Shown here: positions 1-23,762 of the stretch, one piece after another
Layout of the letters: each line of letters starts with the position of its first letter
How positions within the stretch are numbered: position 1 is the stretch's first letter
Virus record (IMG/VR): IMGVR_UViG_2531839524_000007
Reading direction: 5' to 3' (one strand)
DNA length: 23,762 nt
Source: a virus
Taxonomy: Duplodnaviria; Heunggongvirae; Uroviricota; Caudoviricetes
Translations under genes and position numbers: made by a program
The notes under the pieces: generated by a model
What the model saw: the letters and a program-made list of their open reading frames with translations, nothing else
What the model was told of the DNA's origin: nothing
The model's database searches: none

Positions 1-1284
1 TTACTTCTTCGCCTCTGCAACCACTTTGCTACCCACGCCGCGGTTATTGTATTCCCACATGCGGTTGTAGTTAGTGTCATTCAGATTGCGCTGTATTTCG
101 TCGCTATCGTCAACGCTGCCGGTATTACCCGCAAACGGACGATTAGAGATCACCGCATCGCCCCACGGTTTAACCGTGTTAAAACCTTCGTTGATGGCGC
201 TATCACGGATCACCACCTGACCGTTGGTATTGGCATCAACATCCAGCGAGCGGCCCAGTTGCGCCACGCCATCACCGGAAGCATTGAAACGGCTGTTTAC
301 GGCGAGGAAACCGTAATAGATGTTGGACAGCGTAGCCGGTGCAAACACATACGCTTCTTGCTGAGTACGTGAGTTCACCACGCGGAATTCGGTGTTATCG
401 AACACCACTGCGCCGCGACCAGAAACGATATCCACATCCCCTTCAATGTAGCTGTTGGTCACCAGCGTACGCGGCTGACGATTCGTTTCCAGACGGTTCT
501 GCACACCGCTGTTGGTGACAAAGAAGGTGTTCTGACGACCGAGAATGTTAACGTTGTTAATCTGTACCTGGTCACCGTCAGTACGCAGTGCCACCGCCGG
601 ATGGTTACCTGCATCTACGCTATCGCCCAGCGTGTTTTCGATGGTCAGATTTTGCAGTTGCAGGCCATTGTTTTGTGACCAGAAGACCGCAGAACACAGA
701 ACACCGATACTGTCGCTGCGTTTGCGCTGGCAGCTATCGTACATATACCACGCTGGTTTACCTGGCATATATTTGCCGCGCGGGTTGACGTCGTGACGCC
801 AGTCGGCAGGGCTCATGCCCCCATCAAGGGAAAGCCCAATCTTCACATCAATCGGTTTTTCACCTGTACCGTACAGAGTAATTCCACCTGGAGCAGCAGG
901 GACATACACCGTTCCCTGATACTCACCAGGCATCACGGCAATATACTGGCGCTTGTTGGTGCGCTTGATAATTGCCGCATCTACCGCCGCCTGAATCGTG
1001 GTATGCGTTACACCTTGAGTACCCGCCGGGCCGACAACAAAGTCAGGTTGCGCAGGCAGGGTTATCGGGGACGGATTCCACGCTGCAGCACCTGGTGTCA
1101 GGGATGCATAATAGTGTTGAGCATCGAAATTCTGCGCTTCTTTTGCCGACAGAATCGGGCGAGAAGAGGTACCAGGCGCAGTTTGATCAGAAGGACGTTG
1201 ATCGGGTGGTGTTGAGCTACAGGCGGTCAGCGTCACGCCAAAAGCCAATGCCAGCGCCAGACGGGAAACTGAAAATGTGTTCAC
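1..1284 (-). CDS. ybhC: YbhC-type outer-membrane lipoprotein (pectinesterase-fold); host gene flanking attB-lambda
   Basis: 427-aa ORF; N-terminal lipoprotein signal with lipobox LTAC; recognised from memory as E. coli YbhC, which lies beside the lambda attachment site; its stop codon is the first triplet of the window. Confidence 0.9.
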   Translation of the reverse strand: MNTFSVSRLALALAFGVTLTACSSTPPDQRPSDQTAPGTSSRPILSAKEAQNFDAQHYYASLTPGAAAWNPSPITLPAQPDFVVGPAGTQGVTHTTIQAAVDAAIIKRTNKRQYIAVMPGEYQGTVYVPAAPGGITLYGTGEKPIDVKIGLSLDGGMSPADWRHDVNPRGKYMPGKPAWYMYDSCQRKRSDSIGVLCSAVFWSQNNGLQLQNLTIENTLGDSVDAGNHPAVALRTDGDQVQINNVNILGRQNTFFVTNSGVQNRLETNRQPRTLVTNSYIEGDVDIVSGRGAVVFDNTEFRVVNSRTQQEAYVFAPATLSNIYYGFLAVNSRFNASGDGVAQLGRSLDVDANTNGQVVIRDSAINEGFNTVKPWGDAVISNRPFAGNTGSVDDSDEIQRNLNDTNYNRMWEYNNRGVGSKVVAEAKK

Positions 1285-1323
1285 AGGTTGCTCCGGGCTA
1301 TGAAATAGAAAAATGAATCCGTT

Positions 1324-1420
1324 GAAGCCTGCTTTTTTATACTAAGTTGGCATTATAAAAAAGCATTGCTTATCAATTTGTTGCAACGAACAGGTCACTA
1401 TCAGTCAAAATAAAATCATT
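1324..1420. other. attL: bacterial B arm, 15-bp common core GCTTTTTTATACTAA (1331-1345), phage P' arm with Int arm-type sites
   Basis: Sequence gcttttttatactaagttggcattataaaaaagcattgcttatcaatttgttgcaacgaacaggtcactatcagtcaaaataaaatcatt matches the lambda attP core and P' arm as I recall it; upstream gaagcct matches the attB B arm; lies between ybhC and int. Confidence 0.85.
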
Positions 1421-2489
1421 ATTTGATTTCAATTTTGTCCCACTCCCTGCCTCTGTCATCACGATACTGTGATGCCATGGTGTCCGACTTATGCCCGAGA
1501 AGATGTTGAGCAAACTTATCGCTTATCTGCTTCTCATAGAGTCTTGCAGACAAACTGCGCAACTCGTGAAAGGTAGGCGGATCCCCTTCGAAGGAAAGAC
1601 CTGATGCTTTTCGTGCGCGCATAAAATACCTTGATACTGTGCCGGATGAAAGCGGTTCGCGACGAGTAGATGCAATTATGGTTTCTCCGCCAAGAATCTC
1701 TTTGCATTTATCAAGTGTTTCCTTCATTGATATTCCGAGAGCATCAACATGCAATGCTGTTGGGATGGCAATTTTTACGCCTGTTTTGCTTTGCTCGACA
1801 TAAAGATATCCATCTACGATATCAGACCACTTCATTTCGCATAAATCACCAACTCGTTGCCCGGTAACAACAGCCAGTTCCATTGCAAGTCTGAGCCAAC
1901 ATGGTGATGATTCTGCTGCTTGATAAATTTTCAGGTATTCGTCAGCCGTAAGTCTTGATCTCCTTACCTCTGATTTTGCTGCGCGAGTGGCAGCGACAGG
2001 GTTTGTTGTTATATGGCCTTCAGCTATTGCCTCTCGGAATGCATCGCTCAGTGTTGATCTGATTAACTTGGCTGACGCCGCCTTGCCCTCGTCTATGTAT
2101 CCATTGAGCATTGCCGCAATTTCTTTTGTGGTGATGTCTTCAAGTGGAGCATCAGGCAGACCCCTCCTTATTGCTTTAATTTTGCTCATGTAATTTATGA
2201 GTGTCTTCTGCTTGATTCCTCTGCTGGCCAGGATTTTTTCGTAGCGATCAAGCCATGAATGTAACGTAACGGAATTATCACTGTTGATTCTCGCTGTCAG
2301 AGGCTTGTGTTTGTGTCCTGAAAATAACTCAATGTTGGCCTGTATGGCTTCAGTGATTGCGATTCGCCTGTCTCTGCCTAATCCAAACTCTTTACCCGTC
2401 CTTGGGTCCCTGTAGCAGTAATATCCATTGTTTCTTATATAAAGGTTAGGGGGTAAATCCCGGCGCTCATGACTTCGCCTTCTTCCCAT
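1419..2489 (-). CDS. int: Lambda-type tyrosine integrase
   Basis: 356-aa ORF, same length as lambda Int; N-terminal arm-binding region MGRRRSHERRDLPPNLYIRNNGYY; catalytic-domain motifs HELRSLSARLY and LLGHKSDTMASQY; directly follows the attL P' arm. Confidence 0.95.
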   Translation of the reverse strand: MGRRRSHERRDLPPNLYIRNNGYYCYRDPRTGKEFGLGRDRRIAITEAIQANIELFSGHKHKPLTARINSDNSVTLHSWLDRYEKILASRGIKQKTLINYMSKIKAIRRGLPDAPLEDITTKEIAAMLNGYIDEGKAASAKLIRSTLSDAFREAIAEGHITTNPVAATRAAKSEVRRSRLTADEYLKIYQAAESSPCWLRLAMELAVVTGQRVGDLCEMKWSDIVDGYLYVEQSKTGVKIAIPTALHVDALGISMKETLDKCKEILGGETIIASTRREPLSSGTVSRYFMRARKASGLSFEGDPPTFHELRSLSARLYEKQISDKFAQHLLGHKSDTMASQYRDDRGREWDKIEIK

Positions 2490-2685
2490 TTCTGATCCTC
2501 TTCAAAAGGCTACCTGTTACTGGTCGATTTAAGTCAACCTTTACCGCTGATTCGTGGAACAGATACTCTCTTCCATCCTTAACCGGAGGAGGGAATATCC
2601 TGCACTCGCGTACCCATCGACGAACTGTTTCAAGGCTTCTTGGGCGTCGCTGGCGTGCGTTCCACTCCTGAAGTGTCAAGTACAT
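2467..2685 (-). CDS. xis: Excisionase
   Basis: 72-aa ORF MYLTLQEWNARQRRPRSLETVRRWV... recognised as lambda Xis; overlaps the int start by 23 nt as in lambda. Confidence 0.93.
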   Translation of the reverse strand: MYLTLQEWNARQRRPRSLETVRRWVRECRIFPPPVKDGREYLFHESAVKVDLNRPVTGSLLKRIRNGKKAKS

Positions 2686-2712
2686 CGCAAAGTCTCCGCA
2701 ATTACACGCAAG

Positions 2713-2733
2713 AAAAAACCGCCATCAGGCGGC
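2713..2733 (-). terminator. Candidate intrinsic terminator between orf55 and xis (minus strand)
   Basis: Minus-strand reading gccgcc-tgat-ggcggc hairpin followed by TTTTTT; the stop codon of orf55 lies in the loop. Confidence 0.5.
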
Positions 2734-2892
2734 TTGGTGTTCTTTCAGTTCTTCAATTCGAATATTGGTTACGTCTGCATGTGCTATCTGCGCCCACAGC
2801 ATCCAGTGGTCATAGCAGTCGCTGATGTTCTCGGCTTCGATAACTCTGTTGAATGGTTCTCCATTCCATTCACCTGTGACTCGGAAGTGCAT
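2725..2892 (-). CDS. Small hypothetical protein, 55 aa, equivalent to the lambda ORF immediately left of xis
   Basis: Hand-translated ATG..TGA ORF MHFRVTGEWNGEPFNRVIEAENISDCYDHWMLWAQIAHADVTNIRIEELKEHQAA; below the 60-aa cutoff of the ORF track; size and spacing relative to xis match lambda. Confidence 0.6.
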   Translation of the reverse strand: MHFRVTGEWNGEPFNRVIEAENISDCYDHWMLWAQIAHADVTNIRIEELKEHQAA

Positions 2893-3206
2893 TTATCATC
2901 TCCATAAAACAAACCCCGCCGTAGCGAGTTCAGATAAAAGAAATCCTCGTCAGTGCGAGGATGCTGTTCATTGCTGCTATACACTTTTTTGCTCTCAACG
3001 TAAGCGGTAGCCCATTCTGTTGGGTTGGTGCAGTTGCTTTTAGGAAATGCTATTTACCCCTTAAATGTCGGCTGAAAGAGCTAAAATCCATGCAAAAAAT
3101 TTACGCAATTTTGTGTATTATTGTGCAGTAAGTAATGAGCTATTTTCTGCGCAAAAAATGGATGGTAAATTTGTCCGGGTCAGGAAAAATTTTATGGGCG
3201 CTAAAC

Positions 3207-3737
3207 ATGAAAAAAGATTCGTATCCTTATTTGATTTGCATGACAGTTTCAGGGCTGATCTTTATTTTCCTTTTCTTCTGGTGGCGGGCAGATATCTACA
3301 GGGTCACGTTTCTTAATCAGAGTATATCCCACTATTACATTCTGTTTAGCATGGGAATAGCTTTTCTGTTATCTCTGTTTTGGGTTAAGAAGGGGATAGT
3401 AAAACAAAGAGGCTGGAAGAGTCTGTCAGCATACCTTAAGGTTTATGCAGGGATGTGCATATTTGCAGGATTTTTTCTGATTATACCCCTTACGACACTA
3501 ACTTATTTTTTGCCTGGAGAGACATCGTCTTATGTTGCACCGTATCGGTATACTTCCGGTAGTTCAAAAAGTTGTTCTGGAGCTGAGGTGGATGACCCCG
3601 ATCTACATGAGAATATTCGCATTTGCTATCCGTATGGCAATTATGAGTACGATAATATTATCTATGTTGAAAAGAAAATTAATATATTAGGTGCGGTAGT
3701 GACATATGCACAGACCGCGCGTGATGATACTGAATGA
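3207..3737 (+). CDS. Accessory integral membrane protein (about 3 predicted TM helices plus about 70-aa soluble C-terminal domain); function unknown
   Basis: ORF 3135..3737 on the track; likely start at ATG 3207 (MKKDSYPYLI...) or further upstream; hydrophobic segments LICMTVSGLIFIFLFFWW, YYILFSMGIAFLLSLFWV, YAGMCIFAGFFLIIPLTTLTYFL; visibly AT-rich; opposite strand to the surrounding early-left genes. Confidence 0.6.
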   Translation: MKKDSYPYLICMTVSGLIFIFLFFWWRADIYRVTFLNQSISHYYILFSMGIAFLLSLFWVKKGIVKQRGWKSLSAYLKVYAGMCIFAGFFLIIPLTTLTYFLPGETSSYVAPYRYTSGSSKSCSGAEVDDPDLHENIRICYPYGNYEYDNIIYVEKKINILGAVVTYAQTARDDTE

Positions 3738-3771
3738 TATAGTATATAGCGGGCAAGTTTTAGTTAATTTA

Positions 3772-3795
3772 TCGAGGTAATATAATTTACCTCGA
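3772..3795 (+). terminator. Perfect 9-bp-stem hairpin (tcgaggtaa-tataat-ttacctcga) downstream of the membrane-protein gene; possible bidirectional terminator
   Basis: Inverted repeat read directly; followed by a T-rich stretch on the plus strand; sits between convergent genes. Confidence 0.45.
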
Positions 3796-3947
3796 CTCGT
3801 TTGTTCTGGTATTAATATTTCGCTTTACGACCGATTTTTATCTGATGATATCATGCGGTTTTCATATACTGACTTACTGTCTTTTCTCCGTTAGCGATTT
3901 TCTCCTGCTCAGCGATGATTTTATCTTTGGCTTCTAGTTAATTTCGC

Positions 3948-4169
3948 TCACTTCGAACCTCTCTGTTTACTGATAAGCTCCAGATCCTCCTGGCAACTTG
4001 CACAAGTCCGACAACCCTGAACGACCAGGCGTCTTCGTTCATCTATCGGATCGCCACACTCACAACAATGAGTGGCAGATATAGCCTGGTGGTTCAGGCG
4101 GCGCATTTTTATTGCTGTGTTGCGCTGTAATTCTTCAATTTCTGATGCTGAATCAATGATGTCTGCCAT
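3948..4169 (-). CDS. TraR/DksA-family C4 zinc-finger protein
   Basis: 73-aa ORF with CCECGDPIDERRR...CRTCASCQ four-cysteine motif typical of phage TraR/DksA-like proteins. Confidence 0.75.
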   Translation of the reverse strand: MADIIDSASEIEELQRNTAIKMRRLNHQAISATHCCECGDPIDERRRLVVQGCRTCASCQEDLELISKQRGSK

Positions 4170-4221
4170 CTTCCATTAATCCCTGAATTGTTGGTTAATA
4201 CGCTTGAGGGTGAATGCGAAT

Positions 4222-4246
4222 AATAAAAAAGGAGCCTGTAGCTCCC
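4222..4246 (-). terminator. Candidate intrinsic terminator inside the early-left operon (minus strand)
   Basis: Minus-strand hairpin ggagc-tacag-gctcc followed by TTTTTT. Confidence 0.5.
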
Positions 4247-4267
4247 TGATGATTTTGCTTTTCATGT

Positions 4268-4579
4268 TCATCGTTCCTTAAAGACGCCGTTTAACATGCC
4301 GATTGCCAGGCTTAAATGAGTCGGTGTGAATCCCATCAGCGTTACCGTTTCGCGGTGCTTCTTCAGTACGCTACGGCAAATGTCATCGACGTTTTTATCC
4401 GGAAACTGCTGTCTGGCTTTTTTGATTTCAGAATTAGCCTGACGGGCAATGCTGCGAAGGGCGTTTTCCTGCTGAGGTGTCATTGAACAAGTCCCATGTC
4501 GGCAAGCATAAGCACACAGAATATGAAGCCCGCTGCCAGAAAAATGCATTCCGTGGTTGTCATACCTGGTCTCTCTCAT
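4268..4579 (-). CDS. Hypothetical early-left protein at the lambda orf61 position
   Basis: 103-aa ORF overlapping the next gene by 20 nt, the same overlap as lambda orf61/orf63; real start may be internal (MTPQQENALRS...). Confidence 0.5.
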   Translation of the reverse strand: MRETRYDNHGMHFSGSGLHILCAYACRHGTCSMTPQQENALRSIARQANSEIKKARQQFPDKNVDDICRSVLKKHRETVTLMGFTPTHLSLAIGMLNGVFKER

Positions 4580-4751
4580 CTGCTTCTGCTTTCGCCACCA
4601 TCATTTCCAGCTTTTGTGAAAGGGATGCGGCTAACGTATGAAATTCTTCGTCTGTTTCTACTGGTATTGGCACAAACCTGACTCCAATTTGAGCGAGGCT
4701 ATGTGCCATCTCGATACTCGTTCTTAACTTAACGGGAGATGCTTTGTGCAT
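4560..4751 (-). CDS. Lambda orf63-like small protein
   Basis: 63-aa ORF; length and 28-nt overlap with the following gene match lambda orf63/orf60a. Confidence 0.7.
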   Translation of the reverse strand: MHKASPVKLRTSIEMAHSLAQIGVRFVPIPVETDEEFHTLAASLSQKLEMMVAKAEADERDQV

Positions 4752-4906
4752 ACAGCTCCCCGTTTATTATTTATCTCCTCAGCCAGCCGCTGTGCTTTCA
4801 GGGGATTTCGGATAACAGAAAGGCCGGGAAATACCCAGCCTCGCTTCGTAACGGAGTAGACGAAAGTGATCGTGCCTACGCGGATATTATCGTGAGGATG
4901 TTTCAT
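4724..4906 (-). CDS. Lambda orf60a-like small protein
   Basis: ORF 4724..4912 on the track; start at the second Met (4906) gives 60 aa and the 4-nt overlap with exo seen in lambda. Confidence 0.7.
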
Positions 4907-5583
4907 CGCCATTGCTCCCCAAATACAAAACCAATTTCAGCCAGTGCCTCGTCCATTTTTTCGATGAACTCCGGCACCATCTCGTCAAAACTCGCCATGT
5001 AATTTTCATCCCGCTCAACCACGACATAATGCAGGCCTTCACGCTTCATTCGTGGGTCATAGTTGGCAAAGTACCAGGCATCTTTTCGCGTCACCCACAT
5101 GCTGTACTGCACCTGGGCCATGTAAGCTGACTTTATGGCCTCGAAACCACCGAGCCGGAATTTCATGAAATCCCGGGAGGTAAACGGGCATTTCAGTTCA
5201 AGGCCGTTGCCGTCACTGCATAAACCATCGGGAGAGCAGGCGGTGCGCATACTTTCGTCGCGATAGATGATCGGGGATTCAGTAACATTCACGCCGGAAG
5301 TAAACTCAAACAGGGCTCTGGCGTCGTTCTCGTACTGTTTTCCCCAGGCCAGCGCCTTAGCATTAACTTCCGGAGCCACACCGGTGCAAACCTCAGCCAG
5401 CAGGGTGTGGAAGTAGGACATTTTCATGTCAGGCCACTTCTTTCCTGAGCGGGGCTTTGCTATCACGTTGTGAACTTCTGAAGCGGTGATGACGCCGAGC
5501 CGTAATTTGTGCCATGCATCATCCCCCTGTTCGACAGCTCTCACGTCGATCCCGGTACGCTGCAGGATAATGTCCGGTGTCAT
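4903..5583 (-). CDS. exo: Lambda exonuclease (Red-alpha)
   Basis: 226-aa [40 protein letters not shown]... recognised as lambda Exo; same length. Confidence 0.95.
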
Positions 5584-6365
5584 GCTGCCACCTTCTGCTC
5601 AGTGGCTTTCTGTTTCAGGAATCCAAGAGCTTTCACTGCTTCGGCCTGTGTCAGTTCTGACGATGCGCGAATGTCGCGGCGAAATATCTGGGAACAGAGC
5701 GGCAATAAGTCGTCATCCCATGTTTTATCCAGGGCGATCAGCAGAGTGTTAATCTCCTGCATGGTTTCATCGTTAACCGGAGTGATGTCGCGTTCCGGCT
5801 GACGTTCTGCAGTGTATGCAGTATTTTCGACAATGCGCTCGGCTTCATCCTTGTCATAGATACCAGCAAATCCGAAGGCCAGACGGGCACACTGAATCAT
5901 GGCTTTATGCCGTAACATCCGTTTGGGATGCGACTGCCACGGCCCCGTAATTTCTCTGCCTTCGCGAGTTTTGAATGGTTCGCGGCGGCATTCATCCATC
6001 CATTCGGTAACGCAGATCGGATGATTACGGTCCTTGCGGTAAATCCGGCATGTACAGGATTCATTGTCCTGCTCAAAGTCCATGCCATCAAACTGCTGGT
6101 TTTCATTGATGATGCGGGACCAGCCATCAACGCCCACCACCGGAACGATGCCGTTCTGCTTATCAGGGAAGGCGTAAATTTCTTTCGTCCACGGATTAAG
6201 GCCGTACTGGTTGGCGACGATCAACAATGCGATGAACTGCGCATCGCTGGCATCACCTTTAAATGCCGTCTGGCGAAGAGGGGTGATCAGTTCCTGTGGG
6301 TCGACAGAATCCATGCCGACACGTTCAGCCAGCTTCCCTGCCAGCGTTGCGAGTGCTGTACTCAT
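5580..6365 (-). CDS. bet: Single-strand annealing protein Bet (Red-beta)
   Basis: 261-aa [41 protein letters not shown]... recognised as lambda Bet; 4-nt overlap with exo. Confidence 0.95.
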
Positions 6366-6370
6366 CCGTT

Positions 6371-6667
6371 TTATACCTCTGAATCAATATCAACCTGGTG
6401 GCGGGCAATAGTTTCAACCATGTACCGTATGTGTTCTGCCATGCGTTCCTGAAACTCAACATCGTCATCAAACGCACGGGTAATGGCTTTTTTGCTGGCC
6501 CCGTGGCGTTGCAAATGATCGATGCATAGCGATTCAAACAGGTGCTGGGGCAGGCCTTTTTCCATGTCGTCTGCCAGTTCTGCCTCTTTCTCTTCACGGG
6601 CGATCTGCTGGTAGTGACGCGCCCAGCTCTGAGCCTCAAGACGATCCTGAATGTAATAAGCGTTCAT
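6371..6667 (-). CDS. gam: Gam (RecBCD inhibitor), short form
   Basis: 98-aa [63 protein letters not shown]... recognised as lambda GamS; the upstream in-frame extension is closed by a stop codon. Confidence 0.9.
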
Positions 6668-6743
6668 GGCTGAACTCCTGAAAATGGCTGTGAAAATATC
6701 GCCCGCGAAATGCCAGGCTGATTAGGAAAACAGGAAAGGGGGG

Positions 6744-6950
6744 TTAGTGATTCAGGCCGTTACCGCGTCCGTCGAGAAAAACTTCCACGAGCAAATCACG
6801 GGTATAAGTGCGCTCGATGCCGCGATGCAGATAAAGCCGTCCGCGTAAATTAGCTGATGCAGTCCAGGTACCATCTTTGTGTTTGACCAGCATTCCTGGC
6901 ATGACCGCACCTCGATTAACGGTCTGCGTTCCGTAATGTTGATGAACCAT
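6744..6950 (-). CDS. Kil-position small protein (possible host cell-division inhibitor); start uncertain
   Basis: ORF 6744..7034 on the track; internal ATG at 6950 is preceded by AGGAG (MVHQHYGTQTVNRGAV...), another at 6902 by GAGGTG; ORF ends where lambda kil ends relative to gam; product assigned by position only. Confidence 0.4.
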   Translation of the reverse strand: MVHQHYGTQTVNRGAVMPGMLVKHKDGTWTASANLRGRLYLHRGIERTYTRDLLVEVFLDGRGNGLNH

Positions 6951-7224
6951 AAAAACTCCTGCCCGTAAGCTGGGCTGCTGAACATATAAAGACTTCTGCG
7001 CGTATTCAGGCGGTGGATGGCCGCCGGTTGTCATAACTAAGCCGCCTCGTTGAAGCGACTAAGGTATGAAATGTTGAGTTAATTTCAGCTGGTCACACCG
7101 ACGTTCACGCGTCCGTTTCACCCCTCGCACTCCCCGAAGCCTGCTGAAATTCAAACTGCGGATCTAAGCGGTCATCGCAACGGTGAATCAGGTAGTTGCC
7201 GTATCGTTGTGTTGTTGCGATGAA

Positions 7225-7290
7225 CTTATTTAAAACTATAGTTGTTTTATCGTCAACAACAAAAGTTGTTTTATTGGTTGTTTTAGATAT
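7225..7290 (-). promoter_or_regulatory. Candidate pL/OL: -35 TTGACG (complement of 7251-7256), -10 TTAAAT (complement of 7228-7233), flanked by AACAAC/GTTGTT operator-like dyads
   Basis: Minus-strand TTGACG, 17-nt spacer, TTAAAT; palindromes AACTATAGTT and AACAAC-aaaa-GTTGTT; the same half-site recurs in the cI-cro intergenic region. Confidence 0.5.
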
Positions 7291-7397
7291 AACTGGTTGT
7301 ATTTAGGATGGATTTATTTTGTGACTTGAATCGCATAGCGATAACTGAAGCGAGGTTATGGTGGTTTTTTTAACGGTGTGTGTGATGAGGGGAGGGC

Positions 7398-7424
7398 AAA
7401 AGAAAACCCGGCACGGTGACCGGG
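7398..7424 (-). terminator. Candidate intrinsic terminator downstream of the repressor gene (tImm-like)
   Basis: Minus-strand hairpin cccgg-tcaccgtg-ccggg followed by TTTTCTTTT. Confidence 0.55.
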
Positions 7425-7545
7425 ATTCTTACGCCGTTAGGTAAAGATATTATTGCGGTGGCTTAATATTACTACCTAGAGCAAAGATAGGAATTAGTTC
7501 TTTACTGAATGAGCACAATGCCCAGTTGATAATTTTTAATTGGTA

Positions 7546-8235
7546 CTACCCATGCTTCCTATATGTCTGCGGCATGCTCCCAATAACCTTACCGAAGATG
7601 AACACCCGGTTCATCTCGTCTTTCTCGATCGGGTCCCACGGTGAGTAGCTTTTGTTATCAGAGATGACCAGCAGCTTATTCTTCATCATTTGCAGGCGCT
7701 TTACATGGGCTGTGTCGTCGTACAGAAACGCATAGATACCATCACCGTCGAAAGATTTAACTGTGATATCAACGAACAGCAGATCACCTGGTTCGATCGT
7801 TCCTGACATGCTGTCACCACGCACGTTAATGATGCGGATATTTTCCGCCTTCCTACCATCGAACATGTGACGAGCATCGTCAAACGAGTACTCAACCGAG
7901 CGTAGAACTTCTACAAACTCACGGTTGATGACTCCCGGCCCAGCACTGACTTCTATATCAAGAACGTCAATCTTGAAGTATTTGGAATGGCTGACAGTTG
8001 ATTGTATTGGTTGCACTGTACTGTCTGACATATTTCCAACGCCAGAAGATAACCATTCTGCGCGCACACCCAAAGCGTTCGCGATCTCCACGATTTTAGT
8101 TGTTTGATTAGCTTTCCCTGTTTCGATTTTCTGAATAGCAGCCTGGCTAACCCCGACCAAATCCCCAAGCGCCTTTTGTGTAAGGCCTCGCGCTAATCTG
8201 GCTTCTTTAAGTCTTTCTGAGAGTGTTGTTTTCAT
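7546..8235 (-). CDS. CI-like prophage repressor (N-terminal HTH, C-terminal S24/LexA-type autopeptidase)
   Basis: ORF 7546..8301 on the track; probable start MKTTLSERLKEARL at 8235; HTH LTQKALGDLVGVSQAAIQKIETG; Ala-Gly cleavage site EVSAGPG; catalytic Ser in VRGDSMSG and Lys in HVKRLQ; not the lambda cI sequence. Confidence 0.9.
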   Translation of the reverse strand: MKTTLSERLKEARLARGLTQKALGDLVGVSQAAIQKIETGKANQTTKIVEIANALGVRAEWLSSGVGNMSDSTVQPIQSTVSHSKYFKIDVLDIEVSAGPGVINREFVEVLRSVEYSFDDARHMFDGRKAENIRIINVRGDSMSGTIEPGDLLFVDITVKSFDGDGIYAFLYDDTAHVKRLQMMKNKLLVISDNKSYSPWDPIEKDEMNRVFIFGKVIGSMPQTYRKHG

Positions 8236-8339
8236 AGTCCAAATGTACAACCAAGGTTTTATTCCATCAAACGAAAATGGTTGTTGACTAAAAACAACCA
8301 TAGTTTTAATCTTGATTCAAATTAACCACGGAGGTTGTT
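8236..8339. promoter_or_regulatory. Divergent OR/pRM/pR region
   Basis: Intergenic region between divergent repressor and cro-like genes; palindrome ATGGTTGTT-N7-AACAACCAT (8277-8301) overlapping candidate pR -35 TTGACT (8284-8289) with a downstream TAATCT-type -10. Confidence 0.6.
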
Positions 8340-8570
8340 ATGAACCCAGCTATCAAAACAGCGATCAATATCGTTGGTTCACAAAAGAAACTGGGCGCTG
8401 CTTGCGAAGTTTCACAGCAGGCCGTCTATAAGTGGCTTCACAACAAAGCAAAGGTATCCCCTGAACATGTCGGCAGCATTGTTACGGCTACTGGTGGAGT
8501 AGTGAAGGCATACCAGATTCGCCCGGATCTTCCGAAGTTGTTTCCACACACCGAAAAGAACGCAGCTTAA
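8340..8570 (+). CDS. Cro-like HTH regulator
   Basis: 76-aa ORF with HTH QKKLGAACEVSQQAVYKWL; GGAGG Shine-Dalgarno; divergent from the repressor. Confidence 0.8.
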   Translation: MNPAIKTAINIVGSQKKLGAACEVSQQAVYKWLHNKAKVSPEHVGSIVTATGGVVKAYQIRPDLPKLFPHTEKNAA

Positions 8571-8582
8571 ATTTCCATTTCA

Positions 8583-8591
8583 CGCTCTTTA
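8583..8591 (+). promoter_or_regulatory. boxA-like motif CGCTCTTTA downstream of cro (nutR position)
   Basis: Matches the boxA consensus of lambdoid nut sites; no obvious GC-rich boxB hairpin follows. Confidence 0.35.
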
Positions 8592-8639
8592 ACAATAAGC
8601 AATCAACTTAACAGTCAATTCAAACTAAAGGAGTCAATT

Positions 8640-9179
8640 ATGCAACCACTTACATACCAACAGACTAGCGGATTTAGCCCGACTGCGGTGATAAATCGTT
8701 CTCAAACAAAACAGGTGCCAGGCCACGAAAAAATCCGTGATGCCGTCCGCGCCTGGTCGGCTGTAGATAATCAGGATGTCGTTGCCACACTCATTGTGAA
8801 TGAGTATCGGGAGCAGGGCGGCGGCACCATCGATTTCCCTGATGATGTCAGCCGTGCACGCCAGAAGCTGTTCCGCTTCCTCGATAACAAATTCGATTCT
8901 GAAAAATACCGAAATAATGTGCGTGAACTGACCCCGGCAATTCTGGCGGTACTACCGCTGGAATATCGCGGTTACCTGGTTGAGCAGGATAGCTTCATGG
9001 CTAGGTTGGCTGAAATGGAAAAGGAACTCAGTGAGGCAAAACAGGCTGTCATTCTCAACGCACCACGCCACCAGAAACTGAAGGAAATTAGTGAAGGTAT
9101 TGTGTCGATGTTTCGTGTGGACCCAGATCTGGCTGGTCCATTGATGGCGATGGTTACTACCATGCTGGGGGCGATATGA
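8640..9179 (+). CDS. cII-position regulatory protein, possibly YdaT-family
   Basis: 179-aa ORF with AAGGAG Shine-Dalgarno directly after cro; larger than lambda CII; family assignment is a recollection, not verified. Confidence 0.5.
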   Translation: MQPLTYQQTSGFSPTAVINRSQTKQVPGHEKIRDAVRAWSAVDNQDVVATLIVNEYREQGGGTIDFPDDVSRARQKLFRFLDNKFDSEKYRNNVRELTPAILAVLPLEYRGYLVEQDSFMARLAEMEKELSEAKQAVILNAPRHQKLKEISEGIVSMFRVDPDLAGPLMAMVTTMLGAI

Positions 9180-9265
9180 CAGGTTCAGAAATGGCGAAAG
9201 CCGGTCTGCTGGAACAGAACCGACTTTCAGGTGCAAATCGTAACACACTCATTGCGGGAGGAATT

Positions 9266-10195
9266 ATGGCAAACACTGCTGAGATATTCAATTTTCCAGT
9301 GCCGGATGCGGCACAAAAGGAGCCGCGCGTGGCAGATCTCGATGATGGTTATACGCGCATTGCAAATGAGTTGCTGGAAGCTGTGATGCTGGCCGGATTA
9401 ACACAGCACCAGCTTCTGGTCTTCCTGGCTGTCATGCGCAAAACATATGGCTTTAATAAAAAACTGGATTGGGTGAGCAACGAGCAACTTTCCGAGTTGA
9501 CCGGGATATTGCCGCACAAGTGTTCTGCTGCAAAAAGTGTTCTGGTAAAGCGTGGGATTTTTATTCAGAGTGGGCGGAATATCGGCATTAATAATGTGGT
9601 CAGTGAATGGTCAACATTACCCGAATCAGGTAAGAAAAATAAAGTTTACCTGAAAGAGGTAAATTTACCTGAATCAGGTAAGAAAAGTTTACCCAAATCA
9701 GGTAAAGGCGTTTACCCGAATCAGGTAAACACAAAAGACAAACTAACAAAAGACAATATAAAACCTTTTTCGTCCGAGAATTCTGGCGAATCCTCTGACC
9801 AGCCAGAAAACGACTTTCCTTTGGAGAAACTGGATGCTGCAATTCAGAGCGGCAGCAAGTGGGGGACAGCAGAAGACCTGACCGCCGCAGAGTGGATGTT
9901 TAACATGGTGAAGACCATCGCGCCCTCAGCCAGAAAACCGAATTTTGCAGGGTGGGCTAACGATATCCGCCTGATGCGTGAACGTGACGGACGTAACCAC
10001 CGCGACATGTGCGTGCTGTTCCGCTGGGCATGCCAGGACAACTTCTGGTCCGGTAACGTGCTGAGTCCGGCCAAACTCCGCGACAAGTGGACCCAACTCG
10101 AAATCAACCGTAACAAGCAACAGGCTGGCGTGACAACCGGAAAATCAAAACTCGACCTGACAAACACTGACTGGATTTACGGGGTGGATTTATGA
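9266..10195 (+). CDS. O: Replication initiator O
   Basis: ORF 9176..10195 on the track; start at ATG 9266 (MANTAEIFNF...) after GGAGG; N-terminal VADLDDGY and the C-terminal half (AAEWMF..MVKTIAPSARKPNFAGWANDIRLMRERDGRNHRDMCVLFRWACQDNFWSGNVLSPAKLRDKWTQLEINRNKQQAGVT...DLTNTDWIYGVDL) match lambda O as recalled; iterons lie inside the gene. Confidence 0.93.
   Translation: MANTAEIFNFPVPDAAQKEPRVADLDDGYTRIANELLEAVMLAGLTQHQLLVFLAVMRKTYGFNKKLDWVSNEQLSELTGILPHKCSAAKSVLVKRGIFIQSGRNIGINNVVSEWSTLPESGKKNKVYLKEVNLPESGKKSLPKSGKGVYPNQVNTKDKLTKDNIKPFSSENSGESSDQPENDFPLEKLDAAIQSGSKWGTAEDLTAAEWMFNMVKTIAPSARKPNFAGWANDIRLMRERDGRNHRDMCVLFRWACQDNFWSGNVLSPAKLRDKWTQLEINRNKQQAGVTTGKSKLDLTNTDWIYGVDL
9617..9775 (+). 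repeat. ori-lambda-type replication origin: five about 19-bp iterons followed by an AT-rich tract
   Basis: Tandem repeats ttacccgaatcaggtaag / tttacctgaaagaggtaaa / tttacctgaatcaggtaag / tttacccaaatcaggtaaa / tttacccgaatcaggtaaac, then acaaaagacaaactaacaaaagacaatataaaacc; inside the O reading frame as in lambda. Confidence 0.85.
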
Positions 10196-10893
10196 AAAAC
10201 ATCGCCGCACAGATGGTTAACTTTGACCGTGAGCAGATGCGCCGGATCGCCAACAACATGCCGGAACAGTACGACGAAAAGCCGCAGGTACAGCAGGTAG
10301 CGCAGATCATCAACGGTGTGTTCAGCCAGTTACTGGCAACTTTCCCGGCGAGCCTGGCTAACCGTGACCAGAATGAACTGAACGAAATCCGCCGCCAGTG
10401 GGTTCTGGCTTTCTGGGAAAACGGGATCACCACAATGGAACAGGTTAACGCTGGAATGCGCGTAGCCCGTCGGCAGAATCGACCATTCCTGCCATCACCC
10501 GGGCAGTTTGTCGCCTGGTGCCGGGAAGAAGCATCCGTTACCGCCGGGCTGCCAAACGCCAGCGAGCTGGTTGATATGGTTTACGAGTATTGCCGGAAGC
10601 GCGGGCTGTATCCGGATGCAGAGTCTTATCCGTGGAAATCAAACGCGCACTACTGGCTGGTTACCAACCTGTATCAGAACATGCGGGCCAATGCGTTGAC
10701 TGACGCGGAATTACGGCGCAAGGCTGCCGATGAACTGTCCTGTATGACCGCACGAATTAACCGTGGTGAGGCTATACCTGAACCAGTAAAACAACTTCCT
10801 GTCATGGGCGTTAGACCTCTAAATCGTGCACAGGCTCTGGCGAAGATCGCAGAAATCAAAGCTAAGTTTGGGCTGAAAGGAGCAAGGGTATGA
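10192..10893 (+). CDS. P: Replication protein P (DnaB helicase loader)
   Basis: 233-aa ORF MKNIAAQMVNFDREQMRRIANNMPEQYDEKPQVQQVAQIINGVFSQ... recognised as lambda P; same length; overlaps the O stop. Confidence 0.95.
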   Translation: MKNIAAQMVNFDREQMRRIANNMPEQYDEKPQVQQVAQIINGVFSQLLATFPASLANRDQNELNEIRRQWVLAFWENGITTMEQVNAGMRVARRQNRPFLPSPGQFVAWCREEASVTAGLPNASELVDMVYEYCRKRGLYPDAESYPWKSNAHYWLVTNLYQNMRANALTDAELRRKAADELSCMTARINRGEAIPEPVKQLPVMGVRPLNRAQALAKIAEIKAKFGLKGARV

Positions 10894-11192
10894 CGGGCAA
10901 AGAGGCAATTATTCATTACCTGGGGACTCATAAGAAATTCTGTGCGCAGGACGTTGCCGCGGTAACAGGCGCAACGGTAACCAGCATAAATCAGGCTGCG
11001 GCTAAAATGGCGCGGGCAGGAATCCTGGTCGTTGATGGTAAGGTCTGGCGAACGGTGTATTATCGGTTCGCTACCAGAGAAGAATGGGAAGGAAAGGTGA
11101 GCACGAATTTGATTTTTAAGGAGTGTCGCCAGAGTGCCGCGATGAAACGGGTATTGAGGGTATATAAAAGAACATCAATGGGTACACAATGA
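10890..11192 (+). CDS. ren: Ren (Rex-exclusion relief) protein
   Basis: 100-aa ORF MTGKEAIIHYLGTHKKFCAQDVAAVTGATVTSINQAAAKMARAGILVVDGKVWRTVYYRFATREE... recognised as lambda Ren. Confidence 0.9.
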   Translation: MTGKEAIIHYLGTHKKFCAQDVAAVTGATVTSINQAAAKMARAGILVVDGKVWRTVYYRFATREEWEGKVSTNLIFKECRQSAAMKRVLRVYKRTSMGTQ

Positions 11193-11209
11193 TGAAACAG
11201 GTGAGTTGA

Positions 11210-11244
11210 GTTCAAACTGTAGTACAATTCTCTCCAGTTTGAAC
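11210..11244. repeat. Perfect 10-bp inverted repeat GTTCAAACTG-N15-CAGTTTGAAC just upstream of emrE
   Basis: Read directly; lies between the ren stop and the emrE Shine-Dalgarno; the 9-mer AGTTTGAAC recurs at 14817-14825. Confidence 0.6.
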
Positions 11245-11259
11245 AGGAAAGAATATGCT

Positions 11260-11592
11260 ATGAATCCTTATATTTATCTTGGTGGTGCAATACTTGCAGA
11301 GGTCATTGGTACAACCTTAATGAAGTTTTCAGAAGGTTTTACACGGTTATGGCCATCTGTTGGTACAATTATTTGTTATTGTGCATCATTCTGGTTATTA
11401 GCTCAGACGCTGGCTTATATTCCTACAGGGATTGCTTATGCTATCTGGTCAGGAGTCGGTATTGTCCTGATTAGCTTACTATCATGGGGATTTTTCGGCC
11501 AACGGTTGGCCCTGCCAGCCATTATAGGCATGATGTTGATTTGTGCCGGTGTGTTGGTTATTAATTTATTGTCACGAAGCACACCACATTAA
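11260..11592 (+). CDS. emrE: Small multidrug resistance efflux transporter EmrE
   Basis: 110 aa from ATG 11260 after AGGAAAG; MNPYIYLGGAILAEVIGTTLMKFSEGFTRLWPSVGTIICYCASFWLLAQTLAYIPTGIAYAIWSGVGIVLISLLSWGFFGQRL... recognised as EmrE with the conserved membrane Glu14. Confidence 0.93.
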   Translation: MNPYIYLGGAILAEVIGTTLMKFSEGFTRLWPSVGTIICYCASFWLLAQTLAYIPTGIAYAIWSGVGIVLISLLSWGFFGQRLALPAIIGMMLICAGVLVINLLSRSTPH

Positions 11593-11847
11593 AAATAATT
11601 TGTTTTTAAACGACTAAAATATGGAGGCTCGTATATTTATATGGGCCTCGTTTTATGCTTTTTGTTAATGTCTTTAGTTTTTATTCATTCTTTTGTGCTT
11701 TCAAGATTATGGTGTAAGAAAATTGCAATACGATTATTGTTGTATATTCAAGATAATGTGACCTTAATTGTCTTTTTAAATAAAAATTAAACAAAAATCA
11801 TATCTCACCACTAAGGTTTATAAAAGCATACTTTAGCAGGTGTCACC

Positions 11848-13374
11848 ATGAAAAAAGCCATAGCATATATGCGATTTTCATCACCAGGTCAGATGTCTGG
11901 TGATTCATTAAACCGCCAGAGAAGGCTTATTACTGAATGGCTAAAGGTAAATAGTGATTATTACCTTGATACCGTAACGTATGAAGATTTGGGGTTAAGC
12001 GCATTCAATGGAAAGCATGCACAATCAGGAGCTTTTTCGGAATTTTTAGATGCTATAGAACATGGTTATATATTGCCAGGGACTACATTGTTAGTTGAAA
12101 GTCTGGACAGACTTTCAAGAGAAAAAGTCGGTGAAGCGATTGAGCGTCTGAAATTGATTTTGAATCACGGTATTGATGTTATAACTCTTTGCGATAATAC
12201 AGTCTATAATATTGACTCATTGAATGAGCCATATTCATTAATAAAAGCCATACTTATAGCACAAAGGGCAAATGAAGAAAGCGAGATAAAGTCAAGTCGG
12301 GTTAAATTATCATGGAAGAAAAAACGGCAGGATGCACTGGAGTCAGGCACGATTATGACGGCGTCTTGTCCGAGATGGCTCTCATTGGATGACAAAAGAA
12401 CGGCTTTTGTTCCAGACCCCGACAGGGTGAAAACTATTGAGCTAATTTTTAAACTCAGGATGGAAAGGCGCTCATTGAATGCAATAGCCAAGTATTTAAA
12501 TGATCATGCTGTAAAGAATTTCTCAGGAAAAGAAAGTGCATGGGGACCTTCTGTAATTGAAAAATTATTAGCGAATAAAGCTCTGATAGGTATATGCGTA
12601 CCTTCATATCGTGCAAGAGGTAAAGGAATAAGTGAAATCGCTGGCTATTATCCCAGAGTCATATCAGATGATTTGTTTTACGCTGTGCAGGAAATTCGGT
12701 TGGCACCTTTTGGTATTAGCAATAGTAGCAAAAATCCTATGTTGATAAATCTACTTCGAACAGTTATGAAGTGCGAGGCTTGTGGTAATACCATGATTGT
12801 TCATGCGATATCTGGAAGTTTGCATGGCTATTATGTTTGTCCGATGAGAAGACTGCATCGATGTGACAGGCCATCAATAAAGAGAGATTTGGTTGATTAT
12901 AATATCATTAATGAGTTGCTTTTTAATTGTAGTAAAATCCAACCAGTTGAAAACAAGAAAGATGCTAATGAAACTTTAGAGTTGAAAATTATTGAGCTCC
13001 AGATGAAAATTAATAATTTAATTGCTGCATTATCTGTTGCGCCTGAAGTTACCGCTATAGCAGAAAAAATCAGAGTATTAGATAAGGAATTACGAAGGGC
13101 TTCTGTATCATTAAAAACTTTGAAGAGTAAAGCGGTGAGTTCACTTGGTGATTTTCATGCTATTGACTTAACCAGTAAAAATGGGCGAGAGCTATGTCGT
13201 ACACTTGCCTATAAAACATTCGAAAAAATCATAATCAATACAGATAATAAAACCTGTGATATCTATTTTATGAATGGCATTGTTTTTAAACACTATCCTT
13301 TAATGAAAACAATATCTGCCCAGCAGGCGATAAGTACTCTCAAATATATGGTTGATGGTGAGGTTTATTTTTGA
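11848..13374 (+). CDS. ybcK: Large serine recombinase, YbcK-like
   Basis: 508-aa ORF; N-terminal resolvase-type catalytic domain (AIAYMRFSSPGQ, VESLDRLSR), recombinase domain, Cys cluster CEACGN...CPMRRLHRC, C-terminal coiled-coil-like region; low GC; recalled as the DLP12 ybcK family. Confidence 0.85.
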   Translation: MKKAIAYMRFSSPGQMSGDSLNRQRRLITEWLKVNSDYYLDTVTYEDLGLSAFNGKHAQSGAFSEFLDAIEHGYILPGTTLLVESLDRLSREKVGEAIERLKLILNHGIDVITLCDNTVYNIDSLNEPYSLIKAILIAQRANEESEIKSSRVKLSWKKKRQDALESGTIMTASCPRWLSLDDKRTAFVPDPDRVKTIELIFKLRMERRSLNAIAKYLNDHAVKNFSGKESAWGPSVIEKLLANKALIGICVPSYRARGKGISEIAGYYPRVISDDLFYAVQEIRLAPFGISNSSKNPMLINLLRTVMKCEACGNTMIVHAISGSLHGYYVCPMRRLHRCDRPSIKRDLVDYNIINELLFNCSKIQPVENKKDANETLELKIIELQMKINNLIAALSVAPEVTAIAEKIRVLDKELRRASVSLKTLKSKAVSSLGDFHAIDLTSKNGRELCRTLAYKTFEKIIINTDNKTCDIYFMNGIVFKHYPLMKTISAQQAISTLKYMVDGEVYF

Positions 13375-13485
13375 GTAATAATCACTTTTTCAACCGTGCT
13401 ATAGTAAGAAAGTTAGGTAAGTACAATAAAATTATCTATCCTGAACGAAGCGTCCTGAGCTATGGTTTTACTATAGGGACTGCCA

Positions 13486-13809
13486 ATGGATGCTGGCGTT
13501 CTCGTTCTAGCAGTTCAACAATCCCCAATCACAAAACAATTCACTGATAACGAACTTTGCACACTCGCCTGGTTATGGCGAGCAGGGAATGTGATGTTAA
13601 TTACCTACCAGAACGTTACTCCTCTTCTTCAGGTTGCGGAGCATCGTGAAGCTGGTCGCTTCACTTCTATCGAGCAAGAATATCCCCAGATACTCAACAG
13701 AGCGCGAGCAATCCTCGTCCGAGAAACGGCACATGTAAAACTTCAGCCGTGGCAGGATGATAAGTGGAGTCGAGTATTGCCGCATTTACCTCAGAATCTG
13801 TTTCAATAA
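13486..13809 (+). CDS. Hypothetical 107-aa protein upstream of the HNH-motif gene
   Basis: ORF with ATG and weak AGGGA Shine-Dalgarno; no recognisable family; could be a gene remnant. Confidence 0.35.
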   Translation: MDAGVLVLAVQQSPITKQFTDNELCTLAWLWRAGNVMLITYQNVTPLLQVAEHREAGRFTSIEQEYPQILNRARAILVRETAHVKLQPWQDDKWSRVLPHLPQNLFQ

Positions 13810-13827
13810 AGGCGCTAGTTAGTAAGG

Positions 13828-13853
13828 CTTCCGTCATTCTGCGATGACGGAAG
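13828..13853 (+). terminator. Perfect 10-bp-stem hairpin (cttccgtcat-tctgcg-atgacggaag) after the 107-aa ORF
   Basis: Inverted repeat read directly; no strong downstream T-tract, so it may be an attenuator, processing site or repeat element rather than a terminator. Confidence 0.35.
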
Positions 13854-13983
13854 TGCGGGCTGCGTACGGGAGAGCAATTGCATGAATAATATAAATATTC
13901 CGCTCACTCCATATAGCGATTTCTGATACAAACTTATCTATTGTGGTAAAATTATAGAAACAAACTTATAGCGTACTAACCAT

Positions 13984-14766
13984 ATGGACAATATTAATAA
14001 ACACGGGCTCTCAAGAAGAATTCCTGAGACAATAAAACGTCAGATAAGGCAAAGGTGCGGCTTTGGCTGTGTAATTTGTGGATTTGGATTTTATGATTAT
14101 GAGCATTTTAAACCTGACTTCGTTGATGCCAAAGTACATGATCCGAATGGAATGACACTTCTTTGCTCCCAATGCAATCAAAAAAGAGCTCGTGGTAGAC
14201 TTTCAGCACAGACAGTGGAAATAGCTGACAGAAATCCCAAGTGCTTACAGGCTGGTTTTGCAAATGAAATGTTTGATTTTCATAATGAGCCTATAACAGT
14301 AAAATTTGCAGGAGTGACGTTTCATAACTGTCAAAATTTGATTGTAGTCAACGAACAACCCATTCTTTCTGTGAAACCTTCACCCATACCACATGGACCG
14401 ATGCTTTTATCAGGAATTTTCTGTAATTCTATTGGTAAGGAGACTTTACTGATAGATGAAAATGAATGGAAAGCTAAATCAGACAATTGGGATGTGGAGT
14501 GTACCGGCCCGCGTATAACAATACGACGTGGGCCAGGAGAGTTTGCCCTCGTTCTAAAAATGGAACCTCCAACAGGATTGATTGTTGAGCGTCTTGATAT
14601 GTTGTATGAAGGGGTCAGGATGAAAGGAGATAAAGATCTGCTGGAAGTTTCGATTAATGGAGGTCCCTTGCACAGATGGCAATCATGCTCAATGTCAAAT
14701 TGCCATACAGGGCTTGCGATTCAGGGCGGTATTAGAGCTGCTAATGATCCTTTGTATTGCGCCTAA
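13984..14766 (+). CDS. HNH-motif nuclease-domain protein with uncharacterised about 180-aa C-terminal domain
   Basis: 260-aa ORF; N-terminal CGFGCVICGFGFYDYEHF...HDPNGMTLLCSQCNQKR matches the HNH pattern (Cys pair, D/E-H, Asn, second Cys pair); remainder unrecognised; low GC. Confidence 0.75.
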   Translation: MDNINKHGLSRRIPETIKRQIRQRCGFGCVICGFGFYDYEHFKPDFVDAKVHDPNGMTLLCSQCNQKRARGRLSAQTVEIADRNPKCLQAGFANEMFDFHNEPITVKFAGVTFHNCQNLIVVNEQPILSVKPSPIPHGPMLLSGIFCNSIGKETLLIDENEWKAKSDNWDVECTGPRITIRRGPGEFALVLKMEPPTGLIVERLDMLYEGVRMKGDKDLLEVSINGGPLHRWQSCSMSNCHTGLAIQGGIRAANDPLYCA

Positions 14767-14808
14767 ATCCACTAAATTGATTTTCAACAATCAACTTGCC
14801 ATAATTAA

Positions 14809-14836
14809 GTCACCGGAGTTTGAACTCCTCCGGTGA
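14809..14836 (+). terminator. Perfect 10-bp-stem hairpin (gtcaccggag-tttgaact-ctccggtgac) downstream of the HNH gene
   Basis: Inverted repeat read directly; loop contains the AGTTTGAAC 9-mer also found upstream of emrE. Confidence 0.5.
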
Positions 14837-14958
14837 CTTCTGCGCTAAACGGGGACGTTTATGCGCACATACAATCCAACCTCTCTTCTCCATTCACAGA
14901 TGCAGAAATGCACCTGCGATATTTTGCATCCAGCGTTTGATCTCTGCGGAGGTGAAGC

Positions 14959-15414
14959 GTGAACCTCCCACAAGATGGTATCAAATTGCATCGCGGTAAC
15001 TTCACCGCTATCGGTCGGCAGATCCAGCCTTATCTGGAGGACGGCAAATGCTTTCGCATGGTGCTTAAACCGTGGCGCGAGAGACGCAGTCTTTCCCAGA
15101 ATGCACTCAGCCACATGTGGTACAGCGAAATCAGTGAATACCTCATCAGCAAGGGTAAAACGTTCGCCACTCCAGCTTGGGTAAAAGATGCTCTCAAACA
15201 CACATATCTCGGTTATGAAACCAAAGACCTGGTTGATGTCGTAACCGGTGATATCACCACTATCCAGTCGTTACGCCATACCTCCGATCTTGATACCGGA
15301 GAGATGTATGTCTTCCTGTGTAAGGTTGAAGCCTGGGCGATGAATATTGGCTGCCACCTGACTATTCCGCAGAGCTGCGAGTTCCAGCAGCTCCGCGACA
15401 AACAGGAGGCGTAA
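14959..15414 (+). CDS. ybcN: NinB-family protein, YbcN-like
   Basis: 151-aa ORF with GTG start; [13 protein letters not shown] motif of the NinB family; recalled as DLP12 ybcN. Confidence 0.85.
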
Positions 15415-15584
15415 TGGCTACACCGCTTATTCGTGTCATGAACGGACACATCTACAGAGTACCAAATCGTCGTAAGCGTAAACCGGAGCTGAAGCCTTCC
15501 GAAATACCAACACTGCTCGGATATACCGCCAGCCTGGTTGATAAAAAATGGTTGCGACTGGCAGCAAGGAGGAATCATGGCTGA
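15414..15584 (+). CDS. ninE: NinE-like small protein
   Basis: Hand-translated 56-aa [59 protein letters not shown]; start overlaps the ybcN stop (TAATG); below the ORF-track cutoff. Confidence 0.7.
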   Translation: MATPLIRVMNGHIYRVPNRRKRKPELKPSEIPTLLGYTASLVDKKWLRLAARRNHG

Positions 15585-15867
15585 TTTGAGAAAAGCAGCG
15601 CGTAGTCGGGAATGCCAGGTAAGAATCCCTGGCGTATGTAATGGCAACCCTGAAACGTCTGTACTGGCACATATCCGGCTGACTGGATTGTGCGGCACCG
15701 GTACCAAACCGCCAGACCTGATTGCCACCATTGCATGTTCTGCCTGCCACGACGAAATCGACCGCCGCACACATTTTGTCGATGCTGCATATGCAAAAGA
15801 ATGCGCGCTGGAAGGTATGGCGAGAACACAGGTTATCTGGCTGAAAGAGGGGGTTATTAAGGCGTGA
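15577..15867 (+). CDS. ybcO: YbcO-like nin-region protein (putative nuclease)
   Basis: ORF 15538..15867 on the track; start at ATG 15577 ([15 protein letters not shown]...) after AAGGAGG gives 96 aa; Cys/His-rich. Confidence 0.85.
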
Positions 15868-16226
15868 ATACCTACAGCATCACATTACCCTGGCCTCCGA
15901 GCAATAATCGCTATTACCGCCATAATCGCGGGCGCACGCACGTCAGCGCAGAGGGGCAGGCATACCGCGATAACGTCGCCCGAATCATTAAAAACGCAAT
16001 GCTGGATATCGGCCTGGCTATGCCTGTGAAAATCCGCATTGAGTGCCACATGCCGGATCGCCGTCGCCGTGACCTGGATAATCTGCAAAAAGCCGCTTTT
16101 GACGCACTCACTAAAGCAGGTTTCTGGCTGGATGATGCTCAGGTCGTTGATTACCGCGTTGTGAAGATGCCGGTTGTCAAAGGTGGAAAGCTGGAACTGA
16201 CCATCACTGAACTGGGAGATGAATGA
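15864..16226 (+). CDS. rusA: Holliday-junction resolvase RusA
   Basis: 120-aa [102 protein letters not shown]... recognised as RusA. Confidence 0.93.
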
Positions 16227-16363
16227 TGTTTGAGTTTTATATGGCAGAACTTCTTCGCCACCGCTGGATGCGCCTGCGCTTATATCGTTTCCCCGGTTCT
16301 GTTTTGACCGATTACCGAATACTGAAGAATTACGCCAAAACACTGACAGGAGCAGGAGTATGA
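16223..16363 (+). CDS. ylcG: YlcG-like small protein
   Basis: Hand-translated 46-aa [49 protein letters not shown]; overlaps the rusA stop. Confidence 0.65.
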
Positions 16364-16448
16364 AGTCAGAGATAACAATCAACTAATACTGTTTTGTTGA
16401 TTTTTGCTTGTAATTGGCGTTCTGGTCTGATTTTTGTGGAGTAAGTTG

Positions 16449-16832
16449 ATGCGTGATATTCAGATGGTTCTTGAGCGTTGGGGAGCGTGGGCGGCTAATA
16501 ATCATGAAGATGTGACCTGGTCGTCCATTGCCGCCGGTTTTAAGGGATTAATTACTTCAAAAGTAAAATCTCGCCCGCAATGTTGTGACGATGACGCGAT
16601 GATTATTTGCGGGTGCATGGCCCGTCTGAAAAAGAACAACAGCGATTTGCACGATTTATTAGTAGATTATTATGTAGTCGGTATGACATTCATGTCACTG
16701 GCAGGTAAGCATTGCTGCTCTGATGGTTATATCGGGAAAAGGTTACAGAAGGCTGAGGGCATAATTGAAGGGATGTTAATGGCATTAGATATCCGGTTAG
16801 AGATGGATATCGTTGTTAATAACTCTAATTAA
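16449..16832 (+). CDS. quuD: Late-gene antiterminator Q (phage-82/DLP12 QuuD type)
   Basis: ORF 16434..16832 on the track; ATG 16449 ([22 protein letters not shown]...) preceded by GGAG; Cys-rich zinc-binding region [16 protein letters not shown]; recalled as QuuD. Confidence 0.88.
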
Positions 16833-16865
16833 TATGCCAATTGTTTACTAAAAATTATTAAAAAT

Positions 16866-16996
16866 GGGGCGTTGAGACGCCCCCAAAAATAAAGGGTAAT
16901 ATATAACAGAAGGTTTATATAGTTAGAAGCAAGGTTGTGCTCCTAAAGGAAGTGGCTTGAGGGAGCCACTTATATGTTGGGGAGGCAAAGCCTCCC
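16866..16996. promoter_or_regulatory. Q-proximal late-control region with three GC-rich hairpins
   Basis: Hairpins ggggcg-ttgaga-cgcccc (16866-16883), agtggct-tgaggg-agccact (16951-16970) and gggaggc-aaa-gcctccc (16979-16996); convergent with the nmpC 3' end, so they may serve the late leader and/or terminate nmpC. Confidence 0.4.
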
Positions 16997-17020
16997 GCAA
17001 CATATCTTTTAGTAATCAAA

Positions 17021-18103
17021 TTAGAACTGGTAAACCATACCTACAGCAACGATATCATCGGTAGCAACGCCAGATGCTTTCGTGAAATCGCTCTTATCAA
17101 TCAGGTTGATTTTGTAATCAACAAAAGTGGACATATTTTTGTTGAAGTAATAGGTTGCACCTACATCAATATATTCAACCAGGTCCTGATCACCCCACGC
17201 ACCCAAGTCTTTTCCTTTAGATTGCAGGTAAGCAACGGACGGACGCAGACCGAAGTCGAACTGATATTGTGCAACTACTTCGAAGTTTTGTGCTTTGTTG
17301 GCAATATGGTTATTACCAAAAACAGTCATGTTCTGGGTTTCAGAATAGGTGGTAGCCAGATAGATGTTGTTCGCATCATATTTCAGACCAGCTGCCCATA
17401 CTTCAGCATTTTGACCAGATGCATTCAGGCTGTTGTTACCGTAGATAACCTGATTATTAGTGCGGTCAGATTTAGCATAGGTTGCACCTACACCGAATCC
17501 TTCATACTCATAAGTAGTGGAGAAACCGAAACCATCCCCATTAGCTTCAGTTACGTCAGTGCGGTCATTTTTACCCTGATACTGAGCAGCAAAGTTCAGA
17601 CCATCAACCAGACCAAAGAAGTCATTGTTACGATAAGTTGCAACACCTGTGGTGCGACCAGTCATGAATACATCTGTTTGGGTCCAGGTATCGCCACCGA
17701 ATTCTGGCAGAACGTCGGTCCATGCACCAATATCGTATGCTACACCGTAGTTACGGCCATAATCGATGGAGCCGTAGTCACCGAATTTCAGGCCAGCGAA
17801 GGCAAGACGGGTTTTATCTTTGGAGGAACCTTGAGATTCAGCGCGGTTGCCTTTGAATTCATATTCCCACTGACCGAAACCAGTCAGTTGATCGTTGATT
17901 TGGGTTTCACCTTTGAAGCCAAGACGGGCATAAGTAGTATCACCATCATCTGCATCATTAGAGGAGAAGTAGTGCTTAGCATTAACTTTCCCGTACAGAT
18001 CCAGCTTGTTACTGTCTTTATTATAAATTTCAGCTGCCTGAGCAGACATCGCCATCAGTACTGATGCAGCTACAGCAGAAATTGCCACTGTTAATTTTTT
18101 CAT
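17021..18103 (-). CDS. nmpC: General-diffusion porin, NmpC/OmpD-like, apparently intact
   Basis: ORF 17021..18163 on the track; start at [23 protein letters not shown] (signal peptide) at 18103; mature sequence [23 protein letters not shown]... and C-terminal ...GMVYQF typical of OmpC/OmpF-family porins; no interruption seen. Confidence 0.9.
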
Positions 18104-18690
18104 CGTGAGCCCTTTTTTTGAACTATTATTAAAAAATGATGTCACTGCGCGATAAATATTCATCTAATCAATGTGATTATTTCAAGATGTAAGTTTTGGT
18201 TTCTCATTTGATTTGTGAAGTAGATCTCTATTTTTATCTGAACTTTTTCTATCGAATCCTATTCATGGCTCTTGGCTGAATAAAAATAAATCTATTAGCC
18301 AATTTATATTAATGGCTGTTATTTATAAGTGCTCTATAATTTGAAGGTTCAATTTAAACCAGCTAAAAATAACGCTGGAAATTATTTGTTGGTTATTTGT
18401 TGAGATTTGCTTATGTATTTGTAGTGGTGTTTTCAATACTCGGTAGCATTCTCGCAAATATCATTTAGTGGTTTACGTACGTAAAAAATTGGTTATGCTG
18501 TTAAGAGTGGTTACTTCGTCACACAGCTTAAACCCGCCGTCGAGCGGGTTTTTCCATTTTTTGAGTCTCGATATTAGCTGATAACCCAATACCTGAGTTA
18601 TTCACTGACTCCGAGTCTGTTACGTTTCTGCTTTTTTGCGATACGTTGTATTCCCTCAATTTACACCCGCTTTGTCTGCGAGGTGGGGTT

Positions 18691-18906
18691 ATGAAATCCA
18701 TGGATAAGTTAACAACGGGTGTCGCCTATGGCACCTCAGCAGGTAGTGCCGGTTACTGGTTTTTACAGCTGCTCGATAAAGTCACGCCCTCACAGTGGGC
18801 AGCAATAGGTGTGCTGGGTAGCTTGGTATTTGGCCTGCTGACGTACCTGACAAACCTTTATTTCAAGATTAAAGAAGATAAGCGCAAGGCTGCGAGAGGT
18901 GAATAA
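18691..18906 (+). CDS. essD: Holin (class II, dual-start motif MKSM)
   Basis: ORF 18646..18906 on the track; ATG 18691 after GAGGTGGGG; 71 aa with two TM segments and charged C-terminus; recalled as DLP12 EssD. Confidence 0.88.
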
Positions 18907-19403
18907 TGCCTCCATCATTACGAAAAGCCGTTGCTGCTGCTATTGGTGGCGGAGCAATTGCTATAGCATCAGTGTTAATCACTGGCCCAAGTGGTAACGA
19001 TGGTCTGGAAGGTGTCAGCGACATACCATACAAAGATATCGTTGGCGTATGGACTGTATGTCACGGGCATACAGGAAAAGACATCATTCCCGGTAAAACG
19101 TATACCGAAGCAGAATGCAAAGCCCTCCTGAATAAAGACCTTGCCACGGTAGCCAGACAAATTAACCCGTACATCAAAGTCGATATACCGGAAACAACGC
19201 GCGGCGCTCTTTACTCGTTCGTCTATAACGTGGGCGCAGGCAATTTCAGAACATCTACTCTTCTTCGCAAAATAAACCAGGGCGATATCAAGGGCGCATG
19301 TGACCAGCTACGTCGCTGGGCATACGCTGGCGGTAAGCAATGGAAAGGCCTGATGACTCGTCGTGAGATTGAGCGTGAGGTCTGTTTGTGGGGGCAACAA
19401 TGA
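18906..19403 (+). CDS. rrrD: Endolysin (lysozyme) with N-terminal SAR-type hydrophobic segment
   Basis: 165-aa ORF overlapping the holin stop; N-terminal [20 protein letters not shown]; recalled as RrrD/phage-21 R lysozyme. Confidence 0.9.
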
Positions 19404-19867
19404 GCAGGGTAACCGCGATTATCTCCGCTCTGGTTATCTGCATCATCGTCTGCCTGTCATGGGCTGTTAATCATTACCGTGATAATGCAATCGCCTACAA
19501 AGAACAGCGCGATAACAAGGCCAGTGAACTGGAGAAGGCGAACGCCACCATTACTGACATGCAGCAGCGCCAGCGTGATGCTGATGCACTCGATGATAAA
19601 TACACGAAGGAGTTAGCTGATGCGAAAGCTGAAAATGATGCTCTTCGGCGCAAGCTTGATAATGGTGGTCGGGTGCTCGTCAAAGGAAAATGCCCTGTGC
19701 CATCCTCAGCCGAAACCTCCAGCGCCTCCGGCATGGGCAATGATGCCACCGTCGAACTCTCTCCAGTTGCTGGACGAAACGTTCTCGGTATCCGGGACGG
19801 AATTATCCGCGACCAAACAGCACTGAGAACGCTTCAGGAATACATCAGGACGCAATGCCTTCGATGA
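19400..19867 (+). CDS. rzpD: Spanin inner-membrane subunit Rz
   Basis: ORF 19388..19867 on the track; ATG 19400 ([23 protein letters not shown]...) with N-terminal TM and coiled-coil; C-terminal third diverges from the K-12 sequence as recalled. Confidence 0.85.
19620..19826 (+). CDS. rzoD: Spanin outer-membrane lipoprotein Rz1, embedded in the +1 frame of Rz
   Basis: 68-aa ORF with lipobox VVGCSS and proline-rich mature part [11 protein letters not shown]; wholly inside Rz. Confidence 0.8.
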
Positions 19868-20040
19868 TAGCGATAATTTTACTCATCATCCTTCACATCT
19901 GGCTCTGTAGACAGGGTGGTGCTCACTTCTGGAGTGAATCCAGATTAAACATCTCATTGCTGATGCTTGATATTGAGCATTTTGCGCGCGGTAAGGGGCT
20001 GCGTTGAGATAAGAACCAGTCATTACAAATACCAGGATTT

Positions 20041-20067
20041 AGCCTCGCATTCGCGGGGCTTTTTATT
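20041..20067 (+). terminator. Intrinsic terminator of the lysis operon
   Basis: Hairpin agcctcgc-attc-gcggggct followed by TTTTTATT. Confidence 0.6.
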
Positions 20068-20076
20068 GCCATTACA

Positions 20077-20102
20077 AAAGCCACTTCCTACAGAGTGGCT
20101 TT
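20077..20102 (-). terminator. Convergent hairpin, candidate terminator for minus-strand transcripts
   Basis: aaagccact-tcctacag-agtggcttt; on the minus strand the stem is followed by TTTTGTAAT. Confidence 0.45.
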
Positions 20103-20358
20103 GATAATGGTTTATACCCTACACGGGATAACTTAACTGATATCCCTTTTAAAGGATAAAGGTATTCAAGCCTGACACATCATGCGCTGTATCGTCGCCG
20201 TATTCCCGTATTAACAGAGACCGTAGCCCGACGGGGAACTCCTTCTGCGCGAGTGTGCGGGAATAATCAAAAACGATGCACACCGGGGTTACCGGGTACA
20301 CATATTTCATCATGCCAGCGAGTCCGGTTCTGGCACGGAAGAAACCGGACGTTATGAT

Positions 20359-20769
20359 TTAGTGCGGAAATATTTGTGTAGTGTTCTGAATGTTCTCAGT
20401 AAAGAGTAATGAATTATCAAAGGTATAGTAATACCTTTTGTTTTCGTGGATATTTGTAATCCATCTGAAAACCCCTGCTGTAGCAAGATTTTTCCTGTAT
20501 TCGTAAAATGATAACTCTCCTGATTTGAATCCTTTTAAGGTGGCTTCTATAAGGCATTTATTTTTTGAAAATCTTACATTTACAACCTTACCCTGTCCTT
20601 TTATTAAAACCGTATTATCGTTTTCAAGAACAAGATGAATATTCTCTGTAGCTAAATAGTAAATGTAATGTGAGACATTGTGACGTTTTAGTTCAGAATA
20701 AAACCAGTGATAGTTTAAATTATTTCGCACTTTATCGAATATTTGTTTAAAAATGGCAACCTGAGCCAT
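20359..20769 (-). CDS. ybcV: YbcV-like protein (DUF1398-type)
   Basis: ORF 20359..20784 on the track; start [43 protein letters not shown] at 20769; AT-rich; recalled as the DLP12 ybcV family. Confidence 0.6.
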
Positions 20770-20825
20770 TGTAGTACCTTCCATGTGATATGAGGGGCGT
20801 AGTCTGCACGATTATCTAAATTGCT

Positions 20826-21059
20826 TCAATCTGGTCTGATCTGTTTTCTGAGCAATTCAGTAATGTCACTCTTTTCTTTGTTTGCTTCAGGAGAAACTCT
20901 TTTTTCTGAGCACAGTCTCCGGCGGCAGGCTTCAATGACCCAGGCTGAGAAATTCCCGGACCCTTTTTGATCAAGAGCGATGTTAATTTGTTCAATCATT
21001 TGGTTAGGAAAGCGGATGTTGCGGATTGTTGTTCTGCGGGTTCTGTTCTTCGTTGACAT
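20826..21059 (-). CDS. ylcI: YlcI-like small protein
   Basis: 77-aa ORF MSTKNRTRRTTIRNIRFPNQMIEQINIALDQKGSGNFSAWVIEACRRRL...; recalled as the DLP12 ylcI family. Confidence 0.55.
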   Translation of the reverse strand: MSTKNRTRRTTIRNIRFPNQMIEQINIALDQKGSGNFSAWVIEACRRRLCSEKRVSPEANKEKSDITELLRKQIRPD

Positions 21060-21199
21060 GAGGTTGTCCCGTATTTAGTGTCGCTGATTTGTATTGTCTG
21101 AAGTTGTTTTTACGTTAAGTTGATGCAGATCAATTAATATGATACCTGCGTCATAATTGATTATTTGACGTGGTTTGATGGCGTAGATGCACGTTGTGA

Positions 21200-21440
21200 C
21201 ATGCAGATGATAATTATTATCATTTTGCGGGTCCTTTCCGGCGATCCGACAGGTTACGGGGCGGCGACCTCGCGGGTTTTCGCTATTTATGAAAAATTTC
21301 CGGTTTAAGGCGTTTCCGTTCTTCTTCGTCATAACTTAATGTTTTTATTTAAAATACCCTCTGAAAAGAAAGGAAACGACAGGTGCTGAAAGCGAGCTTT
21401 TTGGCCTCTGTCGTTTCCTTTCTCTGTTTTTGTCCGTGGA
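21200..21440. other. Lambda cos site (cosQ, cosN with cohesive-end sequence GGGCGGCGACCT at 21258-21269, cosB)
   Basis: About 200 nt from gggcggcgacctcgcgggttttcgctatttatgaaaa onward match the lambda left end as recalled, directly upstream of Nu1. Confidence 0.9.
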
Positions 21441-21447
21441 ATGAACA

Positions 21448-22029
21448 ATGGAAGTCAACAAAAAGCAGCTGGCTGACATTTTCGGTGCGAGTATCCGTAC
21501 CATTCAGAACTGGCAGGAACAGGGAATGCCCGTTCTGCGAGGCGGTGGCAAGGGTAATGAGGTGCTTTATGACTCTGCCGCCGTCATAAAATGGTATGCC
21601 AAAAGGGATGCTGAAATTGAGAACGAAAAGCTGCGCCGGGAGGTTGAAGAACTGCGGCAGGCCAGCGAGGCAGATCTCCAGCCAGGGACTATTGAGTACG
21701 AACGCCATCGACTTACGCGTGCGCAGGCCGACGCACAGGAACTGAAGAATGCCAGAGACTCCGCTGAAGTGGTGGAAACCGCATTCTGTACTTTCGTGCT
21801 GTCGCGGATCGCAGGTGAAATTGCCAGTATTCTCGACGGGATCCCCCTGTCGGTGCAGCGGCGTTTTCCGGAACTGGAAAACCGACATGTTGATTTCCTG
21901 AAACGGGATATCATCAAAGCCATGAACAAAGCAGCCGCGCTGGATGAACTGATATCGGTGCCGGTATTGAGAACACCCCTGACGGCATGCAGAGTCAGGT
22001 GCTGCTGGCAGCAGACAGGATTGCGATGA
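21448..22029 (+). CDS. nu1: Terminase small subunit Nu1; the C-terminal tail diverges because of a deletion junction
   Basis: [51 protein letters not shown]... matches lambda Nu1 through ...[13 protein letters not shown]; after about 21950 the sequence runs on as [24 protein letters not shown]. Confidence 0.85.
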
Positions 22030-22730
22030 TTAATCCTGCGAATGGCAACACAAAGCCGATGTTTGTTGGTCAGGGCGATCAGATATTCATGAATGAAGTG
22101 TTCCTGAAACGCCTGACGGCCCCCACCATTACCAGCGGCGGTAATCCTCCGGCATTTTCCCTGACATCAGACGGGAGACTGACGGCGAAAAATGCGGATA
22201 TCAGTGGCAGTGTGAATGCGAACTCAGGAACGCTCAACAATGTCACGATTAACCAGAACTGTACGATTAAGGGCATGCTGGAGGCGACCCAGGTCAGAGG
22301 TGACTTCGTTAAAGCTGTATCCAAATCATTCCCGAAACAGGCTGGTACGTGGGGTAACACGGAAACACCAAACGGGACGGTTACAGTCACCATCAGCGAT
22401 GATCATAACTTTGACCGTCAAATCATTATTCCGCCCATTATCTTTAACGGAATAGCGTATAGCGATCCGGGAAGTGGTAATAACCCGGGAGGTACAAGAT
22501 ACACGGGTTATGGTTTTGAAGTTCGCAAAAACGGTGTATTAATCGCATCCAGAGAAACTAAAGGGGCCATTCCCGGTAGCTACAGTGCGGTTATTGATAT
22601 GCCGAGTGGCAGGGGAAGCGTCACTCTGGAGTTTAAGGTTTTCCAGAAAGGCAATCAGGGGGCAGGCAATATCACCGACTGTACGGTGATTGTGACCAAA
22701 AAAGCCGCTTCCGGCATCAGTATTCGTTGA
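21987..22730 (+). pseudogene. 3' fragment of a tail host-specificity (J-like) gene fused behind truncated Nu1
   Basis: 247-aa ORF rich in Gly/Thr/Asn/Ser repeats typical of fiber/receptor-binding domains, ending about 70 nt before lom with a strong terminator between; terminase large subunit, portal, capsid and tail genes expected between Nu1 and J are absent; J identity is positional. Confidence 0.55.
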
Positions 22731-22742
22731 AATATTTATAAC

Positions 22743-22766
22743 CCCAATAAAGGGCGTCAGGAATGA
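22743..22766 (+). terminator. Intrinsic terminator after the J-like fragment
   Basis: Hairpin ggcgtca-ggaa-tgacgcc followed by TTTTTT. Confidence 0.65.
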
Positions 22767-22800
22767 CGCCTTTTTTATTGCAGAAAAGCGAGAGGTAATT

Positions 22801-23178
22801 ATGCGTAAACTTTATGCCGCCATTTTGTCCGCAGCCATTTGTCTGGCCGTATCCGGTGCGCCTGCATGGGCGTCTGAACATCAGTCCACGCTGAGCGCGG
22901 GGTATCTTCATGCCCGGACGAACGTTCCCGGCAGTGATGATCTGAACGGGATTAACGTGAAATACCGTTATGAGTTTACGGACACACTGGGGATGGTGAC
23001 GTCGTTCAGCTATGCAGGAGACAAGAATCGCCAGATTACCCGTTACAGCGATATTGGTGCACACACGCACTCCGTTGCGATTGGTTCACATGGACACACC
23101 ATCACCGTTAACGCTGCTGGTAACGCGGAAAACACCGTCAAAAACATCGCATTTAACTATATTGTGAGGCTTGCATAA
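22801..23178 (+). CDS. Chimeric ORF: Lom-family outer-membrane protein N-terminus (about 85 aa) fused in frame to the last about 40 aa of the side tail fiber Stf
   Basis: N-terminal signal peptide and [12 protein letters not shown] motif of Lom/Ail/PagC; C-terminal [40 protein letters not shown] recalled as the lambda Stf C-terminus; ORF ends where tfa begins. Confidence 0.75.
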
Positions 23179-23762
23179 TGGCATTCAGAATGAGTGAACA
23201 ACCACGGACCATAAAAATTTATAATCTGCTGGCCGGAACTAATGAATTTATTGGTGAAGGTGACGCATATATTCCGCCTCATACAGGTCTGCCAGCAAAC
23301 AGTACCGATATTGCACCGCCAGATATTCCGGCTGGCTTTGTGGCTGTTTTCAACAGTGATGAGGCATCGTGGCATCTCGTTGAAGATCATCGGGGAAAAA
23401 CCGTCTATGACGTGGCTTCCGGCGACGCGTTATTTATTTCTGAACTTGGCTCGTTACCGGAAAATGTCACCTGGTTATCGCCGGAAGGGGAATATCAGAA
23501 GTGGAACGGCACAGCCTGGGTGAAGGATACGGAAGCAGAAAAACTGTTCCGGATCCGGGAGGCGGAAGAAATAAAAAACAGCCTGATGCAGGTAGCCAGT
23601 GAGCATATAGCGCCACTTCAGGATGCTGTAGATCTGGAGATCGCAACGGAGGAAGAAACCTCATTGCTGGAAGCCTGGAAAAAATATCGGGTGTTGCTTA
23701 ACCGTGTTAATACAACAACTGCACCGGATATTGAATGGCCAACAGTACCCATTATCGAATAG
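23178..23762 (+). CDS. tfa: Tail fiber assembly protein Tfa
   Basis: 194-aa [94 protein letters not shown]... recognised as lambda Tfa; complete, stop is the last triplet of the window. Confidence 0.93.

Follow-up and report, generated by a model that had tools for sequence, protein, structure and literature searches.

The gene described here, a lone plus-strand reading frame set against the early-left genes of a lambdoid prophage, encodes a conserved 176-aa membrane protein and is well supported as an autonomous single-gene accessory cassette (moron) of that prophage. It is a good candidate for blocking infection by other phages, and the function that we tentatively favor, at something short of an even chance, is that of a prophage-expressed envelope protein that would exclude superinfecting phages at the DNA-entry step.

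The stretch of DNA analyzed, hereafter the window (23,762 nt), can be recognized from its gene layout as a lambdoid prophage integrated beside ybhC (Table 1). From the ybhC-like gene to the Kil-position ORF, the ORF at 3135–3737, located between xis and exo, is the sole gene on the plus strand, and the annotation of phage 434 has the same gene layout. The GC content falls to 0.34–0.41 over positions 3001–3900, compared with 0.45–0.55 in both flanks. The first-pass annotation had described an AT-rich plus-strand gene amid minus-strand early-left genes, about three transmembrane helices, and a perfect hairpin downstream of the gene, all of which were borne out. It had also placed the gene in the slot that holds ea8.5 and ea22 in lambda, which agrees with the synteny with orf63 and orf60a in phage 434 and with the lambda map, on which ea8.5 and ea22 occupy this position. 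The left boundary that it gave, 2985, is meaningless, as the unit shared with the P2-like copy of the cassette spans 3093–3735.

Table 1. Features of the cassette, its product, and the neighboring genes, in window coordinates unless amino acids (aa) are stated.
Feature	Position	Strand	Basis or remark
ybhC-like gene	1–1284	minus	
int	1419–2489	minus	
xis	2467–2685	minus	
ORF55 (55-codon ORF)	2725–2892	minus	
Leftward terminator hairpin t-L4	2943–2962	minus	M60848 (1990s phage 434 record); scored terminator-like
56-codon ORF	2961–3131	plus	"putative membrane protein" in phage 434
Mobile cassette (promoter region and CDS)	3093–3735	plus	blastn against E. coli P2-like copy (L017), 79% DNA identity
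Direct repeats TTGTG-N5-TTGTGCA, 10-bp period	3111–3127	plus	candidate regulator binding site
In-frame 24-codon extension of the maximal ORF	3135–3206	plus	overlaps promoter and 5' UTR
Weak -35-like TTTTCT	3143–3148	plus	17 nt upstream of putative -10
Putative extended -10, TGGTAAATT	3163–3171	plus	pattern and conservation
Predicted transcript start	near 3178	plus	
CDS of conserved 176-aa membrane protein	3207–3737, stop codon included	plus	homologue starts, dN/dS, AlphaFold2
TM1, TM2, TM3	~aa 8–26, ~aa 40–60, ~aa 84–102 (176-aa numbering)		hydropathy
Periplasmic domain, aa 103–176	3513–3734	plus	predicted five-stranded small beta-barrel
Invariant Cys codons	3573–3575 and 3624–3626	plus	
Terminator-like hairpin and T-rich tail	3772–3805	plus	35 nt past the stop codon
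TraR-like zinc-finger gene	3948–4169	minus	
ORF	4268–4579	minus	
orf63/orf60a-like ORFs	4560–4912	minus	
exo, bet, gam	after the orf63/orf60a-like ORFs, before the Kil-position ORF	minus	
Kil-position ORF	6744–7034	minus	

The 200-aa translation of the maximal ORF was rejected as the protein, since all aligned divergent homologues (42–78% identity) begin at its Met25, the ATG at 3207. The 24-codon extension that precedes this methionine is absent from all divergent homologues, is modeled by AlphaFold2 at a pLDDT of only 46–55, and contains two stop codons in the 96.7% identical allele of E. coli OkiPb01694, which keeps an uninterrupted 176-aa frame; in that one genome the RefSeq annotation is exactly the 176-aa form. 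The homologue starts and the stops in the OkiPb01694 extension thus define the gene as 3207–3737, encoding 176 aa, and the upstream extension is probably untranslated. Annotated lengths vary, with RefSeq giving 200 or 176 aa and the phage 434 record starting the CDS at a TTG 36 nt upstream, which yields 188 aa.

Pairwise comparison of the window gene with the copies of P2-like prophages gives a dN/dS of 0.10–0.16, from which it follows that the protein is under purifying selection; the ratio is ~0.09 in the C-terminal domain where measurable and 0.12–0.23 in the membrane part. A chance ORF in AT-rich spacer DNA, to which the lack of annotation is the one pointer, has a negligible probability and is already refuted by the conservation data, as homologues down to 36% identity share invariant motifs, the dN/dS is low, and the fold is predicted with confidence. 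The 56-codon ORF on the same strand was rejected as a partner gene because it lies mostly outside the block common to the P2-like copies and because a frameshift and several stops disrupt it in OkiPb01694, whose allele retains the 176-aa gene intact. Searches of PADLOC and NCBIfam gave no family match to this ORF, which is probably neither a gene nor part of the cassette.

The homology of the window to the E. coli P2-like copy comprises ~114 nt of upstream sequence together with the CDS and ends at the stop codon. Within the upstream part, a hexamer of the TGnTAAnTT type or TACAAT is found at the same aligned position and at a fixed distance from the ATG, and this -10-like element is conserved upstream of lambdoid, P2-like, and Cedecea chromosomal copies; in one Salmonella copy (L018) the hexamer is TAATTT. 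The putative -10 is not listed by a generic promoter scan of the region. The predicted transcript start would exclude the upstream start codons, in agreement with a 176-aa protein. At the other end of the gene, a hairpin at 3772–3795 with a perfect 9-bp stem and a 6-nt loop is followed by CTCGTTTGTT and scored as terminator-like. In another allele one stem position changes from A-T to G-T with pairing kept, and the folding of 3738–3815 is more stable than that of shuffled sequences (z = -2.9). Terminator-like sites number 8 in the region, against 1.2 expected, and the t-L4 hairpin bounds the cassette on the left. An autonomous cassette is indicated by the GC dip, the terminator-like hairpin, and the co-occurrence of the CDS in lambdoid and P2-like phages with the conserved -10-like element and the phased repeats. 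The first-pass annotation had already called the gene a moron, and that view is upheld by its deviant GC content, its opposite strand, its hairpin and conserved promoter-like element of its own, its absence from the same site in the lambdoid relative PhiR26_1, and the recurrence of the promoter and CDS block in P2-like prophages.

The region is 98.5–99.6% identical at the DNA level to phages 434, mEp332, and 2B8, which are the only carriers among 50,697 phage records. The first-pass annotation did not recognize the sequence; it is a known, uncharacterized gene of phage 434 and not new, designated CPT_434_36 (UMO75300.1) and described as a putative membrane protein in the 2022 genome record, and its ORF start was listed as "ORF-22+" in M60848. 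Of 5426 complete E. coli genomes, 908 contain the cassette; in one of them, that of O157:H7 Sakai, it corresponds to ECs_0804, a gene of the decayed prophage Sp3. The copies of the three phages and of Sakai are the same gene in the same place, between xis/ORF55 and the TraR-like gene. The gene is missing from PhiR26_1 and other close relatives, and the homology of PhiR26_1 to the window runs only from 3985 onward. The gene also outlasts its prophages: it is intact in Sp3, whose int and bet are pseudogenes, and likewise in a prophage remnant adjoining torI, in which the phage genes on either side survive as fragments and no other phage-derived gene nearby is intact. All database records of the gene read hypothetical or putative membrane protein. 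A literature search by accession or locus tag returned only the 434 genome announcement, which is silent on the gene, and in the searchable literature no paper on the gene was found and the family has never been named, modeled, or tested. The Hex determinant of phage 434 was considered and set aside, being a different gene in the immunity region.

The repeat array upstream of the promoter bears on whether the gene serves the phage itself. TTGTG-N5-TTGTGCA has a single match in the window, against 0.00 expected, the repeats being centered at about -54 and -64 relative to the predicted transcript start. It occurs upstream of the gene in 13 of 30 loci and is the only site in 11 of these 13, and two loci (L005 and L029) have two overlapping matches, amounting to three phased repeats. 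Phage 434 annotators labeled the repeat (TTGT-N6-TTGT) as a CII site. This label would suit a gene that serves the phage itself, such as one activated by CII while lysogeny is established, or one that modulates lysis timing or the effects of the exo-xis region on the host. Genes of the exo-xis region, where this one lies, affect how lambdoid phages develop (PMC10789677), which would fit such a role too. The repeat does not conform to a lambda CII-activated promoter, however: the pRE, pI, and paQ type has TTGC-N6-TTGC straddling the -35, and the repeat here is TTGT-N6-TTGT. The same TTGTGCA repeats and gene are found in P2-like prophages, which are not known to have a lambda-type CII; a search with a CII query entered by hand found no lambda CII homologue in the window, and at the cII position lies a gene with a YdaT domain. 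A CII-dependent promoter is for these reasons unlikely. Moreover, most lambdoid phages do without the gene, which is carried by 3 distinct phages among the records searched, and it stays intact in dead prophage remnants, so that a part in the phage's own development is very unlikely.

The structure prediction that the first-pass annotation had proposed gave three helices and a confident C-terminal barrel. Hydropathy delimits three hydrophobic segments, and the full AlphaFold2 model (mean pLDDT 81) consists of three long helices and a beta domain, with the conserved first-loop strand IYRVTFL packing beside the latter. What had been taken for a "short soluble tail" is actually a folded 74-aa beta-barrel domain, which AlphaFold2 models on its own as a five-stranded barrel with a pLDDT of 91.3. 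Alignment of the homologues reveals two invariant motifs in this domain, CSGA.V and I.ICYP.G.Y. Their cysteine pair is invariant in the aligned homologues, is also kept in 8 of 8 distant relatives examined, and sits on two strands of one hairpin in the model, where a periplasmic disulfide would probably hold the barrel together.

Membrane proteins are oriented with their positively charged segments inside, as established by the positive-inside rule. The loop between TM2 and TM3 contains 6 K/R and no D/E residues, while the C-terminal 74 residues contain 6 K/R versus 12 D/E. By this rule the N-terminus and the basic loop should be cytoplasmic, and therefore the first loop and the C-terminal domain periplasmic. 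The product is thus predicted to be an N-in/C-out three-helix inner-membrane protein whose sole sizeable soluble part is periplasmic, with only ~7 N-terminal residues and a basic loop of ~19 residues facing the cytoplasm.

Family searches place the protein outside described families. At E ≤ 1, Pfam gave only a sub-threshold match to DUF6057 and none to SieB, T4 Imm, colicin immunity, or any other family; NCBIfam had no match to the protein, and PADLOC had no model matching it. A match to PHROG 1416, a cluster of unknown function, was found at E 7e-51 over only aa 113–200 of the 200-aa ORF; its profile of 90 positions covers approximately the last 88 residues, like the short forms in clusters. 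Such short forms, of 81–128 aa, are found in protein clusters, and one form of 112 aa is on at least 1000 contigs. Among 5.8 billion proteins searched, 74 relatives were found, and a profile search of 1.84 billion cluster representatives only 61 members. The homology search that the first-pass annotation had suggested thus yielded homologues, which were found at 36–78% identity. Sequence-profile comparison with the PDB gave nothing below E 0.45. Comparison with a viral structure library gave nothing below E 0.02 and nothing significant; at E 0.31 it showed a faint Foldseek match, also short of significance, to an "S-2TM-beta" effector. The best structural matches of the periplasmic domain are small OB-like beta-barrels, namely the Pfam DUF1093 protein 3npp and cold-shock domains. 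Two candidates were considered. The S-x-S-G-A motif (here S-C-S-G-A) is reminiscent of MliC/PliC lysozyme inhibitors; a lysozyme inhibitor of this kind is not supported, there being neither an MliC Pfam match nor an eight-stranded MliC/PliC-like barrel. A relative of P22 SieA was rejected, hhalign of the family alignment against SieA giving a probability of 0.3%.

Six divergent homologues (49–78% identity to the window protein) were found in P2-like prophages, where each lies between Q, which encodes the portal, and the replication gene A; their sources are E. coli, Salmonella (two types), Klebsiella michiganensis, Enterobacter hormaechei, and a metagenome. The gpA-gpQ site holds old and tin in P2 itself and is a proven hotspot of anti-phage systems (PMC9122126). 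In Table S5B of Rousset et al. (2022), "System #4" of this hotspot is listed with no Pfam domain, "3 TM", and 470 occurrences (PMC9122126), and its representative matches the window protein at 51% identity over 168 aa (E 2e-56). The motifs of the protein are absent from the tables of validated and additionally tested systems of the same study (PMC9122126). The hotspot also holds cargo other than defense genes, such as plasmid partition genes and cytolethal distending toxin (PMC9122126).

More distant homologues, at 36–55% identity, are lone genes among housekeeping genes or on megaplasmids in seven further genera of Enterobacterales. In Enterobacter the homologue occupies a syntenic site beside a GGDEF gene in five species representatives and in E. 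mori-type loci; in Citrobacter it lies near rstB and tus, in Serratia directly after ptsG, and in Pantoea on megaplasmids, while Klebsiella, Cedecea, and Pseudescherichia have chromosomal single-gene homologues. A separate observation is that homologues of two genera adjoin PTS permeases of the glucose family, ptsG in Serratia and a bglF-like gene in Klebsiella. This adjacency was not found at the other chromosomal loci examined and is a lead, not a finding.

The first-pass annotation had named superinfection exclusion or abortive infection as candidate functions, which the P2 hotspot location and the predominantly periplasmic placement of the soluble parts make more plausible. The chromosomal and megaplasmid homologues weaken this inference, since lone genes in housekeeping surroundings are explained no less well by a cellular role. 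The protein may instead be an envelope factor unrelated to phage defense and carried as lysogenic-conversion cargo, a possible if somewhat doubtful reading. Bacteriocins or contact-dependent toxins acting on the membrane or periplasm could be what it protects against, as an orphan immunity protein, or else it could tune the activity of an inner-membrane transporter or the response to envelope stress. The seven genera and the GGDEF-side locus shared by the Enterobacter representatives and E. mori-type loci speak for such a factor, as do the strong conservation of the periplasmic domain, the mixed cargo of the P2 hotspot, the conserved upstream repeat array, which suggests control by a host regulator, and the PTS permeases beside two of the chromosomal copies. 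The protein is not, however, similar to colicin immunity proteins or any other Pfam family; the clade nearest to the window copy is almost entirely prophage-borne, in sites known for exclusion genes, and the chromosomal loci differ between genera, as would be expected of a mobile accessory gene and not of a core function.

Exclusion of superinfecting phages, the reading tentatively preferred here, is suggested by three features: the gene recurs in accessory slots of two unrelated types of temperate phage, and one of these slots is a proven defense hotspot; it is retained in dead prophages; and the predicted topology exposes hardly any of the protein to the cytoplasm for sensing or acting. Action at the envelope stage in particular is indicated by the basic TM2-TM3 loop, the acidic C-terminal domain, and the invariant cysteine pair. 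The gene, transcribed from its own putative promoter against the repressed pL operon, would be made in the lysogen, and its product would insert into the inner membrane by three helices with the N-terminus in the cytoplasm, so presenting the conserved first loop and the C-terminal barrel to the periplasm. This periplasmic module may then engage a periplasm-exposed step of another phage's infection, its target being the DNA-delivery proteins of the incoming phage or the inner-membrane channel that they use. Entry of the superinfecting DNA would be prevented and the lysogen spared, an outcome like that of P22 SieA or HK97 gp15 obtained with an unrelated protein. The case for exclusion is weakened by the presence of the gene in both siphovirus-type and myovirus-type prophages, so that it is not tied to one injection machinery, by the lack of homology to any known exclusion or defense protein, by the non-defense cargo of the P2 hotspot, and by the periplasmic domain being the more conserved part of the protein, which is unusual for an arms-race interface.

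A defensive role could also take the form of abortive infection, with an effector that stays inert until triggered by a phage and then depolarizes or permeabilizes the inner membrane, killing the cell before phage release. Single small membrane proteins are the suicide effectors of several defense systems (PMC9122126), and the hotspot location and the non-significant match to the "S-2TM-beta" effector point the same way. The gene stands alone, however, with no conserved adjoining sensor partner; its product offers almost no cytoplasmic surface for sensing phage components and combines three helices and a compact barrel with no evident pore architecture; and many genomes and chromosomes maintain the gene intact, without any trace of a neutralizing antitoxin. 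Abortive infection is accordingly quite unlikely, and both it and a role in the phage's own development fit less well than exclusion or an envelope factor. A more elaborate version of the exclusion model, unlikely as a whole, would see a mobile one-gene module moving with its promoter between chromosomes, P2-like prophages, and lambdoid prophages, whose periplasmic OB-like, disulfide-stapled domain, of a kind not seen before, blocks genome entry, perhaps via a sugar-PTS-type channel, and whose expression is set by a host regulator acting on the TTGTGCA repeats.

The gene is present in about one-sixth of complete E. coli genomes, O157:H7 among them, and in the classic phage 434, and its family, which has neither a name nor a domain, ranks fourth by frequency among the cargo of the E. 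coli P2 hotspot. Its sequence has already been deposited many times as "hypothetical", and the family has been counted once, as System #4 of the hotspot. The concept is unsurprising; the gene is common, tractable, and unexplored. Should exclusion prove true, the protein would add a new single-protein family to the few injection blockers and would be relevant to predicting the host range of therapeutic phages; should it prove false, the gene would be a clear example of defense-hotspot cargo with another role.

Among known systems, HK97 gp15 and T4 Imm and Sp are small phage proteins, anchored in the membrane, whose action at the periplasm and inner membrane stops DNA entry. They have no Pfam, PHROG, or PADLOC link to the window protein and differ from its three helices and OB-like barrel in architecture. 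P22 SieA, which blocks DNA injection (PMC10883804), is also a small inner-membrane protein, one expressed from the prophage, and its gene, like the one here, stands alone and opposes the adjacent operon. The mechanism proposed here is drawn by analogy from SieA; the two are without sequence relationship, and SieA acts only on P22-like phages. The window protein would thus work like SieA or HK97 gp15 and yet lie outside every known exclusion family. A homologous counterpart is System #4, which has the same layout of three helices and a C-terminal domain and is likewise a single-gene cassette in an accessory slot of a temperate phage, differing in phage family and in its slot, the gpA-gpQ site of P2-like prophages as opposed to the xis-exo interval of a lambdoid one.

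Upstream of the 176-aa membrane-protein gene, TTGTGCA is directly repeated two to three times; these repeats accompany both its lambdoid and its P2-like copies, including one that encodes a protein of only 57-58% identity. Thirteen loci match the pattern, and 11 of them show it nowhere but at this upstream site; L005 and L029, two of the loci carrying homologues, each have two overlapping matches there. The phage 434 record labels these repeats as a CII site, an assignment that seems unlikely. A 56-codon ORF in the same upstream region, called a 'putative membrane protein' in the phage 434 annotation and hypothetical in that of mEp332, is probably not a gene; one E. coli allele carries a frameshift in it.

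Coordinates of the features discussed
Feature	Location	Strand	Remarks
56-codon ORF	window 2961-3131	+	overlaps t-L4 (leftward terminator hairpin) and promoter region
TTGTGCA repeats	window 3111-3127		10-bp period; upstream of 176-aa gene
Same repeats, L004/L005	near 5895-5921
Same repeats, L017 (E. coli P2-like prophage)	5895-5911
Same repeats, L029	5240-5266
cII-position gene	window 8640-9179	+	179 aa
Cro-like ORF	window 8340-8570
Serine recombinase	window 11848-13374	+	508 aa
Porin gene	window 17021-18163	-	380 aa; Porin_1
Klebsiella michiganensis P2-like prophage	L021-L023 2281-5623		homologue and two other genes
Serratia locus	L031 4333-6510		PTS neighbor ptsG
Klebsiella sp. R390 locus	L008/L041		PTS neighbor bglF-like EIIBCA gene

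The protein clusters to which the P2-type E. coli copy belongs (P0075 and P0077) include a 112-aa form, present on at least 1000 contigs, that begins at an internal position and retains the third helix and the periplasmic domain alone. It may be a truncated allele or a gene-calling artifact, and may explain why PHROG 1416, a profile of unknown function, spans the C-terminal part only.

Elsewhere in the window, the cII position is occupied by a gene that encodes a YdaT_toxin-domain protein in place of a lambda-type CII and is preceded by a Cro-like ORF. Downstream of the replication genes lies a large serine recombinase with Resolvase, Recombinase, and zinc-ribbon domains, in a prophage whose end already carries a tyrosine integrase. 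The prophage further contains a general porin gene, for which related phages have the annotation OmpD or outer membrane porin, and which is likely another lysogenic-conversion gene.

In the K. michiganensis prophage, the homologue shares the hotspot between portal gpQ and replication gpA with genes for a 790-aa AAA_16-type ATPase and a 279-aa protein, a pair that looks like a candidate defense system. Chromosomal homologues directly adjoin glucose-family PTS permease genes in Serratia and in Klebsiella sp. R390; such adjacency was not found at the remaining chromosomal loci that were tested for PTS or read. PTS permeases serve as inner-membrane factors in the DNA entry of some siphophages.

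Follow-up and report, generated by a model that had tools for sequence, protein, structure and literature searches.

Organization of the locus

The window (the whole 23,762-nt stretch of DNA that was analysed) is a lambdoid prophage at att-lambda, adjoining ybhC. It carries int/xis of lambda type, exo-bet-gam, kil of the P22 type and a repressor of the cI type, as well as a cro of the YdaS family, a cII analogue with a YdaT domain, O, P and ren; a nin/Q (quuD)/lysis region like that of DLP12 and lambda-like heads are also present. The region of interest lies between cI and kil and contains the promoter pL and the leader of the leftward operon (Table 1). Over positions 6700-7600 the window is 99.6% identical to Escherichia phage PhiR34_1, whose record gives MG1655 as laboratory host, and 89-99% identical to phages Turner, IdasGreatGrand and 4A7 (genus Bievrevirus) and to the PhiR5, R26, R47 and R68 phages. 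At an identity of at least 90% the leader was found in 2222 of 5426 complete E. coli genomes (~41%), in none of which is it annotated, and it is also present in deposited phages with laboratory hosts.

Table 1. Features of the early-left region and of the start of the right operon, with positions in the window
Feature	Position	Strand	Basis
kil (P22-type cell-division inhibitor, 68 aa), first gene of the pL operon	6744..6950	-	PHROG 294, E = 1e-38
Kil-proximal leader, very strongly conserved	6951..7034	-	pi 0.006; common to phi80 and HK225
Pre-kil module, with hairpin 7036-7062	7035..7072	-	nhmmer/BLAST matches in HK225, L008 and S9-5; phi80 sequence
Short Arg-rich ORF	7059..7154	-	TTG 7154 (31 aa), or GTG 7121 with GGAG 8 nt upstream; encodes ..VKRTRERRCDQLK..
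Lineage-specific 150-nt 5' leader module: stem A (7172-7223), stem B domain (7081-7151)	7073..7222	-	inverted repeats
pL	7228..7256	-	-35 TTGACG 7256-7251, 17-nt spacer, -10 TTAAAT 7233-7228; ~33-nt core common with pR
oL operator repeats (AACAAC/GTTGTT motifs), overlapping pL	7234..7310		oR/pR alignment; inverted repeat I3
Intrinsic terminator of the cI transcript, counterpart of lambda t-imm	7407..7424	-	CCCGGTCACCGTGCCGGG then TTTTCTTTTG
Remnant of gevA (ASCH-domain gene), 3' end, last ~75 nt	7430..7504	-	match to locus L002 and its annotation
cI-type repressor (HTH and S24 peptidase)	7546..8235	-	Pfam HTH_3, Peptidase_S24; PGAP coordinates in locus L188
Consensus boxA in nutR position, no boxB	8583..8595	+	CGCTCTTTAACAA, 13/13, 13 nt past the cro stop

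On the cI side, window positions 7300-7504 correspond to positions 3600-3806 of the related locus L002, and window positions 7501-7560 to its positions 5183-5242. The cargo slot between cI and pL (7300-7545) has been emptied, the 1376-bp GevA/GevT pair of PhiR47_2 and 4A7 being absent; in other relatives the slot holds a SIR2 or a lipoprotein gene.

Both hexamers of the candidate pL put forward in the earlier note (TTGACG-17-TTAAAT, minus strand) are found where that note had placed them. Alignment of the pL and pR regions yields a common core of ~33 nt, GTTGTTGAC(G/T)A..AAAACAAC(T/C)ATAGTTTTAA, which holds the -35 element, the operator repeat and the -10 element; because such a core common with pR is the expected signature of oL/pL, the sequence assignment of pL, as a near-copy of pR, is well supported. 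A simple promoter consensus scan missed pL, as its rule requires an A at position 2 of the -10 hexamer. Transcription is predicted to start at about A7221, and similarity to heteroimmune phages ends at ~7221-7223. In many heteroimmune phages (phi80, locus L186, ~1138; loci L017-L023) the pL transcripts start with CATCG or CATCA, 6-7 nt past the -10 element, and similarity between phages often begins exactly at this transcript start, which may be a preferred module junction. On the opposite strand a hydrophobic 36-aa ORF with a TTG start (7196-7306, plus strand) runs over oL/pL near a weak promoter-like site (7215-7242); the ORF probably arises incidentally from the GTTGTT operator repeats.

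The leader had been described earlier as ~190 nt with no ORF of 60 aa or more before kil. The absence of such an ORF holds, the ORFs between pL and the 6744-7034 ORF being only 28-36 aa long, but the length does not: the kil start is placed at 6950 by the 68-aa form that PGAP gives in relatives and by an AGGAG 5 nt before the ATG, and the untranslated leader is therefore ~270 nt long. Its kil-proximal part holds a hairpin, GGCGG-CCATCCA-CCGCC (7011-7027), and an ATG at 7034 in frame with kil. No terminator-like site was found by a terminator scan of 7035-7225 or between pL and kil. The kil-proximal 84 nt (6951-7034) have a nucleotide diversity of 0.006, against 0.046 at the third codon positions of kil. 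The breakpoints of three independent prophage deletions (proteins P0001-P0003) all lie just past ATGACAACCGGCGG, at the same hairpin, a motif that also occurs 3' of N-tL1 in phi80.

Absence of N and nutL

The claim of the earlier note that no N gene lies between pL and the first leftward gene stands: in addition to the lack of an ORF of at least 60 aa, no ORF in the region has an N-family match in Pfam or PHROG, and N is annotated neither in the near-identical phage PhiR34_1 nor in PGAP-annotated relatives, where Q is the only antiterminator listed. A search for boxA allowing up to three mismatches found none in 7035-7225, so that the leader has no nutL. The lineage is thus a very common E. 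coli lambda-like prophage without an N antiterminator gene. Loss of antitermination in a cryptic prophage had been offered as one explanation; this is right insofar as the N-nutL-tL1 cassette of phi80-type relatives is absent here, but the decay of one cryptic element is not what is seen, because the same architecture occurs in deposited phages (PhiR34_1) and the leader in 41% of complete E. coli genomes.

A search for a short N-like ORF, suggested in the same note, does find a candidate, the Arg-rich ORF of Table 1, which contains VKRTRERR, but it passed no test of N-likeness. Its basic run is equalled by 303 of 1000 dinucleotide shuffles. Of 62 unique variants, 45 have the frame joined to kil, 14, among them the window and PhiR34_1, have it closed by TAG 7061, and in 3 a 5-nt insertion shifts it. 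No protein family for it was found among 5.8 billion protein clusters, and the cluster matches that cover its Arg-rich part are artefactual fusions arising from prophage deletions. With no family match, a basic run at the level of chance and a frame that is not conserved, the ORF is judged from its sequence to be probably non-coding and not a gene, N-like or otherwise.

The leader compared with those of related phages

In phi80 and in loci of the L157 type the leftward order is pL, CATCGAAAC.., boxA, N, the terminator GCCGCCTAACCAGCGGCTTTTT and then a stretch CATACC..TTATGACAACCGGCGGCCATCC, which corresponds to window positions 7072-7011 and is referred to here as the pre-kil segment (~60 nt). 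In phi80 the boxA of the pL leader, TGCTTTTTAACAA, lies upstream of a 98-aa N gene, and the pre-kil segment follows immediately after N and its intrinsic terminator; the L157-type loci show the same cassette order directly upstream of kil. When a profile of the E. coli leader was run with nhmmer against 188 loci, only its last ~40 nt were matched outside the family (HK225, L008 and S9-5), and neither BLAST nor nhmmer detected a remote homologue of the 5' module outside the E. coli family among these loci. By sequence comparison the leader is a mosaic with a junction at ~7072, in which 150 nt of orphan sequence (7222-7073) stand where relatives have nutL-N-tL1, and the remainder (7072-6951) is of the kind that comes right after N and its terminator in phi80/HK225-type phages. 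Because phi80-type relatives have this cassette before the same pre-kil segment, the lineage can be said to be without the whole of N-nutL-tL1. In other respects the early-left region of the phi80/HK225 type resembles that of the window, with a transcript start at CATCG.., the pre-kil segment, the same kil family and YdaS/YdaT-type cro/cII; the difference is that the former has boxA, the 98-aa N gene and the intrinsic terminator whereas the window has the orphan sequence there.

The arrangement of an N-less pL, an untranslated leader and kil as first gene recurs at Kil-anchored loci in Citrobacter, Kluyvera, Enterobacter and Silvania, where the leaders are unrelated and 80-230 nt long. Immunity regions of CP-933P/Sp12 and of the Rac type (repressor, YdaS, YdaT and PL933P) have been described (PMC8630535). 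Like the window, the CP-933P type has an OL/PL that copies OR/PR and a cargo placed between the repressor and pL, a division inhibitor follows downstream, and no N has been described; unlike the window, it has another repressor and other operators, and its leader was left unanalysed in that work (PMC8630535).

Folding and variation of the leader

The two long-range stems that the earlier note had read from the leader are both confirmed as inverted repeats, stem A pairing 7172-7181 with 7214-7223 (10 nt, 100%) and stem B pairing 7081-7092 with 7140-7151 (12 nt, 92%). Folded alone, in windows picked after the repeats had been seen, stem A has a z-score of -3.0 (52 nt), the stem B domain -2.5 and the hairpin at 7036-7062 -3.35, and stem A is present in every predicted fold. 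In context the folding energy of the leader is unremarkable (z = -0.06 for 143 nt and -0.5 for 188 nt), and stem B is missing from the minimum-free-energy fold, in which it is outcompeted by another fold. These predictions suggest that the leader is unusually structured only locally.

Among 41 distinct E. coli variants, a set so little varied (93% mean column identity) that the comparison carries little weight, none of 37 base pairs has changed on both sides, and the score for covariation is the same as the mean of the shuffles. Changes within helices are mostly wobble-compatible, with 9 extra pair types and 96% of cells paired. In the O157-type lineage stem A has a different 5' arm, an immunity breakpoint falling at ~7188 in its loop, and only 5 complementary bases remain.

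The nucleotide diversity of the leader (7222-7035) is 0.043, that of the 5' module (7073-7222) ranges over 0.03-0.07, and that of its stem B part over 0.03-0.04. For comparison, the diversity is 0.046-0.082 at third codon positions of kil, gam, bet and exo and 0.012-0.03 at codon positions 1 and 2 of gam, bet and exo. Since the leader falls between codon positions 1/2 and 3 of its neighbours, the constraint on it is modest at most.

Comparison with put

The put RNAs bind the beta' zinc-binding domain of RNA polymerase and suppress downstream terminators. The leader lies where a put would be expected, starting at the predicted pL start (~7221) just downstream of an early promoter; in HK022 and HK639, lambdoid phages that also lack a lambda-type N, put likewise comes immediately after pL, and put and leader each have two stem-loop regions. 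The put phages also draw on the same mosaic gene pool, HK639, CobraSix and S9-5 carrying the same kil family. On the other hand, the put cores GAACGG..GUCGG and GGCGGG..CGGCAAU are missing from the leader, and put is a compact fold of 70 nt whereas the leader stems are long-range, enclosing 32 and 47 nt. In addition put has a right-operon copy, putR, and none exists for the leader here: a second copy was looked for throughout the window, including the pR operon, and only chance matches of up to 15 nt were found.

Membership was assessed with a covariance model (R1) built from an alignment of 11 authentic puts, namely putL and putR of HK022 (numbering of PMC9378689) and further puts from PDP110P2, UPF_BP1, phiEt88, CobraSix, S9-5, HK639 and PdC23, and searched with filters off. 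R1 gave 63-99 bits on the training puts and 80.8 bits on a positive control, an unseen put in E. coli 23AR0998 (locus L008). In the window it had no match in 7035-7225 or after cro, the best score being 11.2 bits (E = 0.25) within gene O. An Rfam scan of 6500-9300 at E up to 10 returned chance matches only. The null result with a working positive control rules out an HK022-type put, and the leader is not one. The covariance comparison with HK022 putL/putR that the earlier note had proposed as a check thus gave no match, and its suggestion of a put-like RNA antitermination element fails as far as membership of the put family is concerned. Nor does any finding speak positively for a put-like function: there is no paralogue in the pR operon and no covariation, stem A is broken in the O157-type lineage, and homologues of the 150-nt module are confined to the E. 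coli family.

The put detected in strain 23AR0998 (L008 4218-4295, minus strand) is of the HK639 type and unannotated, and lies between the repressor region and the TerB/DUF3927 cargo. In the 5-kb stretch of HK639 (locus L014) R1 finds only one put and only a putL-like site is annotated, which tempers the weight of a missing second copy.

Right-operon boxA and terminator-like sites

The boxA-like sequence after cro that had been pointed out before is a perfect consensus match and the sole one with 0-1 mismatches in the 23.7-kb window; it is also present in loci L001, L002 and L007. No hairpin follows it in the window. In 2 of 29 related loci (e.g. L056, ~330-370, minus strand) 12 extra bases after boxA, ACTGAT(G/T)AACAG (ACTGATGAACAG), create a hairpin GACTG-AT(G/T)AA-CAGTC. 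Judged by sequence, the right boxA may represent a nutR that is minimal or decaying, or else a Nus-factor site of the rrn type. A 13/13 boxA on the pR transcript just past cro is like the rrn type; unlike that type, it is found in the right operon only, with none in the leader, and no boxB or boxC was identified. By analogy, it could aid read-through via host Nus factors.

Hairpin-plus-T-run sites, which are consensus matches only, occur on the minus strand at 4842-4820, 4247-4229 and 2735-2716, the latter two preceding traR-like/xis/int and the last lying just before xis, and on the plus strand at 11624-11649, after emrE and before Q. Because terminator-like sites are thus found further down both operons, some read-through device could still be needed for the distal genes. 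The site at 2735-2716 also reads as a terminator on the opposite strand.

Interpretation of the leader

The reading that we favour, with somewhat better than even confidence, is that this is an ordinary 5' leader of mosaic make-up, belonging to an early-left operon that has no N and from which the N-nutL-tL1 cassette is absent. The region would then be where the immunity module of an N-less lambdoid prophage at att-lambda ends on the left, with the leftward order of cI end, cI terminator, emptied cargo ('rex') slot, oL/pL, the ~270-nt leader and kil-gam-bet-exo. Upon inactivation of cI, RNA polymerase would start at ~7221 and meet no terminator before kil, and the recombination genes would be immediate-early genes independent of N. 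Stem A may serve as a 5'-end stabiliser, and the other hairpins may act in processing or in the control of kil translation; we infer that the hairpins probably act locally and probably do not have a processive antiterminator role, and that no antitermination would be needed as far as exo. Less easily accommodated by an ordinary leader are the terminator-like sites further down both operons, the conservation that extends among heteroimmune phages as far as the transcription start, and the mostly wobble-compatible nature of the changes in helices.

That the 5' module is filler without a function, left as a scar where the immunity and recombination modules recombined and kept by linkage, is unlikely. 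Such a scar would be consistent with the lack of a homologue elsewhere, the mosaic breakpoints at ~7222, ~7188 and ~7072 and the lack of covariation, but the diversity of the stem B part is below that of flanking third codon positions, and the module is retained in 41% of complete E. coli genomes.

Toxic prophage genes, for example rac kilR, are kept silent by Rho, and the leader might be a Rho-dependent attenuator that silences the toxic Kil under leaky pL transcription in lysogens and is overcome at full induction. The leader is long and apparently untranslated, and its first ~45 nt are C-rich and G-poor (9-10 C versus 5 G per 30 nt), as in a rut-like site. The C-rich stretch, however, falls within the loop of stem A, with a G-rich block after it, and ORFs span most of the leader from 7121 on in all variants, which makes translation coupling possible; the attenuator is accordingly judged quite improbable.

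Very little credence is given to the proposal that the 5' module is a new cis-acting RNA, unrelated to put, that stays with RNA polymerase, makes it resistant to downstream terminators and acts as a protein-independent processive antiterminator for the left operon. It would account for a module that starts at about +1 of pL, as putL does, where N is absent; for terminator-like sites downstream in the pL operon; for conservation across immunity types with a similarity boundary at the start site; for stems A and B that, taken alone, fold better than shuffles; and for helix changes that are mostly wobble-compatible. Against these stand the lack of a put-model match and of a second copy for the pR operon, the absence of compensatory pairs from the 41 distinct variants, a stem A of only 5 bp in the O157-type lineage, a stem B that lies outside the minimum-free-energy fold in context with a whole-leader z of ~0, a diversity no lower than that of average nearby coding sequence, and sister N-less prophages with unrelated leaders down to 80 nt. 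A wider form of the proposal, in which the ~150-nt orphan leader, possibly together with the right boxA, provides read-through of early terminators independently of N and put and so represents a new class of cis-acting antiterminator RNA, appears just as doubtful.

Least probable of all is a leader translated in part, as an Arg-rich RNA-binding peptide or as an N-extended Kil (125-136 aa in most variants), which would be an N-like relic or minimal form acting on local hairpins: the GTG at 7121 with its GGAG, the resemblance of the encoded run to an arginine-rich motif, the joining of the frame to kil in 45 of the 62 variants, a diversity at third positions roughly double that at positions 1 and 2 (worked out by hand from allele counts) and a loose likeness between the post-boxA hairpin GACUG-AUGAA-CAGUC of 2 relatives and the leader hairpin GACG-CGUGAA-CGUC are outweighed by the lack of a Pfam/PHROG N-family match, a basic run that 30% of shuffles reach, a frame stopped or shifted in 17 of the 62 variants (the window and PhiR34_1 among them), the lack of divergent protein homologues (the few covering matches being deletion fusions), an ORF almost never called by gene callers, and the lack of any part resembling the NusA- or polymerase-binding regions of N.

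N-less lambdoid phages have been noted before, with speculation by specialists that put-like RNAs may serve them (PMC12315714); no description of the leader was found in the literature searched, which was limited in extent. The present analysis shows that both N and put are missing from a lineage present in ~41% of complete E. coli genomes, and that its leader is an uncharacterised mosaic. If the lineage has no early antitermination, it would represent a natural lambda-like early programme without the N-nutL-tL1 checkpoint before the recombination genes; if some early antitermination exists, its mechanism would be new.

A 91-nt element upstream of kil in other prophages

In Citrobacter/Kluyvera/Klebsiella-type prophages a 91-nt element lies just upstream of kil (L017 2880-2975 and ~50 other loci, L020-L023 and L105-L184). 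A likeness between this element and the stem B domain was plausible by eye, but a covariance model built from the element (R2) found no match in the leader, and the likeness was rejected. The element itself has a 19-bp stem with one bulge and two inner hairpins, with wobble changes and one fully compensatory pair; this predicted fold suggests a structured RNA not described before, which RNase III possibly cleaves.

Follow-up and report, generated by a model that had tools for sequence, protein, structure and literature searches.

ybcK, an intact large serine recombinase gene in the nin region of lambda-like prophages of Escherichia coli

The window analyzed here (the whole 23,762-nt stretch of DNA) carries a defective prophage located at the lambda attachment site (ybhC/ybhB). 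Its junction with the host holds an exact copy of the lambda att core, for which 0.01 matches are expected by chance, followed by genes for a tyrosine integrase and an excisionase (Table 1); the first-pass annotation of a lambda-type attL with Int/Xis was accurate in this respect. Between ren and ninB lies a low-GC block (positions 11158-14800, GC 0.382), against a GC of 0.458 over the window as a whole, 0.508 in O-P-ren and 0.486 in ninB-Q. Phages without the block share homology only as far as ~11157, within the 3' end of ren, which marks the left edge of a variable slot. The recombinase gene in this block, ybcK, has a GC content of 0.364, and both its low GC relative to the window and the Pfam domains described below confirm the earlier report of a 508-aa large serine recombinase (LSR) at this position.

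Table 1 Features of the window around ybcK and elements of the YbcK protein (residue numbers for the latter).
Feature	Position	Strand	Remarks
lambda att core GCTTTTTTATACTAA	1331..1345	+	exact, 15 bp; attL, prophage-host junction next to ybhC
tyrosine integrase	1419-2489	-	adjoins ybhC; prophage integration module
excisionase	2467-2685	-	forms integration module (1419..2685) with tyrosine integrase
ren	10890..11192	+	downstream of O and P; upstream of low-GC block
emrE	11260..11592	+	SMR efflux pump; upstream neighbor in nearly all E. coli copies
ybcK leader	11593..11847	+	AT-rich, GC 0.27
hairpin then T run	11624..11649	+	intrinsic-terminator-like; after emrE
ylcJ	11641-11790	+	small ORF within ybcK leader
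promoter-like sequence	11759-11764 (GTGACC), 11782-11787 (TAAAAA)		17-nt spacer; matches K-12 constitutive sigma-70 promoter (PMC3946193; PMC4150792)
ybcK	11848..13374	+	508-aa LSR, ATG start
perfect palindrome, 11 + GA + 11	12094..12117		TTGAAAGTCTG GA CAGACTTTCAA; within ybcK; encodes catalytic ESLDRLS motif
ybcK-linked 3' stretch	13375..13450	+	~75 nt past stop; stays with ybcK in most alleles
antirepressor fragment	13486..13809	+	Ant/Rha, P22AR_C; C-terminal, 107 aa
low-GC ORF	13984..14766	+	260 aa, phrog_6544; variable cargo of window allele, outside conserved ybcK unit
ninB/ybcN	14959-15414		right-hand neighbor of low-GC block
YbcK catalytic domain	~residues 1-165		R9, S11, D87, R88, R91
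YbcK recombinase domain	~residues 175-285
YbcK zinc ribbon	C309/C312/C331/C339
YbcK predicted long helices	residues 367-395 and 401-427		taken as coiled-coil motif
YbcK C-terminal beta unit	residues 458-507

We identify the window ORF as ybcK of E. coli, the orthologue of K-12 YbcK. Genomes of E. coli O169:H41 match its region at 100% identity and annotate the gene under that name, and its product shares 494 of 508 residues (97%) with YbcK of the K-12 prophage DLP12 (95.7% nucleotide identity). Nucleotide identity of at least 95% to K-12 ybcK, together with emrE-ylcJ-ybcK synteny in a lambdoid nin region, places it in the YbcK orthologue group. The gene has been annotated in K-12 for decades; a list of 16 site-specific recombinases of that strain includes it as the only LSR (PMC5426353). 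As a finding of a sequence scan it is a correctly spotted, already annotated and ordinary gene; the first-pass annotation did not name it as ybcK, despite the annotations in K-12 and phage Perceval.

Domain searches gave a consistent picture of the protein. Pfam models for Resolvase (PF00239, residues 4-161, E 9e-19, 68.5 bits vs a cut-off of 23.3), Recombinase (PF07508, residues 191-284, E 2e-14, 53.9 bits) and Zn_ribbon_recom (PF13408, residues 302-357, E 2e-7, 31.9 bits) matched in succession, the latter two also over their curated cut-offs. Among phage families, phrog_95 ('integrase') matched at E 1e-119 and phrog_125 ('DNA invertase') matched residues 1-258. The sole NCBIfam model to match was XisF (NF041201, residues 63-409), and its 46.7 bits, far under the cut-off of 375, ruled out membership of that equivalog. 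The motifs Y7-x-R9-x-S11 and D87-R88-L-S-R91 and the four cysteines C309, C312, C331 and C339 showed no variation among 37 E. coli protein alleles or in 22 relatives whose identity goes down to 40%. An AlphaFold model (mean pLDDT 78.6) gave full-length Foldseek matches to 9dxd, 9tep, 9iu2 and 4kis (E 1e-18 to 1e-10), including serine integrase-att complexes and the PhiC31, Bxb1 and LI integrases, at 14-19% identity; because the model is a prediction with a pTM of 0.39, its inter-domain geometry is unreliable. YbcK combines the features of the LSR superfamily, namely a catalytic domain, a recombinase domain with a four-cysteine zinc ribbon, and a coiled-coil motif and integrase fold, and is best explained, from its motifs and predicted fold, as a complete, catalytically competent LSR. 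The prospect that alignment would reveal a truncated or inactive enzyme was not borne out: the protein is complete and R9, S11, R88 and R91 are all retained. The literature we found contained no report of recombinase activity or of a target site for YbcK.

The gene is common in E. coli, occurring in 1,424 of 5,426 complete genomes (about a quarter), and is carried by phage Perceval, whose complete lambda-like genome labels it a large serine recombinase and also encodes a tyrosine Int/Xis pair. Of 97 E. coli copies that we compared, 96 had an intact ORF, and dN/dS was 0.04-0.08 at dS 0.12-0.18 (against divergent alleles) and 0.069 at dS 0.37; ybcK is a real gene kept by strong purifying selection. 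These selection data contradict the idea, raised in the first-pass annotation, that the gene is a decaying integrase relic of an old insertion. The truncated genes that neighbor ybcK in the low-GC block fit such a history, but the low dN/dS, the intact ORFs, the invariant catalytic residues and the presence of the gene in a complete lambda-like phage leave it barely credible.

Our comparison of 97 E. coli loci revealed a single arrangement, with ybcK internal to the prophage, in the same order and orientation in every case, and with emrE-ylcJ-ybcK always between ren and ninB. The boundaries of the segment were far more variable. emrE is a unit separable from ybcK, each having been found without the other. 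In one locus that lacks emrE (L188), the ybcK segment starts at 11648, within the hairpin that follows emrE in the window, and the 5' half of an antirepressor gene (of the type whose 3' end lies downstream of ybcK in the window) is found upstream of ylcJ-ybcK instead. Across comparisons, left edges fell at 11157, ~11600 and 11648 and right edges at +17, +66, +75 and +310 past the stop, differing each time, and the cargo downstream of 13450 varies between strains. We found two pairs of loci with and without the segment: L188 versus the window, and K-12 versus an old, stripped prophage remnant at fliE-yedK (a 2,083-bp difference). This remnant, inferred from over 2,200 genomes in which the match ends just past emrE (one genome was inspected), retains emrE, ybcL, ybcM and a porin gene and has lost ylcJ-ybcK and ybcN..quuD. 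Since the edges of the two pairs disagree with each other and with the other comparisons, they resemble ordinary deletions and mosaic joints. The proposal that ybcK forms a cargo-mobilizing module with its neighbors gains no support from this fixed position, the separability of emrE and these inconsistent edges.

Several assignments for YbcK were considered and rejected on these grounds. It does not qualify as the integration enzyme of its phage, given that the gene is internal in 97/97 loci and the junction carries the lambda core with tyrosine Int/Xis. Membership of the serine DNA invertases (Pin/Gin/Hin) was discounted in view of its 508-aa length, its recombinase and zinc-ribbon domains, its one orientation in 97 loci and the lack of outstanding inverted repeats, and that of TnpX/TndX-type transposons, for the E. 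coli gene, in view of its single context in the same loci and heterogeneous segment edges. A plasmid location for the cassette was likewise set aside, as matches to the cassette-DNA query were very large, chromosome-like records.

In K-12, the counterpart of the ybcK leader is an untranslated region with a Rho/NusG-dependent terminator, which limits ybcK transcription in that strain (PMC4150792), and H-NS is listed at the K-12 emrE-ybcK spacer (PMC4150792, PMC3946193). Between alleles, only 4-9 positions differ in the last 160 nt of this leader, compared with a dS of 0.12-0.18 in the ORF. A stretch so strongly conserved could itself hold a recombination site.

We searched for such sites in several ways. 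Direct and inverted repeats between 10900 and 13900 were limited to short, chance-level pairs, with nothing att-like among them, so that the flank search for attL/attR-like repeats suggested at first pass was negative and the remark that no substrate is evident holds. A dyad-symmetry scan of the ybcK flanks reached at best 14-15 of 24, within the window background; its sole outlier lay within the ybcK ORF and is accounted for by the coding motif. The perfect palindrome at 12094..12117 is kept in E. coli alleles but is not conserved in homologues, and is therefore probably a by-product of the coding sequence. Among 20 non-redundant family loci, no 7-10-mer shared by the flanks exceeded shuffled controls. 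A YTCACM motif near -62 in the family flanks, recognized post hoc, resembles a -35 promoter box.

The loci also bear on whether YbcK is the invertase or excisionase of a switch located elsewhere, in the prophage or in the chromosome; the first-pass annotation had raised an invertase for a switch outside the window. Small serine invertases of cryptic prophages act in this manner (PinQ, PMC12529663), and in C. koseri the gene placed head-to-head with a homologue gives only a faint Shufflon_N (PilV-like) match. Inversion or relocation polymorphism around ybcK was absent from all 97 E. coli loci, however, and neither paired sites nor outstanding flanking inverted repeats were found. Known LSRs, moreover, recombine unlike sites unidirectionally, with no switching back, and we consider a role of this kind very improbable.

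Homologues in other Enterobacterales (40-61% identity) are solo genes that occupy the nin slot, follow tail-fiber genes at prophage ends, or lie on plasmids, the plasmid-borne relatives being distant solo genes. One rival reading is a second integration system, in which YbcK would be a true integrase with an attP in the conserved leader or in the 75 nt past its stop. It would offer the phage another place in the chromosome, or a way in when the lambda site is taken, and the attB concerned would be scarce or missing in sequenced strains. Consistent with this, YbcK has the domains and fold of a phage integrase and the corresponding PHROG label, its leader varies far less than synonymous sites do, and Bcep176 gp53, distantly related (27% identity), is the sole recombinase annotated in its phage genome. 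In loci read 10 kb each side, the Atlantibacter (DHIB01000016.1), Erwinia (JAGGMP010000001.1) and Ewingella (JALCNN010000002.1) homologues were the last prophage gene before apparent host genes. An adjacent attP would, however, put ybcK at a prophage-host junction, where it lies in 0/97 E. coli loci, and the flanks hold no strong dyad-symmetric site. The prophage end beside the Yersinia homologue is a tRNA fragment, typical of tyrosine integrases, and tyrosine integrases are also present in the Pantoea locus and in another contig (L015 and L185, respectively). We therefore regard a second integration system as unlikely.

The same scatter of contexts raises the possibility that ybcK and its promoter constitute a self-propagating unit, a minimal serine-recombinase element akin to TnpX/TndX transposons or IS607, that enters phages and plasmids with little target specificity. 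Family members occupy unrelated contexts with no common neighbors, and homology across contexts is confined to the gene and ~62-68 nt upstream (L016 vs L008 in Atlantibacter; L019 vs L025 and L026 in Ewingella). Truncated or duplicated pieces of phage genes flank the recombinase gene in the window and three other loci (L016, L038 and L188). The duplications (59-229 bp) are nevertheless unlike the products of serine recombination, and the right-hand edges of the shared homology fall at ORF stops and vary between pairs, as in ordinary phage mosaic exchange. Terminal repeats and a flank motif over shuffled controls are both lacking, and the E. coli loci present a single context; the idea of a self-mobile gene thus appears distinctly improbable.

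Alternatively, YbcK could have a non-recombinase or host-directed role, as a DNA-binding regulator, an exclusion or defense factor, or a stress-tolerance factor of lysogens. In phage PhiR26_1 the ren-ninB slot is occupied by the defense gene PD-lambda-1, and overexpression and deletion of ybcK altered sabinene tolerance in BL21 (PMC7181518). K-12 DLP12, though defective, retains an intact ybcK, and together with this tolerance change that makes a host-level effect conceivable. PADLOC, by contrast, returned no matches for YbcK or its neighbors, the catalytic residues are invariant in a way that a purely DNA-binding role would not need, the K-12 terminator restricts transcription of the gene, and the fliE-yedK remnant lost ybcK while keeping emrE and other cargo. 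We give this explanation little weight.

Taken together, our data lead us to favor, with moderate confidence, the reading that YbcK is an intact accessory LSR that is encoded, with a promoter of its own, in the variable slot between ren and ninB, serves the lambda-like phage and acts on a site not adjacent to its gene. From the K-12 terminator and H-NS at the spacer, ybcK would be expected to be largely silent in lysogens, and its position suggests that it may be read mainly in lytic growth, by N-antiterminated pR transcription crossing the nin region. Because no target site was found, the enzymatic step is drawn from family membership only: as in other serine integrases, YbcK dimers would bind two sites of roughly 40-50 bp each, Ser11 would make staggered cuts at the central dinucleotide, and the ends would be rejoined after subunit rotation. 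The site or sites would presumably not lie beside the gene. The benefit is likely to fall to the phage and not the host, since the fliE-yedK remnant dropped ylcJ-ybcK along with ybcN..quuD and kept emrE-ybcL-ybcM-porin.

More tentatively, YbcK-type proteins may represent a distinct LSR clade of solo genes with their own promoter, carried repeatedly by tyrosine-integrase temperate phages and by plasmids of Enterobacterales, under strong purifying selection, absent from E. coli attachment junctions and with a job beyond prophage integration; we consider this broader proposal doubtful. Candidate jobs are integration by a second route under certain conditions, recombination between lambdoid genomes resident in the same cell, and the spread of a minimal serine-recombinase element by its own action; each would, if true, give this class of enzymes a new biological role. 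As a selectively maintained gene, carried by lambda-like phages that have their own tyrosine module and with relatives in other enterobacterial phages and plasmids, ybcK reasonably merits a simple wet-lab test. Finding its sites would account for the retention of a second recombinase by lambda-like phages and would add an E. coli-native serine integrase to the genome-engineering toolbox.

Among known systems, the closest is YbcK of K-12 itself (b0544, the putative recombinase of DLP12), where emrE-ylcJ-ybcK likewise follows ren and precedes a ninB/ybcN-ninE-ybcO-rusA-quuD module. The two prophages differ in location (the lambda attachment site in the window, argU for DLP12) and in what follows ybcK, which is ybcL-ybcM in K-12 and the antirepressor fragment and 260-aa ORF in the window. 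In domain order, catalytic residues and predicted full-length fold, YbcK resembles PhiC31 Int, Bxb1 gp35, Listeria A118/LI Int and TP901-1 Int; unlike these phage serine integrases, its gene lies away from the phage attachment site and coexists with tyrosine Int/Xis as the integration enzyme, and YbcK has no known att sites or directionality factor. An LSR beside a resistance-type gene (emrE), in a family scattered over phages and plasmids, also recalls TnpX (Tn4451), TndX (Tn5397) and CcrAB (SCCmec), the large serine recombinases that move cargo, though no element ends, circular form or multiple insertion sites were seen for emrE-ylcJ-ybcK. With the small serine invertases Pin (e14), PinQ, PinR, Gin, Cin and Hin, YbcK shares a resolvase-type catalytic domain and a prophage location; those proteins are ~190 aa long, with a C-terminal helix-turn-helix, and are encoded beside an invertible segment, whereas YbcK is a 508-aa protein with no invertible neighbor.

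The gene is ybcK, the orthologue of K-12 YbcK, and it was already known: its detection here is the correct recovery of a previously annotated gene. Several E. coli O169:H41 and related chromosomes match the region at 100% identity; in their annotation the ORF is 'ybcK: recombinase family protein' and its neighbour emrE. The window protein shares 494 of 508 residues with YbcK of the defective K-12 prophage DLP12. Nucleotide identity is 95–100% in the 1,424 of 5,426 complete E. coli genomes that carry the gene. Twelve deposited records of lambda-like phages carry it too, among them Perceval, 4A7, Lambda_4C10, 1W, 3W, D2, Turner and PhiR47_2. The complete lambda-like genome of Perceval has its tyrosine integrase and excisionase genes in the canonical position and a ybcK homologue annotated 'Large serine recombinase', so a serine recombinase in a lambdoid phage with its own tyrosine integrase is already on public record.

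A first-pass annotation had described a large serine recombinase in a low-GC block of the nin region, in a prophage with a lambda-type attL and Int/Xis, and every element of this description is correct. Matches to Pfam Resolvase (residues 4–161), Recombinase (191–284) and Zn_ribbon_recom (302–357), the domain trio that defines large serine recombinases, each exceed the curated cut-off. GC content is 0.364 in the ORF and 0.382 in the block at 11158–14800, lower than in the window (0.458), O-P-ren (0.508) or ninB-Q (0.486). The prophage, flanked by ybhC and ybhB/bioA (the classical lambda site), is defective: tail-tip fragments come straight after the small terminase gene. A sensor diguanylate cyclase gene just past the window end, before ybhB (locus L001, 24837–26168), is presumably prophage cargo.

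Features of the prophage around ybcK (window coordinates)
Feature	Coordinates	Strand	Remarks
lambda att core	1331–1345		exact 15-bp match, after ybhC at left end; 0.01 matches expected by chance
tyrosine integrase	1419–2489	-	next after att core
excisionase	2467–2685	-	next after tyrosine integrase
200-aa low-GC ORF	3135–3737	+	opposite to leftward early operon, between xis and exo-bet-gam; phrog_1416, function not known
O	9176–10195		upstream of ybcK
P	10192–10893		upstream of ybcK
ren	10890–11192		upstream of ybcK
ybcK	11848–13374	+	ATG start, 508 codons
palindrome, 11 + GA + 11	12094–12117		perfect; inside ybcK
260-aa low-GC ORF	13984–14766		phrog_6544 (function not known), marginal HNH-like match; no match in Pfam, NCBIfam or PADLOC; only in a subset of ybcK-carrying prophages
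ninB/ybcN	14959–15414		downstream of ybcK; then ninE, ybcO, rusA, Q gene
porin gene (ompC/nmpC-like)	17021–18163	-	after Q
small terminase gene, then tail-tip, Lom and tail-fibre fragments	21448–23762		head and tail genes deleted

Neither truncation nor loss of the catalytic Ser/Arg residues, both of which the first-pass annotation had allowed for, is seen. Across 22 aligned relatives, with identity as low as 40%, R9, S11, the ESLDRLSRE motif (D87, R88, R91), the E-helix segment and the four zinc-ribbon cysteines do not vary. In E. coli, 96 of 97 copies are uninterrupted 508-codon ORFs, and all 37 distinct protein alleles preserve every one of these positions. By the Nei-Gojobori method, the window allele gives dN/dS of 0.04–0.07 (dS 0.12–0.18) when compared with those of K-12, O157 and C9/Perceval; the remaining pairs give 0.07–0.08, except 0.18 for the close K-12/O157 pair, and the more distant E. 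coli allele L188 gives 0.069 (dS 0.37). Such low values rule out the decaying relic integrase that had been proposed, and we give next to no weight to ybcK being a relic: it encodes a complete protein of the serine-integrase type, which purifying selection maintains.

The att-like repeats suggested as a check came down, around the ybcK cassette, to short, chance-level pairs, and a dyad-symmetry scan showed nothing exceptional in the flanks of the gene. The sole strong palindrome ranks second among the dyads of the window and falls on the codons for the catalytic ESLDRLS motif; E. coli alleles retain it, and homologues with the same peptide do not (runs of 1–6). The order P-ren-emrE-ylcJ-ybcK-(variable)-ninB-rusA-Q and its orientation are constant across 97 E. 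coli loci, and matches of the cassette in plasmid collections are chromosome-sized records. Taken together, repeats, flank dyads, constant order and plasmid records give no comparative sign that YbcK inverts, excises or transposes DNA in E. coli. Nothing around ybcK behaves as its substrate, and the gene is not the integration system of this prophage. The constant order and orientation also lend no support to the earlier invertase reading, and we judge action on a distant invertible switch highly improbable. YbcK might instead provide a second route of integration through an attP next to the gene that goes unused; this would suit an integrase-type protein and appears unlikely.

The interval between ren and ninB is a variable accessory slot, as indicated by its differing cargo. 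In phages without the block (PhiR5_1, PhiR26_1), homology stops at ~11157, in the last codons of ren, and the interval holds other cargo, including the defence gene PD-lambda-1. Downstream of ybcK, ~75 nt travel with the gene and the cargo beyond varies among strains: an Ant/Rha C-terminal fragment and the 260-aa ORF in the window, an alpha/beta hydrolase in Perceval and strain C9, ybcL-ybcM in K-12, and almost none in one O157 strain, explained by a 5-bp microhomology deletion.

The genes emrE and ybcK can be separated, as two natural comparators show. In more than 2,200 of the 5,426 complete E. coli genomes, the match is confined to the final ~100 nt of the emrE region (87–89% identity). The single one of these that we inspected (L205, NZ_CP012635.1 2008974–2021075) holds a stripped prophage remnant between fliE and yedK, with emrE, ybcL, ybcM and a porin gene retained in the order emrE-ybcL-ybcM-porin and the phage genes gone. 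Relative to K-12 DLP12 (L005, 4754–6836), exactly 2,083 bp are missing from it (the emrE terminator, ylcJ, ybcK and 310 nt), as are ybcN to quuD. Conversely, L188 (IMGVR_UViG_2713896898_000008) runs from ren through the 5' half of an ant gene to ylcJ-ybcK without emrE, joining at window position 11648, and its ybcK is a divergent but intact allele (90% nucleotide identity). The last 59 bp of this ant/rha 5' (Bro-N) half (L188 9441–10000) sit downstream of ybcK in the window (13499–13557), so the two arrangements overlap and do not represent a cleanly split gene. The left edges of the ybcK segment thus fall at 11157, ~11600 and 11648 and the right edges at +17, +66, +75 and +310 past the stop, the kind of scatter that phage mosaicism and deletions give and that a site-specific recombinase would not leave.

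Full-length relatives (40–61% identity) occur in Atlantibacter, Yersinia, Erwinia, Ewingella, Kluyvera, Citrobacter, Pantoea, Duffyella and others, in three kinds of place. Some sit where ybcK does, in lambdoid prophages between the replication genes and Q (Atlantibacter-type L016/L023/L183-186, Pantoea L015, Pantoea alvi L038), with a tyrosine integrase visible in L015 and L185. Others come last at a prophage end, behind the tail-fibre genes (Atlantibacter L008, beside ssrA; Yersinia L011/L181/L182; Erwinia L013; Ewingella L019/L025/L026; Citrobacter L027; Pantoea L032); in Yersinia a tRNA 3' fragment follows the gene, the usual mark of a tyrosine-integrase junction. On plasmids they are solo genes between unrelated cargo or near IncFII-type repA. 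Among the plasmid members (L203 7602–11527; L197; L198), one lies two genes after repA; those of Duffyella and Pantoea sit between unrelated cargo, one adjoining NACHT and RelA/SpoT-domain genes.

Homology across contexts covers the gene and 62–68 nt upstream only (an Atlantibacter pair and an Ewingella pair, the latter also sharing a downstream 67-aa ORF), and flanking k-mers shared across the family did not exceed shuffled controls. A self-spreading solo recombinase gene would fit these plasmid and cross-context copies; set beside the scattered edges in E. coli, it seems quite unlikely. A TTGACA-like YTCACM motif near -62 in several loci, chosen after the data were seen, is probably the gene's own -35 box. 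The Ewingella module of recombinase gene and 67-aa ORF (L019, L025 and L026, ~9936–11938; 87% nucleotide identity) is common to one myovirus-type and two siphovirus-type prophages; it ends exactly at the 67-aa ORF stop in three different downstream contexts, and its left edge has a TGTTCA-N6-TGAACA palindrome with a UmuD-like gene upstream. In L016, a 229-bp direct repeat (82.5% identical) of the DUF1367 gene 5' end (9623–9851 and 12609–12831) flanks a block of recombinase gene, KGG, DinI and a 92-aa ORF, which the related L023 has without the left copy. In L038 (Candidatus Pantoea alvi), a reverse-oriented homologue has an intact lambda-P-type gene on one side and, on the other, a second P copy that has decayed and contains stop codons (9256–9693; 12164–12757), which looks like a joint of two different lambdoid genomes.

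In K-12, a Rho/NusG-dependent terminator lies in the untranslated region upstream of ybcK, whose mRNA rises in rho and nusG mutants (PMC4150792), and the emrE-ybcK spacer holds a constitutive sigma-70 promoter (GTGACC-17-TAAAAA), mapped by genomic SELEX and flagged for H-NS (PMC3946193). The same promoter sequence occurs at 11759–11787 of the window. Alleles differ at only 4–9 positions in the last 160 nt of the leader, as against an ORF dS of 0.12–0.18; the small protein YlcJ is encoded in this conserved stretch as well. Mutants in the 16 K-12 site-specific recombinase genes, ybcK included, showed unchanged excision of the H47 island (PMC5426353), and none of the papers found reports recombinase activity of YbcK. 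Overexpression and deletion of ybcK in BL21 altered sabinene tolerance (PMC7181518), as a non-recombinase or host-directed role might predict; with the catalytic residues kept in every allele, we think such a role improbable.

On balance we lean towards ybcK encoding a complete, phage-serving recombinase that acts at sites elsewhere. YbcK would work like other serine integrases: it would bind two sites, Ser11 would cut at their central dinucleotide, and the subunits would rotate before the ends are rejoined. The sites may lie away from the gene. Transcription of ybcK would come mainly from pR, by N-antiterminated read-through of the nin region. The benefit would go to the phage, which fits with loss of ybcK alongside phage genes from the old fliE-yedK remnant.

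On each testable defining feature, YbcK falls within the large serine recombinase family. Its AlphaFold model, for which the family alignment was the input (mean pLDDT 78.6), has a catalytic domain, long E helix, recombinase domain, zinc ribbon, two long helices (367–395, 401–427) that may be read as a coiled-coil motif, and at the end a beta unit. A Foldseek search of the PDB matched the model full-length (E 1e-18 to 1e-10) to serine integrase-att complexes (9dxd, 9dxh), PhiC31 integrase (9tep), Bxb1 (9iu2) and Listeria LI integrase (4kis); by sequence, A118/LI integrase alone among solved structures matches, weakly but co-linearly. PHROGs places YbcK in phrog_95 'integrase' (E 1e-119). Bcep176 gp53, a distant relative (27% identity), is the sole recombinase annotated in its phage genome, so the wider clade probably includes true integrases. 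YbcK is not a member of the small Pin/Gin/Hin invertases or of the XisF equivalog (46.7 bits against a cut-off of 375), nor is it a recognised defence protein, and its position is not that of the phage's own integrase.

Follow-up and report, generated by a model that had tools for sequence, protein, structure and literature searches.

Organization of the locus

The window, a stretch of 23,762 nucleotides, derives from a defective lambda-like prophage of E. coli. Its interval between ybcK and ybcN holds two open reading frames, ORF107 and ORF260, whose coordinates in the original prediction were both borne out, together with two hairpins and a short leader. The features are as follows:

13486–13809, + strand: ORF107, a 5′-truncated Rha/antirepressor gene remnant of which the P22AR C-terminal domain alone is left
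13828–13853, + strand: hairpin 1, with arms at 13828–13837 and 13844–13853 (10 perfect pairs, 12 with G-U)
13861–14776, + strand: variable single-gene cassette (916 bp, GC 0.397), the sole segment not shared with sibling phages
13923–13969, + strand: AT-rich leader elements, consensus matches only
13923–13952, + strand: promoter-like site CTGATA-18-TAAAAT with TG, a consensus match only
13925–13937 and 13957–13969, + strand: 13-nt direct repeat GAwACAAACTTAT within the leader
13984–14766, + strand: ORF260, protein WP_001348590.1, 260 amino acids, an HNH nuclease domain fused to a C-terminal domain
13984–14250, + strand: ORF260 residues 1–89, basic zinc-ribbon HNH (beta-beta-alpha-metal) nuclease domain
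14251–14766, + strand: ORF260 residues 90–260 and the stop codon, acidic all-beta domain of unrecognised fold
14777–14839, + strand: start of the conserved ybcN/ninB backbone, with a putative -35/-10 and hairpin 2
14807–14839, + strand: hairpin 2, a perfect inverted repeat with 12-nt arms at 14807–14818 and 14828–14839
14959–15414, + strand: ybcN (NinB-like), with which the backbone genes of the nin region begin on the downstream side

Flanking modules of the cassette

ORF107 had been described as fitting no lambdoid gene family, but it can be placed. The Pfam family P22_AR_C (PF10548) matches it with 57.6 bits (cutoff 22.4, E 1.3e-15), phrog_7640 aligns with it over residues 1–107 of 107, and residues 100–202 of the 202-aa Rha protein of PhiR26_1 are 83% identical to it. 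The N-terminal DNA-binding half of Rha is absent, the alignment covering residues 100–202 of the PhiR26_1 protein only. At the DNA level, positions 13499–13860 are 86% identical to positions 4803–5164 of L002. Hairpin 1 lies 19 bp past the ORF107 stop, has no U-tract, and folds with -20.7 kcal/mol (z -3.0 against shuffles). PhiR26_1 keeps this hairpin together with the 3′ end of Rha, and it belongs to the Rha 3′ module and not to the nuclease unit, which ORF107 likewise flanks without being part of it.

The second hairpin (-20.4 kcal/mol, z -5.1 against shuffles) lies in a backbone segment that starts at 14777 and is 91.5% identical to X92588 (50–273). The junction at 14777 is common to approximately 2900 E. 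coli genomes, K-12 among them, and the phage 82 record annotates the hairpin as a possible regulator-binding site. Hairpin 2 is part of the ybcN/ninB backbone that is common to phage 82 and thousands of E. coli prophages. The two hairpins had been presented as perfect inverted repeats that bracket the insert. Their perfection stands, hairpin 2 being slightly longer than claimed, and by our own estimate chance would produce about 0.014 repeats like hairpin 1 and about 0.001 like hairpin 2 in 1.8 kb; the bracketing does not, since each is kept with its own flanking module. A role as terminal repeats of a mobile insert was rejected on the same grounds and because the sequences of the two are unrelated. 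A search of 13300–15100 against Rfam at E up to 1 gave no non-coding RNA match.

The view that the two open reading frames form one system also had to be given up. ORF107 is a Rha remnant that is paired with ORF260 solely in this prophage lineage and is never found beside ORF260 homologues elsewhere; the variable unit and the Rha remnant are thus two unrelated things. Nor are they pieces of one decayed gene, as ORF260 is full length when compared with more than 300 homologues. Cloning would have gone astray had ORF107 and both hairpins been counted as parts of the system: the minimal construct is 13861–14776, and inclusion of the downstream hairpin would extend it to about 14840.

A single-gene cassette in a variable cargo slot

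Homology marks both edges of the cassette. On the left, the match to PhiR26_1 stops at 13860, and on the right, sequence shared with phage 82, PhiR26_1, Turner and K-12 begins at 14777. Between them lie ORF260 alone and a 123-bp AT-rich leader, and the number of promoter-like matches in the region falls inside the shuffle expectation. Low GC, which had been taken to mark the insert, does not distinguish it from what lies upstream: ybcK has a lower value (0.364, against 0.397 for the cassette), and a higher one (0.509) is seen only in the nin backbone downstream.

That the interval is a variable prophage cargo slot is well founded, in that sibling phages hold other cargo between ybcK and ybcN. 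PhiR26_1 carries PD-Lambda-1 (PADLOC 1.9e-198) and a 169-aa protein at exactly the junctions of the ORF260 cassette, while an alpha/beta hydrolase is found in 4A7 and an 83-aa open reading frame in SE11. The 79%-identical ORF260 homologues L119 and L122 have the same right junction, 14777, upstream of ybcN.

Such a precise insertion of a single gene between conserved genes would be accounted for if ORF260 were a selfish free-standing homing endonuclease, which cuts cassette-free phage genomes so that repair copies the cassette in; the neat one-gene arrangement at a fixed junction, seen likewise in L119 and L122, speaks for it. However, an empty site joining both flanks of the cassette was found in none of 5426 E. 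coli genomes, other cargo always being present.

The same position after the replication genes is occupied by members of the ORF260 family in prophages of Enterobacter, Klebsiella and other E. coli, and in enterobacterial prophages the gene is oriented like the early-right operon. Because of this orientation, ORF260 could simply be a lytic-cycle gene. A specific version of this idea is that it is a nin-region nuclease of DNA metabolism, which would process recombination, replication-fork or packaging intermediates during the lytic cycle as part of the early-right operon, in the manner of NinG/Rap and RusA. The position and orientation in Enterobacter, Klebsiella and the two E. coli contexts examined agree with it. 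However, ORF260 is a sporadic gene, present in 80 of the 5426 E. coli genomes as against approximately 2900 that share the flanking backbone. The gaps upstream of ORF260 homologues, about 70–310 bp in length, often contain a terminator-like hairpin and, after it, an AT-rich leader, and such hairpins would insulate the gene from read-through. In a Pseudomonas prophage, the gene of this family lies on the strand opposite to its neighbours. Together with the promoter-like site in the leader, these gaps and this orientation recall the anatomy of prophage morons.

The ORF260 protein

The HNH pattern that had been noticed in ORF260 (CGFGCVIC...YDYEH...CSQCN) is present, and its key residues are conserved across 40 homologues: C25, C29, C32, E40, H41, H52, C61 and N65 never vary, and C64 is almost invariant (90% or more). 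The protein has the features of HNH/His-Me finger nucleases, namely the beta-beta-alpha-metal fold, an acidic residue before the histidine, a distal asparagine and a CCCC site. C29, C32, C61 and C64 are candidate zinc ligands, while E40-H41 and N65 are candidate catalytic and metal-binding residues; we assign these roles from what is generally known of the motifs of Cas9 and T4 endonuclease VII. PF01844 gives 14.5 bits with ORF260, under its gathering cutoff of 21.4, and 25.0 bits with a longer relative (P0198), which is over it. PHROG HNH families cover just the core of about 60 residues at E 5e-4 or weaker, and single-sequence as well as profile searches of the PDB with ORF260 returned only chance-level matches.

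ORF260 is an intact HNH-type nuclease protein with a C-terminal domain that, as originally suspected, no search recognised. This domain matches nothing among solved or viral structures. It is acidic (median charge -8, pI 4.85) and varies more than the nuclease domain, the identity of relatives to ORF260 being 35–55% as against 72%. Its tail is poorly modelled and bears the motif AANDPxY, and some relatives have TPR or CxxCxxCC extensions. The charge and the variability of the domain suggest a regulatory or sensor module, which we consider most likely, rather than a DNA-recognition module.

These properties bear on the other readings of the gene. The HNH fold is a classic one among homing nucleases, and several weak viral fold matches of ORF260 are annotated as homing endonucleases. 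On the other hand, profile searches assigned ORF260 to no homing-endonuclease family: no NUMOD, IENR1, AP2 or HTH module and no homing Pfam family (e.g., HNH_3) was found at E up to 1. An acidic C-terminal domain would also be unfavourable for the recognition of a DNA site. As to a nuclease of DNA metabolism, there is a weak resemblance to NinG (phrog_5034 at E 0.44, and NinG proteins at ranks 20 and 42 in BFVD), whereas the NinG family of Pfam itself (PF05766) has no match to ORF260.

The fusion could also be viewed as a Type IV-like modification-dependent restriction enzyme, with the C-terminal domain as reader of a modified base or of hypermodified phage DNA and the HNH domain as cutter. 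Such an enzyme would spare unmodified host DNA and need no immunity partner. The known HNH enzymes of this type (EcoKMcrA, ScoMcrA, TagI and VcaM4I) have an N-terminal reader of known fold and a C-terminal HNH domain, whereas ORF260 has the reverse order and its other domain is acidic and unrecognised. Pfam and fold searches of ORF260 for SRA, PUA/EVE and the McrA N-terminal domain gave no match, and we regard this possibility as quite improbable.

Distribution and genomic context

The family of ORF260 is large, comprising 1492 clusters at 50% identity, and is under purifying selection. Members occur in 221 of 185,579 GTDB species from many phyla and on 103 IMG/VR contigs. Since no Pfam, NCBIfam or PADLOC model reaches its curated threshold for such a large and selected family, it constitutes a real annotation gap; a literature search by the accession of the ORF260 protein gave no match.

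The gene is mobile. Besides prophages, members are found in an integron and in the chromosomes of cyanobacteria, planctomycetes and an archaeon. In Vibrio cholerae, the gene forms a superintegron cassette by itself, flanked by VCR/attC repeats, and further occurrences are isolated chromosomal insertions. This spread outside phages also argues against a nuclease of lambdoid DNA metabolism, which is very improbable in our estimation.

A search for a conserved partner gene found none, either in 76 genome loci or in viral loci, where the gene could be placed in 77 of 80. Across the 76 species loci, there is no conserved neighbour, the largest shared cluster comprising 4 loci, and no Pfam or PADLOC family recurs in more than two of the 143 flanking proteins. 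One upstream cluster does recur in viral loci, and by our own reading of its sequences it is the heterogeneous Ea22-like backbone family. Methyltransferases adjoin genes of the family just occasionally, and a restriction-modification pairing was rejected for this reason. Where the gene lies in neither a prophage nor an integron, its surroundings are mostly housekeeping genes, hence there is little association with defence islands.

Part of this distribution would suit a homing endonuclease, in that members are common on phage contigs and isolated insertions amid housekeeping genes are what a selfish element might leave. However, homing genes remain beside their target gene, whereas the neighbours here are wholly different between loci, and travel as an integron cassette is another mechanism of movement. 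All in all, that ORF260 acts by homing seems unlikely to us.

Relationship to known systems

A further claim, that the insert matches no described defence family, has held up. PADLOC yielded nothing but PtuB of Septu (E 0.031 over 57 residues) and NCBIfam nothing at all, so known defence families were set aside for ORF260. Septu PtuB and the retron-associated HNH proteins (TIGR02646) need the PtuA ATPase or a retron, and no such neighbour is present at ORF260. Cap5 of CBASS has a comparable architecture, with an N-terminal HNH domain and a C-terminal SAVED sensor, but the C-terminal domain of ORF260 is all-beta and not SAVED; the two proteins share about 15% identity, with about 96 residues aligned, a stretch approximately as long as the N-terminal HNH domain. 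Neither a cyclase nor any other CBASS gene was found among the neighbours of the family.

A likeness in lifestyle exists to Sirona and Nemetona, single-gene HNH-like cassettes of the V. cholerae superintegron with demonstrated anti-phage activity, which are distant relatives of His-Me/HNH nucleases and NinG, Sirona being reported from 34 Pseudomonadota genera (bioRxiv 10.1101/2024.07.02.601686). The ORF260 family too has a one-gene integron cassette in V. cholerae, a comparison made by description only. The 120 best relatives of the Vibrio member included no abundant cluster of the pandemic V. cholerae lineage.

Two further comparisons concern the genomic region itself. Lambda NinG/Rap and RusA are encoded in the same region, and NinG is likewise a His-Me finger nuclease, but ORF260 is sporadic and not a backbone gene, has an extra C-terminal domain and occurs outside phages. 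PD-Lambda-1 (DUF4041 with GIY-YIG/T5orf172), a single-gene defence of nuclease type, occupies the same ren-to-ybcN cargo region in PhiR26_1, although it is unrelated to ORF260 in sequence, fold and strand.

Possible function

The anti-phage or toxin role that was originally suspected for ORF260 can only be inferred from its context; the cassette is a reasonable candidate for a one-gene anti-phage defence. The explanation that we favour, with confidence just short of even, is that ORF260 is a stand-alone prophage "moron" nuclease acting against superinfecting phage. Positions 13861–14776 would then be a cassette of one gene that is self-contained and moves horizontally, lodged in the cargo slot that separates the replication/ybcK block from the nin genes. 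ORF260 would be transcribed in the lysogen from its own leader, and the basic zinc-ribbon HNH domain at its N-terminus would attach to DNA and cleave it. Until an infecting phage supplies a cue, the C-terminal domain may silence the nuclease or limit what it acts on. In this way, the protein could shield the lysogen, and hence the prophage, from superinfecting phages, either by direct cutting of phage DNA or by abortive self-destruction. Several observations speak against this reading: PADLOC has no significant match to ORF260, the surroundings beyond prophages and integrons are largely housekeeping, promoter-like sites in the region are no more numerous than shuffles would give, and the enterobacterial orientation would suit a lytic-cycle gene.

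A bolder proposal, which we put forward tentatively and consider doubtful, is that ORF260 is the founder of a new and very widespread class of single-protein immune nucleases, in which the C-terminal domain, a new fold, would directly sense a phage component and release the nuclease. With approximately 1500 clusters at 50% identity in many bacterial phyla and at least one archaeon, such a class would have spread as prophage morons and integron cassettes.

If a defence function is correct, ORF260 would represent a compact immunity module of one gene and about 780 bp that combines a new sensor fold with a very wide range of hosts, and its cloning and dissection would be simple. The cargo of the replication-to-nin interval of lambdoid prophages would likewise include one more type.

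Prophage setting

A locus in E. coli F9792 (chromosome 766301-790062; L001 627-24388) matches the full-length window at 99.975% identity. According to the F9792 record, a defective lambda-like prophage sits between ybhC and ybhB/bioA and carries int, xis, exo/bet/gam, a cI-like repressor gene, O, P, ren, emrE and ybcK (encoding a large serine recombinase), followed by ORF107, ORF260, ybcN, ninE, ybcO, rusA, ylcG, quuD, a porin gene and lysis genes, beyond which terminase and tail genes persist only as remnants. There (window ~21450-23762; L001 22074-24388), the terminase small-subunit gene is directly followed by tail-tip, Lom-family and tail fragments, with a tail-fibre assembly gene after them. 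Several strains share segment 13375-14960 at 100% identity; of the 5426 complete E. coli genomes, however, just 80 have most of it. With a GC content of 0.36, the lowest of the region, the emrE-ybcK block (11200-13374) moves as one unit; several lambdoid phages (4A7, Turner) show this, as does E. coli SE11.

Delimitation of the ORF260 cassette

Both reading frames named in the original prediction are present, and the features around them are as follows.

13486-13809, plus strand: ORF107
13828-13837 and 13844-13853: arms of hairpin 1 (10 perfect pairs; 12 with flanking G-U pairs)
13861-14776, plus strand: variable unit of 916 bp, comprising a 123-bp leader, ORF260 and 10 bp past the stop codon
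13925-13937 and 13957-13969: 13-nt direct repeat GAwACAAACTTAT in the ORF260 leader, either side of a promoter-like -10
13984-14766, plus strand: ORF260, an HNH protein
14807-14818 and 14828-14839: arms of hairpin 2 (12 perfect pairs)

ORF107 had been regarded as unplaceable in lambdoid families, which proved incorrect: Pfam P22_AR_C recognizes it above threshold, it aligns with phrog_7640 over the full length, and it shares 83% identity with residues 100-202 of the phage PhiR26_1 Rha protein (202 aa). By these alignments, ORF107 is a gene remnant. The DNA at 13499-13860 aligns with the 3′ part of the PhiR26_1 Rha gene plus ~50 bp downstream, and since this match spans hairpin 1, the latter is the native 3′ hairpin of the Rha gene. 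Phage Turner and SE11 also carry this 107-aa remnant after ybcK, with different cargo behind it each time, and it was not found beside ORF260 homologues of other lineages (76 species loci plus viral loci), which argues against a two-gene system. As phrog_7640 is a conserved 107-aa family (1-107 of 107 positions matched) kept after ybcK in Turner and SE11, ORF107 may nevertheless be no debris but a P22AR-C protein that functions on its own.

The perfect-stem hairpins are real and unlikely to arise by chance (z-scores against shuffles of -3.0 for hairpin 1 and -5.1 for hairpin 2), although the idea that they bracket the insert as one unit has to be abandoned. Neither is followed by a T-run or was among the terminator-like sites of the scan. 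The nin-region record of phage 82 (X92588) is 91.5% identical to the window from 14777 onward and is annotated with a putative -35/-10, an inverted repeat ("possible regulator-binding site"), orf33 and orf151/ybcN; the repeat corresponds to hairpin 2, which by this homology is part of the backbone. Thus, ORF107 and both hairpins are bystanders to ORF260. Hairpin 2 is also retained downstream of the HNH gene in diverged homologous loci (L119, L122), where one C-to-T change in the 5′ arm would leave a G-U pair in RNA but no pair in DNA, a hint that the hairpin acts as RNA rather than as a palindrome bound by protein.

A junction probe placed the start of backbone homology exactly at 14777 in approximately 2900 E. 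coli genomes, including K-12, and thereby defined the variable unit. Its low GC content was confirmed relative to the downstream nin genes (0.397 versus 0.509; leader 0.333); however, upstream ybcK is lower still (0.364), so that this feature does not mark the cassette alone. Directly joined flanks were found in none of the 5426 complete genomes, the ybcK-ybcN slot always being occupied, and sibling prophages carry different cargo there.

Cargo of the slot and of the ren-to-ybcN region in related prophages
E. coli SE11: 83-aa protein without assigned function
Phage PhiR26_1: 169-aa protein without assigned function; further upstream in the ren-to-ybcN region (L002 2190-3692, opposite strand), PD-Lambda-1 (DUF4041 + T5orf172; PADLOC, 1.9e-198)
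Phage 4A7: BD-FAE alpha/beta hydrolase, opposite strand (L012 3350-4393)
Phage Turner: several small ORFs

Homologues of 75-79% identity (L119, L122, L126) also have a TTCTGATA-like motif, ~50-60 bp ahead of the start codon.

Domains of ORF260

A confident ColabFold model (40 homologues; mean pLDDT 88.4, pTM 0.78) predicts a His-Me/HNH domain at residues 1-89 and approximately 16 short beta-strands at residues 90-250. The proposed HNH-type pattern, C29-x2-C32...E40-H41...H52...C61-x2-C64-N65, is invariant in the alignment except for the nearly invariant C64, while the Pfam HNH model scores 14.5 bits, below its threshold of 21.4. If the roles known from Cas9 and T4 endonuclease VII apply, H41 would act as the general base, E40 and N65 would coordinate the metal, and the four cysteines would bind zinc. 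The C-terminal domain is indeed unfamiliar, as the PDB, searched by sequence and by profile, yielded chance-level matches only. It is 35-55% identical to the window protein among relatives, versus 72% for the HNH domain, and is least conserved at residues 215-250. The tail (250-260; 14731-14763), modeled with low confidence, carries a conserved AANDPxY motif in ~260-aa forms that is missing from 247-aa forms and may serve as a short linear interaction motif.

Median net charge is +4.5 (pI 8.95) for the HNH domain and -8 (pI 4.85) for the beta-domain. This acidity, together with the absence of a DNA-binding module, makes a site-specific homing endonuclease unlikely, despite the precise insertion of the cassette and the isolated chromosomal copies that such an enzyme would explain.

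Family and distribution

The first search gave 305 relatives (247-265 aa) from Enterobacteriaceae, Burkholderia, Comamonas, Pseudomonas and Vibrio, all unnamed or labeled "HNH endonuclease" and none with a precomputed Pfam domain. Searching with a profile restricted to the C-terminal domain yielded 1492 clusters at 50% identity. Since this domain begins near residue 88 in most full-length matches, directly past the HNH domain (family alignment; Pfam-checked extended relatives), the architecture appears fixed; a minority of relatives have additional C-terminal modules (TPR repeats, CxxCxxCC domain). Pairwise non-synonymous differences of 0.15-0.34 per site against saturated synonymous sites (~0.8) indicate strong purifying selection.

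Relatives are encoded in 221 of 185,579 species (one genome each), including cyanobacteria, planctomycetes, Chloroflexota, acidobacteria, Deinococcus and a Methanothrix archaeon, and on 103 IMG/VR contigs. In Vibrio cholerae (L101 1-2161), the gene forms a single-gene superintegron cassette between acetyltransferase and glyoxalase cassettes, bounded by Vibrio cholerae repeats recognized by eye. A nuclease for lytic-cycle recombination would suit the nin region, yet this sporadic, cross-kingdom and partly integron-borne distribution renders it improbable.

Genomic neighborhoods and proposed function

In enterobacterial prophages, the gene recurrently lies between replication genes and nin/Q genes, behind a gap of roughly 70-310 bp, and often with a terminator-like hairpin preceding an AT-rich leader; in a Pseudomonas prophage, it is on the opposite strand to its neighbors. 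No conserved partner gene was detected: the largest neighbor cluster was common to 4 of 76 species loci, no Pfam family recurred more than twice among 143 immediate and 136 next-but-one neighbors, and no PADLOC family more than once among the former. Association with defense islands is weak, because only a few neighbors are defense-like (Schlafen/AlbA_2, HEPN, Mrr, type I/IIG/IV restriction components, a ZorD-like helicase) and most are housekeeping genes.

The lack of a partner would fit a Type IV-like modification-dependent enzyme, which is nonetheless quite unlikely given the acidic, unrecognized second domain. In its way of working, ORF260 most resembles Cap5 or McrA-type enzymes, whose nuclease likewise carries a second, non-catalytic domain, yet it lacks the testable defining domains, profiles and partner genes of CBASS, Septu, Type IV readers, NinG and the homing-endonuclease families. 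Considering the mobile one-gene cassette, the intact conserved nuclease domain, the acidic, variable and unmatched second domain, the absence of a partner and the location among lambdoid variable cargo, we tentatively favor, at slightly less than even confidence, an anti-phage role: ORF260 would be a stand-alone nuclease, regulated or triggered by its C-terminal domain, expressed in the lysogen from its own leader and acting against superinfecting phage. The remaining probability belongs to functions beyond these four readings. The closest published analogues in lifestyle, compared by description only, are Sirona and Nemetona, HNH-like anti-phage genes that each form a one-gene cassette in the V. 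cholerae superintegron (bioRxiv 10.1101/2024.07.02.601686). The best 120 relatives of the Vibrio member included no abundant pandemic-lineage Vibrio cluster. As nuclease-based single-gene prophage cargo, ORF260 makes a good candidate: it is cleanly delimited, cheap to test and a member of an unannotated family.

Additional genes near homologues

In E. coli and Klebsiella prophages (L093 7793-8476; L097 7787-8509), ~700 bp without a called gene follow the HNH gene. In an Enterobacter prophage, two small ORFs separate the HNH homologue from a downstream gene (L003 7806-9185) for a 459-aa RES-domain protein; this protein matches a HEPN/RES N-terminal domain weakly, below threshold, and may be further toxin or defense cargo. 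In Paraburkholderia (L007 1-5490), a 1987-aa UvrA-like + ABC/AAA protein is encoded divergently next to the homologue, beside prophage lysis genes.
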